Source of the DNA: Spirulina sp.
GTDB lineage: Bacteria > Cyanobacteriota > Cyanobacteriia > Phormidesmidales > Phormidesmidaceae
Direction: 5' to 3'
NCBI GenBank assembly: GCA_044070495.1
Contig: JBIPSI010000019.1
Location: 1 to 64,000, forward strand
Length of the DNA stretch: 64,000 bases
Every line of letters starts with the position of its first letter. The stretch's first letter is position 1. The notes beneath the pieces were generated by a model. That model was not told the DNA's origin. It saw nothing but the letters and a program-made list of their open reading frames with translations, and searched no databases. The translations under genes and the position numbers were made by a program. Of this stretch, positions 1 to 64,000 are shown one piece after another.

Positions 1-140
1 GTACCAATACCGCGCCCCTTTCTCTTCAGGGTCGATCTCAGGGAGGTTCAGGTCTGAGGGGGGCTTACTCGTCATGCCCCTTACTCTAACGATTTTTGTC
101 CCATTCGCAATAGCCCCATCTTGTTGCGGTGACTAATTAC
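1..140 (-). mobile_element. Probable left end of an IS66-family (ISBst12-like) insertion sequence, with the first 25 codons of its ORF (75..1, MTSKPPSDLNLPEIDPEEKGARYWY, runs off window)
   Basis: Minus strand reads GTAATTAGTCACC from 140, resembling GTAA-starting IS66 termini. ATG at 75 is preceded by AAGGGG and the frame is open to the edge. The amine oxidase frame resumes immediately after 140. Confidence 0.45.
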
Positions 141-141
141 G

Positions 142-744
142 GCTGAGTTTCTTGCGGATCATGTTGTGGTGACCTTGCCCCTGGGCGTTTTGCAGTCGGG
201 AAATGTCCGGTTCTCCCCACCCTTGCCCCAGGATAAACAAAATGCCATTGCCAAGCTGGGTATGGGCGTTCTCAACAAATGCTATCTACGATTTTCGGAT
301 AGTTTTTGGCCTGGGGATGTGGATTGGTTAGGCTATGTTTCAGAAAAACCGGGTGAGTGGGTCGATTGGGTGAGTTTTAAACGTCCAATAAATCAGCCGA
401 TCCTCTTAGGATTTAATGCCGCCAACCGAGGCAGAGAGATTGAATCATGGTCAGACCAAAAGATTGTTGCTAGCGCCATGCAAACCCTCAGAATCCTCTA
501 CGGCGAAAATATCCCTGAACCCATGAACTACCAAATTACTCGCTGGGCATCGGATCCGTTTGCCTTGGGTTCCTATTCCTATTATGCCGTTGGCTCAGAA
601 CCGGAGATGCGCCAACAGCTTGCAGCACCGCTAGGAGAGGCCGTCTTTTTCGCCGGAGAGGCCACCCATGGGGACTATTCTGGCACCACCCACGGAGCCT
701 ACTTGTCTGGGCTGCGGGTGGCGGAGGAAATTCTGAACCTGTAA
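142..744 (+). pseudogene. C-terminal fragment of a flavin monoamine oxidase family protein
   Basis: Frame open from 142 (AEFLADHVVVTLPLGVL). Motifs RWASDPFALGSYS and FFAGEAT...TTHGAYLSG are present. The N-terminal GxGxxG FAD-binding half is absent. Confidence 0.8.
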
Positions 745-854
745 CTCAGCGCTTTCCCCAAAAACTGCGACGTTACCATGGTTCTCTGAAATGGAATCCA
801 TGACCGTAGCTATAGTCAGGCGTGATATAAATCAAGCAGTTTGAGGCAAGCATC

Positions 855-1199
855 ATGGGTAAACGTAAAGCGTCCGGCGAGGGCGAAAATCGGGCCGTAT
901 ATCGAGAATTTGGCCCTGCCGACCCGATGGCGAGGGCGGTACCCGATCGGCCTCCCAATCAGCAAAATTTGAAGGTGGAGGTGAGCCGCAAGGGGCGGGG
1001 CGGCAAAACCGTCACGACTATCAGCGGCTTTCAGCATACGCCCAATACTCTAGGCACCCTGGCCAAGCAGCTTAAGGCCCAGTGCGGCACCGGGGGCACC
1101 GCCAAAGACAACAGTATTGAAATTCAGGGCGACCATGCCCAAAAACTGATGGAACTTTTGGCCGCCAAGGGCTATCAGGTAAAACGCAGCGGTGGGTAG
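855..1199 (+). CDS. Translation initiation factor SUI1/YciH family protein
   Basis: SRKGRGGKTVTTISG...LKAQCGTGGTAKDNSIEIQGDH signature. Confidence 0.93.
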   Translation: MGKRKASGEGENRAVYREFGPADPMARAVPDRPPNQQNLKVEVSRKGRGGKTVTTISGFQHTPNTLGTLAKQLKAQCGTGGTAKDNSIEIQGDHAQKLMELLAAKGYQVKRSGG

Positions 1200-1210
1200 T
1201 CGTGGGTGGA

Positions 1211-1450
1211 AATCCCCCTAAATCCCCCTTATCAAGGGGGACTTTGAAGATTTCTCTGATGAACAAACGACGCTAGTAAGGCCATTCCCCCTTTTTAGGG
1301 AGACTTTGAAGACCTTTCTCGGATTAATAAGTAACTCTAGTCAATCCATTCCCCCCTTACTAAGGGGGGCTAGGGGGGATCACTAAGGGGGGCTAGGGGG
1401 GATCACTAAGGGGGGCTAGGGGGGATCACTAAGGGGGGCTAGGGGGGATC
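1211..1450. repeat. Cyanobacterial short dispersed repeat (ATCCCCCTAAATCCCCCTT...AAGGGGGGCTAGGGGGGATC) whose right end is amplified as 4 perfect 23-bp tandem copies (1359-1450)
   Basis: Unit ACTAAGGGGGGCTAGGGGGGATC at 1359, 1382, 1405 and 1428; a related single element lies at 44282-44358. Confidence 0.9.
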
Positions 1451-1522
1451 AGCCAGGGGATTAACCGACCAGGGTTCAAACCAGACGCAAACCGCAAGGC
1501 TTTCAACGAATAAGGAGCACCG

Positions 1523-3685
1523 ATGGGCATGGGATGGATGGGGCAACGGAAATGGCTAAGGCGGCTGGGCAGTTTTGCCATGGCTTGGGTGATGGTGTTG
1601 GGTTTGCAAAGTGGCCTACCGCTTTGGGCCAGCACTAGCCCGACCGTTGGACATGGTTCCGGGAGGAATGCCCTGGCCCAGGTATTACCTACCGAGGAGC
1701 CCACCCCTCTGTTGCCACCGCCTGCGGTGATTCCCATTGATATTCGCCAGCACTGGGCCAAGGATTGTATTACCGCCCTGGCCCAGGCGCGAATCATCAC
1801 CGCCGACGATAGCGCCCGGTTTTATCCTGATGCGGAAATTTCCTGGGGCGACTATGTGGCGTGGTTGAATCGGCTGATTCCCCCCGGCGAGGCTGGGGGC
1901 TGGGCGAATCCGTTGGAGAAAGCTTTGGGATTAACCACGGCTCCCACGGTGGCCTCCCACTATCCCAGCCAGTACTATCAGCCGGATCGGCCCCTGGTGC
2001 GGGCGGAGGGCATCATGGCCCTGGCGGCAAAGTTGGGGTCAAATCACCAAATTGCAGCGAATACCCTGATCAACAACAGCCTGGTGGATGGGCCGCAGGT
2101 GCCCCCCTATGCGCGGGAAGGGGTAGCGGCGGCGTTGGCCCAGGCGATGGTCGTGAACTATCCCGAAGCCAATCGGCTGAACTCAACCCAGCGGCTCACC
2201 CGTGGCGAGGCGGCGGCGCTGATTTGTCGGGCCGATCCAAACCTCTCGTTGCGGCAGTGGATTGATCCGCAGTGGGTGCCCATGGTGACGCTTCCCGAAA
2301 CCGTACCTGTGCCCTTGGCCGAAACGCGGGGCGTGTGGCTCACCAACATCGACAGTCAGGTGTTGTTCTCCACCGAAGCCCTCACGTCGGGAATCAACCA
2401 ACTGGCGGAACTGAACTTCAACACCCTCTACCCCGCCGTTTGGAACTGGGGCTACACCCTCTACCCCAGCCGCACCGCCGAGCGGGAACTGGGCGTCAGC
2501 CAGCACCTCTATGCCGATCTGCGCCCACCCCAGCGGGGTGCGGTAGAAGGAGCGCGAGACATGATGCTGGAGGCGGTGGAACTGGGCCACGCCAAGGGGA
2601 TGGCGGTGATTCCCTGGTTCGAGTTTGGCTTCATGACCCCCGAACCCTACGACCTCTACCGTCGCCACCCCGACTGGTTTAGCCATAAACGGGTGGAGCC
2701 GCCGTCGGAAGATGGCGAAGCCGATAAGTCCCAGGCCAAGCCAGGAGCAAACGCTGGGGTGTCTAAAATTCGCGCCCTGACCCCCACCGAGGAAGCCAGT
2801 CGGCAAAAAATGCAGGCCCTCGGTCGAGGGATGAGCCAAGTCAAACAAGACAGTGACAACGGCCTGCCGCCGGAAGTCCTCGCCGACCCCGGCATTTGGC
2901 TAGAGGGAGGACGCCTACCCCGTCGCTGGCTCAGCCCCTTCCATCCCCAGGCACGGCGGTTTTTGTTGCAGCTCATTGATGAACTGGTGAGCAACTACGA
3001 GGTAGACGGCTTCCAGTTTGACGACCACCTGGGCCTGCCCGTGGAATTTGGCTACGATGCCTACACCGTCAACCTCTACAAAGCCGAGCACAACGGCCAG
3101 GAACCCCCGGCCAACTACCAAGATCCGGAATGGGTGGCGTGGCGGGCCAACAAAATCTCCGACTTTTTGGCGGAGGTCTACCAAATGGTGAAATCCCGTC
3201 GGCCCAATGCGGTGATTTCTATTTCCCCCAACCCCCACCCCTTCGCCTACGTCAACTATCTGCAAGACTGGCCCACCTGGGTGAATCGGGGCATCATGGA
3301 TGAACTGATTGTGCAAATCTACCGCAGCGACCAAAACCGCTTTATCTGGGAGATGAACAAGCCCTACATGCAGGCGGCCCTACGCAAGATTCCCACCAGC
3401 GTCGGCATCCTCAGTGGTTTAAGAGCCGCCCCCGTTGGCATGGACCACATCGGCGACCAAATCAAAGCCGTGCGGGATCGCCGCCTCTCCGGCATGTCCT
3501 TCTTCTTCTACGAATCCCTCTGGATGCCCGCCCCCACCGAACGCCGCGAAGACCGCATCACCGGACTACAACGGGCCTTTGCCAGCACCGCATCCCGCCC
3601 CAGCAGACCACCCTTGGGGCCATTGCTGCGGGGGCGTATCCTGGGAGATCAGATCACCCAAAGTCGCCTAAACCCCAATCCCTAA
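1523..3685 (+). CDS. Secreted SLH-domain + glycoside hydrolase-like GHL10 (DUF187) protein
   Basis: Signal-like N-terminus; SLH-like motifs (DIRQHWAKDCI, LTRGEAAALI); ETRGVWLTNID, IPWFEFG and YEVDGFQFDDH. Confidence 0.88.
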   Translation: MGMGWMGQRKWLRRLGSFAMAWVMVLGLQSGLPLWASTSPTVGHGSGRNALAQVLPTEEPTPLLPPPAVIPIDIRQHWAKDCITALAQARIITADDSARFYPDAEISWGDYVAWLNRLIPPGEAGGWANPLEKALGLTTAPTVASHYPSQYYQPDRPLVRAEGIMALAAKLGSNHQIAANTLINNSLVDGPQVPPYAREGVAAALAQAMVVNYPEANRLNSTQRLTRGEAAALICRADPNLSLRQWIDPQWVPMVTLPETVPVPLAETRGVWLTNIDSQVLFSTEALTSGINQLAELNFNTLYPAVWNWGYTLYPSRTAERELGVSQHLYADLRPPQRGAVEGARDMMLEAVELGHAKGMAVIPWFEFGFMTPEPYDLYRRHPDWFSHKRVEPPSEDGEADKSQAKPGANAGVSKIRALTPTEEASRQKMQALGRGMSQVKQDSDNGLPPEVLADPGIWLEGGRLPRRWLSPFHPQARRFLLQLIDELVSNYEVDGFQFDDHLGLPVEFGYDAYTVNLYKAEHNGQEPPANYQDPEWVAWRANKISDFLAEVYQMVKSRRPNAVISISPNPHPFAYVNYLQDWPTWVNRGIMDELIVQIYRSDQNRFIWEMNKPYMQAALRKIPTSVGILSGLRAAPVGMDHIGDQIKAVRDRRLSGMSFFFYESLWMPAPTERREDRITGLQRAFASTASRPSRPPLGPLLRGRILGDQITQSRLNPNP

Positions 3686-3697
3686 ACCCCAGTCCCT

Positions 3698-4318
3698 ATG
3701 CAAGCCAAGCCGATTTCCTCCCAAATCAGCCTTCGCCACCTCCAGCAAGACTTTGGCTTGACGAAGGTGGATCGGGCGGATGGATTTCTAGAGTGGCGCA
3801 ATCATTTATCGCCCTTAACGGAGGCCGAACAAGCGGCTCTAGGACACATTCGGCAGAACTTTACCTATCAGTTGGAATGGGGCCAACTCTCTGAAAATCT
3901 GGTGAAAATGGTGGTGCTATCGCCCCTGCTAGACATAGCCGGGTTCTACCGTAGTAGACTGCGCGTGGATGATGAAGCCAGCATTGAACTAGCCGTACCA
4001 GATCAGGAGATACTGTATCGCGGCAAAATTGATGTATTGATTTGCGACGAGCGATTTTGGATCTTAGTGATTGAAGCCAAACATGCCCAGTTTTCACTGA
4101 TTAACGCTATCCCGCAATGCTTGGCCCATATGTTAGCTAACCCCAACGGCGCTACTCCCGTCTACGGCCTCGTCACCAATGGCAGCAACTTTCGACTCCT
4201 CAAACTGCAACCTTCTTGTCCCCCGATCTATGCCCTTTCCGACGAATTGCTGTTTGATCGAGGCGATGATTTTGATCGAGTTTTGCAGATGATGAAGGTA
4301 TTGGGTCAGGAGACCTAA
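3698..4318 (+). CDS. Restriction-endonuclease-like PD-(D/E)XK protein (HsdR N-terminal-like cyanobacterial family)
   Basis: E...VKMVVLSPLL, GKIDVL, VIEAK, AIPQCLAHM, YGLVTNGSNF. Confidence 0.75.
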   Translation: MQAKPISSQISLRHLQQDFGLTKVDRADGFLEWRNHLSPLTEAEQAALGHIRQNFTYQLEWGQLSENLVKMVVLSPLLDIAGFYRSRLRVDDEASIELAVPDQEILYRGKIDVLICDERFWILVIEAKHAQFSLINAIPQCLAHMLANPNGATPVYGLVTNGSNFRLLKLQPSCPPIYALSDELLFDRGDDFDRVLQMMKVLGQET

Positions 4319-4339
4319 CCCCTACATTATCTCCATGCC

Positions 4340-4362
4340 GTAGGGGCGTAGTTGCTGCGCCC
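4340..4362 (+). repeat. GTAG-type REP-like palindrome (GTAGGGGCG..CGCCC family); related copies at 6071-6093 (-), 16871-16893, 20957-20979 and 58238-58261
   Basis: GTAG foot followed by a short GGGCG/CGCCC palindrome, mostly just downstream of stop codons. Confidence 0.75.
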
Positions 4363-4418
4363 GATGCCGAATTTTCTGTCAGTCAAATAGTTCTCCCCAA
4401 CGCTCAATTCTCAACCCC

Positions 4419-5039
4419 ATGGCCTACAGCAACTTTTCCCTCAGCAAAGTCAAGTCAGACTTTGACCTTTCTACCCATGAAAGCCAGGATTTATTTGCCA
4501 CGACACCGCCACTACAGCCCAGTTCGTTGCTGGTGGGGGTACTGAAAGAGCAGATTCCCCTGGCCAGCGCCATCAACACCGAAAAAGCTAAATCCGAGCT
4601 AGTGATCATGCCTGTACTGATGGAGGTGCGGCGGCAGATGGGGAACCAGATCGCTATTTTTTCGGGCACCGCCTTTGATGTTGAACCAACCCTAGGGCTA
4701 GAGGGGCGCTGCGACTTTATCCTGAGCCAATCACCAGAGCAGTACTACGTGGCGGCTCCCGTGCTCACCATCGTTGAGGCCAAAAACGAGAGCATTCCCA
4801 GTGGGTTGGGGCAATGTCTCGCCACCATGGTGGCCGCTCGGATATTTAACCAGCGCGAGGGCAACGCCATCGACACCATCTATGGAGCCGTGACCACGGG
4901 CAACCACTGGAAATTTCTTAGGCTGACGGGAAATGCAGCCTTCATCGATACCAACGACTATTTCATTAAGGAGGTCGATAAAATTTTGGGCATCCTGACC
5001 TCTATGCTTCAGCCCGAAACCAGTCTGGTCGCCTCCTAG
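4419..5039 (+). CDS. Conserved cyanobacterial PD-(D/E)XK-like hypothetical protein
   Basis: MAYSNFSL, TEKAKSELVIMPVL, GRCDFIL, IVEAKNE, GLGQC, YGAVTTG. Confidence 0.75.
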   Translation: MAYSNFSLSKVKSDFDLSTHESQDLFATTPPLQPSSLLVGVLKEQIPLASAINTEKAKSELVIMPVLMEVRRQMGNQIAIFSGTAFDVEPTLGLEGRCDFILSQSPEQYYVAAPVLTIVEAKNESIPSGLGQCLATMVAARIFNQREGNAIDTIYGAVTTGNHWKFLRLTGNAAFIDTNDYFIKEVDKILGILTSMLQPETSLVAS

Positions 5040-5112
5040 CGATTTCCCGACCGCCCTACAATGGGGAGGCTGTTCTGGAAGCTTAGGTATGTCCTCCATT
5101 GGCTCCAAGGTG

Positions 5113-6060
5113 ATGAGTCCCAAGGTCATTATCCACGGTGGCGCGGGCAGTGCCCTGCATGATAAAGGGGGGCTGGCGGCGGTGCGTCAGGATCTCCACG
5201 CCATTGTGGCGCAGATTTACCAGCGGGCCGAGGCGGGGGAGAGGGCCGTGGACTGCGTGGTCTACGGCTGTCGGCTTTTGGAGGATGCCCCTCGGTTTAA
5301 TGCGGGCTATGGGTCGGTGTTGCAGTCCGATGGCCAGGTAAGGATGAGTGCGGCGCTGATGGATGGCCAAGCCCAACGGCTGAGTGGGGTGATTAACGTG
5401 TCGCGAGTGCCCCACCCCATTGACCTTGCGGCCCATTTACAGGGGGCGGAGGATCGGGTGCTGTCGGATGTGGGTTCGATGGAACTGGCGCGGGAGTTGG
5501 CCATCCCCCTGTTCGACCCAATTACCGACCTACGCCTGCGGGAATGGATGCAGGAACGGGCCAACAATTTTCAGCGGTCGATGGCCGGAGTCGTGGCGGA
5601 GTCCTCTGATTCCCAGGCTTCCAACGCCCGACGGGGCACCATTGGCGTGGTGGTGCTGGATGGGGAAGGTCGCCTAGCGGTGGGCACCTCCACCGGGGGC
5701 AAGGGTCTAGAGCGCATTGGGCGGGTTAGCGATTCTGCCATGCCAGCGGGCACCTATGCCAACGCCCAGGCCGCCGTAAGCTGTACGGGCATTGGGGAAG
5801 ACATCATCGACGAATGTTTGGCGGCGCGACTGGTGATCCGCATCAGCGACGGCATGACCCCAGAAACCGCCCTGGCCAAATCCTTTGCCGAAGCCACCAC
5901 CAACCAGCGAGACTTTGGGGCCATCGGCCTCACCCAGGCAGGCCAAATTCTCTGGGGCAAAACCAGCGATGTGCTGCTCGCGGCTTACCATACGGGCCAA
6001 ACCCTGGGTGACACCCTCGACCAACCCCACGGCACCCAAACGGGCTGCGTTGTGGACTAA
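5113..6060 (+). CDS. iaaA: Isoaspartyl peptidase / plant-type L-asparaginase (Ntn hydrolase); alternative start 5089
   Basis: IIHGGAG, FNAGYGSV, GTIGVV autocleavage site, TSTGG, GRVSDS, SCTGIGE. Confidence 0.9.
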   Translation: MSPKVIIHGGAGSALHDKGGLAAVRQDLHAIVAQIYQRAEAGERAVDCVVYGCRLLEDAPRFNAGYGSVLQSDGQVRMSAALMDGQAQRLSGVINVSRVPHPIDLAAHLQGAEDRVLSDVGSMELARELAIPLFDPITDLRLREWMQERANNFQRSMAGVVAESSDSQASNARRGTIGVVVLDGEGRLAVGTSTGGKGLERIGRVSDSAMPAGTYANAQAAVSCTGIGEDIIDECLAARLVIRISDGMTPETALAKSFAEATTNQRDFGAIGLTQAGQILWGKTSDVLLAAYHTGQTLGDTLDQPHGTQTGCVVD

Positions 6061-6109
6061 GCCTAAGGCAGGGCGAGGAGACCGCGCCCCTACAGGTTGG
6101 ATTCCTCGC

Positions 6110-6155
6110 CCCCGACTCCCCACTCCCGACTCCCGACTCCCGACTCCCCACTCCC
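6110..6155 (+). repeat. Heptamer tandem repeat (CCGACTC/CCCACTC, STRR-type); also in frame in the mannosidase gene at ~7724-7755
   Basis: CCCGACTCCCCACTCCCGACTCCCGACTCCCGACTCCCCACTCCC. Confidence 0.85.
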
Positions 6156-6512
6156 ATGACCGATTCCCTACTCAGCCCCGGCAATCCCTTTGGCCTCGTC
6201 CTCGTCACCCTTGACAGCGAAGCCAACGCCCAAAACCTCGCCCAAAAATTAGTCGAGGCCCGCCTTGCTGCCTGCGTGAGCATTGCCCCGGTGCAGTCGG
6301 TCTACCGCTGGCAGGGGGAGATTCAGCATGATCAGGAATGGCAACTCACCATCAAAACCGACCTCAGCCGATTGGATGCCCTGGCCCAATTCATCACCCA
6401 GCACCACCCCTACAAAGTGCCCGAAATCATCGCCATTCCCCTGGCGGCAGGGTCAACGGCCTACCTCACCTGGCTGGCGGAACAAACCCAGCCCTCCAGT
6501 CCAACCGCCTAA
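6156..6512 (+). CDS. cutA: Divalent-cation tolerance protein CutA
   Basis: LVEARLAACV, SVYRWQG, IKT, HPYKVPEIIA. Confidence 0.93.
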   Translation: MTDSLLSPGNPFGLVLVTLDSEANAQNLAQKLVEARLAACVSIAPVQSVYRWQGEIQHDQEWQLTIKTDLSRLDALAQFITQHHPYKVPEIIAIPLAAGSTAYLTWLAEQTQPSSPTA

Positions 6513-6529
6513 CTTTCAGCGGATCTTCT

Positions 6530-9500
6530 CTAGGTGATGGGTTGGGCAACTAGGTGGCTGGCCACCTGCCAAGGCGTGACGGCAATGGTGTCTCGATTCG
6601 CTGGGCCTGTCTCGGCGTCAGGATGCGTCGGTTCATTAACAGGTTGCTCTAGGCCGTTAACTCTGGCCACAACCTCTAGTCCCAAGCGACCACCGAGGGT
6701 AAAGGTTCCAGCTACTCCCGCACTTTCATAACCGCGCAGGATGAGGGGTTGATCGCTCTCTTCCGCCAGTTTGAAGGCCGACAGTACCCAAGTCGTTTCC
6801 CCAAACGATAGGAAACTCCCGATCCCAGAAATCCTTTGACCTTCAGGCGGTTTGTTGACCGTGCGACCTTGATCCTGAAACCAAGGTCGCACAGGAATAT
6901 TAAGATTACGGGCCTGTTGCACGGTCTTCGCGGCCTGCCAGCTTCCGGCGTGGGGATAGATGGCATAGGTGAAGGTCTGCCGTCCTCGGTCAGCGGTGGG
7001 GTCGGGCCAGAGGGGCGCTTTCAGAAGGGTCAGCCGCAGTTGATTAGGGGTAGCATCAAAACCGTGCTTGTAATCGGTGAGGATACTCACGCCTCGGCTT
7101 TCTCCAACCTGATTCTCTGTCTCCTGATGTCCTGTCTCCTGATGTCCTGTGTCCTGGTTCTCTGTACTTGGATTCTCTGTGCTCTGAGATTCAGTCCCTT
7201 GAATCTGGCTAATATCCGCCCAACGCAGAGCAGGTACCTCCCACTTGGCCTTGTCCTCCGGCGTTTGGGGATTCGTTGAGCGCTGAATCGCCCCAAAGGG
7301 GATCTCATAGGTGGCCTGGGGGGCCGATACCGTCAGCGGAAACGCCACCTTGACGAGTACCTGGGTTTCCTGCCAATCCACCTCGGTGCGAATGGTCAAA
7401 TAGGGCGAAGTTGTGTCTAGGACATAATCCTGCACAAAGGTGGACTGGTTGAAGGTTTTTACGATCCGAATCACCTGCCGACAGGGGCCATCCTCTAGCC
7501 ACGCCATCGACACCAACTGCCAGCCCTCCAGGGGATGATCCTGATAATCTGGGGCAATGTTCCAGGCATCCCAATACTGACCCGCATCCTTAAACGCCTG
7601 AAGCTGATTCCCCGCCGCCCTGAAGGTTTCTGTACCCGTGGCTTTGTGAATCAGGCTGGCGATTTCCCCCGTTTCGGGATTCAGGGTGGCGCGGAGATGC
7701 TGATTTTCGAGCGTCCAACTTGGGGGAGTCGGGAGTCGGGAGTCGGGAGTCGGGAGGTCGGACTCCATAGGCTTCAACCAAATGACACGATAGCCAACCG
7801 AGGGAATCCCCGACACCGCCACCAACACCGTAGGGTGGACACTGCCCACCGAATCTCTGAGGGGGTAAGAACCACTCCACTGCGTCGGTAGTTCCCGACC
7901 CAAGCTATCCACCGTTTGCCAGTGTTGATGATTGGCCCATTCCTTTGGTAAGGGAATCTCGACCACCTCATCCCGTTCCCAGTTGAGGGGGTTAAACAGC
8001 AGTACGGGAATAGCTCGATCATCGGGGGAGGTGGGCAGGGGAATGAATTGGGCAACGGCTTCCAACGCATTCGCCAAAATCCGCTGTCCGTTTTCCAACG
8101 CGGCTTGCCAAGTTTCGTTAGCATCGGCAAACACTTCGGGAATGGAAGATCCCGGCAAAATATCGTGGAATTGATTAAAAAGCACCTGTTTCCAGGCGGT
8201 TTCTAGCTCAGCCTTAGGGTAGAGATAGTCCGTCAGCAGATGAGCCACACTACTCCACAGTTCCGCCTGAAAGAGGGCGTCTTCGCAGCGGCGGTTGTAT
8301 TGCTTTTGGTCGCCGTGGGTGGTGTAGCAGCCCCGGTGCAGTTCTAGGTAGAGTTCGTCGTTCCAGGCGGGGAGGTGGGGTGGTGGGGTGGTGGGGTGGT
8401 GGGAAGGGGTTAGGAGGGAATCGAGGAAGGGTTGGGCGTGGCCGAAGGTGAGGGTGGGGAAGAGGGGGGAGTTGGCCCAGCGGCGGGTTTTGAGCAGCAT
8501 ATCGCGGGTGGGGCCGCCGCCATGATCGCCCACGCCAGGGAGCCAGAGGGCATCCTGAAATCCGGTGTTGGCTTCCCATTGGGCGGCGTATTGGGCGATT
8601 TCTGAGGCTTCAATGTCGGTGCCGATGGGGGGCAGGGTAACGGCGGTGACGGGGGTGCCGTCTAGCCCTCGCCAAGTGCATAGGTCGTGGGGGAAGGGGT
8701 TGCTGTCGTTCCAGCGTAGTTTTTGGGTGGCAAAGTAGCGCACGCCGCCCTGGGCCAGCAATTGGGGTAACTGCCAACTAAAGCCGAAGGTATCTGGCAA
8801 CCAGGCAATGGCGCTGACGGTGCCAAATTTTTCGGCACAGTAGCGCTGGCCATAGAGAATTTGCCGCACCAAGGCTTCTCCCCCCGGCAGGTTCAAATCT
8901 GGCTCTACCCACAGGCCCGCATCAATGGCCCAACGTCCGGCCTGCACTTGGTTCTGAATCTCCACAAACAGGTCGGGTCGGTTTTCCTCCATCCACGCAA
9001 ACAGGGCCGGGGTGGAATGGGTGAAGGTGAGTTCGGGAAACTCGGCTTGTAGGACCAGGACAGACTCAAAGGTGCGCTGGGCGGCCTCCCAGGTTTCGGC
9101 TACGGGCCACAGCCAAGCCAGGTCGAGGTGAGCATGGCCCACACAATGCACCGTGCGCTGTTTCAGCCAGGGGGTGAACTGGCTCAGGATGTCCCGCATT
9201 TGGTTAAGGGACTGGTGAAACTGGGGTGCATCACTTACCTGATCCCAGGCAATTGTCGTTAGGGCATCTTCCAGAATTCCAAGATTTTCCGGCGCAAACT
9301 GGCGTAAATAGGTTTCTAAAACGGCAAGCTCATCGGCCACAAAGGCGGGTTCTGGGTTGGCCTCATCCAGTGATTCAAACACTAATTCCGACTTCACCAA
9401 AGCCCCCTCATCATGGCCAGGGCTAATAAGTTTAAGCATCACCTCCACCGACTCACCGGGGTTCACCGATTCGGACAGGTCTATTCTTGTCCAGCAGTCA

Positions 9501-9964
9501 AAAATATCCCCCGTATGGGCTAGGGTGCCGTTGACATAGATTTCTGCCAATTCCGCCCACCACCGCAGGGCCAGCTTAGCCGCCAGCCCCGCCAGCGGAT
9601 AGCCACCCAAATCCTCCGACCAAGTAAATCGCTGATGCAACCACAACACTCGCCGCCCCCGTTCCCAGGCCACATGCCCCCGCCCATTTACCTCCACCAA
9701 CGACCACTCTTCTCCCCCCTCTCCTCCCTGGGAGAGGGGCTGGGGGTGAGGGTTCCGGCTTCCCAGGGGCTGGGGGTGAGGGCTAGGATTCTGGTGGGCA
9801 GTGCCCACCCTACTTTGGGGGTGAGGGCTAGGATTCTGGTGGGCAGTGCCCACCCTACGGATGTGCCAGGTTGTTTGGACGTTCTGTTGAGTGAGGCCAC
9901 GGAGCTTCTCTAAAACGCGGATGACTTGGGGTGAGATGGCCGCAGGATTGGTGGCAGGGGGCAT
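6530..9964 (-). CDS. Alpha-mannosidase, glycoside hydrolase family 38 (likely start 9964, MPPATNP)
   Basis: GHAHLDLAWLWP, WLPDTFG, GVGDHGGGPT, ELYLELHRG, NQFHDILPGSSI. The longer ORF-track start overlaps the divergent gene. Confidence 0.93.
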   Translation of the reverse strand: MPPATNPAAISPQVIRVLEKLRGLTQQNVQTTWHIRRVGTAHQNPSPHPQSRVGTAHQNPSPHPQPLGSRNPHPQPLSQGGEGGEEWSLVEVNGRGHVAWERGRRVLWLHQRFTWSEDLGGYPLAGLAAKLALRWWAELAEIYVNGTLAHTGDIFDCWTRIDLSESVNPGESVEVMLKLISPGHDEGALVKSELVFESLDEANPEPAFVADELAVLETYLRQFAPENLGILEDALTTIAWDQVSDAPQFHQSLNQMRDILSQFTPWLKQRTVHCVGHAHLDLAWLWPVAETWEAAQRTFESVLVLQAEFPELTFTHSTPALFAWMEENRPDLFVEIQNQVQAGRWAIDAGLWVEPDLNLPGGEALVRQILYGQRYCAEKFGTVSAIAWLPDTFGFSWQLPQLLAQGGVRYFATQKLRWNDSNPFPHDLCTWRGLDGTPVTAVTLPPIGTDIEASEIAQYAAQWEANTGFQDALWLPGVGDHGGGPTRDMLLKTRRWANSPLFPTLTFGHAQPFLDSLLTPSHHPTTPPPHLPAWNDELYLELHRGCYTTHGDQKQYNRRCEDALFQAELWSSVAHLLTDYLYPKAELETAWKQVLFNQFHDILPGSSIPEVFADANETWQAALENGQRILANALEAVAQFIPLPTSPDDRAIPVLLFNPLNWERDEVVEIPLPKEWANHQHWQTVDSLGRELPTQWSGSYPLRDSVGSVHPTVLVAVSGIPSVGYRVIWLKPMESDLPTPDSRLPTPPSWTLENQHLRATLNPETGEIASLIHKATGTETFRAAGNQLQAFKDAGQYWDAWNIAPDYQDHPLEGWQLVSMAWLEDGPCRQVIRIVKTFNQSTFVQDYVLDTTSPYLTIRTEVDWQETQVLVKVAFPLTVSAPQATYEIPFGAIQRSTNPQTPEDKAKWEVPALRWADISQIQGTESQSTENPSTENQDTGHQETGHQETENQVGESRGVSILTDYKHGFDATPNQLRLTLLKAPLWPDPTADRGRQTFTYAIYPHAGSWQAAKTVQQARNLNIPVRPWFQDQGRTVNKPPEGQRISGIGSFLSFGETTWVLSAFKLAEESDQPLILRGYESAGVAGTFTLGGRLGLEVVARVNGLEQPVNEPTHPDAETGPANRDTIAVTPWQVASHLVAQPIT

Positions 9965-10015
9965 GGCTCCGGTATGATCAAGGCAGTCTTCAGTGTACGC
10001 AGAGTCGGCAACGCT

Positions 10016-11356
10016 ATGGCCTCTTCGTCGCGCCCGTTTCAAAGTCAGACTGTTTCCCGTTTGTTGGCTGGGTACCGACAGATGGCCCACGGTGCCGAGC
10101 GTTTTCTGCATCAGGGTAAAACGGCCCTGTTGTGGGGCATTCAAGTGATTGCGTTTCCTCTTTACGTGGCATTTCAAGGGGTACGATCTGCCGCTCGCAC
10201 TCTGCAAGCTACGAAGCCTTGGCAACAGGTGGTCGCCTTGCTGACCGGGGAACAGCCCCAGCCTATGATGCTATCTGCCGACTCCCCCGTTCGGGCCTTG
10301 CTCTCGATTACCCAGCCCCTAGCGGTGCGGCAGGCAGGGCATTTGCGCCAGGTGGATCGCCATGGGGAACTGCTGCGCCAGTCCCGTGCCGAGAGTGTGA
10401 TGGTGAATGGCCAGTGGCAGATGGTGCCATTGCAGACGCCCGTATGCGGGGTGGCGTCGGATTTGGCGTCTCGGCAACTGGTTCTGGTGACGACGAATAA
10501 CCTGATTTTCAATGACCTCACCGACCTCCAGCGGCAGCAACTTCAGCGGGCCATTACCCTGCTGATGGCGGAATATGCAGGCTGGTGTCGGCGGCAGTGG
10601 CACCAACGGCAACTGCAATCCCCTGGTCTGCCCCTGCCCCAGGCGGAGGATAACCAATGGCTTCCGGTGCGCTGGTTTAACCAAGCCCTAGCCTGGATGC
10701 AGGTTAGCCCCCTAGCCCAGGTGACGAACCTGTTTGGTGAAGCGGAGGCTGTCCTGCAATTAGCCCCGCAATTGGGGGATGGGGGGATGGTGAGATGGTG
10801 GGATCGGGCGCTTTCGGGATCATGGCGACCTGCCTTAGCGGGGTCGTCAGAGGCCATGGCGGATCACAGGGCCGCGTTAGTGGCGAACCCTCATACCTCG
10901 ATTCCGGTGCCCTACGGGGTTTCTGGATGGGATTGGTCGGCTGGGGTAGACCAGGCTCAAGACAACCTCTCGGCACCAGCTTCCTTAGTGATGGCGGGTT
11001 CGTCGTCAGTGGCCACTCAGCCACGGGGCACTCGCAAAGTCACAACCTACCGCACCGAAGACGGCACCGTTGTGATGGCGGATGCCGATGGATCAGCGCC
11101 TCTGGAACCTGCTTCTGTCTGGGAGACTGGGTATGCCCATAACGCCACAGATCGCATCCCTGGCTGGAGTAGATCCGTGGGTGGCCGCATTGACCTCAAG
11201 AGCTTGCCCGACAGCGACGCCATCGAGGCCCAAGTCGCCCTCGTAAACTACGTGGATCATCCCCTGGTGGTGGTGCTGCGCTGGCTCGATGCGTTGCTCC
11301 ACCAGGCAGAAACCTGGCTGCAACGGGCATGGTGCTGGCTGTGGGGGCAGTCCTAG
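10016..11356 (+). CDS. Hypothetical protein (cyanobacterial type)
   Basis: Long ORF divergent from the mannosidase; GVASDLASRQLVLV and YVDHPLVVVLRWLD motifs; start chosen at ATG 10016. Confidence 0.7.
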   Translation: MASSSRPFQSQTVSRLLAGYRQMAHGAERFLHQGKTALLWGIQVIAFPLYVAFQGVRSAARTLQATKPWQQVVALLTGEQPQPMMLSADSPVRALLSITQPLAVRQAGHLRQVDRHGELLRQSRAESVMVNGQWQMVPLQTPVCGVASDLASRQLVLVTTNNLIFNDLTDLQRQQLQRAITLLMAEYAGWCRRQWHQRQLQSPGLPLPQAEDNQWLPVRWFNQALAWMQVSPLAQVTNLFGEAEAVLQLAPQLGDGGMVRWWDRALSGSWRPALAGSSEAMADHRAALVANPHTSIPVPYGVSGWDWSAGVDQAQDNLSAPASLVMAGSSSVATQPRGTRKVTTYRTEDGTVVMADADGSAPLEPASVWETGYAHNATDRIPGWSRSVGGRIDLKSLPDSDAIEAQVALVNYVDHPLVVVLRWLDALLHQAETWLQRAWCWLWGQS

Positions 11357-11521
11357 GGCACGGTTTTCACTTTTGGGCCTTGCTTTGGGCGGGCGAAGAT
11401 TTGGCGTATGATAGACCCAAGTTAAGTTCTGTATGCGCCCTAGGGCTGTGGCAGAACGGTTGAGAGGCCCATTAGGGATGACCTGGGGCTGTTCTAGCTG
11501 GCTGTTTGGAGACTTAAAATC

Positions 11522-11638
11522 ATGCTGACTCTAAAAATTGTGGTTTACCTGGTTGTCACCTTCTTCGTGGCGCTGTTTGTGTTTGGCTTCCTCAGTGGCG
11601 ACCCCTCCCGCAACCCCGGTCGTCAAGATCTTGAGTAG
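11522..11638 (+). CDS. psbI: Photosystem II reaction centre protein I
   Basis: Translated by hand (below the ORF cutoff): [38 protein letters not shown]. Confidence 0.97.
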
Positions 11639-11762
11639 TCTCTCCAACGAAACTTCTTCCAATTGAAGGGATGTCCCCGGTATATTGGGGCGTTTACCTA
11701 CCCATGAAGTTTAGTCGGGGCCGCAGGGAACTCTGCCGCAGACTAGGCTATCTCATGGTTCT

Positions 11763-11788
11763 AAGCCCGCTTGTCGGGCTTTGTTTTT
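11763..11788 (+). terminator. Intrinsic terminator-like hairpin downstream of psbI
   Basis: AAGCCCG-cttgt-CGGGCTT followed by TGTTTTT. Confidence 0.6.
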
Positions 11789-11808
11789 GCTGTGGTTAAT
11801 CTGAACCC

Positions 11809-14154
11809 ATGCCCCTACCGCTCCTGTTGCCGGATCTGCCCCCTGCCATAGCGCCTCAGGCCCTAGTGCATCAAGCACCATCGGCGGCGGATCCGGCTCT
11901 CCAGTTTCCCCCAGCGCCACTGACCCAACCAGGGCGGAATCCGGTTTTCCTAGTTCAATCCCCAGCCCCCTCAGCCCAACCCCTCAACGAAGCACCTGCC
12001 CCGCATCCCCTATTTTCGCCAGCCCAGCCCAGCCCTGAGGATTCCCGGTCACCGCTGCCCGCCGCCGAGGGTGCAGAAGCCTCCCCAACCACCGATTCCC
12101 CCGCCGAAGCTCCCCCAGAAACCGATCCACAGTCCGATGACCAAGGGCTAGGGGAGGATGAATCTGGTGCCATAACCGCGAGTTTTCCCTGGCGCGATGG
12201 CGGTGTGTCGGCCCAGCGGCAGGTGATTGCGGATAGCCCGGTGGAGGTGGTGGCTCCTGATGTCGCGGAACGTCCTTTGGCGGCAGAGGATCCGGCGGTG
12301 GCACCAGAGACAGAACCCCTTGATCCGACTTTGTTGCGGCTCTTGGCCGATGCCCAAACCTACGAGCCAGCGCGGCAGGTGGTAACGGCCAGTGGCGATG
12401 TGTTAGTACAGTTTGGGGATGCCCAGCTCGCGGCGGATCGGCTGTGGGTTAACCTCAACAACCGCCATTTGCGGGCTGAGGGGAATGTCTTTTTTAATCG
12501 CAATCAACAGGTATTGGAGGGAGACGCCGCCACCTACAATCTGTTGCAGGGCAGTGGCCGCCTCACCAACGGGCGGGGATCGCTGCGGATTGCCACCATT
12601 GCCGATGACTTTTCGGTGGATAATTTCCCCACCGATGCCGCCCTGCTCCCGGTGGATTACCGTTTACAGGGGCAAGGCTCCATTTCCCAGGTCACCAGCC
12701 CTGGGGGGTATTCCTTTGCCCTCAGCCCCACCGCCTCGATTTTTGGCGGCGAGCGTACGGATGTGGGGCGGCTACGCTTTGAAACCAGCGATCTCTACTT
12801 CAATGCCGATGGCTGGTACGGCGAAAACCTGCGCCTCACCAATGATCCCTTTTCACCCCCAGAATTAGAGCTACGCGGCAATCGGGTGAGTTTTGTCCCC
12901 ATTTCTGAGGAGGAGGACGAACTGTGCGTTGATAACCCTAGGCTGGTGTTCGATCAATGGCTAAGCGTGCCCCTGGTGCGGCGCTGTTTCCAGCTTCAGA
13001 ACGGGCAGCTACCAGACAACACGTTTAACCCCTTTCCCACCTCCTTCGGCTACGACAACCGTGACCGCGACGGCTTTTTTGTGGAACGGCGGTTTCCGGT
13101 AGTAGAGGCAGGCAACTTCCGGCTGTCGTTAGCCCCTCAGTTCTACATTTCCCGCTGGTTGGGCGAAAACAGCAGCGGCCTGTTCGATGCCGCCAACTTT
13201 GGCCTCGTGGCACGGGCGCGGGGGGCCGTGGGGCCAAGAACCTTTGTCTCTGGCCTAGTCAGCCTGCCAGGGCTGGATCTGCAAAATTTCACCGACCGGG
13301 TACGGGCGAACCTACGGGTACAGCAGGCGGTAGGCACCCATCGTCTCAGCGCCGAGTACACCTACCGAGATCGCCTCTTCAATGGTTCCCTCGGCTTCCA
13401 GGATGTGCAGACCAGTGCGGGCCTGCTGCTGGAGTCTCCGGTGATTCCCCTTGGCAATACGGGGATCAACCTTACCTATCAACTCTCTGGACAGTATGTT
13501 AACGCCCTCACGGATCAGGCCGATTTGCTCGATCCTGGCGTGGGAGTGGGGCTAGCGAGTTTATTTCGCTTCCAGGGGGCCATCGACCTCAGCCGTAGCT
13601 TTTCGCTGTGGCAAGGCACCGCCAAACCCAGCACCCCCACCGAGGGCTTGCGCTATTCCCCTCGTCCGGTAGTGCCTTTCCTTGCCCTTGTGGCGGGCCT
13701 GCGAGGGGTGGCCACCTACTACACCAGCAACGATCTCCAAGAAACCCTAGACGCCAGGATAACGCTGGTAGGGCAACTGGGTCATTTTTCCCGCAACTAT
13801 TTCGACTACACCCAATTTAATCTAGGCCTGTCGAGTAGTTTTATTGGCGGCGACGGGTCGCCCTTCTTCTTTGATCGCCTGGTAGACCAGAACACCCTAT
13901 CCGGCGGCATTGTGCAACAGATCTATGGCCCCCTGCTCCTCGGCTTTCAAACCTCCTTTAACCTGGATACGGGCCGAGAAATCGACACCAGTTTCAGTGT
14001 GGAATATCGACGACGCACCTACGGACTCGTTGCCCAATATAGCCCCACCCAGGAAACAGGCTTCTTTGGGTTTCGCCTCAGCCAGTTTGATTGGGTGGGC
14101 CGACCAGACCCCTTTGATGGCGAAGCCACGAACCAAGACGTCCAAGTGCAGTAG
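11809..14154 (+). CDS. DUF3769 / LptD(OstA)-like outer-membrane protein
   Basis: OstA-like segment (TASGDVLVQF, ADRLWVNL, AEGNV), TNDPFSPPEL, beta-barrel-like C-terminus; located next to psbI. Confidence 0.82.
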   Translation: MPLPLLLPDLPPAIAPQALVHQAPSAADPALQFPPAPLTQPGRNPVFLVQSPAPSAQPLNEAPAPHPLFSPAQPSPEDSRSPLPAAEGAEASPTTDSPAEAPPETDPQSDDQGLGEDESGAITASFPWRDGGVSAQRQVIADSPVEVVAPDVAERPLAAEDPAVAPETEPLDPTLLRLLADAQTYEPARQVVTASGDVLVQFGDAQLAADRLWVNLNNRHLRAEGNVFFNRNQQVLEGDAATYNLLQGSGRLTNGRGSLRIATIADDFSVDNFPTDAALLPVDYRLQGQGSISQVTSPGGYSFALSPTASIFGGERTDVGRLRFETSDLYFNADGWYGENLRLTNDPFSPPELELRGNRVSFVPISEEEDELCVDNPRLVFDQWLSVPLVRRCFQLQNGQLPDNTFNPFPTSFGYDNRDRDGFFVERRFPVVEAGNFRLSLAPQFYISRWLGENSSGLFDAANFGLVARARGAVGPRTFVSGLVSLPGLDLQNFTDRVRANLRVQQAVGTHRLSAEYTYRDRLFNGSLGFQDVQTSAGLLLESPVIPLGNTGINLTYQLSGQYVNALTDQADLLDPGVGVGLASLFRFQGAIDLSRSFSLWQGTAKPSTPTEGLRYSPRPVVPFLALVAGLRGVATYYTSNDLQETLDARITLVGQLGHFSRNYFDYTQFNLGLSSSFIGGDGSPFFFDRLVDQNTLSGGIVQQIYGPLLLGFQTSFNLDTGREIDTSFSVEYRRRTYGLVAQYSPTQETGFFGFRLSQFDWVGRPDPFDGEATNQDVQVQ

Positions 14155-14173
14155 CCTAGGTCTACCCAGAGGG

Positions 14174-14950
14174 TTACCGAGCGGATCGGGAGAGCCGCCC
14201 GATTAACCCCCTAGGACGCTGTTGCACAAGGTCAGGATCCAGGTAGGTGATGGCGTCATGGCAGGGGCGCACCCGTTCCTCTGCGGAAAAAACATTGACC
14301 TGGTAGACCAGTTGGTTATCCCAATCGAGGGCAGTCAACCAGCCACTGCGGGGATGATACCCCCCCGTATCAATATCCAACCAACCCCGACCCGCCACTA
14401 CCTGCCCCGGCGCAACGGCAGGAAAGGTGAAGGTGATGGTGTGTCCGGTAACAATCAGTTTGTCGGGGAAGTAGGGGGTCTGGCTACGGTGGAACGGATC
14501 CCGAATCCAGCACATGTCGTGGGGATTTTGCTGGGCCAAGGGCAGGGCTGGATTCACCCCGGCATGGACCAGCCAGATCGCACCTAGGTCGAGATAGGAG
14601 GGCAACTGAAGAATCCAGGGTAGGTGTTCCTCCAGCAAGCCGGGGTAGGTATCGTAGCTTTTCAGGGTGGCCTGTCCACCGCTAAACAGCCAGCCTTCTA
14701 GGGTAGGCAGGTGGAGGCTATCTTCCCCATCCCCCATGGCATCGATGAGCAGTTGCTCGTGGTTGCCCCGTACGCAGCCCGTGGCATGGTGCCGTACGAA
14801 CTCCACCACCTCCGCACTACGTGGCCCTCGGTCAATGAGATCGCCGACAAAATAGACATCATCCTCTGGGGTGGGGGCCGTGAGGCTCCACAGGGCTTTC
14901 AGTCCATCGTAGTGACCATGAATATCGCCAATCAGCAGTTGTCGGGGCAT
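14174..14950 (-). CDS. Metallophosphoesterase (PPP-family Ser/Thr phosphatase-like)
   Basis: GDIHG, GDLIDRG, RGNHE, VHAG, GHT, DTG. Confidence 0.92.
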
Positions 14951-15328
14951 GTTGTCCGTACTAGCCTGTTATCCATACTAAAAAAAGGGGGGCTTACGCA
15001 GCGGGCCTCTATCTCTAGTATGCCTGAGGTACCTGAACCCTGTCGTTAAAATTGAGCAATTCTACGGACGACGACCGTTACCTTTTCTCACTTACTTTTT
15101 CTCACTATTTAGAACATCCTTTGGAACATCGGCTAGGACATTGGCCAAGATATCACCGCCCCCCAACGGCTTGGCCACCCTTGGCCCAAGGTATACGCAC
15201 GCTGGAGGCTTCAACACCCATGCCCCAACCGTACAAATAACCGTTGCAAATAACCGTAACGATTGGCAAATTCTCCGCCATAATAGGGGCTACCCTAAAC
15301 AGGCCTTAACTGAGTCTCTGGTTTGCCC

Positions 15329-15718
15329 ATGCATGCTCCGCTTCAGCCCTCCCCCCGTCGCTCGGTGCGGCCCGCCCATCCGCCCGCCCGCCGTCGTCGT
15401 ACAACATCCCTAACTCGGCGGTTAGCCCGCCAAACCCCCATTTTTGAGATCAGCGCTCGCATTGCCGTCAACGGTGTTCTCACGGTAGCCTCCCTCTCGG
15501 CCCTAGGTCATCTCGTGCCCTATCTGCAAACCCAAACCGCCCGTCTCGATCAGGTAACCCAGGCCGTAGATACAGCGGACTCCACCCACACCTCCCTCAA
15601 AGCCGAGTTTGACCGCTACTTTGACCCGGCCCAGGCTAGCCGCCTGATACAAGAATACAGTGGCTATAAGGCTCCCCAGGAGCGCCAAATTGTCTGGACA
15701 GAGGGGCCTCGCCCCTAG
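15329..15718 (+). CDS. Slr1601-family putative cell-division protein (one TM helix + coiled coil)
   Basis: Basic N-terminus, single TM, heptad segment, FDRYFDP...RQIVW. Confidence 0.65.
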   Translation: MHAPLQPSPRRSVRPAHPPARRRRTTSLTRRLARQTPIFEISARIAVNGVLTVASLSALGHLVPYLQTQTARLDQVTQAVDTADSTHTSLKAEFDRYFDPAQASRLIQEYSGYKAPQERQIVWTEGPRP

Positions 15719-15883
15719 TCCTGGGTGCCCCCATCAGAAGCGCCCTTATCCCTCCCAGGATCGTCGCTGGACTTAGGGGCTCTACCGTGCGGCAGTAGGG
15801 CCTAGGATCATCCTTTGACTTTTGGTAAAACGAACTATAATAGGAAGTAGCCTATCCTGTCGTGCTACTAAAAGTTGGTCTCT

Positions 15884-16849
15884 GTGTTTACGACCCTCTC
15901 CCCCGCCGCCGCCGTCTTGCCTGGACGTTTAGACCTGTTTGAGGCCATCGAAGCCCTTAAACACGAGCTAAACGCGGTTATTTTGGCCCATTACTACCAG
16001 GATCCTGATATTCAGGATGTAGCGGACTATATTGGTGATTCTCTAGGGCTATCGCGTCAGGCGGCGGCTACGAATGCCGATGTCATCGTGTTTGCCGGGG
16101 TTCACTTTATGGCAGAAACCGCCAAAATTCTCAACCCCACCAAGCAGGTGCTGCTGCCCGACCTGAATGCCGGGTGTTCCCTGGCCGATAGCTGCCCCCC
16201 CGATGCCTTTGCCGCCTTCAAGGCCCAGTATCCGGGGCATTTGGTGATCTCCTATATCAACTGCACGGCCCAAATCAAGGCCATGAGCGACATCATCTGC
16301 ACCAGTTCCAATGCCGTGAAGATTGTCCAGCAAATTCCCGCCGATCAGCCGATTATCTTTGCCCCCGACCAAAACCTAGGGCGCTACGTAATGGAACAAA
16401 CCGGGCGGGATTTGGTGCTGTGGCCGGGAAGCTGCATGGTACACGAAACCTTCTCCGAGAAGAAGCTGGTGCAGTTGCAGATGGAATACCCTGACGCCGA
16501 GGTAATTGCCCATCCCGAATGCGAATCGGCGGTCTTGCGCCACGCCCACTACATTGGCTCCACCACCGCCCTGTTGAAGTATGCCCAGGCCAGCCCCAAA
16601 CAGCAGTTCATTGTGGTCACAGAACCAGGCATTATTCATCAAATGGAGAAGGAAGCTCCCAGTAAAACCTTTATCCCAGCCCCACCAATGGCCTCCTGCG
16701 CCTGCAACGAGTGCCCCCACATGCGGCTGAACACCCTCGAAAAACTCTACCTAGCCATGAAAAATCGCCAGCCCGAAATCACCCTGCCGGAGGATCTCAG
16801 GCTGGCGGCCCTAGCGCCCATGCAGCGCATGTTGGAGATGAGCATCTAG
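15884..16849 (+). CDS. nadA: Quinolinate synthase
   Basis: [42 protein letters not shown]. Confidence 0.97.
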
Positions 16850-16942
16850 GCGCTCTGAACCCAGAAAAGCGCAGGGGCGAAGTTTCCTCGCCCACTCATG
16901 CCGGGGGCCAGCAATCCAGATTTAGCGCCGCCTAGGGACCTC

Positions 16943-17455
16943 CTAGCGACAGGTGCCCCGCCCCCACTGGCCGTCATAGCCAACGGAGACTTGATCACCC
17001 ACTTGGGCCGGATTGGCAGACAGGTGGACTAAGGTGACACTGGCCATCTCCTGCACCGATCCGCGCCAAATCGCTTGCCCCTGGGCATTTTTGCCGTCAT
17101 AGCTGAGGAAGGATTCCGCAAAGACGTCCCCGGTGGCGGGCCGCTTTAGCTCAATGCGCGAAAACCCGGCTGCGCGGGTGAAGTAGACCGTGAAGTCAAT
17201 ATCGTTGACGGTGATCGACCCGGTACAGGTCATTTCCAGGTTGTCCTGGTTGGGTTCTTCAGGTGGGGTGGAGGCCGAACCGGGCACGGGAGTCGCATCT
17301 GGGGTGGCAGTCGCCTCTGGAGTGGCGGTCGCCTCTGGGGTAGGCTCTGGACTAGGGGTCGTCGTGTCTTGGGGTTGGGATCCGCCGTTGCAGGCCACCA
17401 TCCCCAACCCCAACAGCAACGCCGTCCCCAGAGAAATCATCTTTGATGGGATCAC
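16943..17455 (-). CDS. Hypothetical lipoprotein with Pro/Thr-rich linker
   Basis: Lipobox-like LGMVA-C; TPEATA repeats. Confidence 0.75.
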   Translation of the reverse strand: MIPSKMISLGTALLLGLGMVACNGGSQPQDTTTPSPEPTPEATATPEATATPDATPVPGSASTPPEEPNQDNLEMTCTGSITVNDIDFTVYFTRAAGFSRIELKRPATGDVFAESFLSYDGKNAQGQAIWRGSVQEMASVTLVHLSANPAQVGDQVSVGYDGQWGRGTCR

Positions 17456-17560
17456 TTAGCTAAATCTCCTTGTTATTGCGCGAAACCGATTTGATTTATA
17501 CCGCGCAATCGTAGCAATCCTATAGGATGCGATGCCCCAGGGTTTTCCGCCCCTGTTTCC

Positions 17561-18055
17561 TTAGTTTTCCTGGATAAAATCCTGCAACGTCGTGGTCAAC
17601 TGATCGACTAAATTGTCGGAGGTGGAGGTGGCGCTGTCCTTTTCAACCCGCTGCACGGTGTCGGCGGGTAGACCCAGGAGCGACACCAACTGCTGGTAGG
17701 CCGTGGCCTCCTCCTGGTTAATTAAGGATTCATCGGGGGTACGGGCACTGGCATTAATCACCTGATACCCCAATTTCAACACCAGTTCTTTTTCCGCCGT
17801 CTGGGTTAGCCGAGGCACCAGTTCATTGAGGGGAATGTTCTGCATTAGATAGTCGCGCAACTCGCCCCGCAGAGCCTCTTGGTGAGTATCACTCTGGGCA
17901 AAGAGATGACTAAACTGATCCAGCATCACCTCCACCTCTTCATCGGCCAGGTGGCCATCGCTCCAGGCCATGGTGGCGGCAATGCGCAGCAGGGTCATCT
18001 GGGCGGGGCTAATGGAGGGCGGCGGTGGGGGCTGTACCGACATGGGAATCTCCAT
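17561..18055 (-). CDS. TerB-family protein
   Basis: MAWSDGHLADEE and INQEE motifs. Confidence 0.8.
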   Translation of the reverse strand: MEIPMSVQPPPPPSISPAQMTLLRIAATMAWSDGHLADEEVEVMLDQFSHLFAQSDTHQEALRGELRDYLMQNIPLNELVPRLTQTAEKELVLKLGYQVINASARTPDESLINQEEATAYQQLVSLLGLPADTVQRVEKDSATSTSDNLVDQLTTTLQDFIQEN

Positions 18056-18434
18056 AGGAAATCTAGAGGATAATCAAGGCTTTCAGCGCATTTAGACCCA
18101 ATCTGCACGGGATGCCACCAATTTCTAACCTGTCAAACCGCAGGGGAGAGCTTTTCTCGCCCGTTTGAACCAGGGGTAGGCCATCAAGATTTAGGACTAA
18201 GCCTGTAATCGTGACCTTACCATGGCCGTTTTCAGGGGCTTGGCAATGTTATCAATCTCCACAAAACCAAGGAAAACGTAATCTTGTACTAGCCAACCGA
18301 CCATCGGGCCGAGTGAAGGCTGAGGTCACAGGAATGGGACGCATGGAGGCTGACAAAAAAATCCCCCAGCCCATGCAACTTTTTGGGGCAAACGGCCCAT
18401 AATAGGGTGCGGAGAACAGAAGGGAGCGCAAACT

Positions 18435-18689
18435 ATGCCAAGAACGCCCAGTGAATACGTGATTCACATGCTGTTTGATGGGGGCCACCACGAGGAAGTG
18501 CGCTTCTCCTCCATCCAAGACTTTCAAAAGTGGTATAGCGGCGAGCTGATGCCCAAGGCCACCTCCGACGAATTTATTACGGTGCCACTGCCCAAGGTCA
18601 ACCCCGGCGAGTACATGGTGATCCGGCCCTCGCGGCTCAACGCCATTCGGGTGGAACCCGTCTTCAGTTCCAGCGTCGAACGATATTAG
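18435..18689 (+). CDS. Conserved small cyanobacterial hypothetical protein
   Basis: AGGGAG RBS; EEVRFSSIQDFQKWY...GEYMVIRPS...IRVEPVFSSSVER. Confidence 0.8.
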   Translation: MPRTPSEYVIHMLFDGGHHEEVRFSSIQDFQKWYSGELMPKATSDEFITVPLPKVNPGEYMVIRPSRLNAIRVEPVFSSSVERY

Positions 18690-18712
18690 CGGGTCTCTCA
18701 GTAGGCAAAGAC

Positions 18713-19993
18713 GTGATGGGTACAGAGCGAGTGAATCGTCGAGCCTTGGGGCTAGGGCTGGCGTTGGGTGGGCTGCTAGCGGGGCTGGTGGTTCAGGTTC
18801 CGGGTTGGGCGGTGGATGCGAACCAGGCCACGTCTCCCTTCCTTTCCATGGGAGAACGCTTAGAACAAGCCAGCGTCAGCGATCTCCTAGCCCAGGCCAC
18901 GGTCATCCCCGATCCTACGCCCGTGGTGCCCCTGCACCCGATGCCATCGGCAGACATGGCCGATTTTTGGGCCACGGTGCATCTGCCCCAGGATCGTCGG
19001 CCCCTTTTGCAGGCGATTCAGCACAGCCTTACCTACCTCGCAACCCCCAAGGCCGCTACGGACTATCAGGCTCAACCTACGCCGGGCATGACCCAGGCAA
19101 GGGTGATCCACAGCCTGCGCCGTCTGCGCCAGTTGGTGCAAAATAGCCCCAACGATGCCGCCTTCCAAGCAGCCCTGGCGCGGGAATTTGTGCTGTATCA
19201 ATCCATTGGCCGCGACGGCGAGGGCACCGTGGGCTTTACGGGCTATTTCGAGCCGTACTTTGCCGCCAGTGCCGTCCCCACCGCCGAGTTTCGCTACCCC
19301 CTCTATCGTCGCCCCGCCGATTTAGACACCTGGCCCACCCCCCACCCCACCCGCTTAGATCTAGAGGGCGTCGATGGGTTGCAGGCCAGCCAAGGCCCCC
19401 TGCAAGGGCTGGAACTGGTGTGGCTGGCCAGTCGTTTAGAGGCTTTCCTGGTGCAAGTGCAGGGTTCCGCCAAGTTGGGCCTCACCGATGGCCGCGTGAT
19501 GACCGTGGGCTACGCCGGACGCACGGACTACCCCTACACCAGTATTGGCCGCGCCCTGGTCGAAGACGGCAAAATTGCCGCTGAAGATCTGTCTCTGCCC
19601 AACCTGCTGGCCTACTTCGAGGCCCACCCCGACGAGCTAGACACCTACATTCCCCAAAACGAGCGGTTTATCTTCTTTCGCCAAACCGATGGCGGGCCAC
19701 CCACGGGTAGCCTCAGCGTGCCGGTTACCGCTGGGCACTCCATCGCCACCGATAAAACCCTAATGCCGCCCGGAGCCATGGCGATCATTCAAGCGCCCCT
19801 GCCCCAACGCACCCCCAGCGGCGACTGGGACAGCCAGCCCACCACCCGCCTCGTGCTCGATCAAGACACGGGTGGAGCGATCATCGGCCCCGGTCGGGTG
19901 GATCTCTTCGTCGGATCTGGCCCCGAAGCGGGCGAACTGGCGGGCCGCATCAACACCCCCGGCCACCTCTACTATCTGCTGCTGCGACCATAG
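18713..19993 (+). CDS. mltA: Membrane-bound lytic murein transglycosylase A
   Basis: FTGYFEP, VQVQGS, YTSIG, SIATD, DQDTGGAI, GRVDLFVG. Confidence 0.93.
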   Translation: MMGTERVNRRALGLGLALGGLLAGLVVQVPGWAVDANQATSPFLSMGERLEQASVSDLLAQATVIPDPTPVVPLHPMPSADMADFWATVHLPQDRRPLLQAIQHSLTYLATPKAATDYQAQPTPGMTQARVIHSLRRLRQLVQNSPNDAAFQAALAREFVLYQSIGRDGEGTVGFTGYFEPYFAASAVPTAEFRYPLYRRPADLDTWPTPHPTRLDLEGVDGLQASQGPLQGLELVWLASRLEAFLVQVQGSAKLGLTDGRVMTVGYAGRTDYPYTSIGRALVEDGKIAAEDLSLPNLLAYFEAHPDELDTYIPQNERFIFFRQTDGGPPTGSLSVPVTAGHSIATDKTLMPPGAMAIIQAPLPQRTPSGDWDSQPTTRLVLDQDTGGAIIGPGRVDLFVGSGPEAGELAGRINTPGHLYYLLLRP

Positions 19994-20203
19994 GGTTAGC
20001 TATATGGCAGATTCCCTAATACCGAGCCCAGGTAGCAGCACATCCAGTCAAATTCGTAGGGTGCATTGCTGCGCGAATGCACCACCCAGAGGCTATCGCG
20101 CTACCCAACTTACGGGAAATCCAGGCTTTTCGGCTTTGTGTCAGGCAAGCGGGGAGGACTGTCTACAATGGGGGTCTGTCGCCCTGTATTGAGGAACTGG
20201 GTT

Positions 20204-20902
20204 ATGGTGCAAAGTCCTATGGCCGCCCAGGGGCTTTACCCCGATTCTGACGGTCAACCGATGGCAGAAAACACCCTTCAATACCGCTGGATTGTCCGGT
20301 TGGTGAGCAATTTAAGACGGCTGTTGAACGACCAAACGGCCTTTGTAGCCGGGGATTTGCTGTGGTATCCCATCCCGGTGGAGGTGCCTCCAGCCCCAGC
20401 CCAGGCCCCCGATGCCATGGTGGTGCTAGGGCGGCCCCCTGGCGAACGGGGCAGCTATAAACAGTGGGAGGAAGACAACATCGCGCCCCAGGTGGTGTTT
20501 GAGATTCTTTCCCCCAGCAACAGTGCCCGCGAAATGCTGACCAAGCAGGCGTTCTACAGCCAGTATGGGGTGCTAGAAATGTACTTCTACGACCCCGAAA
20601 CCTTTGATTTTTGGGGCATGGTTCGTTCCAGTGCCGACCAAGATTTTGCCCCCATCATGGCGATGAATGTGCCCTGGGTATCGCCGCTGCTGGGCATTCG
20701 GTTCGAGCTGTTTGACACCGGGCTGGAGGTGTTCTACCCCAACGGAGATCGCTTCCAAGATCCAGAGGAGGTGATCGTGGAACGGGAACAGTTTCAGCAA
20801 GAGCGCGACCAAGCTCAGCAGGAACGGGATCGTGCTCAGCAAGAACGCGACCGTGCCTTTGCCAAGTTGAGGGAACTGGGCATCGATCCTAGCCAGCTTT
20901 AG
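20204..20902 (+). CDS. Uma2-family endonuclease with C-terminal QQERDRA heptad repeats
   Basis: YPDSDGQPMAEN, APDAMVV, PQVVFEILSPSN. Confidence 0.9.
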   Translation: MVQSPMAAQGLYPDSDGQPMAENTLQYRWIVRLVSNLRRLLNDQTAFVAGDLLWYPIPVEVPPAPAQAPDAMVVLGRPPGERGSYKQWEEDNIAPQVVFEILSPSNSAREMLTKQAFYSQYGVLEMYFYDPETFDFWGMVRSSADQDFAPIMAMNVPWVSPLLGIRFELFDTGLEVFYPNGDRFQDPEEVIVEREQFQQERDQAQQERDRAQQERDRAFAKLRELGIDPSQL

Positions 20903-21049
20903 GGCCACTGATCGCAAGTCCGCATTAGAAACCCCCAATTCCCAGCCCAACAAGCTGTAGGGGCGAGGTCTCCTCGCCCGCTGATACCGGGGGCAAACAA
21001 GCCAGCTTTAGAGAAGATAAGTCCTCGATGCAGCCTTGGCCATTGGCCA

Positions 21050-22471
21050 TCATTGAGCGTCTTCCTTGGGGATGAGGCGCTCTAGGGCGAGTTGTAGATC
21101 GGTGGTGAACTGAGCGACGGCCTGTTTGCGGCTGGCTTGGTAATCGGGCCAGCGATCCCTCACGGACATGGGTTCGCCCACGGTGACGGTGGCCACCTGG
21201 GGGCCAAGTTTGGGCCGAGGAAACGGATTTTCGCCCTTAATCAACCAAACAATATCCCGCACAATCATCAGGGTTTCGGCAAAGCGTTCGGCGGTGGGGC
21301 GTTCCCGCACATACTGCCCGGTGACGGCCACAAAATTTTCCACCAGCCGCATGTGCCACATCCGCAGGCTAGATTCCTCGGCCTCTCGGTCGGCCAAGCC
21401 ACGGGCCACGGCGGAGAGGGGCTGATCCTCCCCCAATTCCTGGCGAAAAATGCGTTCCCAACCCGCCTGTTCAATGCGGCGGCAGCGGTCGATCATGGTG
21501 CCACGGGGGGGCAGTTGAAAGTAGGTTTCCGCCACCTGCAAAGCGGCATTGCGTAAGACCTCCAAACGATCCGCAAAGGGCATGGGCTGTGCCGCCAAGG
21601 GCATTTGGTACACCCGATGGTAGTAGTCTTCCATCACGCCGAGCAGGTGTTCGCCCAGGGTTAGCAGACGTTGGTAGCGTCGCTGCATGGTGGCGTCGGT
21701 AAGGCCCATTAAACCCGCAGATTCGCCTTTTGAGTCCCCTGCCGCTGCCCGTGGATGGTCAGGCTGAGCCTGGGTCACCGATAGCCCCGTTTCCCGCTCC
21801 AGACGGTCGAGCCACTGATCCAGCCGATCCCAGGGGGGCGGCGTGTATTCGTAGGTAATCCCCACCGGGAGGATCGATACCTGCTCCAGGCGTTCGGCCT
21901 CCTGGAGGTCGCTAACACACCAAAAACCCATCTGGGCAATGCCCGGCTCTAGGGGGCTAACCAGTTCCGTGTGGCCATTATTGCCGCCCTCTGGTGCCGC
22001 TGCCATCGGCCATTGACCATGGGCAAACAGGTATCGAGCCGAGCGCAACCCTTGGCGATCCAACTTACCCCGCTGGATCGGGGTGCCGCCCAACCGCGCA
22101 TAAAACCCACCCACCCAAGACCCTGCCCAGAGGGGTATGCCTCGGTCGTAGATAAAGTGGGCGTGAGGCTGATCGAGCGTGACCCCCAGTTCCTTGGCCC
22201 GTCGGGGCACGTCGTACCACAGCAAATGGGCCATACAAAAGGCATCCTGGGGGCTGGGGTGGCGAAAGGCCAGTAGGAAACGATGCTTTTGGGCCTGGAA
22301 ATCCCGCATCAGATACACCAGCGGATCCACATTGCGAGACTCTATCCGCTGCAAATTCTCTCGCCAGCGCAGCCAGTAGGGCATGAGTAGGCGCGTTACC
22401 CCAATCACGGTTGGGTTGGGTTGGGGCGGCAAAAAGCGTAGGGGGGGCTGGGCTTGCTGAAAAAACTGCAC
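21050..22471 (-). CDS. Phospholipid/glycerol acyltransferase (PlsC-like)
   Basis: FRHPSPQD (HxxxxD), GGTPIQRG, APEG, ILPVGI. Confidence 0.85.
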   Translation of the reverse strand: MQFFQQAQPPLRFLPPQPNPTVIGVTRLLMPYWLRWRENLQRIESRNVDPLVYLMRDFQAQKHRFLLAFRHPSPQDAFCMAHLLWYDVPRRAKELGVTLDQPHAHFIYDRGIPLWAGSWVGGFYARLGGTPIQRGKLDRQGLRSARYLFAHGQWPMAAAPEGGNNGHTELVSPLEPGIAQMGFWCVSDLQEAERLEQVSILPVGITYEYTPPPWDRLDQWLDRLERETGLSVTQAQPDHPRAAAGDSKGESAGLMGLTDATMQRRYQRLLTLGEHLLGVMEDYYHRVYQMPLAAQPMPFADRLEVLRNAALQVAETYFQLPPRGTMIDRCRRIEQAGWERIFRQELGEDQPLSAVARGLADREAEESSLRMWHMRLVENFVAVTGQYVRERPTAERFAETLMIVRDIVWLIKGENPFPRPKLGPQVATVTVGEPMSVRDRWPDYQASRKQAVAQFTTDLQLALERLIPKEDAQ

Positions 22472-22525
22472 GACAGGATTCCCTCTGGGCGATGGGAGAC
22501 GATGGCACCCCGATAATAGATCGCT

Positions 22526-23740
22526 TTAACAACGCTGATAGCGATGGCTACCGGGGGGCGTTTGGGTGACTAGGCCCTCCAATTCTAGGTGCAGCAGGTT
22601 GCTAAGAATTTCTCCGGTGGGCCGATTGAGGCGCTGGACGAGGTGATCGAGGGTGATGGGGGCGGGGGTGATGGCGGCGAGGACGGCAGCTAGGTCGGGG
22701 GATAGATCGGCGGGGGCAGGCCGAGGACTGGGGGAACCCTGGGGTGGCGCTGTTTTTCTGGAGGTCTTGCCTGAGGTCTTGCCTGAGGTCGATGACTCCT
22801 TATTGGCAGTGGCCTGGGTGGGCGGGGCATCGAGTTGGGGAATCTGGCCCAGGTCTCGGATTAGGGTGGTGTCGTCCCAGATCATCTGCGCCCCTTGGCG
22901 AATTAGGTCTAGGCAGCCCAGGCTGGCGGGGTTATCGAGGGAACCGGGCAGGGCGTAGACCTCGCGGCCATAGTCGTTGGCGAGGCGGGCGGTGATCAGG
23001 GCACCGGAACGCAGGGGGGCTTCGGTGACCACGGTGGCGCGACTGAGGCCAGCAATGATGCGGTTGCGGCGGGGGAAGTGGGTGCGGTCGGGTGGGGTGT
23101 CGTTGGGGTGCTCGCTCAGCAACAGACCCTCTTCGGCAATGCGGGCTTGTAGGGCTTGGTTGCTCCAAGGATAGCTCCGGTCTACCCCGGTGCCCAGCAC
23201 GGCGATGGTGAGGCCCTTACTATCCAAGGCTTGGCTGTGGGCACAGCGATCAATGCCGCTGGCGAGGCCCGACACCACAATCACATCGTGGCGGGCCAGT
23301 TGTTGAACAATGCGGCGAGTCCAGCGTTGGCCGTAGTCCGAGGGGTCGCGGGTGCCAACAATTCCCACCGAGGGCATGGTCTGCACCGCCTGGGCCAATT
23401 CGGTGCGGCCTTTGTAATAGAGCAAGGGCGGCGGGTCGGTAATTTCAAACAGCAGGGCCGGATAGTCGGGGTCGGCGGGGGTCCAAAAATTCGCCCCGTT
23501 CTCCTCCCATTGGCCTAGAAGTTTGTCGGGATCCACCCGCTGGCGATAGTCGGCTAACTGCGAGGCCAGCAAGATCCCAATCCCCTCCACCTCCAGCAGT
23601 GCCCCATCATCGGCCTGCCACGCCGCTGCCAAGCTACCAAAGTGGCTGTGCAACCGCTTCAGCAACACCGACCCCACCCCCTTAGCCTCAGCCCAGGCCA
23701 CCCAGTAGGCACGCTCTGTAGTCAACGATCTATCCCCCAA
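22526..23740 (-). CDS. dprA: DNA processing protein DprA
   Basis: VGTR, VSGLASGID, FPRRNRIIAGLS, SGALITA, winged-helix tail. Confidence 0.96.
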   Translation of the reverse strand: MGDRSLTTERAYWVAWAEAKGVGSVLLKRLHSHFGSLAAAWQADDGALLEVEGIGILLASQLADYRQRVDPDKLLGQWEENGANFWTPADPDYPALLFEITDPPPLLYYKGRTELAQAVQTMPSVGIVGTRDPSDYGQRWTRRIVQQLARHDVIVVSGLASGIDRCAHSQALDSKGLTIAVLGTGVDRSYPWSNQALQARIAEEGLLLSEHPNDTPPDRTHFPRRNRIIAGLSRATVVTEAPLRSGALITARLANDYGREVYALPGSLDNPASLGCLDLIRQGAQMIWDDTTLIRDLGQIPQLDAPPTQATANKESSTSGKTSGKTSRKTAPPQGSPSPRPAPADLSPDLAAVLAAITPAPITLDHLVQRLNRPTGEILSNLLHLELEGLVTQTPPGSHRYQRC

Positions 23741-23895
23741 TGGTGTGCTGTTAGTGTTCCCGCCCCCGGTCGGTTATACACCCCCAGGCCGGGGGCTTTC
23801 CTCCCTCCCTTCCCGCCACCCCACCCGCCATCATGGAGGTAAGTCATTCGGGAGAGGCTGCCCGCCCGTCACTCAACCGCTGCAAGGAGGAGATT

Positions 23896-24363
23896 ATGCC
23901 AAGCACCACCTGGTCATCCGTTTGGGATCTCACCGCCGCCCAGGCCCAACTCGATGCCATCACCGCCGCCCTGATGCCCCTGGATGTGGCCCCCTCCGGT
24001 CGGGTGCAGGTGCCCTCGGTGGAACTGCAAGAAACCGACGATGCCATCCTCGTCACCGCCTTTTTGCCCGGTGTCGATCCCCGTGCGGTGCAGGTGCGGG
24101 CCAGCGCCAACGGCATCACCTTCTTTGGTCAGCGCCAGTCGGGCTATCACCATCCCCTCGGTATTGGCATCGGCATTAATCACTTTCAGCACAGTGTTCC
24201 CCTGCCTGCCCCCGTTCAAGATCGGGCCATGCAGGTTGCCTACGCCCAAGGAGCCATTGTGGTGACCCTACCGAAGCGCAAACCCCTCTGGCAGCGCACT
24301 TGGCACACCCTCAAACAGAGCTTCCATCGGCTTATGACCCGGCTGACAGCTAGATCTGCCTAA
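23896..24363 (+). CDS. Hsp20/alpha-crystallin family protein
   Basis: AGGAGG RBS; VELQETDDAI...LPG, FQHSVPLP, YAQGAIVVTLPK. Confidence 0.85.
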   Translation: MPSTTWSSVWDLTAAQAQLDAITAALMPLDVAPSGRVQVPSVELQETDDAILVTAFLPGVDPRAVQVRASANGITFFGQRQSGYHHPLGIGIGINHFQHSVPLPAPVQDRAMQVAYAQGAIVVTLPKRKPLWQRTWHTLKQSFHRLMTRLTARSA

Positions 24364-24477
24364 GCTTCCCAGTGCTTTGATCTATCCAAGCCAGTCCCTC
24401 CAACCGCAGTGGATCACAAACATGCTCTTTTACCGAGATCCCGCCCACCCTAACGGGAAGCAAGCTACACCCTACAG

Positions 24478-24563
24478 CCCTCTCCCAACATGGGAGAGGG
24501 ACTTTGAAGGACTTCCGGCTCCCCTCTCCTCTCTGGGAGAGGGGCTGGGGGTGAGGGTTCCAG
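24478..24563. repeat. Double-hairpin cyanobacterial dispersed repeat (CCCTCTCCC..GGGAGAGGG / GGGGCTGGGGGTGAGGG family)
   Basis: Near-identical to 9716-9756 and related to 33844-34088 and 44208-44427. Confidence 0.85.
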
Positions 24564-24584
24564 GGACTTTGTGATCTACTGAGG

Positions 24585-25226
24585 CTAGGTATCCGGTGGC
24601 GGGTCAAACTGGTGAGGATCGACTTTGAGGGTGAGACGCAGGGGCAGAAACAACTGCCAGCGAATCGCCACGGCCCGCATTCCAAAAATCAGGCCCATGG
24701 CCACCAGTCGCCCCAGGGGAGAAGGCATGACCCGCAGCAGCAACACGTAGAGGATGCCCCCCAGCACAATCGGAGTGGCGTAGAGTTCTCTCGACAGCAG
24801 CAGGGTAGGCCGATGGGTGACCACATCCCGCAGAATGCCCCCGGCAATGCTGGTGATCAACCCCATCACCACCGCCACCGCCGCCGGATGTTCTAGGGAC
24901 AGGGTTTTGTCAATGGCCTGCACCGAAAACAGCGCCACCCCCATGGCATCCAGGTAGGCCAACAACCGAGGCGGCAGCTTGAGGATAAAGCGAATGCCTA
25001 AAAAGGTAATAAAAGAAGCCCCCAGCGCCACCCAAAACGCGGTGAGATCCACCAGCCAAAAGACGGGCACATCCAAGATCACATCCCGCAGGGTGCCGCC
25101 ACCAATGGCCGTCAGCAGCCCCACCACCACAATGCTGAAAATATCCAGCCGCTGCCGCGCCGCCGACAACACCCCCGACACGGCAAACACCGCCACCCCC
25201 GCCTGGGCCAAGGCATACTCCATCAC
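24585..25226 (-). CDS. Trimeric intracellular cation channel family / UPF0126 membrane protein
   Basis: Duplicated motif TAIGGGTLRD and TSIAGGILRD; ELYA. Confidence 0.9.
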   Translation of the reverse strand: MMEYALAQAGVAVFAVSGVLSAARQRLDIFSIVVVGLLTAIGGGTLRDVILDVPVFWLVDLTAFWVALGASFITFLGIRFILKLPPRLLAYLDAMGVALFSVQAIDKTLSLEHPAAVAVVMGLITSIAGGILRDVVTHRPTLLLSRELYATPIVLGGILYVLLLRVMPSPLGRLVAMGLIFGMRAVAIRWQLFLPLRLTLKVDPHQFDPPPDT

Positions 25227-25738
25227 TGCACCTCCATCACCAACGATTCCTATTGTGCAGGCATTACCCGACCCCTGAAAGATCTAGACTCAATCACAGC
25301 CTGACTTTTTAGAGCCTATTTTTGTTACCTTTTGCTTCAAAAAAGCCCATTACCAGCCTTTTTTCGACTAGAAATGAAGAAGCCTCTAGTGCAAGAAATG
25401 ATGCTCTCGCAACAAGAGTAGATCGCTTGAACTATTTGCTTATTTCATAAGCCATAAACGGCTTATTCCTAGGATTGAAATGTCCTGATTGGAATAGGTT
25501 CGTCGATGGCAACAGGATCTCTATTCGGTGCGAGGCATAGATTTCCTGTCGTGCCCTAGGTTGGTCAATCCTTCCATTGTCGTTTGTCGTTGTCGCTATA
25601 TCCCGTCGTCCAGGTCATTAACCTTCGTTTGACTTGGGTGCAAGATAGCGACCCCATAGCATCGCTGTGATCCAGGATTTTTTATCCTGAATCCCCAGTG
25701 TGCTGTGTTTATAAACCTTTCAAGGCGATGAGGTTATT

Positions 25739-26167
25739 ATGACAAACACTCGCGTTTTTCCATGGTTACGAGGCTTTTTTTCTGGTTTAATTCTATCGGC
25801 GGTTGCTGTTCCTGCTGCTGTAACCGTTGCTCAAATGTATCCGTCTTCCTTTGAGGATCTTTGGGAAGTTCAGGGTGATATTCGTAGCTGCCGAATGGTG
25901 ATTGAGGCAACCCAATCAGAAATCTTTGACAATACTGAACTGTATGCCAAACCCGCGAACCAAATTGGCACCTTTCGAGGGGGACAATATGTCTTCTTGA
26001 CGGGGGTTTTTCGTAAGTTTGATGGAACTACGGCTGTGCAAGTCTACACCTTTAATGACGCTTGGTTTGAGAATGAGGACACCCCGATGAATTTTAGGCC
26101 TCTTGGAACGCAGTATTTTCCACAACCCGTGGGATGGGTTGATGCCAGAAAGTTGACTAGGTGCTAA
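25739..26167 (+). CDS. Hypothetical secreted protein (possibly SH3-like)
   Basis: GAGG RBS, signal-like N-terminus, ends in GWV motif; lower GC than the flanks. Confidence 0.65.
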   Translation: MTNTRVFPWLRGFFSGLILSAVAVPAAVTVAQMYPSSFEDLWEVQGDIRSCRMVIEATQSEIFDNTELYAKPANQIGTFRGGQYVFLTGVFRKFDGTTAVQVYTFNDAWFENEDTPMNFRPLGTQYFPQPVGWVDARKLTRC

Positions 26168-26197
26168 GGTAACCTAGCATCCTAATGTTGAGCTAAC

Positions 26198-26830
26198 GTG
26201 CACAACTCACGTCCTGCATCCGATCCTCCTTCCCTCACTGCCGCCGATTGGGAACGCCGTTACCAGGAGGGCAGCACCCGCTGGGATTTGGGCCAAGCGG
26301 CTCCGGGACTTCAGGCGTTGCTAGCGGATGACCAAACTCCGGCTCCCGGTCGGGCGATGGTGCTGGGGGCAGGGCGGGGCCACGATGCGTTGTTGTTGGC
26401 TAGCCATGGGTTTGCGGTGACGGCGGTGGATTTTGCTCCTTCGGCAATTCGGGCCATGGCAGAGCAGGCCGCTGCGGTCAACCTCTCTATCACTCTGCTG
26501 GAGCAGAATATTTTCGATCTGGTGCCGGAATGGGCGGGCCAGTTTGACTACGTGGTGGAGCACACCTGTTTCTGTGCCATTGCTCCCAATTTGCGCCCTG
26601 CCTATTCCAAACTCGCGGCGGATTTGCTGGTGCCGGGGGGGGAATTGCTGGCTGTTTTCTTCACCCATAGCCGAGGGGGTGGGCCTCCCTTTGGCATTTC
26701 TCTGCAGGAACTTCAGGAGATTTTTTCGCCCTACTTTGCGGTGGATAGTCTGCATCCCGTAGCAAATTCCATTCCCACCCGTCAGGGCGAAGAACATCTG
26801 GGCCGCTTCCGGCGGCTGGGCGAGATCTAG
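26198..26830 (+). CDS. Thiopurine S-methyltransferase-like SAM methyltransferase
   Basis: WERRY...WDLG, LGAGRGHD, VDFAP, EHTCFCAI, GPPF. Confidence 0.88.
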   Translation: MHNSRPASDPPSLTAADWERRYQEGSTRWDLGQAAPGLQALLADDQTPAPGRAMVLGAGRGHDALLLASHGFAVTAVDFAPSAIRAMAEQAAAVNLSITLLEQNIFDLVPEWAGQFDYVVEHTCFCAIAPNLRPAYSKLAADLLVPGGELLAVFFTHSRGGGPPFGISLQELQEIFSPYFAVDSLHPVANSIPTRQGEEHLGRFRRLGEI

Positions 26831-28275
26831 TGTCTTCGCGGCGACCTTGGTTGCGTTCGGTTTGGGGTCGTGCCCAAACTCAAATTTTGCTGTGGATAAC
26901 GGTGCTTATGGTGGGGGCGGCGGTGGGGTCTACCCTGGCGGCCCGTCAGCTTTTACGGCTTCAGCTTGATCAGCGCATTAACAGTGCCTTAGAGCAAGAA
27001 ATATCTGAAATTAGGCAACTTTTAGATGGACGAAACCCCCTAACTGGAGATTTCTTTGATGGGGATGTGCAGGCAATCTTTGATGTATTTTTATCGCGTA
27101 ACATTCCCGATAGAGACGAGGTATTTATTGCGCTTTTAAGTGACAGTTACTATGCTAAAAGCCCTCTAGATTGGCCACTTTTGCCAGAACTTTCGGAACT
27201 TTATCTTCCTCAATGGCAGGCCCTTTCTCAGCAGCAAAAAGGAGAAATTCGGCTAGGGGAAAAAACTTGGATTTATTTAGCCTATCCCTTGCCCACCCAG
27301 GGGCCAGATCGTGGTGTGTTTGTGGTAATGCAATCGCTAACCAATCAACGGCAAGAACTAGATCGGGTGATTTGGCTGGAGGCGCAGGTCTTGGGCATCA
27401 GTATGATGGTGGCATTGATATTAGCCTGGGTTGCCACGGGTCGGGTGCTGGCTCCTCTGCAAGACTTAACCCAAACGGCCCGCACCATCACCGCCGCTGA
27501 TGACCAACTTCAGCGACGCATTCCTGTACGGGGCACGATAGAAATTGCCGAACTGACGGAAACCTTTAATGCCATGCTGGCTCGATTACAGAACTCTTTT
27601 ACCAGCCAGCGCAACTTTTTGAACGACGCCAGCCACGAACTGCAAACCCCTATCACCATTTTGCAGGGCCATTTAGAACTGTTGAGTCAGCAGCCCGACG
27701 ATCACCCCGAAGCCATGGCCCTGATGCAGGATGAACTGCAACGCATGAGTCGCCTAGTGAAAGATTTACTTCTGTTAGCCACAGCGGAACGGGCTGATTT
27801 TTTGGCCCTAACCATGGTGCCTGTGGATAGGTTCCTCCAGGACATTTATGCCAAGGTTGGAGTGATGGCTCTGCGTCGATGGATACTGTCCCAAACCCCC
27901 GCTGTGCAGATTGTGGCAGATCGAGATCGGCTAACCCAGGCGATGATAAACCTGATTCAAAATGCCATTGACCACACTCAACCCGCCGATACCATCGAAC
28001 TAGGAGCGAGGTTAGTCGATCAACAGATTCACTTCCGGGTCAAAGACACGGGTTTTGGCATCAGCCCTGCGGATCAACTGCACATTTTTCAGCGCTTTGC
28101 TAGGGGCACCGGGGTACGTCAGAAACACGACGGATCTGGGTTAGGGTTAGCGATTGTTCAAGCCATTGCCGAAGCCCACGGTGGCCGAATCTTATTGACA
28201 GATACCTCCCCTCAAGGCAGTTGTTTTGTTCTTGTTTTACCCCTAGAACCGCCCCAAGATCTGAAGGGGGTGTAA
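26830..28275 (+). CDS. Sensor histidine kinase (2 TM, HAMP, HisKA, HATPase)
   Basis: DASHELQTP, NLIQNA, DTGFGI, GSGLGLAIV. Confidence 0.95.
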   Translation: MSSRRPWLRSVWGRAQTQILLWITVLMVGAAVGSTLAARQLLRLQLDQRINSALEQEISEIRQLLDGRNPLTGDFFDGDVQAIFDVFLSRNIPDRDEVFIALLSDSYYAKSPLDWPLLPELSELYLPQWQALSQQQKGEIRLGEKTWIYLAYPLPTQGPDRGVFVVMQSLTNQRQELDRVIWLEAQVLGISMMVALILAWVATGRVLAPLQDLTQTARTITAADDQLQRRIPVRGTIEIAELTETFNAMLARLQNSFTSQRNFLNDASHELQTPITILQGHLELLSQQPDDHPEAMALMQDELQRMSRLVKDLLLLATAERADFLALTMVPVDRFLQDIYAKVGVMALRRWILSQTPAVQIVADRDRLTQAMINLIQNAIDHTQPADTIELGARLVDQQIHFRVKDTGFGISPADQLHIFQRFARGTGVRQKHDGSGLGLAIVQAIAEAHGGRILLTDTSPQGSCFVLVLPLEPPQDLKGV

Positions 28276-28330
28276 ATGTGGTAAGTCTAAATATCCTGAA
28301 TAATTCTGAATCCTAAGGAGTGGCGTTACC

Positions 28331-28458
28331 CTGGCTGACAAAAGAGTCTACGTCGGTCGCGAAAACCGCGCCCCTACAGTATTGGTTACACGTAGGGGTC
28401 TGGTCTCCTGACCCTGTGGCAGATCTGGGTTCTCGCAAGTTTTGTCAGTCAACCAAGA
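28331..28458. mobile_element. MITE-like element (128 bp) with imperfect terminal inverted repeats and flanking 13-bp direct repeats
   Basis: TGGCTGACAAAA ... TTTTGTCAGTCA; GAGTGGCGTTACC at 28318-28330 and 28459-28471; internal GTAGGGG/CCCCTAC REP-like pair. Confidence 0.8.
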
Positions 28459-28533
28459 GAGTGGCGTTACCTTAACAAAAGCCCGATAATAAAGCCATAA
28501 CTCCTCAGATCTACTCAGACCATCGGATGCCCC

Positions 28534-29202
28534 ATGCCGAAAATTTTAATTGTTGAAGATGAACCGCGCATTGCTTCAGTATTAAGCAAGGGGCTGGTAA
28601 ACCGGGGTTTTGCAACCGTGGTGGTGGATCAAGGCCAGAGTGCCATTCACTTGGCCCTGGGGGGAGATTTTGATTTGATGTTGCTCGATTTGGGCCTGCC
28701 CGATCAGAGTGGATTGTCGGTGCTGAAGGCGATTCGGGAACGAGGGGAAACGCTGCCGATTATTTTGCTGACGGTCTATGATGACCTCCCCCATAAGGTT
28801 CAGGGGCTAACGGGTGGGGCCGATGACTACTTAACAAAACCCTTTCACCTAGAGGAATTGGTGGCCCGAATTCAGGTGCAATTGCGTAAGCGACCCCAGG
28901 ATCGAGAAGTACCTCAGATGACATTGCAGGTGGGCAATATTGTGTTAGATCTGCACTTGCGCCAGGTGCAGCAGGCCCATCGAGTCGTGGAGCTTTCGAC
29001 CCGTGAATTTACCCTATTAGAACTATTGATGCGGCGTTCGGGGGAGGTCGTTCAGCGGGTGGAATTGCTGCAAGCCGTGTGGGGCTATGACTACGATACC
29101 GCGTCTAATGTGGTGGATGTTTATGTGGGATATTTGCGTAAAAAACTAGGCCATCGCACTATTGAAACCGTGCGGGGCGTGGGCTATCGTCTGCGAAGCT
29201 AG
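28534..29202 (+). CDS. OmpR-family response regulator
   Basis: ILIVEDE, LLDLGLP, GADDYLTKPF, SNVVDVYVGYLRKKL, TVRGVGY. Confidence 0.96.
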   Translation: MPKILIVEDEPRIASVLSKGLVNRGFATVVVDQGQSAIHLALGGDFDLMLLDLGLPDQSGLSVLKAIRERGETLPIILLTVYDDLPHKVQGLTGGADDYLTKPFHLEELVARIQVQLRKRPQDREVPQMTLQVGNIVLDLHLRQVQQAHRVVELSTREFTLLELLMRRSGEVVQRVELLQAVWGYDYDTASNVVDVYVGYLRKKLGHRTIETVRGVGYRLRS

Positions 29203-29508
29203 CCGGAAACATCGGTGAATGTGCTGCCCATAGATTGGCCGATAGATTTACTTATAGAAAAAGTATTGATGTCATGCCTGTAATAACGGAAATTATTGCA
29301 AAATGAGGATCATAATTTAGTAAATTCCCGCTTGCGTGAGTGTGAATTATTATTCTTCTATGGCGTTGGCCATGGGATGTTTAGGGGCGGACTTAAGAGT
29401 TTTCTTAGAAACGGAACGGGTTTAGGATCCTGGGGTCTAGGACAGGTAATCATGGTTGTAATGACGCTGTTGTAACAACCTTGGTTCGCCCTCCAGGAGT
29501 AATGAACG

Positions 29509-30771
29509 ATGACCGATTACGGTGTGGCCCCCGCCACCATCTATAAGTCCACAACTTCGCCGCCGACCCTTCGCATTGCCCTCTATTCCCACGACACCAT
29601 GGGTTTGGGCCACAAGCGGCGCAATTTGCTGATTGCCCAAGCTCTACGCCAAGCCTTGCCCCATTGCTCAGTGCTGCTCATTTCTGGCATGGCCGAAGCC
29701 AGCGATGCGGATCTCCCCGACGGCATTGACTACCTCACCCTGCCCGCTTGGCAAAAGACCGCCGATGGCGAGTATCAGCCCCGCCGATTGGGGCTATCGG
29801 TGGAGGACTTACAGCTGTTGCGGGCTAAAACCATTCGTGCCGCCCTCAAGGCGTTTAATCCCGATGTGTTCATTGTGGATAACGTGCCACGGGGGGCCAT
29901 GCAGGAACTAGATTTGGCCCTAGAACTGTTGCGCCGCCGCCCTACCCGCTGCATTTTGGGCCTGCGCGACATTTTGGATGATCCCCAAACCGTGCGCCGC
30001 CAGTGGCGACAGGCCAAAAACATTCCCGCCATTCGCCGCTATTTTGACGACATTTGGGTCTACGGCGATCCGGCGGTGTATGACCTTGCTGCGGCCTACC
30101 GATTTCCCGCCGATATTGCCGCAAAAATTCGCTATGTCGGCTATTTAGACGCCCAGGTGCGCCTAGATTCGCTATCGTCTGCCCTGCAGATAGCGACCCC
30201 CAAACCGCCCTTTGCCCTGGCCATGGTGGGCGGAGGGCAAGATGGGGTGGATGTAGCCAAAGCCTTTGCCCAGGCGGCGTTTCCCCCCGGTTGGCAAGGC
30301 ATCCTCATTACTGGCCCGCTGATGCCCCAGGCCCATCGCCAAACCCTACACCAAATAGCCAGCCAGCGATCTGATTTAACGGTGCTAGAGTCTCACCCCG
30401 AACCCACCCAACTGCTGGCCCAGGCCAGTGCGGTGGTGGCCATGGGTGGCTATAACACCACCTGCGAAATCCTGGCCTTGGGCACTTCGGCGCTGATTGT
30501 GCCCCGCACCCAACCCCGCCGCGAACAGTGGATTCGTGCCCAACGGCTGCACCAATTGGGACTGGTAGATGTGCTGGAACCAGAACAACTCAACGCCCCT
30601 GCCATCACGACCTGGCTGCATACCGTGGCGAATGATCGACCCTCTCAACGGCCCACCGCCCGCGATTGCCTTGACCTCAATGGCCTGAAGCGAATCCCGC
30701 AATATATCAATCAACTTATGGCGCATTCAGGACAGGATCGGTCGTCCCACTATCCCTTAAAAGCGGTGTAG
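29509..30771 (+). CDS. Predicted glycosyltransferase (GT28-C / COG4671-like)
   Basis: YSHDTMGLGH, LGLRDILD, VGGGQDG, MGGYNT, EQWIRA. Confidence 0.88.
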   Translation: MTDYGVAPATIYKSTTSPPTLRIALYSHDTMGLGHKRRNLLIAQALRQALPHCSVLLISGMAEASDADLPDGIDYLTLPAWQKTADGEYQPRRLGLSVEDLQLLRAKTIRAALKAFNPDVFIVDNVPRGAMQELDLALELLRRRPTRCILGLRDILDDPQTVRRQWRQAKNIPAIRRYFDDIWVYGDPAVYDLAAAYRFPADIAAKIRYVGYLDAQVRLDSLSSALQIATPKPPFALAMVGGGQDGVDVAKAFAQAAFPPGWQGILITGPLMPQAHRQTLHQIASQRSDLTVLESHPEPTQLLAQASAVVAMGGYNTTCEILALGTSALIVPRTQPRREQWIRAQRLHQLGLVDVLEPEQLNAPAITTWLHTVANDRPSQRPTARDCLDLNGLKRIPQYINQLMAHSGQDRSSHYPLKAV

Positions 30772-30795
30772 GGAAAGGCGAAATGGGTTGAGAAC

Positions 30796-31038
30796 CTACC
30801 GATTGTAGAGGTAATTTGTAATCTCTTCTTCGGCTTTGATAGTGGGCAAAAACAACTGGTATTCCCAACCTTCCCCGGCAGGTCGTTCTCGTTTAGTAAT
30901 GTAGTCCTGCCTTGGCCCACCTTTGCCATCGGCCCCGGAATAACGCTCTACGGCATGGAACACAAACACTCTGGCGTAGACGTAGCCCAGCAAATACGCG
31001 CCTAACAAACCTAATCCTGCCGCCTTAGCCCACCGCAT
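30796..31038 (-). CDS. Small hypothetical membrane protein
   Basis: 80-aa ORF with an N-terminal hydrophobic helix, filling the gap between two GT genes; GTG/ATG start preceded by purine-rich sequence. Confidence 0.55.
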   Translation of the reverse strand: MRWAKAAGLGLLGAYLLGYVYARVFVFHAVERYSGADGKGGPRQDYITKRERPAGEGWEYQLFLPTIKAEEEITNYLYNR

Positions 31039-31229
31039 TTCTACGATTCCTGAATGATGTTTTGTCTAGTCTAAAGAACTCAACGCAACTTGTGTCTAAC
31101 CCAAACCCAGCAGCCTAAAAATCAGGATGAAACAGCTCTTTTGTTGACCTCTGTGGGCGGTAAGGTTCTCGTTTTTACGGGGAATCTCTGCCTTGGGCGG
31201 GGGCACCCCACCCCTACAAGCCACCCTTC

Positions 31230-31354
31230 CCCCCTCACACCTTCTCACTTTCACACCCTCACACCTTCTCACCTTCACCCCCTCGCACCTTCTCACCTTC
31301 ACCCCCTCACACCTTCTCACTTTCACCCCCTCGCACCTTCACCCCTTCACCCCC
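31230..31354 (+). repeat. 24-bp tandem repeat (about 4-5 copies, built from 8-mers)
   Basis: CCCTC(A/G)CACCTTCTCAC(T/C)TTCAC(A/C) iterated just before the GT4 start. Confidence 0.85.
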
Positions 31355-31362
31355 CTACTCCC

Positions 31363-32685
31363 ATGCCCATCGCCTACATCCTCAAACGCTATCCCCGCTA
31401 TTCCGAAACCTTTGTGGTGTCAGAAATTTTGGCCCACGAGGCGACGGGGTTGGATATCCGAATTTTTGCCCTGCGTCCGCCTATGGATACCCATTTTCAG
31501 GACATCATTAGTCGGGTGAAGGCTCCGGTGCGGTATCTGCCATCGGGGGAGGGTCGCCGCACGGACTTTTGGCAAGCCCTTCAGACGGCGGCAGAAGTTC
31601 TCCCGCAATTTTGGTCGCGGTTGGCGATGGCAGATGGTGAGCCTGCCCAAGAGGTATACCAGGCGGCACTATTGGCCTGTGAGGCCGTGGCCCAGGGGAT
31701 TACCCATTTCCACGCCCACTTTGGCACCTCGGCAACGACGGTAGCCCGCTTGGCCAGCCATTTTACGGATATTCCCTACACCTTTACCGCCCACGCCAAG
31801 GACATTTTCCACGAAACCGTGCAGCCCGACGACCTGCGCCGCAAGCTCAACGATGCCGCAGCGGTGGTGACGGTGAGCGACTACAACGTGCAGTATTTGC
31901 GCCAGCAGTATGGCGAATCGGCGGCCTCGGTGCAGCGCATTTACAACGGCCTAGATTTGGAGCAGTTTGCCTATGCAGAGCCGCGCCAGCGTCCGCCCCA
32001 CATCCTCGCCGTGGGACGATTGGTGGAGAAAAAGGGCTTTGGGGATTTGATTAAAGCCTGTGGATTACTGGCACAGCGCCAGGTCGATTTTCGCTGCGAC
32101 ATTGTGGGCACCGGGGAACTGGCCGCCGACCTCCAGGCCCAGATTGAGGCGGCGAATCTTCAGCCCTGGGTGTCGCTGATTGGCCCCCAGCCCCAGGCGG
32201 AGATTAAGCGCTGGGTGCAGTCTGCCGCCGTGTTTGCCGCCCCCTGCGTGGTGGGCACCGATGGCAACCGCGACGGCCTACCCACCGTGCTGCTAGAGGC
32301 GATGGCCCTTGGTACACCCTGCGTTTCCACCGATGTGACGGGTATTCCTGAAGTGTTGCAGCACGAAGTTACAGGGCTTCAGGTTCCCCAGCGAGATCCC
32401 GTCGCCCTCGCCCTCGCCCTAGAACGGCTGCTGCGGGATGCCCACTTGCGGGTTGCTCTCGCCACCCATGCCCGTCAGCGGATTGAGACCAATTTCAACA
32501 TTCACACCAATGCCGCCCACTTGCGACGGGTGTTTCGCCAGGTTGGCGGAAGGATGCCCCGTGCAGAGTCGCGCCCTGATTTGCAGGCGGATTCCCTCGA
32601 CAGTGCCCCGTCCAATGCCTCATCCCACTTGCAGGGAAGCGCTACGTCTACCGAACCGAACCCCACCCTCCAGGAGGTGCGCTAA
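31363..32685 (+). CDS. Glycosyltransferase family 4 (WcaL-like); likely start 31363
   Basis: KRYPRYSETF, HAHFG, FTAHAKD, GRLVEKKG, DGLPTVLLEAMA. Confidence 0.92.
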   Translation: MPIAYILKRYPRYSETFVVSEILAHEATGLDIRIFALRPPMDTHFQDIISRVKAPVRYLPSGEGRRTDFWQALQTAAEVLPQFWSRLAMADGEPAQEVYQAALLACEAVAQGITHFHAHFGTSATTVARLASHFTDIPYTFTAHAKDIFHETVQPDDLRRKLNDAAAVVTVSDYNVQYLRQQYGESAASVQRIYNGLDLEQFAYAEPRQRPPHILAVGRLVEKKGFGDLIKACGLLAQRQVDFRCDIVGTGELAADLQAQIEAANLQPWVSLIGPQPQAEIKRWVQSAAVFAAPCVVGTDGNRDGLPTVLLEAMALGTPCVSTDVTGIPEVLQHEVTGLQVPQRDPVALALALERLLRDAHLRVALATHARQRIETNFNIHTNAAHLRRVFRQVGGRMPRAESRPDLQADSLDSAPSNASSHLQGSATSTEPNPTLQEVR

Positions 32686-34079
32686 TGCAGATTGCCTACG
32701 TTTGTGCCGACTATGGCGTGCCCGTCTTTGGCCGCAAGGGTTGCTCCATCCATGTGCAAGAGGTGATTCGCGCCCTGCTTCAACAAGGCCATCACGTCAC
32801 CCTAATCGCTGCCCGTCTGGGGGGAGATCCGCCCGCCGATTTAGCCCAGGTGCCCGTCCATCGGCTCCCCGCCATCCCCAAGCAAGACCGCGCCCAGCGA
32901 GAACAGGCCGAACTCGCCATCAACCTCAACCTACGCTTTTCCTTGGAAACCGCTGGCCCCTTCGACCTGGTGTATGAGCGCTATTCCCTCTGGAGCTTTG
33001 CGGCGATGGAATACGGGCGAGATCAGGCCATCCCCGCCGTCCTAGAAGTGAACGCCCCGCTGATTGAGGAGCAGGCCCGCTATCGCCAGTTGGTATATCC
33101 CCAAAAGGCCCAGTGGGTGGCCCGACGGGCGTTTTCTGCCGCTGATGCTTTGGTGGCCGTATCCCAAGGCGTGGCCGATTATTTGGCGACCTTTCCTGAA
33201 ACGGAAAACTGTGTGTACGTCATCCCCAACGGCGTCAATGTAGCGCGATTTACCGACCGTTTCCCACGTCCCCACCACCCCGCGTCCCCACCACCCCACA
33301 TTCCCCCCTTCACCGTGGGCTTTGTGGGCACGATGAAAACCTGGCACGGCTTGCCAACCCTGATGGCGGCGTTTCGCAAATTGCATGATGCCTGTCCCCA
33401 GGCGCGGCTGCTGATGGTGGGCGATGGCCCCGCCCGATTAGACTGCGCCGCCGAGATGGAGCAGCATGGACTAGGGGCAGCCGTTCAGTGGACAGGAGCC
33501 GTAGAACCGGAGCAAATCCCCCAATGGCTGGCCCAGATGGATGTGGCCGTGGCCCCCTATCCGCCCCTGGAACAGTTCTACTTTTCGCCCCTCAAGGTGT
33601 ACGAATACATGGCCGCTGGGCTGCCCGTCATCGCCAGCGATATTGGCCAACTGCGTCAGGTGATCACCCCCGGAGAAACCGGACTGCTAGTGCCGCCAGG
33701 AGATGAGGAAGCCCTGGTTCAGGCGCTTTTGCAGTTGCACCGAAACCCGACCTTGCGCCAACAATTGGGACAACAAGCCCAGCGCCAAATCGCCACCCAT
33801 CACACCTGGTTGCAGGTGGTAGACCGCATTTTGAACGTAGCTGGCCCTCACCCCCAGCCCCTCTCCCAAGAAGGAGAGGGGAGCCGGAAGGAGATTTCGT
33901 CTGATGTGAGGTTCGTGGATGGCGAAGTCTCCGCTTGCCCTCACCCCCAGCCCCTCTCCCAGGAGGGAGAGGGGAGCCAGCAAGGGATTGTTTCTGGCTC
34001 TAAGCGCTCTCTTCCAGAAAAAGTCCAACCCCAAGAGAATCCCTCAAAGTCCCTCTCCCACCTTGGGAGAGGGATTTAG
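32685..34079 (+). CDS. Glycosyltransferase family 4 with repeat-derived C-terminal extension
   Basis: YERYSLW, EVNAPL, FVGTMKTWHG, FSPLKVYEYMAAG; start overlaps the upstream stop (TAATG). Confidence 0.92.
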   Translation: MQIAYVCADYGVPVFGRKGCSIHVQEVIRALLQQGHHVTLIAARLGGDPPADLAQVPVHRLPAIPKQDRAQREQAELAINLNLRFSLETAGPFDLVYERYSLWSFAAMEYGRDQAIPAVLEVNAPLIEEQARYRQLVYPQKAQWVARRAFSAADALVAVSQGVADYLATFPETENCVYVIPNGVNVARFTDRFPRPHHPASPPPHIPPFTVGFVGTMKTWHGLPTLMAAFRKLHDACPQARLLMVGDGPARLDCAAEMEQHGLGAAVQWTGAVEPEQIPQWLAQMDVAVAPYPPLEQFYFSPLKVYEYMAAGLPVIASDIGQLRQVITPGETGLLVPPGDEEALVQALLQLHRNPTLRQQLGQQAQRQIATHHTWLQVVDRILNVAGPHPQPLSQEGEGSRKEISSDVRFVDGEVSACPHPQPLSQEGEGSQQGIVSGSKRSLPEKVQPQENPSKSLSHLGRGI

Positions 34080-34131
34080 GGTGAGGGCCAACCCCATCCG
34101 CCAAGCAACCTACCCCCCACTCATCAACCCT

Positions 34132-35979
34132 ATGTCCCGACCCACTCACTTAAAAGACATGGTGCCCAGCCTAGCCGACATGGTGCGGCGGTTTTGGCCC
34201 TACATTCGTCAAGAGCGCAGCCTGGTAACGATGGCCCTGGTGGCCTTGGTGGCCCAGGTGGCGCTGCGGCTGCTGGAACCTTGGCCCATGAAGGTGATTT
34301 TCGACCATGTGATCCCTGTGGGCGGCGCGGCCCCGTCGTCCCAGGGGATTGCAACGCCCTGGGGAGAGCTTTCGACCACCGGGCTGCTGTGGGGTTCGGC
34401 GGCGGCGATGGTGGCCATTGTGGCGGTGCGGGCCATGGCGGAATACTTTAGTACCGTGGGTTTTGCCCTGGCCGGAAGCCGCGTACTAACTCAGGTGCGG
34501 GACGACTTGTATTGCCATTTGCAGCGGTTGTCTCTGCGGTTCCACAACCAGGCCCGCAGCGGCGAACTCACCCTGCGCGTAATCAGCGATGTGGGGATGC
34601 TCAAGGAAGTGGTGGTCACCGCCCTGCTGCCGATGCTGGGCAACACCCTGATTTTGCTGGGCATGGTGGGGCTGATGCTGTGGCTGCATTTGGAACTCAC
34701 CCTGCTAGCCCTGGCGACGATTCCCCTGTTTTCCTTGACGACGGTACGCATGAGCCACCGGATTCGGGAGGTTTCGCGGCAACAGCGGAGGCGGGAGGGT
34801 TCCATGGCCTCGGCGGCAGCGGAATCCATGGCGGCGATTAAGGTGGTGAAGGCGCTATCCTTAGAACCTGCCTTTGCCCAGGTGTTCACCCAGCAAAGTA
34901 AAAAGACCCTCAAGGATGGCGTCAAGGCCAAACGGCTGGCGGCCAAACTGGAGCGCTCCGTAGACCTGATCATCGCCCTCGCCACCGCCCTAGTGCTCGG
35001 TCGGGGGGCGCACCTCGTCACCCACGGAGCCCTGACCCCAGGGGATTTGCTGGTGTTCTTGGCCTACCTCAAAAACGCCTTTCGGCCCGTGCGCGACTTC
35101 GCCAAATACACCGCCCGCTTGGCCAAGGCCTCCGCCGCCGGGGAACGCATTTTGAACCTGCTGGACGAAACCCCCGACATTGTGGATGCCCCCCACGCCG
35201 TCGCCGCGTCCCCCTTCCAAGGGCAGATCGAACTCCGCCACGTCTCCTTTGCCTACGAACCCGGACAGCCGATTCTCAACAACATTTCCCTCCAGGTCGC
35301 CCCAGGGCAACAGGTCGCCATCGTGGGGCCATCGGGCAGTGGCAAATCCACCCTGGCCAGCCTCATCTTGCGCCTCTACGACCCCAACCAAGGCCAAATC
35401 TGCATCGACGGCACCGACATCCGCGACTACACCCAAGACTCCCTCCGCGCCCAAATTAGCGTGGTGCTGCAAGATAGCCTGCTGTTCGCCGCCACCATCG
35501 CCGAAAACATCGCCTACGGCAACCCCCAGGCCACCGCCGCCGAAATTCGCCACGCCGCCCAACTGGCCAACGCCCACGAATTCATCGAACGCCTGCCCCA
35601 GGGCTACGAAACCCCCGTCGGAGAACGCGGCGTCACCCTCTCCGGCGGCCAACGCCAACGCCTCGCCATCGCCCGCGCCGCCGTACGCCAGTCCCCCATT
35701 CTGCTCCTGGATGAACCCACCACCGGACTCGACAAAGACAACGAACGCACCGTCATTGAAGCCCTGCAACGGGTGAGCCAAGCCAGCACCACCCTCACCA
35801 TCACCCACGACCTCACCCTCGCCGCCCAGGCCGACCACATCATCTACATGGAACGCGGCACCATCCTGGAACAGGGCACCCACACCGACCTCCTCCACCG
35901 CCAAGGCCCCTACGCCACCCTCTACCGCCTCCAACTCGCCCAGGGTGGAGAAACTTCCCTGCTGCTGCCGAGTGCGTAA
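34132..35979 (+). CDS. ABC exporter, fused permease/ATP-binding (MsbA-like); likely start 34132
   Basis: TM domain, GPSGSGKST, LSGGQRQR, LLLDEPT. Confidence 0.95.
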   Translation: MSRPTHLKDMVPSLADMVRRFWPYIRQERSLVTMALVALVAQVALRLLEPWPMKVIFDHVIPVGGAAPSSQGIATPWGELSTTGLLWGSAAAMVAIVAVRAMAEYFSTVGFALAGSRVLTQVRDDLYCHLQRLSLRFHNQARSGELTLRVISDVGMLKEVVVTALLPMLGNTLILLGMVGLMLWLHLELTLLALATIPLFSLTTVRMSHRIREVSRQQRRREGSMASAAAESMAAIKVVKALSLEPAFAQVFTQQSKKTLKDGVKAKRLAAKLERSVDLIIALATALVLGRGAHLVTHGALTPGDLLVFLAYLKNAFRPVRDFAKYTARLAKASAAGERILNLLDETPDIVDAPHAVAASPFQGQIELRHVSFAYEPGQPILNNISLQVAPGQQVAIVGPSGSGKSTLASLILRLYDPNQGQICIDGTDIRDYTQDSLRAQISVVLQDSLLFAATIAENIAYGNPQATAAEIRHAAQLANAHEFIERLPQGYETPVGERGVTLSGGQRQRLAIARAAVRQSPILLLDEPTTGLDKDNERTVIEALQRVSQASTTLTITHDLTLAAQADHIIYMERGTILEQGTHTDLLHRQGPYATLYRLQLAQGGETSLLLPSA

Positions 35980-36026
35980 ATGGGCAAAACAAAACGCTAT
36001 CCGTTCAGCAACAGTAGAATGGATTA

Positions 36027-36123
36027 GTAGGGTGGGCACTGCCCACCATCAAATTTAAGCTGCCTCGGTTGACCCGATTTTTCTTAGTTTGTCGAGTTAC
36101 ATTGAGCGATTTTGCGTTCTTCT
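36027..36123. repeat. Truncated copy of the 133-bp REP doublet (left REP plus spacer)
   Basis: GTAGGGTGGGCACTGCCCACCATCAAATTTAAGCTG... aligns with 39025-39157 and 40061-40193. Confidence 0.85.
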
Positions 36124-36183
36124 GAATTTCAACTGATAGTTTTCTAACTTGTCAAGGAGGAAATTATTCGATGGATTCCCTAG
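36124..36183 (+). pseudogene. xisH: 3' remnant of xisH
   Basis: EFQLIVF*LVKEEIIRWIP* resembles the XisH C-terminus and overlaps the xisI start; contains an internal stop. Confidence 0.7.
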
Positions 36184-36506
36184 ATCAGTGGCGCACGATT
36201 TTAGAAGCAACACTGCAAACCTACGCAGAGCTGCCCTATACCCTGGGCGATGTATCAACCTATGTTGTCGTCAGTCGTGATAGCAATCACTTTTTTCTGA
36301 TGCATGAGGGTTGGCAAGGAAATCGGAGAATCCATGGAATCGTTGTCCATGCTGAAATTCGCGATAAAAAAATCTGGATTCACTACGATGGCATTGAGGG
36401 CAGCATCACTGAAGAACTCGTTGCAGCAGGCATTGCTAAAGAAAACATCGTGCTAGCCTTTCATCCACCCTATATTCGAGAGCATACAGGTTATGCCGTC
36501 GCCTAA
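36171..36506 (+). CDS. xisI: XisI family protein
   Basis: GW...RIHG, KIWIHYDGIE, ELVAAGI...IVLAFHPP...TGYAVA. Confidence 0.93.
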   Translation: MDSLDQWRTILEATLQTYAELPYTLGDVSTYVVVSRDSNHFFLMHEGWQGNRRIHGIVVHAEIRDKKIWIHYDGIEGSITEELVAAGIAKENIVLAFHPPYIREHTGYAVA

Positions 36507-36518
36507 AGAAGATAATTG

Positions 36519-36611
36519 CTACCGTGGTTGAAGCCAATGGTGGTGATCCTGAGTAAGGCGGGCATCCTGCTGCACCCACCAAACCCAGATGTGGGTATCG
36601 AGCACAATCAT
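36519..36611 (-). pseudogene. 5' fragment of a PIN/VapC toxin gene
   Basis: MIVLDTHIWVWWVQQDARLTQDHHHWLQPR*; ATGA overlap with the upstream antitoxin-like gene. Confidence 0.8.
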
Positions 36612-36850
36612 TGCAAAGCATCCCAGTCTTCTAGGGGAATCGCAGGAGCGAAAGGATCGTCATAGCGGTAAGGCTGTTGGCCTGAAGCAAGCGCTGTATC
36701 TAAATCGGGCGTAGGCGCTGGGGTCGTTGCTAGGAGTCGTTGCCCCTGGGGGTACTTTGTCTTGAGAAAGCAGAGAAAGTCCAATACCTCAGTAATCAGA
36801 GGATCAGACACATTATCGAGTTCTTGAATCAGCAGGTCTTTGGGTGTCAT
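36608..36850 (-). CDS. DUF2281-like putative antitoxin
   Basis: EVLDFLCFLKTK and DDPFAP..EDW motifs; GGAGGGA RBS. Confidence 0.75.
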   Translation of the reverse strand: MTPKDLLIQELDNVSDPLITEVLDFLCFLKTKYPQGQRLLATTPAPTPDLDTALASGQQPYRYDDPFAPAIPLEDWDALQ

Positions 36851-36885
36851 GGCATCCCTCCCTCAAAACCAAAATCTCATTACCG

Positions 36886-37134
36886 TTACTCCACCATGAC
36901 ATACCGAGTTAGCACCCGCATGATTTCGTGACTGCGCTCGGTGGGTTGGGGGATGCTCCATTCGCGGACTTCGGCAAAGCCGAGGCGATAGAGTTCGTGG
37001 ATGATGCGTTCTACACCGTGGGCGCTGCCGATCACCAAAATGCGAATCACCTCTCGCCCTGGGGCGTTGGCGGGTGCAAGGGTGACTTGCAAGGCTGGGT
37101 CAGCCAAGGTTGACGGGATAAAGGCTTGCGGCAT
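36886..37134 (-). CDS. Uncharacterised small cyanobacterial protein
   Basis: AAGGAG RBS; REVIRILVIGS..GV...IHELYRLGFAEVREWS. Confidence 0.75.
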   Translation of the reverse strand: MPQAFIPSTLADPALQVTLAPANAPGREVIRILVIGSAHGVERIIHELYRLGFAEVREWSIPQPTERSHEIMRVLTRYVMVE

Positions 37135-37146
37135 GGAAGGCTCCTT

Positions 37147-37205
37147 TGTTGCTTAATGGATCACAACATAGCACCAATTTCAGAATTGTGATCCACTAAG
37201 CAACA
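37147..37205. promoter_or_regulatory. 20-bp inverted repeat (19/20 match, 19-bp spacer) between divergent genes; putative operator
   Basis: TGTTGCTTAATGGATCACAA (37147-37166) / TTGTGATCCACTAAGCAACA (37186-37205). Confidence 0.65.
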
Positions 37206-37240
37206 TTTACGTTCTCGTGACTCTCTGCCAAAGTTGGAGC

Positions 37241-37489
37241 ATGGGTAGAGCAAGCCACGCACTAAAACAGGTGTTAGACACCTACGGCATTAGCCAAAAC
37301 CAGCTTGCCGGAGCTATGGGTGTAGAGCGGGGTAGCGTTTCCCGTTGGTACCACGACAAACGCGATCCGACGGCAGAGACAGTGGTGGAGATTGTGGAGG
37401 CCCTAAAAGCACTTAATTTTCATGCTGCTGAGGAGTTTGTAACTTTGTATTTAAGCAATATACTGACGAAAGATCAGCATTTAATTTAA
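37241..37489 (+). CDS. XRE-family helix-turn-helix regulator
   Basis: LKQVLDTYGISQNQLAGAMGVERGSVSRWY...DP. Confidence 0.88.
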   Translation: MGRASHALKQVLDTYGISQNQLAGAMGVERGSVSRWYHDKRDPTAETVVEIVEALKALNFHAAEEFVTLYLSNILTKDQHLI

Positions 37490-37593
37490 TTGACATTCTT
37501 TCAGGATGCTAGCATAGCTCATCGTTAAATTCGTCATCCATCATGATGCAGAATTCAAAAAACACACCAATAATTTCATAAAAGATATTAAGA

Positions 37594-38193
37594 ATGGACT
37601 GTATTACAATATTTATTGCTCAGGCATCATCGCCGCCGCCAATACCGATAACGAACAGTGGCCAACAAGCACTTGGACTAGACTGGCAAACTATTATCAT
37701 CGCTGTTTTGACGGGTACTTCAGCAGGCCTTCTATCTGCACTACTAACCCCTTGGTCTCAACTAGCTATTGACATAAAAAAGGATGAACGCAAAAGCATA
37801 CGTATTACTGTTGAGCATCTACAAGATTTGATTGACACTCAAATTGAAATACGTTATTTAATGGAGGCTATGTGCTTTCAGGAATTTATCCTGCGCCTAA
37901 ATTCATCTATTAAACGTGAGCTATTCAGACTTATAGATGAGTATGAAGAACAATTAAAAAATCTTCTAGATGCAGAAACTGAAGTGAGGCGTAAGGCAAA
38001 ACAGGATCTAGAAGACGAGAAGAATTTTATTGAGAAAGAAACTCATTTGCCAGTAGACGATTCTGCTCAACGTGGCTTACTCTCTGAGCGTGTAAGCGAT
38101 ATTATTTTTGAAAAAAAACAAGAGTTAGCAAAACCTCTTCGTGTTTTCCTAGCCAAGCAAATAGCTATACTTAAGAAAAAATGGAGCTTGTGA
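37594..38193 (+). CDS. AT-rich hypothetical protein, one N-terminal TM helix + helical domain
   Basis: 199-aa ORF; hydrophobic WQTIIIAVLTGTSAGLLSALL. Confidence 0.7.
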   Translation: MDCITIFIAQASSPPPIPITNSGQQALGLDWQTIIIAVLTGTSAGLLSALLTPWSQLAIDIKKDERKSIRITVEHLQDLIDTQIEIRYLMEAMCFQEFILRLNSSIKRELFRLIDEYEEQLKNLLDAETEVRRKAKQDLEDEKNFIEKETHLPVDDSAQRGLLSERVSDIIFEKKQELAKPLRVFLAKQIAILKKKWSL

Positions 38194-38202
38194 CGACAAA
38201 CT

Positions 38203-38955
38203 ATGAGTAAAGCGACGCATGCTTTGATCGTTGCCACTTTGTCAGCACCAAATACTACCAGTTCACAGACACCTTCATCACCTCAAATATCGAATCAATT
38301 GGATATGGATATCGCGGTAGTCATAGCTGCCCTCATAACTGCTGCTATTTCCTTGGCAACTACACTAATTAATTTGCGAATCCAACGAAGAATAGAGCAA
38401 AGCCGTCAAGAGCTAGAGAGACAACTTCAACATGAGAAGCGCAACCATGAGATAGCAATTGAAAATTTAAGAGCAGATAACGAACATAAGCTTAAAAATC
38501 AGCCTCGTCGTCTTGAGTTTATCGGCTTCTGGAGAAAGATGCTCTACAAAGACGCGACGACTTATGAAGATATACTAAAGGAAGAGTCATATAAAACCTT
38601 AGAGAAGTTTATCGCTTCTGAAGTGTGTGCTATGTTGCAAAAAGAAATTGAAGAGTCGAAAGAGAAACTAGAAAAACTCAATAAATCTCTTGAATGGAAG
38701 GAGAAAGTTTATAACGGAAAATGGTGGGATGAAGACGAAGCTGAGTATCAACTACAACAAGATCTTGTCTACTATTCAAAATCTTGGATGGAGTATGAAG
38801 GTGATTATGTTGGCATTTTAGAAGCACTAGAAAGTATGGCAGAAACTAGGCATGAAATTTATCAGATAAAACAGGATTTAACCACGCTCATGAAGACTCA
38901 ACTCATAGAAGAACTGCGAAGACTTGAAACGGAAGAATGGAAGTTGCTGAGCTAA
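38203..38955 (+). CDS. AT-rich hypothetical protein, one TM helix + coiled coil
   Basis: 250-aa ORF 9 bp after the previous gene; IAVVIAALITAAISLATTLI. Confidence 0.7.
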   Translation: MSKATHALIVATLSAPNTTSSQTPSSPQISNQLDMDIAVVIAALITAAISLATTLINLRIQRRIEQSRQELERQLQHEKRNHEIAIENLRADNEHKLKNQPRRLEFIGFWRKMLYKDATTYEDILKEESYKTLEKFIASEVCAMLQKEIEESKEKLEKLNKSLEWKEKVYNGKWWDEDEAEYQLQQDLVYYSKSWMEYEGDYVGILEALESMAETRHEIYQIKQDLTTLMKTQLIEELRRLETEEWKLLS

Positions 38956-39024
38956 ATGTGAACTGATTATCAATTGTTGTAGTAGAGTAAGACGCACAAC
39001 ATCCGTCATTCAGTAAGTAAGTAA

Positions 39025-39157
39025 GTACGGTGGGCACTGCCCACCATCAAATTTAAGCTGCCCCAGTTGGCTCAATCTTTCCTGAAACTAAGCCAGTTCA
39101 GCCGGGTTATCTTGGGCGATTTTGCGTTATTCCTGTGGTGGGCACTGCCCACCCTAC
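39025..39157. repeat. 133-bp inverted REP doublet (REPIN-like)
   Basis: GTACGGTGGGCACTGCCCACC ... GGTGGGCACTGCCCACCCTAC with a conserved spacer. Confidence 0.88.
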
Positions 39158-39246
39158 TGTGGATGAAGCCAATGGTGGTAATCCTGGGTAAGGCGGGTGT
39201 CCTGCTGTACTCAGCCAACCTAGATGTGGGGATCGAGCACAATCAT
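39154..39246 (-). pseudogene. Second, more decayed copy of the VapC 5' fragment
   Basis: MIVLDPHI*VG*VQQDTRLTQDYHHWLHPQ*; colinear with 36519-36611. Confidence 0.75.
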
Positions 39247-39346
39247 GAGTCATCTAATCACAGTATTTGGTGACGGATGCCTGCTTGGCCCAAGCAAAAG
39301 CCCGTGGTCGCTATAATAGGCGCAAGTCTCTACATTGCCTGCTGCC

Positions 39347-39559
39347 ATGATCTCCCAACAACTCGAAGAGCGCTCTCAGCCCCTCGAAGCACGGGTTGCG
39401 GCTTTGGAAACAGAACTAACGCAGCTTAAACAGGTGTTAGCTGCCCTTCTGCCAAAGCCCACCCCCTGGTGGTCAAAGATTGCGGGTAGCTTTGAAGACG
39501 ATCCGACCTTCGATGCCGCGATGAACTTTGGCCAAGACTGGCGCAAGACCGCCGATTAG
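39347..39559 (+). CDS. Putative antitoxin
   Basis: LEARVAALETEL...PWWSKIAGSFEDDPTFD...GQDWR; directly upstream of a PIN gene; TATAAT at 39312-39317. Confidence 0.78.
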   Translation: MISQQLEERSQPLEARVAALETELTQLKQVLAALLPKPTPWWSKIAGSFEDDPTFDAAMNFGQDWRKTAD

Positions 39560-39575
39560 GTCGCTTGCCGCCATT

Positions 39576-39998
39576 ATGTACATCCTCGATACCGATCACC
39601 TCAGCTTCATTCAGCGCAAGAACCAGGCAGGGCAACGCATTTTACAAAAACTTGCTGCCATTGAAGAGGCTGAAATAGCCGTCACCATCATCACCTACGA
39701 AGAGCAGCTTAGAGGGCGGCTTCGGATTGTGGCTGGCGCAAAAACCGTTGAAGAGCAAGTTTCTGCCTATTACTGGCTGCACCAACTTGCTTTGGACTAC
39801 ACCTTAATTACCCTTGTGCCCTTCGACGCCAGTGCCGCCCAAATTTATGAGCGGCTGCGTAAAGCCTATCCTCGCCTCGGCACCATGGATCTCAAAATTG
39901 CAGCGATTGCGATTTCACGTCAGGCAACGCTTCTGACCCACAATATCTCAGACTTTCAGCAGATAGCCGATCTATTGGTCGAAGATTGGTCAATTTAA
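39576..39998 (+). CDS. VapC/PIN toxin
   Basis: YILDTDHLS, ITYEEQ, MDLKIAAIA, LLTHNISDF, EDW. Confidence 0.9.
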   Translation: MYILDTDHLSFIQRKNQAGQRILQKLAAIEEAEIAVTIITYEEQLRGRLRIVAGAKTVEEQVSAYYWLHQLALDYTLITLVPFDASAAQIYERLRKAYPRLGTMDLKIAAIAISRQATLLTHNISDFQQIADLLVEDWSI

Positions 39999-40060
39999 TC
40001 ACCCAACTTAACAGCAAATAGAGAGCAATGCTTACCCTTAAAATTAAGCGCCCCCAGTAA

Positions 40061-40193
40061 GTAGGGTGGGCACTGCCCACCATTAAATTTAAGCTGTCTC
40101 AGTTAGCCCAATCTTTCCTAAAACTAAGCTAGTTCAGCCGATTGTATTGGGGTGATTGTACATTCTTCCTGTGGTGGGCAGTGCCCACCCTAC
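40061..40193. repeat. 133-bp inverted REP doublet (REPIN-like)
   Basis: GTAGGGTGGGCACTGCCCACC ... GGTGGGCAGTGCCCACCCTAC; spacer homologous to 39025-39157. Confidence 0.9.
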
Positions 40194-40244
40194 CGTGGCT
40201 GCGATCACTGACTACCCCAGTGACCTAGCCCTCCTCGTCATTAC

Positions 40245-40667
40245 TTAGGAAAGAATCTTCAAAAACTGTTCGGGATTCACGATGGGTATTGCAAAAGTAG
40301 CTTTTAGGCTGAGCAGATCGTGATCGCCCGTAACCAAATAATCTGTCCGACCCACCACTGCCAACTGCAAAAACGGCACATCCAAAGGATCGCGACAGTT
40401 TGGAACCATTGGCAGTTCTGGCGGCATTGGTACAACCTCGCAGTAGGGCAAATAATCTGCCAAGAGATCATCCTGCTCAATTCTAGTCAGCCTGAATTTT
40501 GGGTAGGCCAAAACTCGAATTAACTCAGTTGCTGTTACCCGCGATACCAAAGGCGTCAAGCGCTGAGCTTGCCAAGCTTCGCGCAACGTAGCCATTGTCC
40601 CTTGCCTGAACACCAATGCAGAAACCAACACATTGGTATCTAGCACCGCCCGAAGCACCTGGGTCAT
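40245..40667 (-). CDS. PIN-family toxin
   Basis: VLDTNVLVSA, CRDPLDVPFL, LVTGDHDLL. Confidence 0.9.
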   Translation of the reverse strand: MTQVLRAVLDTNVLVSALVFRQGTMATLREAWQAQRLTPLVSRVTATELIRVLAYPKFRLTRIEQDDLLADYLPYCEVVPMPPELPMVPNCRDPLDVPFLQLAVVGRTDYLVTGDHDLLSLKATFAIPIVNPEQFLKILS

Positions 40668-40900
40668 GATTGAGGGGTAGAACCGTCACGAGCCCAGGTT
40701 ACAGCATCCGCCACATCTTGCTCTGTAATGTTCAGCTCGGCCAGCTTTTCTCTAACCGCATTAGACCGCTGAACTTTAACCGGGGTAAGAATTACTTGCC
40801 CGCCCTCAACCGTGATCTCAAAGTACTCCACAGGGCCAAGCGCTTCAGTAACACTCAACGGTAGGGTGATTCGATTTTGATCCGTAAGTTTTGTAAGCAC
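40664..40900 (-). CDS. AbrB/MazE-type antitoxin
   Basis: KLTDQNRITLP...VILTP; ATGA overlap with the PIN gene. Confidence 0.85.
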   Translation of the reverse strand: MLTKLTDQNRITLPLSVTEALGPVEYFEITVEGGQVILTPVKVQRSNAVREKLAELNITEQDVADAVTWARDGSTPQS

Positions 40901-41101
40901 GTCACGAATACTCAGTCAGGCTATATGTCTAGCTTAGCGTAGCGAAAGAACTGTTACGGCCACATCGGAGCGAAACCCAGTCATTCTCGTGCCAGCGGGT
41001 CGCAAATGAACTGTGGGCCAAGGTGGACTTGAGGTTGCCCTAGGGCGATCGCTCATACTCTTCACTGGTAGGCAGTGCCTCCCCCTACCGTGGCTTAAGT
41101 A

Positions 41102-41902
41102 TTAGCGCAGATCCTGTACGGGTGATATATCTCTGTGTGTGCTGGTCTTGCGCTTCTCTGCATACAGCGCTTCGTCAGCACGGGCCAAGGCCTGATCAAA
41201 GGATTCTTTTCGGTGCAATAGAACCATGCCGATGCTGGTGGAAACCAAAATGGGTTCGTCACTATCCCTATGGTTTAAGGTGAAGTGGCTGCACTGGGCG
41301 CGGATTTCCTGTTGAATTTGCTCGATTTTGGTAGGGGATCCGGTAATCAGGAACGCAAACTCGTCACCGCCCAGACGACCGACGAGGCCCTCGTTCAGGA
41401 TCCCGTGCAATTGATGCACGACTGTACACAGAGCCTCATCACCGAGGCGGTGGCCGAAGCGGTCGTTGAGGGTCTTAAAGCAATCCAGATCGACCATGCC
41501 CACCAGCCCAGAATCGGCATAACGCCAAGTGTCGAGGTGGTTGGCCGCCTCGGTGAAGAAACCGCGTCGGTTGGCCGCGCCGGTGAGGGGATCGGTGGTA
41601 GAAAGCCTGAGTACAGCTAGATAGGCCGTATCTAGGCGCACCAGCAGACTTACGATCAGCCAAACACTAACGGGGGCTACCAATAACGGTACCGCCACGG
41701 CGATGGCCAGCGAGACCGCTAGGGTCACCCTTGGCGAATAATCCACGGACAATTGTGGAACGACCAGAGTGAGGGTCGCTAGGACAGACAAGCTAATCGA
41801 GCCAGCCGTGATCAGTGCAATGACACCTCGCGCACCAACCCGACGATAGAGCCCCATAATCGCCTGTTCCATCGGATTCAGGTTAATGTGCGGGTCATCC
41901 AT
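41102..41902 (-). CDS. Membrane-anchored GGDEF diguanylate cyclase (start uncertain)
   Basis: DPLTGAANRR, DLDCFKTLNDRFGH..GD, RLGGDEF, ADEALY; two TM helices. Confidence 0.9.
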   Translation of the reverse strand: MDDPHINLNPMEQAIMGLYRRVGARGVIALITAGSISLSVLATLTLVVPQLSVDYSPRVTLAVSLAIAVAVPLLVAPVSVWLIVSLLVRLDTAYLAVLRLSTTDPLTGAANRRGFFTEAANHLDTWRYADSGLVGMVDLDCFKTLNDRFGHRLGDEALCTVVHQLHGILNEGLVGRLGGDEFAFLITGSPTKIEQIQQEIRAQCSHFTLNHRDSDEPILVSTSIGMVLLHRKESFDQALARADEALYAEKRKTSTHRDISPVQDLR

Positions 41903-42155
41903 GAACCAACCATACCTACATGCCAAGTAGAAATCGTGCCCGTAACCGCTACTCACCTCTTCATTGTTAGTCTACCCAGACGACGTCCTAATCATCTGCG
42001 GCCAACCTTTGGGGATGGACTCCCAGATCTAAAAGACGATACCCCGGCATTGCAACGGCTCTTTCGTTGCTTAGGGCACCCCCAATCGGCAAAAATCCGT
42101 CACCATAGAAACAGTGCCAGTAAAACTGCATTTTTGTACTGTTTGAGAATCAGCG

Positions 42156-44162
42156 ATGGGCGACTTCAACATTCAGGCCCCCTTTGAACCGATGGGCGAT
42201 CAGCCCAAGGCCATTGCCGGACTCACCCAATTTTTGAAGGACAACACCCGCTACCAAACCCTGTTGGGGGCCACGGGTACGGGCAAAACCCACACCATCG
42301 CCCGCGTCATCGACAACATCGGCAAGCCCACCCTGGTGCTGGCCCACAACAAAACCCTGGCGGCCCAGCTTTGCAACGAACTGCGGGAGTTTTTCCCCGA
42401 CAACGCCGTGGAGTACTTCATCAGCTACTACGACTACTACCAGCCGGAAGCCTACATCCCGGTGACGGACACCTACATCGCCAAAACCGCCTCGATTAAC
42501 GAAGAAATCGACATGCTGCGGCACTCCGCCACCCGGTCGCTGTTCGAGCGGCGGGACGTGATTGTGGTGGCCTCCATTAGCTGCATCTACGGTTTGGGGA
42601 TGCCTGCGGAATACCTGAAAGCCTCGATTCCGTTGCAGGTGGGGATGGAGGTGAATCAGCGCCAGGTGTTGCGAGATTTGGCCCAAATTCAGTACGAACG
42701 CAATGACCTGGATCTCGGTCGAGGGCGGTTTCGGGTGAAGGGCGACGTGCTAGAAATTGGCCCCGCCTACGAAGACCGCATCATTCGGGTAGAGTTCTTT
42801 GGCGACGAAATCGATGCCATCCGCTACGTCGATCCCATCACCGGGGCCACCCTACAAAGCATGGAGGGACTGAGCATCTACCCCGCCAAGCACTTTGTTA
42901 CCCCCGAAGAACGGGTCGAAGAAGCCACCAAGGCCATCCAAGAAGAACTGGCGGCACGGCTGGAAGCCCTGGAAAAAGAGGGCAAGTTACTGGAAGCCCA
43001 GCGCCTAGAACAGCGCACCCGCTACGACCTAGAGATGATCCGCGAGGTGGGCTACTGCAACGGCGTGGAAAACTACGCCCGCCACCTAGCCGGACGCCCC
43101 GCCGGATCGCCACCGGAATGTTTGCTGGATTACTTCCCCAAGGACTGGCTACTGGTGATCGACGAATCCCACGTCACCATTCCCCAAATTCGCGGCATGT
43201 ACAACGGCGACCGCAGCCGCAAAATGGTGCTGATCGACCACGGCTTCCGTCTGCCCAGCGCCGCCGACAACCGCCCCCTCAAGGCCGAAGAATTTTGGGA
43301 GAAAGTCAACCAGTGCATCTTTGTCTCCGCCACACCGGGGGATTGGGAGATGGAGATCTCCGAGGGCAAAGTGGTGGAACAGATCATTCGCCCCACCGGA
43401 GTGCTCGACCCAGAATTGTTTGTGCGCCCCACCGAAGGCCAAATCGACGACCTGCTGGGGGAGGTGCGGGATCGTGCCCAGCGCCAGGAGCGCGTCTTGG
43501 TCACCACCCTGACCAAGCGCATGGCCGAAGACCTGACCGAATACCTAGAAGAACATGGCGTGCGGGTGCGTTATTTACATTCGGAAATCCACTCCATCGA
43601 GCGGATCGAAATCATCCAAGACCTGCGCGACGGCAACTACGATGTGCTGGTGGGGGTGAACCTGCTGCGGGAGGGGCTAGACTTGCCCGAAGTCTCCCTA
43701 GTAGCGATTTTGGACGCCGACAAAGAGGGCTTTTTGCGGGCCGAGCGCTCCCTGATCCAAACCATCGGACGGGCGGCGCGCCATGTCCGGGGGCAGGCCA
43801 TCCTCTACGCCGACAATTTAACCGACAGCATGGCTAGGGCCATCGATGAAACCGAACGCCGCCGCGCCATCCAAACCGCCTACAACCAGGCCAACGGCAT
43901 CACCCCCCAACCCATCGAACGGCGCAATAAAGGCAACTCCATCCTCTCCTTCCTCGATATTTCCCGCCGCCTCAATGCCCAGGAGCTTGAGGAAGCCTAC
44001 GAACACAAGGAAGACCTGCCCCTGGAGGACATCCCCGAACTGATCGGCCAACTGGAAAAACAAATGAAAGAAGCCGCCAAAAACCTCGAATTTGAAGAGG
44101 CCGCCAAGTACCGCGACCGGATCAAAACCCTGAGGGATCAACTACTTGGAAAACGGGCTTAG
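42156..44162 (+). CDS. uvrB: Excinuclease ABC subunit B
   Basis: [34 protein letters not shown]-terminal motif. Confidence 0.99.
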
Positions 44163-44236
44163 TGGAACCCGAGTTCGGGTTAATCTCAATAGCCTTATGC
44201 CCTGGCAGCCCTCACCTTAAATCCCTCCCCCATGGG

Positions 44237-44404
44237 GCTACCGCTTATGCATAGCTTGTTCTCATGCCGTCATGCTTGTGGGATCCCCCTAAATCCCCCT
44301 TGGAAAGGGGGACGTTGACTCCGATTCCCCCCTTTTTTAAGGGGGGCTAGGGGGGATCAACCCTAGGAACCTAGCGGAATAGAAACTTGTGTATAAACAG
44401 TAGC
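44237..44404. mobile_element. MITE (168 bp) with 10-bp target duplication, nested inside another dispersed repeat
   Basis: TIRs GCTACCGCTTATGCATAG / CTTGTGTATAAACAGTAGC; CCCCCATGGG at 44227-44236 and 44405-44414. Confidence 0.82.
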
Positions 44405-44517
44405 CCCCCATGGGAGAGGGGCTGGGGATGTAGTTCACTTCCTGTAAGGGGACGCTATAGCGCAAGTCAGAAGCGAGTCTCTAAAGATTTAATTCCTTGG
44501 CTTATCCCGAACTCTGG

Positions 44518-45477
44518 TTAGTGGAGATAAGGCAAGTCTGGCCCAGCGGGGACAATGCCCCCTGGATTGAGGGGGAACAGGTTGCCGTAGTAGTCGCGTT
44601 TGACGGCAGCGAGATCGCAGGTGGCGACCACTCCGGGCTGGTGGTAGAGGGCTTGCACGTAGCGGCAGAGGGCCGGGTAGTCTTGAATGCGGCGGCGGTT
44701 GCATTTGAACAGACTGTAGTACACCACATCAAAGCGAAACAGCGTCGGGAAAAGGCGCACATCGGCCAGGGTGAGGGTCTCGCCACAGAGGTAGGGCTGA
44801 CTGGATAGGGTCTGCTCAATGGCGTCTAGAGTCTCAAACAGTTCCCCACAGGCGCGGTCGTAGGCGGCCTGGGTTTGGGCAAAGCCGCAGCGATAAACGC
44901 CGTTATTCACGCTGGCGTAGATGCGCTCGTTCCAGGAGTCAATCTCGGCTTTGAGGGCAGCGGGATAAAGGTCGAGATCGGGATAGGCCGCAAATTCATT
45001 GAGTGATTGGTTGAGGATCTGGATAATCTCGGCACTGTCGTTATTGACGATGGTTTCAGCCTGAAAATCCCACAGCACCGGAACCGTGGCCCGTCCGGCA
45101 ATGCCCACCTGACGGTAGAGTTCGGGCAGGGTGCGGCAATTCTGGAACGGCGTAGGGAAAACCCAGCAGCCCTCGTCTGGGGAGGGTTCTACCACCACGA
45201 CCGTAACGGCATCCTCCAACCCTTTAAGGGCACGGGTCATCAGGGTACGGTGCGCCCAAGGACAACCCATCCCCACCATCAACCCATAGCGTTGGAAGGC
45301 CGGGGGATGGGGGCCATTGGGTGCAATCCAGCCCCGGCACTGGCTGGGGGGCCGCTGATAGTCGCCGCCCTCGTTGCTGGGAGCCATCTGGGCCATCATT
45401 TGCTGCCAGAGCGTGGTCCACACCCACTTGCCCGTGCGAATTAGCAAACCGGGGGGTAATGATGCTTTCTTAGCCAT
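44518..45477 (-). CDS. Glutathionyl-hydroquinone reductase (YqjG-like GST)
   Basis: CPWAHR, TVPVLWD, IVNNDS, NNGVYRCGFA, RFDVVY. Confidence 0.92.
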   Translation of the reverse strand: MAKKASLPPGLLIRTGKWVWTTLWQQMMAQMAPSNEGGDYQRPPSQCRGWIAPNGPHPPAFQRYGLMVGMGCPWAHRTLMTRALKGLEDAVTVVVVEPSPDEGCWVFPTPFQNCRTLPELYRQVGIAGRATVPVLWDFQAETIVNNDSAEIIQILNQSLNEFAAYPDLDLYPAALKAEIDSWNERIYASVNNGVYRCGFAQTQAAYDRACGELFETLDAIEQTLSSQPYLCGETLTLADVRLFPTLFRFDVVYYSLFKCNRRRIQDYPALCRYVQALYHQPGVVATCDLAAVKRDYYGNLFPLNPGGIVPAGPDLPYLH

Positions 45478-45485
45478 GGAATTTC

Positions 45486-46067
45486 CTACGGCAAGAGGGT
45501 ATGGAGGTTCAGCTCAAATCCTGGCAAAACAGCTTCTCCAGACAAGGTCGCCGTGAAGGGTACCGTTTCGGGGGCAACATCAGGACGATACACCTCCACC
45601 GTGCGGGTTTTAGGGTTCACCAGCCAGCCCAGCCGACAGCCGTTGTCAAGGTATTCCTGCATCTTGGCTTGGAGCGTTGCTACGTCATCGGTAGCGGACA
45701 GCAGCTCGATAACAAAGTCGGGGCAGAGGGGGGCAAATCCCTGGCGTTGGTCGGGGCTGAGGGACGTCCAGCGTTCTAGCGCCACCCAAGCCACATCGGG
45801 GGAGCGAATCGCCCCATTGGGCAACCGAAACCCGCTAGAGGAATCAAACGCTTTCCCCAGCCCTGTGCGGCGATTCCAAAGCGTCACATCAGCGGTCAGT
45901 TCAGAGTTGTAACTTCCGCTCTCGCTCCCGGTCGGTGCCATGGCGATGAGTTCTCCCGTGGCGGTGAGTTCTAGGCGCAGGTCGGGATTGGCCTGGACGA
46001 TGGCCCTAAACTGCTCCTCGCTGATCCGCAGGGTTTTTGGCAGAGTAACGGCAACGGTGGCTGGCAT
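45486..46067 (-). CDS. Uma2-family endonuclease
   Basis: FDSSSGFRLPNGAIRSPDVAW, CPDFVIELLS, KMQEY..NG. Confidence 0.92.
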   Translation of the reverse strand: MPATVAVTLPKTLRISEEQFRAIVQANPDLRLELTATGELIAMAPTGSESGSYNSELTADVTLWNRRTGLGKAFDSSSGFRLPNGAIRSPDVAWVALERWTSLSPDQRQGFAPLCPDFVIELLSATDDVATLQAKMQEYLDNGCRLGWLVNPKTRTVEVYRPDVAPETVPFTATLSGEAVLPGFELNLHTLLP

Positions 46068-46142
46068 AGACAAAACCGCGAAACGCCATGGCCCTATTCT
46101 AGCCAGCCAGGATGTCTGGGCAAGCGCCATGCCTCGGTGGCG

Positions 46143-46847
46143 TCAGGCGTCCTCGTTCCAGGCGGGGTGGGAGAGCAGGGAGGCCATCATTCGCACGCCG
46201 CGCAGTTGGTTGGAGAGGGGCAGGTGGCCATCGGGGGCGCTGAGATCCCAGATGAAGCCGCCCGGATAGCGCGTCCAAACATTGTCGTCTTTCCAGGCGA
46301 GGCGGGGCCAGAGTTTGTCCCAGTTTTGGCCGAGGGCGAGCCAAAGGCGTCGCTGCACCGAGAAGCCAAACTTGCCTTCAGAGTAGATTTGCCACAGCCG
46401 ATCAATCGTCTGCAAATCCAGGCTGGGGAACATGTCTACTTCCGTGAAATACACCCACTTGCGCTTTACCGCCGTGGGGCCAGCCAGTTCACACAGTTTG
46501 ACAAGGGTAAGGCGGTCAGCTTCTTGGAAGTCTTGGGCCACCAGACAATCTTGAAGGGGGGAATAGTCAATCTCGGCGGCAGAGGGCATGGGTACCCGAC
46601 CTTCGGGCCAGGTCTCTAGCAAAAAATCTTGGATGTCGTCCTGCTGAGTGGCGTAGAGCACCTGCACCATGCGGCCATCCAAAATCGTGGGCGGCGCATC
46701 CTTGCGGTCGAGCAACGCGGTTTTGAGAGCGCCTAGCCCCTCCGCCCCCAGGGCTACCAATTCGTGAACCGCCGAGAGTTGACGTTTGGGGGAATCGCCC
46801 TGAAGTTGCTGCCGCAAGTCCTCCAATGTGCCGCTTTCCGAAACCAT
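46143..46847 (-). CDS. gun4: GUN4 porphyrin-binding protein (Ycf53)
   Basis: DYSPLQ..L...DFQEAD, DLQTIDRLW..YSEGKFGFSVQ, GHLPLSNQLRG. Confidence 0.92.
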   Translation of the reverse strand: MVSESGTLEDLRQQLQGDSPKRQLSAVHELVALGAEGLGALKTALLDRKDAPPTILDGRMVQVLYATQQDDIQDFLLETWPEGRVPMPSAAEIDYSPLQDCLVAQDFQEADRLTLVKLCELAGPTAVKRKWVYFTEVDMFPSLDLQTIDRLWQIYSEGKFGFSVQRRLWLALGQNWDKLWPRLAWKDDNVWTRYPGGFIWDLSAPDGHLPLSNQLRGVRMMASLLSHPAWNEDA

Positions 46848-46920
46848 AGATCCTATGCCATGCGCTGTGAAACTGCCCTTTCCAATGATATGGCAATATC
46901 GGCGGTTTCTGGGGCTAGGG

Positions 46921-47343
46921 CTAGGGCAGGGGATGGGTGAGAAAGGCATATTCCTCGACTACTTGGCCGCCGATTAGGTGTTCTTGGATGATGCGCTCAA
47001 TCACCTCTGGGGTGGCGCTGTGGTACCATACGCCATCGGGGTAGACCAGCAAAATCGGCCCCTTGTGGCAGACCCGCAAACAGTGCACCTTGGTGCGAAA
47101 GATGCTGGTAGGCTGCTCGGCGGTGGGGATATCCAGCTTCAGTTCTTTAAGGCGATTTTTCAGATAGTCCCAGGCTTCTAGGCTGGCGGCCTTATCGCAG
47201 CACTTGGGGATAGATTGGTCGGCACAGATAAACACATGGCGCTGAATGCTGCCCAGGGCCAGGGCGTCAACACTCTGCTGGAGCACACTTTGCTGGAGGG
47301 CTGTTTCGGGAGTTTGGGACGCTGGGGTGGGGGAATTAGTCAT
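46921..47343 (-). CDS. Thioredoxin-like [2Fe-2S] ferredoxin
   Basis: RHVFIC...[18 protein letters not shown]. Confidence 0.9.
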
Positions 47344-47863
47344 GGCGGGCGGGATCTTCGGACGGGGTGGGTGGTGAATCGAGGTCAAGTGCTGTGGAGG
47401 ACTCGATGGTATCGACGGCCTCAGGGGAGTCGGTACCGGGGGCAGATTCCTCGACAGGATTAGCTTCGGCGACGGACTGGGTGGATTCAGCAGGCTCGGC
47501 GGACTCGGTAGGGGGGCTGACCTCCTCGGCGGGCGCATCAACCTGGGCAGTATCGGCCTTGGGAGCGGTATCTAGATTTTCGGGCACCACGGGGGAACTG
47601 GGCCGCACTCGACGGATGGGTAGGTTGGCAATCAGGGCGGTCATGCGCTGGTCGCTTTCCAGGTTAAATTCCAGGTGCTCTTGGTCAAGCTCCACGTAGC
47701 GCGAGACCACCTCTAGGATTTCCTGGCGCATTTTTTCCACCAGGTCGGGGCTGAGGTCGGTGCGGTCGTGGGCGAGGACAAACTGAAGCCGTTGCTTTGC
47801 CGACTCCCGGCTGGTGGGGGTGCGGTTGCGGTTAAAGAGTTTATCGAGCAGTTCGCTGAGCAT
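47336..47863 (-). CDS. minE: Cell division topological specificity factor MinE with long acidic tail
   Basis: [31 protein letters not shown]. Confidence 0.93.
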
Positions 47864-47986
47864 GGGGACGGGTGGCTGTGGATGACATCGAACACCGGGA
47901 GCGGGTGAGGGGGAAAGTTAGGGAGAAGCCCTAAGCTTAGGGGGCTCCAAGCTTAGGAACTCCAAGCGACGGGCCATTCCCGAAAC

Positions 47987-48784
47987 TTACCCCCGCAGAA
48001 AACGACGGATACGGCTAAACAGGTCGTCGTGGGTGGCGGTGAGGTCGAGCAAGGGCACCTCTTCCCCCAGCAGCCGCCGAGCAATGTTCTGAAAGGCCAT
48101 CCCTGCCAGGGAGAGCTTGGCATCCAACACCAGGGGTTCGCCCCGGTTGGAGGACACGATGACCCGCTCGTCGTCGGGGATTACCCCCAACAGCGGCACC
48201 GCTAGGATATCTAAAACATCGCGAACGGACATCATTTGATCTTCCTGCACCATGGCGGGCTTGAGGCGATTTACCAGCAGTTTGGTGTATTTCACGTCGC
48301 TGGCCTCCAAGAGTCCCACCACTCGGTCGGCATCGCGCACGGCGGAGACCTCCGGCGTGGTTACCACAATCGCCTCGTTGGCGGGGGCAATGGCATTTTG
48401 AAAGCCCAGCTCAATCCCCGCCGGACAGTCGATAATCACAAAGTCGTACTGGCCCTTCAGCCCCGCCACCAGTTCCTTCATTTGGTCGGGGGTAATGGCT
48501 TCTTTGTTGCGGTTTTGGGCCGCTGCCAGCAGGGCTAAATTGGGCTGGCGCTTGTCTTTGACCAGGGCTTTTTCAATGGTGCAATCCCCGGCTAGCACAT
48601 CCAGGGCCGTGTAGACAATGCGGTTTTCTAGCCCCAGCAGTAGGTCGAGGTTGCGTAGACCAAAGTCGGCATCAATCACCACGACCTTTTGATCCCGCTG
48701 CGCTAGGGCCATGCCCAGGTTGGTGGTGCAGGTGGTTTTGCCTACCCCGCCCTTGCCAGAGGTCATTACAATGATGCGCGTCAT
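47987..48784 (-). CDS. minD: Septum site-determining protein MinD
   Basis: SGKGGVGKTT, DFGLRNLD, DCPAGIE, AVRDADR, C-terminal amphipathic helix. Confidence 0.98.
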   Translation of the reverse strand: MTRIIVMTSGKGGVGKTTCTTNLGMALAQRDQKVVVIDADFGLRNLDLLLGLENRIVYTALDVLAGDCTIEKALVKDKRQPNLALLAAAQNRNKEAITPDQMKELVAGLKGQYDFVIIDCPAGIELGFQNAIAPANEAIVVTTPEVSAVRDADRVVGLLEASDVKYTKLLVNRLKPAMVQEDQMMSVRDVLDILAVPLLGVIPDDERVIVSSNRGEPLVLDAKLSLAGMAFQNIARRLLGEEVPLLDLTATHDDLFSRIRRFLRG

Positions 48785-49355
48785 AGGCTAACCCAGCGTT
48801 CTACCGTCTAAACTTTACAACTCCACGAATTTTACGAGGAATTTACACAACCGAGACACCCGGTTTTAGAATCAACTACCCGGCAGAACGAACGAATGCC
48901 CACATTGTTCTTGGATTCACAGAACCTTGGGGGTACACAACCCTGGGGTGATACGACCGAAACCGAGCCCCCTAGGCTCAGAATTGTCCTTGGGCCAAGG
49001 CCGAACCGCGTAGGTCGATCCAGACTCCAATTCCCACACCCCCTAGGGATACCAGCGATAATGCTCGCCCTAGGTTACATGAAGTTTTCCCCTTTCCCAG
49101 AAGGAACGTGCGTAAAGGCACCGCAAGAACTGGTCCACTGGGTTTAGATGGCGGAGGAATTTGGGTAAACATAGGGTAGACCCTGGGGATAAGGTCATGG
49201 CCGCCGCTGGATGTTCCTAGGGAGGGAAGATAGATCGAGGGGAAACCTTAGCCATGGTGGCAAGCCCAACGGAAGTAAGCCCAGCGCCCCAGCCCATTCG
49301 GCAACGATGGGGGACAGCGCCCTTACCGGAACCGGATTTTAATTAGGAGTTACGC

Positions 49356-49952
49356 ATGGTCGTCAGCATCGATGAACGGGTCACTCCCTCCAGCCCTCAG
49401 GGGGTGGTTGATCAAGCACAGTTCTCGCCCCAGGATCAGGTGGCGCTGCTGCGGGGTGATGTATTAATTGTGCCGCAGTCCCTGCCCCAGGCCCCGGCAG
49501 CGGTAATGGCCCACATGTATGTGCCCCTCCATCGAACCCACATTTGGCCCCAGGTCACCAGCTATCGCCGCTGGACTCAGTTTTTCCCTAACATCACCCA
49601 CAGCGAGGTGCTGGAGTCGGTGAAAACGGCCACCCATCGCTACCGCCGCCTGTATCAGGTGGGGCGCAAGGGGTTCATGATGATCAGCGCCCAGGTGGAA
49701 ATCTACCTTCAGGTGCTAGAAACCACCTGCGAGCACATTCAATTTCGCCTAGAACAGGGCACCTTCTCCTACTTCGATGCCGATCTGCACCTGCAAGACA
49801 TGGGCGAGGGCACCCTACTCACCTACCGCGTCCAGGCGGCCCCCACTATTCCTGTCCCCACGTTTCTGATTGAGCAGGGCATGAAGATTGACCTACCCGG
49901 TAACATGAGACAGATGCGGCAAGTGTTATGTCAGGGCTATGGTGTGGTTTAA
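49356..49952 (+). CDS. SRPBCC / polyketide cyclase-dehydrase family protein
   Basis: AGGAG RBS; W..VTSY.RW..FFPNI..S motif. Confidence 0.8.
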   Translation: MVVSIDERVTPSSPQGVVDQAQFSPQDQVALLRGDVLIVPQSLPQAPAAVMAHMYVPLHRTHIWPQVTSYRRWTQFFPNITHSEVLESVKTATHRYRRLYQVGRKGFMMISAQVEIYLQVLETTCEHIQFRLEQGTFSYFDADLHLQDMGEGTLLTYRVQAAPTIPVPTFLIEQGMKIDLPGNMRQMRQVLCQGYGVV

Positions 49953-50304
49953 GCGGCTGCGGGGCACCTTTTGGTTGGGGTTAGGCTATCTGCTGTCGCC
50001 CCTCTCCTGGTGGAATGATTTGATTTTTAACTTTCCCTTGGCCTACGGCTTTGCCTACCTGATTACCTGGGGGCAGCGCGACTGGTTTTGGGCCGCGACG
50101 GTGGTGGGCTATTGGCTGTCTAACGTGCTGGGCATGGTGATGATGCAGTGGGGGGCCACGGATATTCTGTTTACGGATACCCCCCGCAACTGGAAACGAG
50201 AATTGTGGTTGGGTTTGGCCAGCTCTACGGCCTACACCCTGGCCATTGCGGGCTTAGTCTACTTCCACGTTCTCGATCTGCCGGACTTTTTGGCGGTGAG
50301 TTAA
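49939..50304 (+). CDS. Conserved membrane protein
   Basis: GYLLSPLSWWNDL..N.PLAY, GYWLSNVLG; hydrophobic. Confidence 0.8.
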   Translation: MVWFKRLRGTFWLGLGYLLSPLSWWNDLIFNFPLAYGFAYLITWGQRDWFWAATVVGYWLSNVLGMVMMQWGATDILFTDTPRNWKRELWLGLASSTAYTLAIAGLVYFHVLDLPDFLAVS

Positions 50305-50314
50305 GCATGGGGGG

Positions 50315-50506
50315 TTAATGGTAGCGTTCCACAAAGGCTCGTCCGGCGGACATGGCGGCGCTGCTAGTGGTGTAAAAGGTGCCGTCGCTCAGCACATCCA
50401 GGGTAGGATTGACAATCCAGCACTGGTAGCCCCGATTTTTAGAGTGGCTGACACCGATAATCCAGCCCGCCATTGCCGATACCTGTACTACCGCATCGTC
50501 GTTCAT
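50315..50506 (-). CDS. Small hypothetical protein
   Basis: AAGGAG RBS before the ATG; 63 aa. Confidence 0.6.
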   Translation of the reverse strand: MNDDAVVQVSAMAGWIIGVSHSKNRGYQCWIVNPTLDVLSDGTFYTTSSAAMSAGRAFVERYH

Positions 50507-50733
50507 GGGTTTCTCCTTCGGCTAGCCTAGGCTGCGACCCCAGAAAATTCCCCCTGGGGCGGCGGTTGGGCCATCGTGGTCTACTGGATGATCAAGCCAG
50601 GCTTTGCTGGAAACCACCAGGATCGCCGACCTTGATTCCAATATTCCGATCATTGTATTCCGATTATCCCGCAGGGACGTTGATCCTCTTCGGCTCCCTG
50701 CTCCCATGGGCAGTCATTGGAGACTCGTCAATC

Positions 50734-50771
50734 AAACAAGGGGAACCTGAGGTCTAAGGTTCCCTTGTTTT
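50734..50771. terminator. Hairpin downstream of guaA, probably a bidirectional terminator
   Basis: AAACAAGGGGAACCT ... AGGTTCCCTTGTTTT. Confidence 0.6.
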
Positions 50772-50873
50772 AGACGTATTTGACGTATCTAGCGATGCCA
50801 CGCGGCTTCCCGCAGGATAGGGAGAATGTCCCATGCCTGAGCGAAGCCGGGTGGCGTTCCCCATGCACTTACC

Positions 50874-52487
50874 CTATTCCCATTCGATGGTGCCAGGCGG
50901 CTTGGAGGTGATGTCGTAGACCACGCGGTTGACGCCTTCCACTTCGTTAACGATGCGGTTGGAGATGGTCTCCAGCAGGTCGTAGGGCACCCGCGACCAG
51001 TCGGCGGTCATCCCGTCTTCGCTGCTGACCAGGCGCAGCACAATCGGGTAGGCGTAGGTGCGTTGGTCGCCCATCACCCCCACACTGCGGACGGGCAGCA
51101 GCACCGCAAAGGCCTGCCAAAAGTCGTGGTACATGCCCTGTTTGCTGATTTCATCCCGCACCACGAAGTCGGCATTACGGAGGATTTCCAGCCGTTCTTC
51201 GGTAATTTCGCCGATGATGCGAATGGCCAAACCGGGGCCAGGGAAGGGGTGGCGACGGACGATTTCTTCGGGCAGGCCAATGTTGCGACCCACCTTGCGA
51301 ACTTCATCCTTAAAGAGTTTCCGCAGAGGTTCCACCAGCTTGAACTGAAGATCCTTCGGCAGACCGCCCACATTGTGGTGGCTCTTGATCTTCACCGCCA
51401 CCCGCTCCCCGGTTTTGGGGTCTACATTGGTATCGGCGGATTCGATCACGTCGGGATACAGCGTGCCCTGGGCCAGGTAGTCGAAGGGGCCGAGGCGGTT
51501 GGATTCTTCCTCAAACACGCGGATGAATTCGTGGCCGATGCGCTTGCGTTTTTCTTCGGGATCGGTGATGCCCTGCACCACATGCAGGAAGCGTTCCCGT
51601 GCTTTGATGTGCTGCACAGGGATATGGAACTGCTCTTGGAAGAGCTTCACCAGCCGCTCCGGTTCGCCCTTGCGCATAAAGCCCTGGTCGATGAACATAC
51701 AGGTGAGCTGGTCGCCGATGGCCTCATGGAGCAAAAAGGCCAGGGTTGAGGAATCCACGCCGCCGGAGAGGGCCAGCAGCACCCGCTTGTCGCCTACCCT
51801 AGCCCGGACTTCGCGGATGGCCTCTTCTACAAAGGCTTCCGTGGTCCAGGTGGGCTGGCACTCGCAGATGTGGTAAACAAAGTTGCGAATTAGGGCAATG
51901 CCGCCGAGGGAATGCACCACCTCTGGGTGGAACTGCACGCCATAGAGCTTGCGGCTGTGGTCGGCGATGGCGGCGCAGGGGGTATTGTCGGTGTGGGCTA
52001 GGACTTCAAAGCCATCGGGCAGGCGGGTTACCGAATCGCCGTGGCTCATCCACATGGTGGTGTTGTCTTCTACATTGGTGAGTAGGTCGGTGGGGTCATC
52101 GATGAATAGACCGGCCTTGCCGTACTCGCCTCGCTCCGCCCGTTCCACTTGGCCACCCAATTGCTGCACCATGAGCTGCATCCCGTAGCACACGCCCAAA
52201 ATGGGAATGCCCAACTCCCAAATCGCCGGGTCGCAGTGGGGTGCCCCGGCGTCGTAGACCGAACTGGGGCCACCGGAGAGGATGATGCCCTTGGGGTTGA
52301 GCTGTTTAAGCTGCTCGGCGGTGGTGCGGTAGGAGAGCACCTCGGAATACACCTCGGTTTCGCGAATGCGGCGGGCGATTAGCTCGGAATATTGGGAACC
52401 AAAGTCGAGAATCACCAGCATTTGGCGGTTGACCTCTGGCATGGAGGCGTCGTCGAGGTGGGTGGTGGAGTCGGTTTGAAGGGTCAC
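50874..52487 (-). CDS. guaA: GMP synthase (glutamine-hydrolysing)
   Basis: [44 protein letters not shown]. Confidence 0.99.
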
Positions 52488-52755
52488 TAGCTTAATCCTG
52501 TAGATTGACGACGGGGAGTGACGATAGGGCTAAAAGAGCTAAGGCGAGGGCAACGATATCGACAATGTGGACAATATGAGGGGTTTTAAAGGTACCCGTA
52601 TTCTGGTGGCAACGCCATCAGAACCAGGATGCTAAGACACGATTCAGCAGAGGCTTGTAAAGGGAGGTTGGTAAAAAATAATCCTCTCAGTCTAACAAAA
52701 CTTGCTGAAATAACGTCTGCGCCTCTAGCCCTGATTCCGAGATCCCAAGGTGGGC

Positions 52756-54021
52756 CTAGGTTTGACCGAAGGGCAGGGCTAGGCGCTGTACCCAGGGGTG
52801 AATCTCGCGGGGATAGAGCAGCCAAATGCGCTCGGCGGGCTGACTGAGGGTGTTCACCAGGGGCGAAAGGTCTTTGATGTCCACAAAGGTATTATCGACG
52901 TGCATGTGGATGCCCTGCTGGTAGGTGGTGTAGCCTCGGCTCCAGGTGTGTTCTAGGGCGGCGTAGGTTTCGCCAGCCAATCCTTGTTCGTTGAGATGGG
53001 CCTGCACCTGCGTTAGAAGCCTCTCTTGTTGATCGTCCGACAGACGGGTGATTTCCAAGGTCTTCAGCAAATCCCGATCCACGTACCGACGGCAGAGATC
53101 CGCCAGCAAAGCATCTTTCCCCCGCTGCCAGCGCTGGAGGTGGTAGTTCAGTACGGCGTCATCGGCAGCCAGATAGGTTTCCAGGGAAAGGGGAACTTGG
53201 GCCGATTGCAGCCAAGCCGCCATGGTCTCATCGGCCTCTAGTTGCCCGGATGGGTGAAGGACACGGGCGCGGTTGAAGGCGCATTTCAGCAGCCAAGTGG
53301 CGGCAATATTTTTGGGATGGTTGTACACCTGGGCATACATGAAATGGCGCACCACCAGGTAATGCTCGATGGCCGAAAGCCCCTTGTGGGCCACCACCAG
53401 GCGGTTGCTCTCCGGCTCCAACTCCAGCGCCATCAGGATGCGATCCAAATCTAGTCGCCCGTAGCCAGCCCCGGTGGAGTAGCTGTCGCGCAGCAGGTAA
53501 TCCAAACGGTCGCAATCTAACTGGCTAGACACCAACTGCCACACCAGCGGCACCGGATGGGTATGGGTGTAGACCTGCTCGATAGCGGGGATCAGGTCGG
53601 CGGAATATTGCGTCAGGGGGTCACGGATGGCAGGGATTTCCTGAATGATGCGCTGCGTCCAATACTCGTGGTGTAGGCCAAAGATTTCCTCCGCCGTGTG
53701 GCTAAAGGGGCCATGGCCAATGTCGTGCAGCAGGGCAGCACAGAGCACCGTGGCCCGATGGGGACGCAAACTGGGATAGCGCCCCAATAGCTGATCAAAG
53801 GCGCGGCGAGCCAGGGCCATCACCCCCAGGGAGTGGGTAAAGCGCGAACTTTCGGCCCCGTGGAAGGTGAGGTAGGCTGGCCCCAGTTGCCGAATTCGCC
53901 GCAACCGCTGAAAGGCCGGAGTATCAATCAACCGAATCAGCAACGCCTCTTCGGGGTCGCTGGTGTGCAGGGTAATCGCCCCATGCAGCGGATCGTGGTA
54001 GGTGCGGGAGGGCTTGAACAT
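52756..54021 (-). CDS. HD-domain phosphohydrolase (dNTPase-like)
   Basis: FQRLRRIRQLG, SRFTHSLG, LLHDIGHGPFSH, LDCDRLDYL. Confidence 0.92.
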   Translation of the reverse strand: MFKPSRTYHDPLHGAITLHTSDPEEALLIRLIDTPAFQRLRRIRQLGPAYLTFHGAESSRFTHSLGVMALARRAFDQLLGRYPSLRPHRATVLCAALLHDIGHGPFSHTAEEIFGLHHEYWTQRIIQEIPAIRDPLTQYSADLIPAIEQVYTHTHPVPLVWQLVSSQLDCDRLDYLLRDSYSTGAGYGRLDLDRILMALELEPESNRLVVAHKGLSAIEHYLVVRHFMYAQVYNHPKNIAATWLLKCAFNRARVLHPSGQLEADETMAAWLQSAQVPLSLETYLAADDAVLNYHLQRWQRGKDALLADLCRRYVDRDLLKTLEITRLSDDQQERLLTQVQAHLNEQGLAGETYAALEHTWSRGYTTYQQGIHMHVDNTFVDIKDLSPLVNTLSQPAERIWLLYPREIHPWVQRLALPFGQT

Positions 54022-54034
54022 GATGGATGCGTTT

Positions 54035-54307
54035 CTAAGGCCCAGCGAAAATCGCTTCTTCTAGGTCTTTGCGGCTGAGGGAATATTTGAAGATGCGCTG
54101 CACATCCTTGCCATCGGCTCCGGCGTTGATATAGCGCACCACTAGGGCATCGATATCTAAAATTACATCGGCTTCCCAGAGAGGACGCTGTACATGCCAG
54201 CGGTGGGGCACATCGGTATGTTGTTCGCAACCCTGGCGACGCAGCCAGTCTTCAATATCCGGCAGGGTGTGGTTATAGAGGGGGGTGCTAGCGGTGGGAA
54301 GAGCCAT
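54035..54307 (-). CDS. DUF3143 family protein
   Basis: TPLYNHTLPDIEDWL...FKYSLSRKDLEEAIFAGP. Confidence 0.85.
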   Translation of the reverse strand: MALPTASTPLYNHTLPDIEDWLRRQGCEQHTDVPHRWHVQRPLWEADVILDIDALVVRYINAGADGKDVQRIFKYSLSRKDLEEAIFAGP

Positions 54308-54343
54308 AGAAACAACCTAGGGTTCGCAGAAATTAAGGGATTT

Positions 54344-54423
54344 GTAGGGTGGGCACCGCCCACCGAAGAGAATGTTTTCTCAAAAAATATCGTCTTAAAT
54401 GAGTAGGGTGGGTACCGCCCACC
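54344..54423 (+). repeat. Two tandem GTAG REP copies (54344-54364, 54403-54423); another lies at 56856-56876 (-)
   Basis: GTAGGGTGGGCACCGCCCACC and GTAGGGTGGGTACCGCCCACC. Confidence 0.85.
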
Positions 54424-54460
54424 ATCAGCAAAACCGCTTGCTAAACAGCATTGTCTTAAC

Positions 54461-54610
54461 TTATAGCGGATTTCACTTGGGTGAAGTACATGGCGATGAT
54501 CCCCCCTCCCCCCTTGATAAGGGGGATACAGAGTGAAGCTTAGACGGCTAGGGACTGGGGGATCTAGAACCCAGTAATGGGGTATCTCACTCTATTGAGA
54601 ACCGCTATAA
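54461..54610. mobile_element. MITE-like element with TATAGCGG...CCGCTATA ends (TA-flanked, IS630/Tc1-like ends)
   Basis: TTATAGCGGATTTCA..GTGAAGTAC / GTATCTCAC..TGAGAACCGCTATAA; internal CCCCCTT..AAGGGGG hairpin. Confidence 0.7.
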
Positions 54611-54666
54611 ATTAAATCCTGGCTTAGAAATACCTAGGGCCAAGGAAAAATCCTGCCATCCTTAGC

Positions 54667-55284
54667 CTACAGCCAAGTGGGTGGCCCCTGGGCAGGGCGA
54701 GGGGTGGACGGCAGGCTTGGAGCCGTGCCAGCGGGGCCAGGGGGATTCTGGAGTTCTGTGGTGGTCATCGGCGCAGAGGCGGGTGCCCCATCCGAGGTCA
54801 GGGTAGCGGCGTCTAGGGGTTCGGGGTTGATGGCATACTCGCCACGGGTGAGGCTCACCGTCACCACTAGGGCCAAACAGGCCACAAAGGTGAGTCCCAG
54901 GATGAACAGGGCGAAAATTTCCCCGGCTGAAAGGGGCCGATCCGTGGGGTCGAGGTAGAGGTTGGAGGGTTCCTTGCGACGGGGAACGGCACTACTGGCC
55001 CGCGACAGGGGTTCCAGCGGCTGCATCACCGAAATGCGGGAATAGCCCACCTGTTTATCGTAGGTCCAGCGGCGATCTGGGCTGCTGAGGATGCCGTAGG
55101 CTTCGTTGAGCTGCTGAAACTTTGCGGTGGCTTCCTCCGCTGGTAGGGTAGTGGTGTCGGGGTGGTAGAGCTTGCTCAGTTCCCGAAACGCCTGCCGAAT
55201 TTGCTGGGGGCTAGCGGTCGGCTTCACCCCTAGGCGGTCGTAGTGGGTTTCGGGTCTTGGGTTGGGTGCAGGCATAGACGCCAC
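54667..55284 (-). CDS. J-domain (DnaJ-type) membrane protein
   Basis: HYDRLGV, YHPD, LNEAY..LS...R..YD; one TM helix. Confidence 0.9.
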   Translation of the reverse strand: MASMPAPNPRPETHYDRLGVKPTASPQQIRQAFRELSKLYHPDTTTLPAEEATAKFQQLNEAYGILSSPDRRWTYDKQVGYSRISVMQPLEPLSRASSAVPRRKEPSNLYLDPTDRPLSAGEIFALFILGLTFVACLALVVTVSLTRGEYAINPEPLDAATLTSDGAPASAPMTTTELQNPPGPAGTAPSLPSTPRPAQGPPTWL

Positions 55285-55322
55285 GGGCCTTTTATCAGCA
55301 AAGAAAATCGGTAATGGCTAGG

Positions 55323-56177
55323 CTAACACGGAGCCGATTCCCATTCCGACAACGAACGGCTGAGGCGAATTTGGGCCAGGGTAAACACCACCGGAATCAC
55401 CCGACCGTAGTTCGTTGCAATGGCGCGCCACCCTAAATCGGCAAAGAACCAGGCCCACAGGGCTGGCCCCACCCAAGCCAATAGCGTACGGGTGGCGCTG
55501 TAACGAGCCGCATTCATCGCCACCCCACGGGAGGCCATACCCAGAGCCACGCGACTTTGAATCTGAGCTAAAGCTGTGCCGCCGCCCCGAACTAGGGTTT
55601 GTTTGGCCAGTTCATAGCGGGCCACTTGGAGCAATACCTGGCGGGCCAAATGGTGGAGCAACCAAGGCCGCAGCAGCGCACTCACCGCTAAGGCGCTGCC
55701 CCCCTTCACCAACAGCCCTGTGGGATTGGCTTGCAGCGCCTGGGGTAAGGTCTGGAACTGGGGCGACTGGGCCAGGGTTTGTCGCAGTTCCTTCTGCACC
55801 TGTTGCCGTTCCCTTGGAGGGAGTTTCTCCCAGGCCGACTCAATCAGATGTAGAAAGACCTCCGCCTCCAAGTCCTCCGTGGGCCAAGCCTCGGCGTAGG
55901 GCAAGCGTAGGTAGCGGCACACTTGCACCAGCGCTTGGCGATAGGTCATGGCCTGACTTTGGCCGTGTAGCACCGTCAGCCCATCCGCTGCCAAAAACCG
56001 AAACCGCTGTTCTAGCCGATCCAGCCACTGCTGCCGTGACCCACTTTGCACCGTCAGCGGATCCAGGCGATTGAGGTAATCTAGCGGGTTAAACTTGGGC
56101 CGAAACAACATCTCGGTCAGAGCCTGGAGTTCTTCCTCCGTGGCCAATTCCAGGGCCGAACGCAGCTCATCCACCAC
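55323..56177 (-). CDS. YaaW family protein
   Basis: DELRSALELATEEEL, FNPLDY, RFRFLAADG, TNYGRVIP. Confidence 0.85.
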   Translation of the reverse strand: MVDELRSALELATEEELQALTEMLFRPKFNPLDYLNRLDPLTVQSGSRQQWLDRLEQRFRFLAADGLTVLHGQSQAMTYRQALVQVCRYLRLPYAEAWPTEDLEAEVFLHLIESAWEKLPPRERQQVQKELRQTLAQSPQFQTLPQALQANPTGLLVKGGSALAVSALLRPWLLHHLARQVLLQVARYELAKQTLVRGGGTALAQIQSRVALGMASRGVAMNAARYSATRTLLAWVGPALWAWFFADLGWRAIATNYGRVIPVVFTLAQIRLSRSLSEWESAPC

Positions 56178-56335
56178 CGCTCACCGTTCGATACAATTAC
56201 CCCTTAATTTTTACACCATATTTTCCTGAGCAGAGGCATACGGCCTAGGCGAACACCCATCTAACCCCAGCCCGCATCAACAGCCGGGATGTAGGCGCTA
56301 CCGATATACTGGAAGGGTCGTTGCACCCCCTGGCT

Positions 56336-56740
56336 ATGACTACTTCGCCTACGGCCAATCCTGCGGCTGCGTCCATCACCGAACTTGCTCCCAGTTACCG
56401 CATTCCGCTGGCGCTGGTGGGGCTAGCCATACCGCTAGCAGTGCTTAACCTCTGGCTGGGCGGCGTGGTCGGGCTGTTTGGCGTGTTTTTGTGGATTCAG
56501 GCCATCACCCTGCGGCTGCGCTTTACCGAGACCGCCCTGGATATTTATCGAGGGCAAAAACAGATTCGCCAGTTTCCCTACGCCGAGTGGGAACACTGGG
56601 AGATTTTCTGGTCTCCAGTGCCCATTCTGTTCTATTTTCGGGAGGTGAAAAGCATTCACTTTTTGCCGATCATCTTTAGCCCCAGCCAGCTTAGGACAGC
56701 CCTAGAAGACCGCTGTCCTCTACCCCTAAAACAGGGTTAG
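56336..56740 (+). CDS. DUF3119 family membrane protein
   Basis: LRFTETALD, FPY.EW..W.IFW, YFREVKSIHFLPI. Confidence 0.87.
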   Translation: MTTSPTANPAAASITELAPSYRIPLALVGLAIPLAVLNLWLGGVVGLFGVFLWIQAITLRLRFTETALDIYRGQKQIRQFPYAEWEHWEIFWSPVPILFYFREVKSIHFLPIIFSPSQLRTALEDRCPLPLKQG

Positions 56741-56895
56741 GAACTTACAAAAGCGTCCAAAGTAGGTGAGTTTTGGCGTGGGAATACCTACTATCCTGTG
56801 AGTGGCCGACTGGAGCAGATGACACGCCAAGATATATCAGCCAGGATATTTTGATGGTGGGCAGCGCCCACCCTACCGTTGATGTTCATTAAAGG

Positions 56896-58074
56896 ATGTC
56901 CATGACCCCCGACGAGTTTTCCCCATCGACGCCATCACCCGAAAGCAGTGCCAGTGGCGAGGGCAGCGGTTCTGCCTCGGTGGATTTTTCGGGTCTGCGA
57001 TCCGAGGGACTGGGACTGGGGGGAGCATCCTCTGAGGGTTCGCGCTCCGAGGGATTTCGGTCGGACTGGAGTACGCGCATGGACAGCCTGAAGCAGCAGG
57101 AGGCCGACCTGAAGCGCAGCATTGCCGACCTGCAAGCCACCTACAACCGTCTCACCCAGGATCAATTTAAGAAAATCCAGACCGATATCAGCCGCATGGT
57201 GGAGCAGGGCACCGCCGAGCTAGAACAGCGCAAGCGCACCCTGCAACTCGACATCGAAAAGCTAGAGCGTCGCCAGGAGCGCATCCAGGCGGAAATGCGC
57301 ACCACCTTTGCCGGGGCTTCCCAAGATTTGGCGGTGCGGGTGCAGGGCTTTAAGGATTACCTGGTAGGCAGTTTGCAGGATTTGGCCACCGCCGCCGAGC
57401 AGCTAAACATGGCTCCCGCTGCCGCCCCCCCGCGAGAGCCGGAGGTGATTCAGTCTGGGGCAGGTCGCCGTCCTCGCCCCCAAGCCCCCGCCCAGCCCCC
57501 GGCGGATGGGGCTGCCCTAGGCTTTGCCGCCAGCACCTTCCAAGACCAAACCGAACGGGTTCGCAGCCTGCTAGATCAATACCGGATGCGGCCCGACTAT
57601 TACGGCCCCGTGTGGCAACTGCGGCGCACCTTCGAGCCGATCCATGCCGAGCGGGTGTCGGGCTGGTTCTTTGCCCAGGGCGGACGCGGTGCCGTGAAAA
57701 GCATGGGCAGCCGCTTGCAGAACGTACTGGTGGCCTCGGCGGCGATTTCCATTTTGCACACCCTCTACGGCGGACGACTGCGGACGCTGGTACTCTCCAA
57801 CAGCCCCGAACGGCTGGGGGAATGGCGACGAGGGCTGCAAGACTGCCTGGGCGTATCGCGGGCCGACTTTGGCACAGGCCAAGGGCTGATGCTATTTGAT
57901 GCCCCAGAACCCCTCGCCCAACGGGCGGATCGGATTCGGTCTGAGGGTGGCCTACCGCTGATTGTGGTAGACGAAGCCGAAGCGGTGATTAGCCTTGCCC
58001 TGCTTCAGTTTCCCCTGTGGCTGGCCTTTGCCCCCGACCCGGCTAACCCCATCAATGAATATGACTATTTCTAA
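56896..58074 (+). CDS. DUF3086 family protein
   Basis: FAGASQDLAVRVQGFKDYL, PDYYGPVW, ERLGEWRRGLQDCLG, LQFPLWLAFA. Confidence 0.9.
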   Translation: MSMTPDEFSPSTPSPESSASGEGSGSASVDFSGLRSEGLGLGGASSEGSRSEGFRSDWSTRMDSLKQQEADLKRSIADLQATYNRLTQDQFKKIQTDISRMVEQGTAELEQRKRTLQLDIEKLERRQERIQAEMRTTFAGASQDLAVRVQGFKDYLVGSLQDLATAAEQLNMAPAAAPPREPEVIQSGAGRRPRPQAPAQPPADGAALGFAASTFQDQTERVRSLLDQYRMRPDYYGPVWQLRRTFEPIHAERVSGWFFAQGGRGAVKSMGSRLQNVLVASAAISILHTLYGGRLRTLVLSNSPERLGEWRRGLQDCLGVSRADFGTGQGLMLFDAPEPLAQRADRIRSEGGLPLIVVDEAEAVISLALLQFPLWLAFAPDPANPINEYDYF

Positions 58075-58135
58075 CCTTCAGCCAGTCAAACAGATTCAGT
58101 AGATCACAAACTTGCTCTATTGCCCTGATTTGGCC

Positions 58136-58561
58136 CTCATCCTCGAACGCCTCGTTGCCCTCAACGCCCAACGCGCCGAAGAAGAACGCAACGGACTCAT
58201 CCGCTGGCTGCGGCCAGAGTATCAAGCCCCAGATTCCGTACGGGCGCACGGCGGTGCGCCCCAACAGGGCATTCTCGAAGGCATTACCTCCCCCGAAGAG
58301 ACCGTCGTGGAACCCGTAGAACAGCGCAAGTGGCCCACCCAGCCCAAAGCTCAACTCGCCGCCATTCGAGACTTGCTCCGCACCAGCAGCGGCGAATGGA
58401 CAGTGCCTCAAATTGCCGCCCAATTTACCGGGAAAAATACTAAGAAAAAAATCGACACCATCACCGAAAACTTGGAACGCCTAGAATGGTTTGGCTTAGT
58501 GATCTGTCAGAAACATAACGGCATTCTCCACTGGCACCACACCGAACTCCTAACCGCTTAA
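58136..58561 (+). pseudogene. C-terminal remnant of an MmeI-like DNA methyltransferase/restriction-modification gene
   Basis: ILERLVALNAQRAEEERNGLIRWLRPEYQAP...WP...Q...R..L resembles the tail of these enzymes; no catalytic motifs and no credible start. Confidence 0.65.
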
Positions 58562-60654
58562 TGAGGTAAATATTGATCAAATTGTCTTAGACTATCTGTG
58601 CTTTGATACTCTTGCGGACGAATTTGTCGCAACACAATTGCAGCTTGTAGTGGATCTCTAGTGATGAGTTGCAGAGCCTTGTTAGGCTCTGATAAAAATT
58701 CAAAACTGAGCGATGTAATCTCGGTTGCCCCTTCACCACCTTGGCCGTAATATCTGGATGTATATTGACCTGTGGCTTCGTATGTACCTCGGTATCGACT
58801 TTCCGTCGGCATACCGCCTTTTTTGCCTTTGAGGGGGTTATGGCCGACCCGATTGCCACCACCATTTGCAGCGTGACGTGATCTCAACAACAACTGATTC
58901 TCATGCCACAAATCACTGGATATGTTCTCCTCAACATAGTGACCAATTTCATGTGCAATGAGATTAGGTTTCTCGTTATAGCCAATGGTGATAACACCTG
59001 TAAGCTGACCAGGACGCTCGTATCCTGCTAATAATTTGATTCCCATGCCAACAGTATTATCTGCTTTAATACTTTTCCGAGTTGTGACCTGTATTTGAGG
59101 TGGATTTAGTTGCTCAAGAATTTGGGGTTCAATAAGTCGCTTGATGAATGTTTCGGCTGTCTGAAGGCGTCCTTCTAAAGCATTTCGTTTAACTCCATTG
59201 GCTTCAAGATCTTGACGAGAAGCATTACCCATAAAAAGGCGCGTTTTCTTAGTGACAATTTGAACATTATCCAGAATTGAGCCATCATTTTTCCACTGAG
59301 ATTCTCTTTGCTGCCCTTGTTCTAAATCGTCATCGTCTACGTCATGAGCAACAAACATGTCCTGATTTTGATCAGGATGGATGAGGTACTGTATCGTTGG
59401 CATTTGCTGCAACGCTGTAGCAAACTGCTGCTTCACATTATTTGCAAGATAGGCTTGAGGCAAAGCAACGTTTTCTCGTTCTTTCAGATAATAATCGTGA
59501 ACTCTAGTAATATATCCAAGTCCTTTTTCTTGCTCGAAATCGGCGCAGCAATTGCTATAGAAATTAAGAAATTTAGCTTTAAATTCTTGATCGCTTTGAT
59601 TGATTTCTGTTGATACTGTACCAAGCAAGCCATCAATGCTTGTAACATCAATAGTGTTGCGATCTAGCAATTGGACAAAATCTCCAGAGATATCTTGATC
59701 GTCAGATTGTTGTGCCTGCGCCTCAAGATAGTCATAGAATTCCTGTGCGAATCTTTGGGAAACTTCCGTATAACCAGGAGATTGACGAGCATCCATTTCA
59801 TTAAAACGGCTCCGAGTCAGTGATTGAAGACTATCAATTGGATCGCCAACTTTGGCTTGAATTCTGACCGGTGCAGTAGCAGCCCCGTTTTGTTGAATGA
59901 CATGGGTAAGCTCATGAGCAATGAGCTCCTGCCCATTTCGACTGCTGGGCTGATAGGCCCCTTGGCGGAAGAAAATATCTTGCCCGGTGGTAAAAGCCTT
60001 AGCCTGGATGGATCGATTGAGTTGGTCAGCTTGGCTATCCGCATGGATGGTGACGCCGCTAAAGTCGGCTCCCATGGCTTGGCCCATTTGTTTTTGCAGG
60101 TTGGGGTCTAGGGCTTGGCCGCTGCCCCTAGCCTGGGAAATAGCGGATTCTAAAGATTCTGAGGCTGGCCCACCTGCCACAGCTTCGTTGGCGGGGCGCA
60201 TTTGCAGTTCGTCTTCTTCCGGGATATTCCGCTGCAAAATGGGTTTCATTTGCAGCTCTTCTTCTTCGGGCATCTCCAGCCGTTGAAGCATGGGCGACCT
60301 TTGTAGTTCGTCTTCTTCCAAAGCATCTCGCTGGAGGGGGGCATTGGCTTGGGGGGAGTGAATCTGCTGCACCACCTGGCTGGCTACCCGGTCGGCCTCC
60401 TGTTCGTACCTATCGCCCGGTGCGCCGATGGTGAGCTTGGGTTGAATCGGCTGGCTGCTCGTGCCGGTTGGAGCTTGGATGGAAAAGGTCAGGAAAGATG
60501 CCTGATTAAATATCGGGCCAGGGGCGGCGAGAGCCTGATCCGCTGGGGTCTGAGCCTCTGGGGTGGGCGCAAAGGGGCGAGGCTGAAAAGGGTTAGATCG
60601 CTGAGCCGCCGGGGGCTGAAAAGACTGGTCTTTGCGAGATGGATGTTCTTTCAT
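58558..60654 (-). CDS. DUF4157 (eCIS core domain) protein with a variable C-terminal HExxH domain
   Basis: QPKLTIGAPGDRYEQEADRVA, EEELQMK repeats, GADFSGV, AFTTGQDIFF, AHELTHVIQQ; second motif AHEIGHYVE. Confidence 0.88.
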   Translation of the reverse strand: MKEHPSRKDQSFQPPAAQRSNPFQPRPFAPTPEAQTPADQALAAPGPIFNQASFLTFSIQAPTGTSSQPIQPKLTIGAPGDRYEQEADRVASQVVQQIHSPQANAPLQRDALEEDELQRSPMLQRLEMPEEEELQMKPILQRNIPEEDELQMRPANEAVAGGPASESLESAISQARGSGQALDPNLQKQMGQAMGADFSGVTIHADSQADQLNRSIQAKAFTTGQDIFFRQGAYQPSSRNGQELIAHELTHVIQQNGAATAPVRIQAKVGDPIDSLQSLTRSRFNEMDARQSPGYTEVSQRFAQEFYDYLEAQAQQSDDQDISGDFVQLLDRNTIDVTSIDGLLGTVSTEINQSDQEFKAKFLNFYSNCCADFEQEKGLGYITRVHDYYLKERENVALPQAYLANNVKQQFATALQQMPTIQYLIHPDQNQDMFVAHDVDDDDLEQGQQRESQWKNDGSILDNVQIVTKKTRLFMGNASRQDLEANGVKRNALEGRLQTAETFIKRLIEPQILEQLNPPQIQVTTRKSIKADNTVGMGIKLLAGYERPGQLTGVITIGYNEKPNLIAHEIGHYVEENISSDLWHENQLLLRSRHAANGGGNRVGHNPLKGKKGGMPTESRYRGTYEATGQYTSRYYGQGGEGATEITSLSFEFLSEPNKALQLITRDPLQAAIVLRQIRPQEYQSTDSLRQFDQYLPH

Positions 60655-60801
60655 CGCGATTCCCTTCAGATCTGGCTGGGGCAATAGCCTACAGGTCTTT
60701 GCACCAATATGGCACAGGGAAGCACGAGAGTCTCCTAGCAAATGGTCGAACCCTGGTTAGGCGCAGTTAGTCAGTCCCACCGACGGATGCAAGGTTCTAG
60801 G

Positions 60802-60855
60802 TTAGCCTTCGCCCCCGCCCCCACCAATCCCATTAACGAGTACGACTATTTCTAA
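60802..60855 (+). repeat. Diverged duplicate of the 3' end of the DUF3086 gene (58021-58074)
   Basis: LAFAPAPTNPINEYDYF* versus LAFAPDPANPINEYDYF*. Confidence 0.9.
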
Positions 60856-60868
60856 GCCTCAGCAGGTA

Positions 60869-60914
60869 AAAAAGATCACGTCGGCTGCATTATCACCACG
60901 TAACGCAGCCGACG
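60869..60914 (-). terminator. Hairpin terminator after the DUF2252 gene
   Basis: CGTCGGCTGC ... GCAGCCGACG stem; T-run follows on the minus strand. Confidence 0.6.
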
Positions 60915-60917
60915 GTT

Positions 60918-62363
60918 TCAAAATTCGCTGGCGACTGGAATACGACCCGTACGGGCGGCAGCGGCTAGTTGATCGTAGTCCTGCTCGGTTTGGTCAGCAT
61001 AGGCCTGGGCAAATTTGACGAGGGCATCATCCAGGGCTTCGTTATCACCAAGGTAGCCAGACAACATGGCGGCATCCCCCGATTTCGCATGGGCCAGCGC
61101 CAATGCCCAGCCACATAGTCCGCAATAAGCTGGGAATCCCGATAATTGAACTTTATCCGGTTCCAGTTTGACGCCCCCTTTCATATCGCGTAGCTGGCGC
61201 ACATAGTAATGCAGACCATCCTGCTCGCCCCAGCCTAGAAAAATGTCGGGTGCCCCCTGAATTAACCGCTGTCCTACAACTACTCGGTGTCCTTCATTGT
61301 CATCAGGAAGTGTCTGTTTGGAATAATCCTTAGCATAGGGGGCTAAGACAGAGGGCTGAGCTTCTTTGACCTGCAAAAATAGGGGATCATTGATGTCCCT
61401 GCCCTGGAAGTAGATGACCCAGCAATGAGTTCCCACACTGCCCACCCCGACAACCTTGCGGGCCACGTCCAAAACGCGATATTGCGACATCAGAAAGCGG
61501 CGGTCTGCACCCATGGAGGCCAAATATTCTTGCAGAAAGAGTTCTAGTGCTTCTGCAATAGGTCGGCCCTTGCGGGTGGTTTGATCTCGCACTACCAACG
61601 GTCGATCTTCGATAATATGGTGCTGATTATCCAGCAGATCCGTCATTTTATCGAGCACTTGAAGATGGGTTCGGCTCCGTGCCTTTTCCATGACTTGAAT
61701 TGCAATTTTTCGATATTTAGGAGGCAGTTTTTCCAGAATGTCCGCTTCTTTGATGCTGGCATACCACAGATCTAAGCAGCCCATTTCGGCATACTCGCGC
61801 AGATGTTGACGGTAGGACTGCACGACTTCCCGTGCGGCGGTTTCGCAGAGATCACGATCTCCACCTAAAAACCGTGCGGCCACATTTGCACTGGCTACCA
61901 AACGCTTCAAATCCCACTCCCAGGCTCCGGGGTGAGTTTCATCAAAATCATTAATACCAAAGGTTAAATTGCGCTCGGCGGAGGCAAATAGGCCAAAATT
62001 AGACACATGCATATCGCCACAGGCTTGCACCGTTAGGCCCGTGGTGGGGGCAGGGGCGATGTCTTGAATCATGATGGCCGCTGAACCCCTAAGAAAGGCA
62101 AAGGGTGAGGTTAACATGCGGGCGTAGCGGATGGGAATTAATTCTGGAATGCGGGTGCTGGCTTGGGCTTCCAGAATGGATATCGGATCTGGTCGATTGG
62201 GAGACGGTTGATAATTTCCATGTTCAGAGCGTTTAACGGTTTGACGGAGAGCTTTCCCGGCAGCAAAACGTTCTTCTAGGGCAAGCAACGTAACCTCAGG
62301 GCTGACAACGGAACGATTGATACGCTGCTTTTTTTTAGATGAAGTTTTAGGCAAAGTCTTCAT
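60918..62363 (-). CDS. DUF2252 family (kinase-like fold) protein
   Basis: SPFAFLRGSA, CGDMHVSNFG, INDFDE, WEWDLKRL, KVVGVGSVG, YYVRQLRDMK, LAHAKSGD. Confidence 0.92.
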   Translation of the reverse strand: MKTLPKTSSKKKQRINRSVVSPEVTLLALEERFAAGKALRQTVKRSEHGNYQPSPNRPDPISILEAQASTRIPELIPIRYARMLTSPFAFLRGSAAIMIQDIAPAPTTGLTVQACGDMHVSNFGLFASAERNLTFGINDFDETHPGAWEWDLKRLVASANVAARFLGGDRDLCETAAREVVQSYRQHLREYAEMGCLDLWYASIKEADILEKLPPKYRKIAIQVMEKARSRTHLQVLDKMTDLLDNQHHIIEDRPLVVRDQTTRKGRPIAEALELFLQEYLASMGADRRFLMSQYRVLDVARKVVGVGSVGTHCWVIYFQGRDINDPLFLQVKEAQPSVLAPYAKDYSKQTLPDDNEGHRVVVGQRLIQGAPDIFLGWGEQDGLHYYVRQLRDMKGGVKLEPDKVQLSGFPAYCGLCGWALALAHAKSGDAAMLSGYLGDNEALDDALVKFAQAYADQTEQDYDQLAAAARTGRIPVASEF

Positions 62364-62855
62364 TGTTTTTGGAATCCATTCAATTATGGTTAATCAGCCA
62401 GTCAATATGGTTAATGTCAGCCTGCTAAGCTGTTAAGACCTAAAAATACATTGAATTTTCTAAATGTGCTTTAGGCTTTGTGGCTATAGTCAACACAATC
62501 TTGCAGAAGACATGTTAGCTTCCTCCGCCATGTATGAAAGGTTTAGTTAGTATAGGGTAGCGCATTATCAACTGCGCTAAAATTTTAAAGCTAAAAGTAA
62601 CAAAAGATTCTAAGAAAGCTATAGGAAACCTAGAAGGAGCCTCCATAGCCAGTAGCTCGAATAAAAGAGTTTTACCCTCGCGGCATGAATGACCTGGCTG
62701 GTAAGTCTTTTCGCTTCTCTTGTAAAGTTCTGTATCCTGCTCGCCTAGGGGCGACACAGATTTTTAAGAGAAGAAATTAAGGAATACAGACCAACGGAAC
62801 TTCCTAAGAGGTGTAGAATCTCAGCACGGATTTATAAGGTTGAAGGAACGGCCCC

Positions 62856-64000
62856 ATGCTGGATCGCATTTGGGAAGTGCTGGGTTACATCTTTGCCCTT
62901 AATGGCGAGGCGTTTCGGATTGCCACCACGGTGCCGAATGGGTTGACCTTTGCCCTGGTGATTGTGCTGCTAGCGGGCATTTCCCAGGGCATTGGCCAGA
63001 GCGTGGTGCTGTTTCTTAATCAGGTGAAGCCGTCGCGGTTTGCAATTAGCCTGCTGATCAATGCGCTGCTGTTCACGGGTGGCTTTCTGGCCCTGGGGCT
63101 GAGCACCTGGCTGGTAACGCTGCTGCCGGGAGCGACCCTGGTTCCCCCCAGCTACATTGTGATTGTGCTGGGTGCGGCCTACGCACCGTTGCTGTTCAGC
63201 TTTTTGGGGGCCTTGCCCTACCTGGGTCTGCCGATTTTGAATATTCTCTCCATCTGGCACCTGTTGGCCATGGTGGTTGGTTTTGGGGCGGTGACGAATT
63301 TGCCCATTAGCGATGCCTTCCGCTATGTGGGGCTGGGCTGGGTGCTGCTGCAAGTGTTGCAAAACACCGTTGGTCGTCCCATTGCCAAGCTGAGCCGGGG
63401 CATGGCCAACCGCGCCGCCGGGGTGGATCTGGTCACCAGTCATCGGGGGTTGTCGGCCTCCATGCAGGATCGGCTCGACCAGGTGCCCACCCGCTGGCAG
63501 GAGGAACTGAATCAGCGCATGGCTGCCCTCAACCAGGGGGATGTGGTGGCGGCGGTGATGGGCAATGATCCACCCACGCTGGCAATGGCGGGCGTTGGGG
63601 GATCGGGGGCGACGGTGTTGGGCGCGATGTTGCCCACTGCCGATGAGTCTGCCAGCCAGGAGCGAAGCTGGAGTGGCACGGTGAAGGCCGTCCTAGGCGT
63701 GGTGGCGATGGTGCTGCTCACCCTGCTGATGTTGACGCTGTTGCAGCCCCTACGACAGTGGTGGTTTGGCTGGTTTTCCACCTTTCCCGATCTGGTGCAG
63801 TTCGTGCTGAATTTGGTCTGGGTGGGCGCGGTGGCGCTGGTGGTGGCGGGGCTGCTGGCTCCCTTAGAAACCCTGGGCTGGTGGGCCGGTTGGTACGAAG
63901 ATGATGTGAACACCACGGTGAATGCGGGGGAGTTGGCCCAGGCTCCGGCCCCGAATCAGACCTTTTCCCGCTACGTGGTGTATTTGGACGGCATCGGCAA
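62856..64000 (+). CDS. Multi-pass membrane protein, partial (cyanobacterial family often labelled CAAX protease); runs off window
   Basis: Hand translation MLDRIWEVLGYIFALNGEAF...AGISQGIGQSVVLFLNQVKPSRF...LAPLETLGWWAGWY...RYVVYLDGIG; AAGGA RBS. Confidence 0.7.
   Translation, partial: MLDRIWEVLGYIFALNGEAFRIATTVPNGLTFALVIVLLAGISQGIGQSVVLFLNQVKPSRFAISLLINALLFTGGFLALGLSTWLVTLLPGATLVPPSYIVIVLGAAYAPLLFSFLGALPYLGLPILNILSIWHLLAMVVGFGAVTNLPISDAFRYVGLGWVLLQVLQNTVGRPIAKLSRGMANRAAGVDLVTSHRGLSASMQDRLDQVPTRWQEELNQRMAALNQGDVVAAVMGNDPPTLAMAGVGGSGATVLGAMLPTADESASQERSWSGTVKAVLGVVAMVLLTLLMLTLLQPLRQWWFGWFSTFPDLVQFVLNLVWVGAVALVVAGLLAPLETLGWWAGWYEDDVNTTVNAGELAQAPAPNQTFSRYVVYLDGIG

Follow-up and report, generated by a model that had tools for sequence, protein, structure and literature searches.

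A cassette array punctuated by a REP doublet, a candidate portable boundary and recombination site, in a Spirulina genome

In the minimal mobile elements of Neisseria, variable genes lie between conserved flanks. Xer (pdif) sites are reportedly 28 bp long and alternate in orientation. Conserved spacers are typical of head-to-head REP dimers, according to the portion of PMC3733652 consulted, and E. coli TnpAREP cleavage has been mapped on either side of an inverted REP, at CC|TG and within C|TAC (PMC3333891, in the part available). A sequence-only reading of a 64,000-nt stretch of Spirulina sp. (contig JBIPSI010000019.1; hereafter the window) described a REP-punctuated row of toxin-antitoxin (TA) and accessory modules with no recombinase, and interpreted it as an accretion hot spot where modules are gained or swapped at REP boundaries, as in an integron. 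We confirm that this array is real, and the interpretation is partly supported. On our best reading, the repeat derives from a REPIN and serves as a portable boundary and a site of recombination at which cassettes are shuffled.

The array lies at 36021-41095 (Table 1), where two full and two partial copies of a ~150-nt element, all in one orientation, part the following modules: xisI; a DUF2281 gene with a VapC stump; a pair encoding an 82-aa and an Xre-HTH protein, with two AT-rich ORFs; antitoxin+VapC; and AbrB+PIN. The element, here called the doublet, is REPIN-like and consists of two GTAG-footed REPs arranged head to head, in which both the 89-nt spacer and the tail on the right are conserved; its plan is GTAG-REP, spacer and then REP-CTACCGTGGCT, giving two palindromes in ~150 bp. 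The REP core is GGTGGGCA[C/G]TGCCCACC with a GTAG foot, and is found at 36027-36048, 39025-39046, 39137-39158, 40061-40082 and 40172-40193, with a degenerate core at 41066-41084. Conservation extends beyond the 133 bp first described, running from (A)GTAAGTAG to CTACCGTGGCT(GCGATCGC). As the earlier reading had noted, the spacers are homologous: doublets B (39025-39158) and C (40061-40193) share 84-86% identity across 133-146 nt, spacer included. The four recurrences of CTAC[C/T]GTGG that it listed (36519, 39154, 40190 and 41085) are likewise correct, and are the only ones in the window; because the whole genome holds 85 on both strands, ~0.04 would be expected per 5 kb of single strand. The repeat at 41067, described as a degenerate REP, does have a degenerate core; it does not stand alone, and forms part of the right third of doublet D.

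Table 1 Features of the array and its flanks in the window.
Feature	Position	Strand	Basis
ABC transporter gene (TM + ATPase), left flank	33919..35979	+	Pfam ABC_membrane 1e-38, ABC_tran 1.5e-37
Doublet A, left REP and most of spacer	36021..36121	+	profile positions 12-124 of 170, E 2.3e-16; repeat families D2, D6
xisH 3' stump and intact xisI (36171-36506)	36123..36518	+	Pfam XisI 4.5e-35
CTACCGTGG tail and VapC N-terminal stump, copy 1, 31 codons	36519..36611	-	repeat family D3, direct reading
DUF2281-like antitoxin gene	36608..36850	-	Pfam DUF2281 6.2e-5, 24 bits, under the 26.5 cut-off
Conserved 82-aa protein gene, divergent from HTH gene	36886..37134	-	paired with HTH gene
Xre-type HTH gene, leads variable ORFs	37217..37489	+	Pfam HTH_3 2.6e-8
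Two AT-rich ORFs (199 and 250 aa), variable-ORF slot from HTH gene to doublet	37594..38955	+	GC 36-41% vs genome 56.7%
Doublet B, full	39015..39173	+	profile E 1e-42
CTACTGTGG tail and VapC N-terminal stump, copy 2	39154..39246	-	87% identical to copy 1
74-aa antitoxin + VapC (PIN) cassette	39335..39998	+	Pfam PIN 1.1e-8; NCBIfam VapC models under cut-off
AbrB-like antitoxin (40664-40900) + PIN_3 toxin (40245-40667) cassette	40245..40900	-	Pfam PIN_3 7e-20; TIGR00305 over cut-off
Doublet D, right third (HIP1-bearing distal spacer, degenerate REP, CTACCGTGGCT)	41032..41095	+	profile positions 96-157, E 2.3e-10
Doublet C, full	40054..40210	+	profile E 2.3e-51
GGDEF gene, right flank	41102..41956	-	Pfam GGDEF 3e-33
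uvrB, first conserved gene rightward	42156..44162	+	synteny with G005 and G019 from 42077

Copy A (36027-36122) comprises the left REP with most of the spacer, and in place of its right REP hairpin stands the xisI segment; the junction reads ...GTTCTTC|TGAATTTC, and homology to the xisH 3' end begins at about 36125 in alignments with the xisH-xisI loci of G004, G048 and G012. The first VapC stump takes its stop codon from the TAG of the REP foot, as read from the sequence. This 93-nt stump was duplicated along with the doublet, and the same tail and stump arrangement as at 39154-39246 is present in G005 (L004 8704-8795). The DUF2281-like gene is the orphaned partner of the stump, and in metagenome relatives it is partly deleted, with joints 36631-36876 and 36675-36885. 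Searches of Pfam, NCBIfam and PADLOC gave no match for the 82-aa protein or for the two AT-rich ORFs. The 82-aa protein has 107 homologues, all uncharacterised and with cyanobacterial source names; its pairing with the HTH gene was seen in L045, L047, L050, L053 and L058, and L049, L051 and L054 also match the pair at the DNA level. The AT-rich ORFs had no coverage at 90% likeness in four metagenome runs. The AbrB assignment is weak (NCBIfam AbrB domain, E 0.0017).

Outside the array, the ABC gene lies away from uvrB in relatives, without synteny (top match 61% identity, on other contigs). The GGDEF gene was found in 1 of 40 relatives at E 1e-40, on another contig, and is itself accessory. The closest relatives share neither the content of the interval nor these flanks, and homology with G005 starts only at 42077, in agreement with the proposed variable accretion hot spot.

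The plain REP is abundant in this genome (67 exact cores; 132 with at most 2 mismatches), and the spacer-bearing doublet is rare, with eight full or partial copies at three loci. The spacer is confined to these loci and not scattered through the genome, answering a check that the sequence-only reading had proposed. Within the genus, the doublet was detected in 29 of 53 genomes at E<=1e-8, with 1-8 matches per genome; it was detected in none of 120 genomes from 18 other genera (E<=1e-6). A profile scan of 27 stretches gave matches in 26, amounting to 50 doublet copies, 27 of them full. The 26 loci hold 15 arrays, which contain 39 of the 50 mapped copies, and several chromosomal hot spots in the genus show this architecture. 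Neighbouring copies point the same way in all 24 adjacent pairs, and those that enclose a cassette are 312-2897 bp apart. The cassettes are of TA or defence types (PIN, ParE, RelE, NTase/HEPN, DUF6883/DUF4926, HNH, Mrr, IIGP GTPase) and usually sit behind the 82-aa/HTH pair.

Both the rarity and concentration of the spacer-bearing doublet in arrays and its uniform orientation argue against a passive role, in which doublets would be REPIN relics or 3' UTR hairpins persisting in dispensable intergenic DNA of TA islands, with turnover by illegitimate recombination and by replacement through homology in flanking core genes. We consider such a bystander role improbable. REPs are generally intergenic fillers in the consulted portions of PMC3390384 and PMC3733652, as this role would have it; against it, Pseudomonas accessory regions are described as REP deserts, the opposite pattern, in the same portion of PMC3390384. 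Some doublets do lie in plain intergenic DNA without a cassette, at pilD/modA and at a phycobilisome-linker locus, which favours the bystander role and counts against cassette shuffling.

Individual cassettes travel together with the doublet. The antitoxin+VapC segment (39066-39958) is 93% identical to one adjoining icd in G005, and similar DNA occurs in arrays of G018, G062, G019 and G002. The AbrB+PIN segment (40211-40954) is 84% identical to DNA between a glycosyltransferase gene and lepA in G017, and is also present in G054. The same cassettes thus recur with a doublet at different hot spots, in support of the earlier interpretation, and this attachment in new contexts is a further point against bystander repeats. 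Cassette homology begins 0-10 nt past the right end of the doublet in L041, L051, L009 and at window doublet C. In different genomes, unrelated genes fill a slot bracketed on the left by the first ~85% of the HTH gene and on the right by the doublet. The last ~12-18% of the HTH gene varies together with the downstream gene, and homology of the window to other arrays ends at 37439-37457. This left arm is an HTH gene and not a REP, as would be expected if the repeats were bystanders.

It is highly unlikely, in our estimation, that the doublet is carried along as a functional cis-element, a putative terminator or insulator behind each module or an outward promoter; such a function would be compatible with cassette shuffling. 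In many copies the spacer is better conserved than the right REP, and in 10 arrays the doublet begins 0-90 nt past the variable-ORF stop codon. Stop codons occur in three frames from the left end; at doublet B they are provided by a preceding (AGTA)n. GC-rich hairpins are stable as single strands, and doublet C folded as single-stranded DNA gives -34.4 kcal/mol (z -7.05). Against a cis-element, no consensus RNA structure was obtained (-4.06 kcal/mol, almost no covariation), and there is no Rfam family, the top match scoring 32 bits against a gathering score of 94.

Boundaries of gain and loss cluster at doublet edges. Among 361 unique homology-block ends, 55 lie within 25 nt of an edge where 13.2 are expected, a ~4-fold excess by a statistic that treats related genomes as independent; it counts against a bystander role. 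In metagenome run X1, contig 5 lacks the AbrB/PIN cassette, 40200 being linked to 41083 through a single REP (15 nt), and contig 6 of the same run carries 40203-41083 at 99% identity; this empty-site joint comes from a relative that is only 91-94% identical. Gain or swap at REP boundaries is supported to this extent. Against it, as against cassette shuffling, 290 of the 361 ends lie away from doublets, a majority that fits bystander repeats, and the ends of partial doublets are scattered. Neither boundary of the 82-aa/HTH module (36887 and about 37442) has a REP; its counterpart in G005 adjoins an OCP gene, and the 4 kb examined there gave no REP match, although its HTH side is only ~200 nt from the contig start. 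This strain itself yielded no circle, no excision product and no empty site.

A tentative possibility, in line with the earlier reading, is that mobility is driven by RAYT, an HUH tyrosine transposase that would cut single-stranded DNA at C|T flanking REP hairpins and move [cassette + REP] as single-stranded circles, like IS200/IS605 with passenger genes. RAYTs do occur in the genus (NCBIfam REP_Tyr_transpos, 151.6 and 163 bits; cut-off 80). In one subfamily, 7 loci have exactly the REP of this array as flanks; the other adjoins a doublet in 5 of 15 loci, and a RAYT fragment abuts a doublet in G023. Doublet and RAYT also tend to co-occur, RAYT being present in 24 of 28 doublet-positive and 12 of 24 doublet-negative genomes, which are related and not independent. 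The right REP hairpin alone was replaced in copy A and deleted in contig C8 (16131-16241), with breakpoints at TTC(C)|TG or CTAC, and at |CTAC, comparable to the TnpAREP cleavage sites cited above from part of PMC3333891. The xisH junction falls inside a shared CCTG, and both ends of the X1 empty site are within 2 nt of REP-unit boundaries. However, junction motifs of 2-4 nt are equally compatible with microhomology-mediated deletion, and most breakpoints are not at REPs. The RAYT flanked by GTAGGGTGGGCACTGCCCACC that the earlier reading proposed to look for does exist in this genome, away from the array; it is a pseudogene, broken by a 157-nt insertion and a frame-shifting 47-bp duplication. 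G005 gave a 42-residue match only, the G019 match has an in-frame TAG, and neither G062, with 6 doublet matches, nor G050 has a RAYT match at E 1e-10. Even with a broken or barely matching RAYT, G000 and G005 have arrays of differing content, which favours host recombination.

The statement that no recombinase is present thus stands for the locus and fails for the genome, which in addition to this RAYT carries an IntI-family gene (C33:368-1309; TIGR02249, 466.7 bits, cut-off 265), with fragments at the ends of other contigs. We regard as barely credible that the array is an integron remnant (CALIN) whose repeats are attC sites served by this integrase. The likeness to an integron holds for architecture, in the co-oriented sites and TA cassettes, which together with the integrase gene favour such a remnant; a likeness in mechanism would be putative. 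Against a remnant, the integrase gene is interrupted by an in-frame TGA and is on a contig other than that of the array, the doublet lacks the attC R/L box pattern, and the repeats are true GTAG REPs that have a cognate RAYT. A crude scan for RYYYAAC...GTTRRRY over 35901-41200 found no match, which is weak evidence because only about 0.6 was expected.

On balance, we favour a cassette array that rests on an element of ~150 bp specific to the genus and that is reshuffled mostly by host homologous recombination plus illegitimate deletions. The doublets are 0.3-2.9 kb apart, and each interval contains one small module, either a type II TA pair, xisI or a variable ORF led by the 82-aa/Xre-HTH pair. 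Because the doublets are direct repeats, a module with one doublet could loop out and re-enter at any other doublet by Campbell-type recombination, in the same genome or, following DNA uptake, in another. The enzyme behind the shuffling could be that of either homologous recombination or RAYT. We think that most events would be ordinary homologous recombination between doublets of 75-90% identity, plus illegitimate deletions; RAYT, by nicking C|T sites next to REP hairpins, may initiate some events or make them more precise. Since the RAYT of this genome is a pseudogene, its array is probably now altered by host recombination alone.

Compared with known systems, the locus shares with REP/REPIN-RAYT systems (Bertels & Rainey 2011; Di Nocera et al. 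2013; Ton-Hoang et al. 2012) a GTAG-footed, GC-rich palindrome of 17 nt in >100 copies per genome, a RAYT gene flanked by the same REP, and, with REPIN dimers, two inverted REPs with feet outward and a conserved spacer between. Unlike REPINs, which form populations of tens to hundreds scattered through core intergenic DNA, the doublet has eight full or partial copies at three loci here, carries the asymmetric conserved tail CTACCGTGGCT(GCGATCGC) and forms direct repeats between accessory cassettes; our literature search returned no such use of REPINs. As in integron arrays and CALINs, co-oriented imperfect palindromes of ~60-150 bp part single small cassettes, TA modules are frequent cargo and the array has no adjacent recombinase. 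Unlike integrons, the sites are REPs and not attC, the cassettes have their own promoters and both orientations, an 82-aa/HTH pair stands at one end instead of an attI/Pc platform, and the IntI-family gene is unlinked and interrupted. The pdif modules of Acinetobacter plasmids, in the consulted portions of PMC13141974 and PMC6449649, are similar in that short recombination sites delimit discrete accessory and TA modules, the enzyme serving these sites is encoded elsewhere and the modules shuffle between replicons; the sites here differ in being 150-bp REP dimers, all direct, chromosomal and confined to one cyanobacterial genus. Finally, as in the P2/P4 hot spots of variable defence genes, in such parts of their description as were available, conserved arms bracket a slot of unrelated genes, here an HTH-gene arm and a doublet arm; in contrast to these and to the Neisseria hot spots, the slot is closed on the right by a mobile repeat and not by a phage or core gene, and the slot structure is repeated at several chromosomal sites.

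The 5.1-kb stretch between the ABC transporter gene and the GGDEF gene has a GC content of 36-54%, compared with 56.7% for the genome and 65% for the ABC gene. One repeat is present in it four times, always on the + strand. A full copy consists, in order, of (A)GTAAGTAG, GGTGGGCAcTGCCCACC, an 89-nt spacer, GGTGGGCAgTGCCCACC and CTACCGTGGCT, that is, two inverted GTAG-footed REPs with a spacer between them and a conserved tail on the right; we refer to this element as the doublet. The two full copies, B and C, are 84-86% identical with the spacer counted in, and the left end of the element, (AGTA)n GTAG, carries stop codons in all three frames. The motif CTAC[CT]GTGG occurs four times in the window, every time within the array, and 85 times on both strands of the genome, which corresponds to ~0.04 expected per 5 kb of one strand. 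The four repeat copies and the enrichment of this motif confirm the punctuated array described in the sequence-only reading, except that the lone degenerate REP reported at 41067 is in fact part of a truncated doublet, D. Two of the gene pairs between the repeats, antitoxin plus VapC and AbrB plus PIN_3, are predicted type II toxin-antitoxin (TA) systems; in each, the gene for a small antitoxin overlaps or abuts that for a PIN-domain toxin.

Features of the array, its flanks and the other doublet loci of the genome (positions on C8 and C29 refer to those contigs)
Feature	Position	Strand	Remark
ABC transporter gene	33919-35979		left flank
Doublet A	36021-36121	+	left REP plus spacer
xisH stump plus xisI			module between repeats
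DUF2281-like antitoxin with 31-codon VapC stump			module; stop of the stump is the TAG of the REP foot
82-aa gene (conserved), divergent from Xre-HTH gene, then two AT-rich ORFs			module
Doublet B	39015-39173	+	full
VapC stump, second copy			module
74-aa antitoxin plus VapC	antitoxin 39335-39559, VapC 39576-39998		PIN 1.1e-8
Doublet C	40054-40210	+	full
AbrB-like plus PIN_3	40664-40900 with 40245-40667		4-nt overlap; PIN_3 7e-20
Doublet D	41032-41095	+	distal spacer, degenerate REP, tail
GGDEF gene	41102-41956		right flank
Doublet locus on C8	16131-17738		three copies, between icd and PEP-utilising enzyme gene; separate IF5A-like ORF from DUF4926 gene
Doublet locus on C29	19687-19898		pilD/modA spacer, without cassette

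The REP from which the doublet is built has the GC-rich palindrome and terminal GTAG of GTAG-type REPs (GTAG+GGTGGGCA[C/G]TGCCCACC) and, like them, is abundant and dispersed, with 67 exact cores and 132 cores with up to two mismatches on many contigs. When up to three mismatches were allowed (198 cores), the GTAG foot was found on the left only in 77, on the right only in 57, on both sides in 5 and on neither in 59. As in a REPIN, the two REPs of the doublet are inverted, with feet outward, around a spacer in a configuration able to form one long hairpin. Folded as single-stranded DNA, doublet C reaches -34.4 kcal/mol (z -7.05) and doublet B -25.2 (z -2.6); the REP arms pair, and the spacer pairs weakly and adds little. 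A cognate REP-associated tyrosine (HUH) transposase (RAYT) flanked by this REP is encoded on contig C3, though its gene is broken. The many-copy replicating population expected of a REPIN was not observed: the genome holds eight full or partial doublets at three loci. BLAST with the spacer, which the sequence-only reading had proposed as a check on whether the element is locus-specific, detected homology at the window array, contig C8 and contig C29, showing that the doublet is not scattered through the genome. Likewise, among the 113 REP-CTAC copies in the genome, the continuation CGTGG or TGTGG is confined to the doublet family, the generic flank being GG. Judged by its sequence, the doublet is an HH dimer of GTAG REPs that displays four of five REP and REPIN hallmarks and lacks the fifth, an abundant doublet population.

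Two other origins for the doublet were considered and set aside. As an RNA element it shows no conserved structure (RNAalifold on 26 copies, -4.06 kcal/mol) and belongs to no Rfam family, the Rfam search giving no match near the gathering score. Profile matches at the RAYT loci of the type found in this genome span positions 1-40 only, namely the REP and ~12 nt, which gives no clear sign that the doublet arose from that REPtron by internal deletion. The spacer sequence is conserved across species, often more than the right REP, and it is possible that it is maintained as a protein-binding site, promoter or terminator. A doublet that is purely a cis-regulatory element would accommodate this conservation; we rate that reading as very improbable.

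In the pilD/modA spacer, the doublet of this genome and that of a relative, G067 (L052 2316-2528), comprise one full copy and an extra left half, located exactly at a synteny breakpoint. The pilD-modA adjacency was found in these two genomes only; neither modA nor a doublet lies beside pilD in any of the 28 other relatives' pilD loci fetched, and these loci offer no syntenic partner either. The window also contains other repeats. A ~200-nt repeat just 3' of uvrB (44208-44430) belongs to a family distinct from the doublet and far more abundant; dozens of its copies, 73-94% identical, are present in the close relatives G005 and G019. Two further families (28332-28455; 33842-33892 with 33937-33992) have many matching places in the same two genomes; the 50-nt units at 33842 and 33937, which code for PHPQPLSQEGEGS-like peptide repeats, fall where the glycosyltransferase and ABC ORFs overlap at their ends.

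Searching with doublet C at E<=1e-8 identified the element in 29 of 53 genomes of the genus, this one counted, with 1-8 matches each at 70-100% identity, and at E<=1e-6 it was absent from all 120 genomes examined from 18 other genera of the same order. We fetched 20 further loci, mapped doublets with a profile, and scanned 212 ORFs from crude calls against Pfam. Profile matches were obtained in 26 of the 27 scanned stretches, amounting to 50 doublet copies (window D counted), 27 of them full length, organized as 15 arrays of two to four copies and 11 single copies. Doublets of one array always share the same orientation: this holds for all 24 adjacent pairs, of which two abut and the other 22 are spaced by 312-2897 bp. 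The cassettes seen include antitoxin+VapC, AbrB+PIN_3, DUF6883+DUF4926, NTase+HEPN, ParE, RelE, HNH, Mrr-like, IIGP-type GTPase, DUF4238, UPF0175+DUF3368 and a DUF2281-like 83-aa gene. The element, REPIN-like and specific to this genus, thereby marks where small accessory modules begin and end. The arrays are most frequently located between NMT1_2/ABC_tran and miaB-like/HPP genes; other hot spots are lepA to GT2, icd, and GT1-ABC (the window and relative G050). The icd array on C8 includes an AT-rich 180-aa ORF between two doublet copies (C8:16496-17038; L040 400-939, minus), whose N-terminal domain is IF5A-like (Pfam IF5A-like_N, 1.8e-7) and which carries a KPGKHGSSK motif; for an accessory slot in a cyanobacterium this is unusual cargo.

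Many arrays share a recurring head, composed of the leftward 82-aa gene, the rightward Xre-HTH gene, a variable ORF of 150-530 aa or none, and a doublet (window, L008, L043, L044, L045, L047, L049, L050, L051, L053, L054 and L058). ORF calling placed an 82-aa ORF next to the HTH gene in the window, L045, L047, L050, L053 and L058, and at the DNA level L049, L051 and L054 match the pair as well. Homology between heads always ends 12-18% before the end of the HTH gene, at ~37440-37457 in the window. Beyond this point the variable ORFs are unrelated to one another and most are without a family; PADLOC returned no match for those of the window or for six of eight from other arrays. The slot between HTH gene and doublet holds about ten unrelated, mostly unannotated genes, which may encode new cyanobacterial toxins or defence effectors. 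Some public clusters of the 82-84-aa family (window 36886-37134 and homologues) are auto-named peptide ABC transporter substrate-binding protein, almost certainly a misnomer for an 82-residue protein that lacks this domain.

Comparison of the ABC-uvrB interval with relatives agrees with the expectation that its content is accessory: the array is not common to them, and its parts occur at other places. The uvrB gene is conserved, with 98% protein identity in G005 and G019, and DNA homology with both genomes begins at window 42077. No close orthologue of the ABC gene lies beside uvrB in relatives, where its best match reaches 61% identity and is located on other contigs, and the GGDEF gene was detected at E 1e-40 in one of 40 relatives. 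Positions 39066-39958, covering part of a doublet, the VapC stump, antitoxin and VapC, are 93% identical to G005:C181, where they lie beside icd in an array that also holds another doublet, DUF6883/DUF4926 and an AT-rich DUF4041/T5orf172 gene; G019 carries, 74% identical, the series REP-CTACCGTGG, antitoxin, VapC and icd. The 82-aa and HTH genes (36738-37453) are 93% identical to G005:C202, beside an OCP gene, with no REP hit in the 4 kb examined, in which only ~200 nt separate the HTH side from the contig start. The PIN_3/AbrB segment (40211-40954) matches G017:C99 at 84% identity; in that genome a partial doublet and a RAYT follow it, and the whole stands between a glycosyltransferase gene and lepA. 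The doublet travels with modules between hot spots and genomes. In the G005 icd array the AT-rich gene (L004 6610-7986; 458 aa, DUF4041 plus T5orf172/MUG113) adjoins the VapC gene, directly behind the cassette as the window's AT-rich ORFs are behind the HTH gene. The end of the G005 VapC ORF differs from that of the window, DNA homology stopping at 39958, 40 nt before the window's stop codon.

The antitoxin/VapC cassette begins 0-6 nt past the right end of the doublet in L041 (3583/3589), L051 (7611/7616) and L009 (725/722), and the PIN_3/AbrB cassette 10 nt past doublet C (40201/40211). We counted block ends in 479 HSPs of >=150 nt from all locus pairs, with doublet-only HSPs dropped and ends within 15 nt clustered per locus. 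Of the resulting 361 unique ends, 55 fall within 25 nt of a doublet edge, where 13.2 are expected from coverage, and 16 are deeper inside a doublet; the nominal binomial P of 5e-19 is overstated because related genomes and repeated cassettes are not independent. Gain and loss boundaries are therefore enriched at doublet edges, as predicted for REP boundaries by the sequence-only reading, but the other 290 ends are elsewhere, at gene borders and the HTH 3' end. That the doublet is a passive bystander, a reading favored by these other ends but opposed by the fourfold excess at its edges, we regard as a rather poor prospect.

Metagenome contigs derived from relatives provide one direct case, in run X1; no sequencing run matched more than 15% of the words searched. 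One contig of 315 nt joins 40058-40200 (91% identical) to 41083-41197 (94%) with 15 letters between them that make up one more REP, so that two REP-CTACCGTGGCT units follow each other without the PIN_3/AbrB cassette; a second contig of this run covers 40203-41083 and shows 8 differences across 881 positions. Among the metagenome contigs, many ends leave the window sequence exactly at element edges (40056-40061, 40193, 40198, 40206 and 41095). Being assemblies from other strains, the contigs document the existence of such arrangements but do not reveal their origin.

Individual junctions can be read more closely. In copy A, a 396-bp xisH'-xisI segment lies between ...GTTCTTC and CTACCGTGG, exactly at the place of the right REP hairpin. 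Its xisH side falls in a CCTG common to xisH genes and the doublet; relatives' xisI segments are 72-81% identical with flanks unaligned beyond the gene, so only this left-side microhomology is readable for the donor junction. The C8 copy at 16131-16241 lacks just the hairpin (...CATTCT directly followed by CTACCGTGGCT), which is explained by loss between two CTAC repeats found on either side of the REP in sister copies. Escherichia coli TnpAREP is described in PMC3333891 as cleaving on both sides of an inverted REP, at TGCC/TGAT and within C/TAC (slash marking the cut), only the C/T being essential. The doublet junctions fit this rule and, equally well, microhomology of 2-4 nt. Other partial copies end at scattered places, left-truncated ones starting at profile positions 10-62, in what looks like ordinary deletion. 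Several right-truncated doublets (partial copies in L041, L046 and L051) end in the spacer palindrome GGGGCGATCGCCCC (window 40146-40160, for example), which contains HIP1 (GCGATCGC); a second HIP1 is present in the right tail (GCTGCGATCGC), and HIP1 sites may be preferred deletion end points.

An enzyme acting in trans had been proposed, and a RAYT flanked by the array's REP was accordingly sought by scanning the genome with PF01797, which gave two places. The first, on C3 (~236140-237010; L089 1222-2090), is such a RAYT (NCBIfam REP_Tyr_transpos, 151.6 bits, cut-off 80), its left flank being cgtagGGTGGGCACTGCCCACC and its right flank a degenerate REP-CTAC, but the gene is broken. Relative to the intact G021 orthologue it carries a 157-nt insertion bounded by the 9-bp direct repeat CTGGTTACC, with an inverted repeat of its own (GTAGGTTGGGTG...CACCCAACCTAC) that makes it look like a MITE insertion, and a perfect 47-bp tandem duplication that shifts the frame. 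The second, on C16, is a Y1 transposase of another kind, interrupted by an inserted gene, and no intact RAYT was found in the assembly, which is 97% complete. This lineage has lost its RAYT: beside the two lesions on C3, the G005 match is limited to 42 residues and that of G019 has an in-frame stop. The genus has at least two RAYT subfamilies and up to seven matches per genome. RAYTs of the type on C3 are flanked by the array's REP at seven fetched loci (L078, L079, L081, L082, L083, L086 and L089), the other type (>=79% identical to that of G017) has a doublet within ~1 kb at 5 of 15 loci (L061, L064, L066, L069 and L075), and in G023 a fragment of the G017-type gene abuts a doublet.

The proximity of RAYT and doublet in some genomes and the hairpin-precise junctions make involvement of a RAYT plausible; as the main engine of cassette movement we consider it unlikely, since the enzyme is not needed for explaining the data and is lost in this lineage. 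More specifically, a REPIN-RAYT system might have been co-opted as an integron-like capture platform with an 82-aa/Xre-HTH head, a slot and REPIN-derived sites, where the HUH transposase would cut single-stranded DNA at C/T beside REP hairpins to insert and excise TA and defence cassettes. We hold this to be doubtful; if true, it would constitute a second, independent invention of cassette arrays, with single-stranded hairpin sites as with attC but a different enzyme class.

That the array is an integron remnant is an extremely remote prospect, even with an IntI-family gene in the genome (TIGR02249, 466.7 bits; C33:368-1309, with an in-frame TGA). This gene is unlinked to the array and is the only full-length IntI-family match in the genome; contig C19 has none. 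A crude RYYYAAC-N40-130-GTTRRRY scan of 35901-41200 gave no match, only ~0.6 being expected by chance. IntI N-terminal fragments occur at contig ends (C60:371-671 and both ends of C28; L134-L140), and these copies may represent a multi-copy element at which the assembly breaks. Four direct repeats of GGGATCTTAGGTGGAAA precede the IntI-family gene on C33 and on C60.

The explanation we favor, with confidence just beyond even, is host recombination at doublets with occasional help from a RAYT. Direct repeats of 150 bp with 75-90% identity would suffice for loop-out and Campbell-type re-entry of a cassette by host recombination, and on the head side the HTH gene could act likewise as a homology arm.

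The usual view of REPs and REPINs is that of intergenic repeats, selfish or structural, in DNA that is old and stable. The doublet offers a concrete, testable case of a repeat serving as a portable homology or recombination site for cassette shuffling outside integrons and Xer modules. Full-text searches of openly accessible literature found no description of REP- or REPIN-bounded cassette arrays; for comparison we drew on PMC3733652, PMC3184786, PMC3390384 and PMC3333891. Pseudomonas accessory regions are reported as REP deserts in PMC3390384, whereas the doublet lineage has the opposite pattern, being rare, genus-conserved and present as direct repeats between TA and defence cassettes at several hot spots. 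In pdif modules the XerC/XerD sites are reported to be 28 bp long and to alternate in orientation; the doublet is a 150-nt REP dimer, co-oriented in every adjacent pair. The doublet array works like both integron/CALIN and pdif modules and is probably a member of neither.
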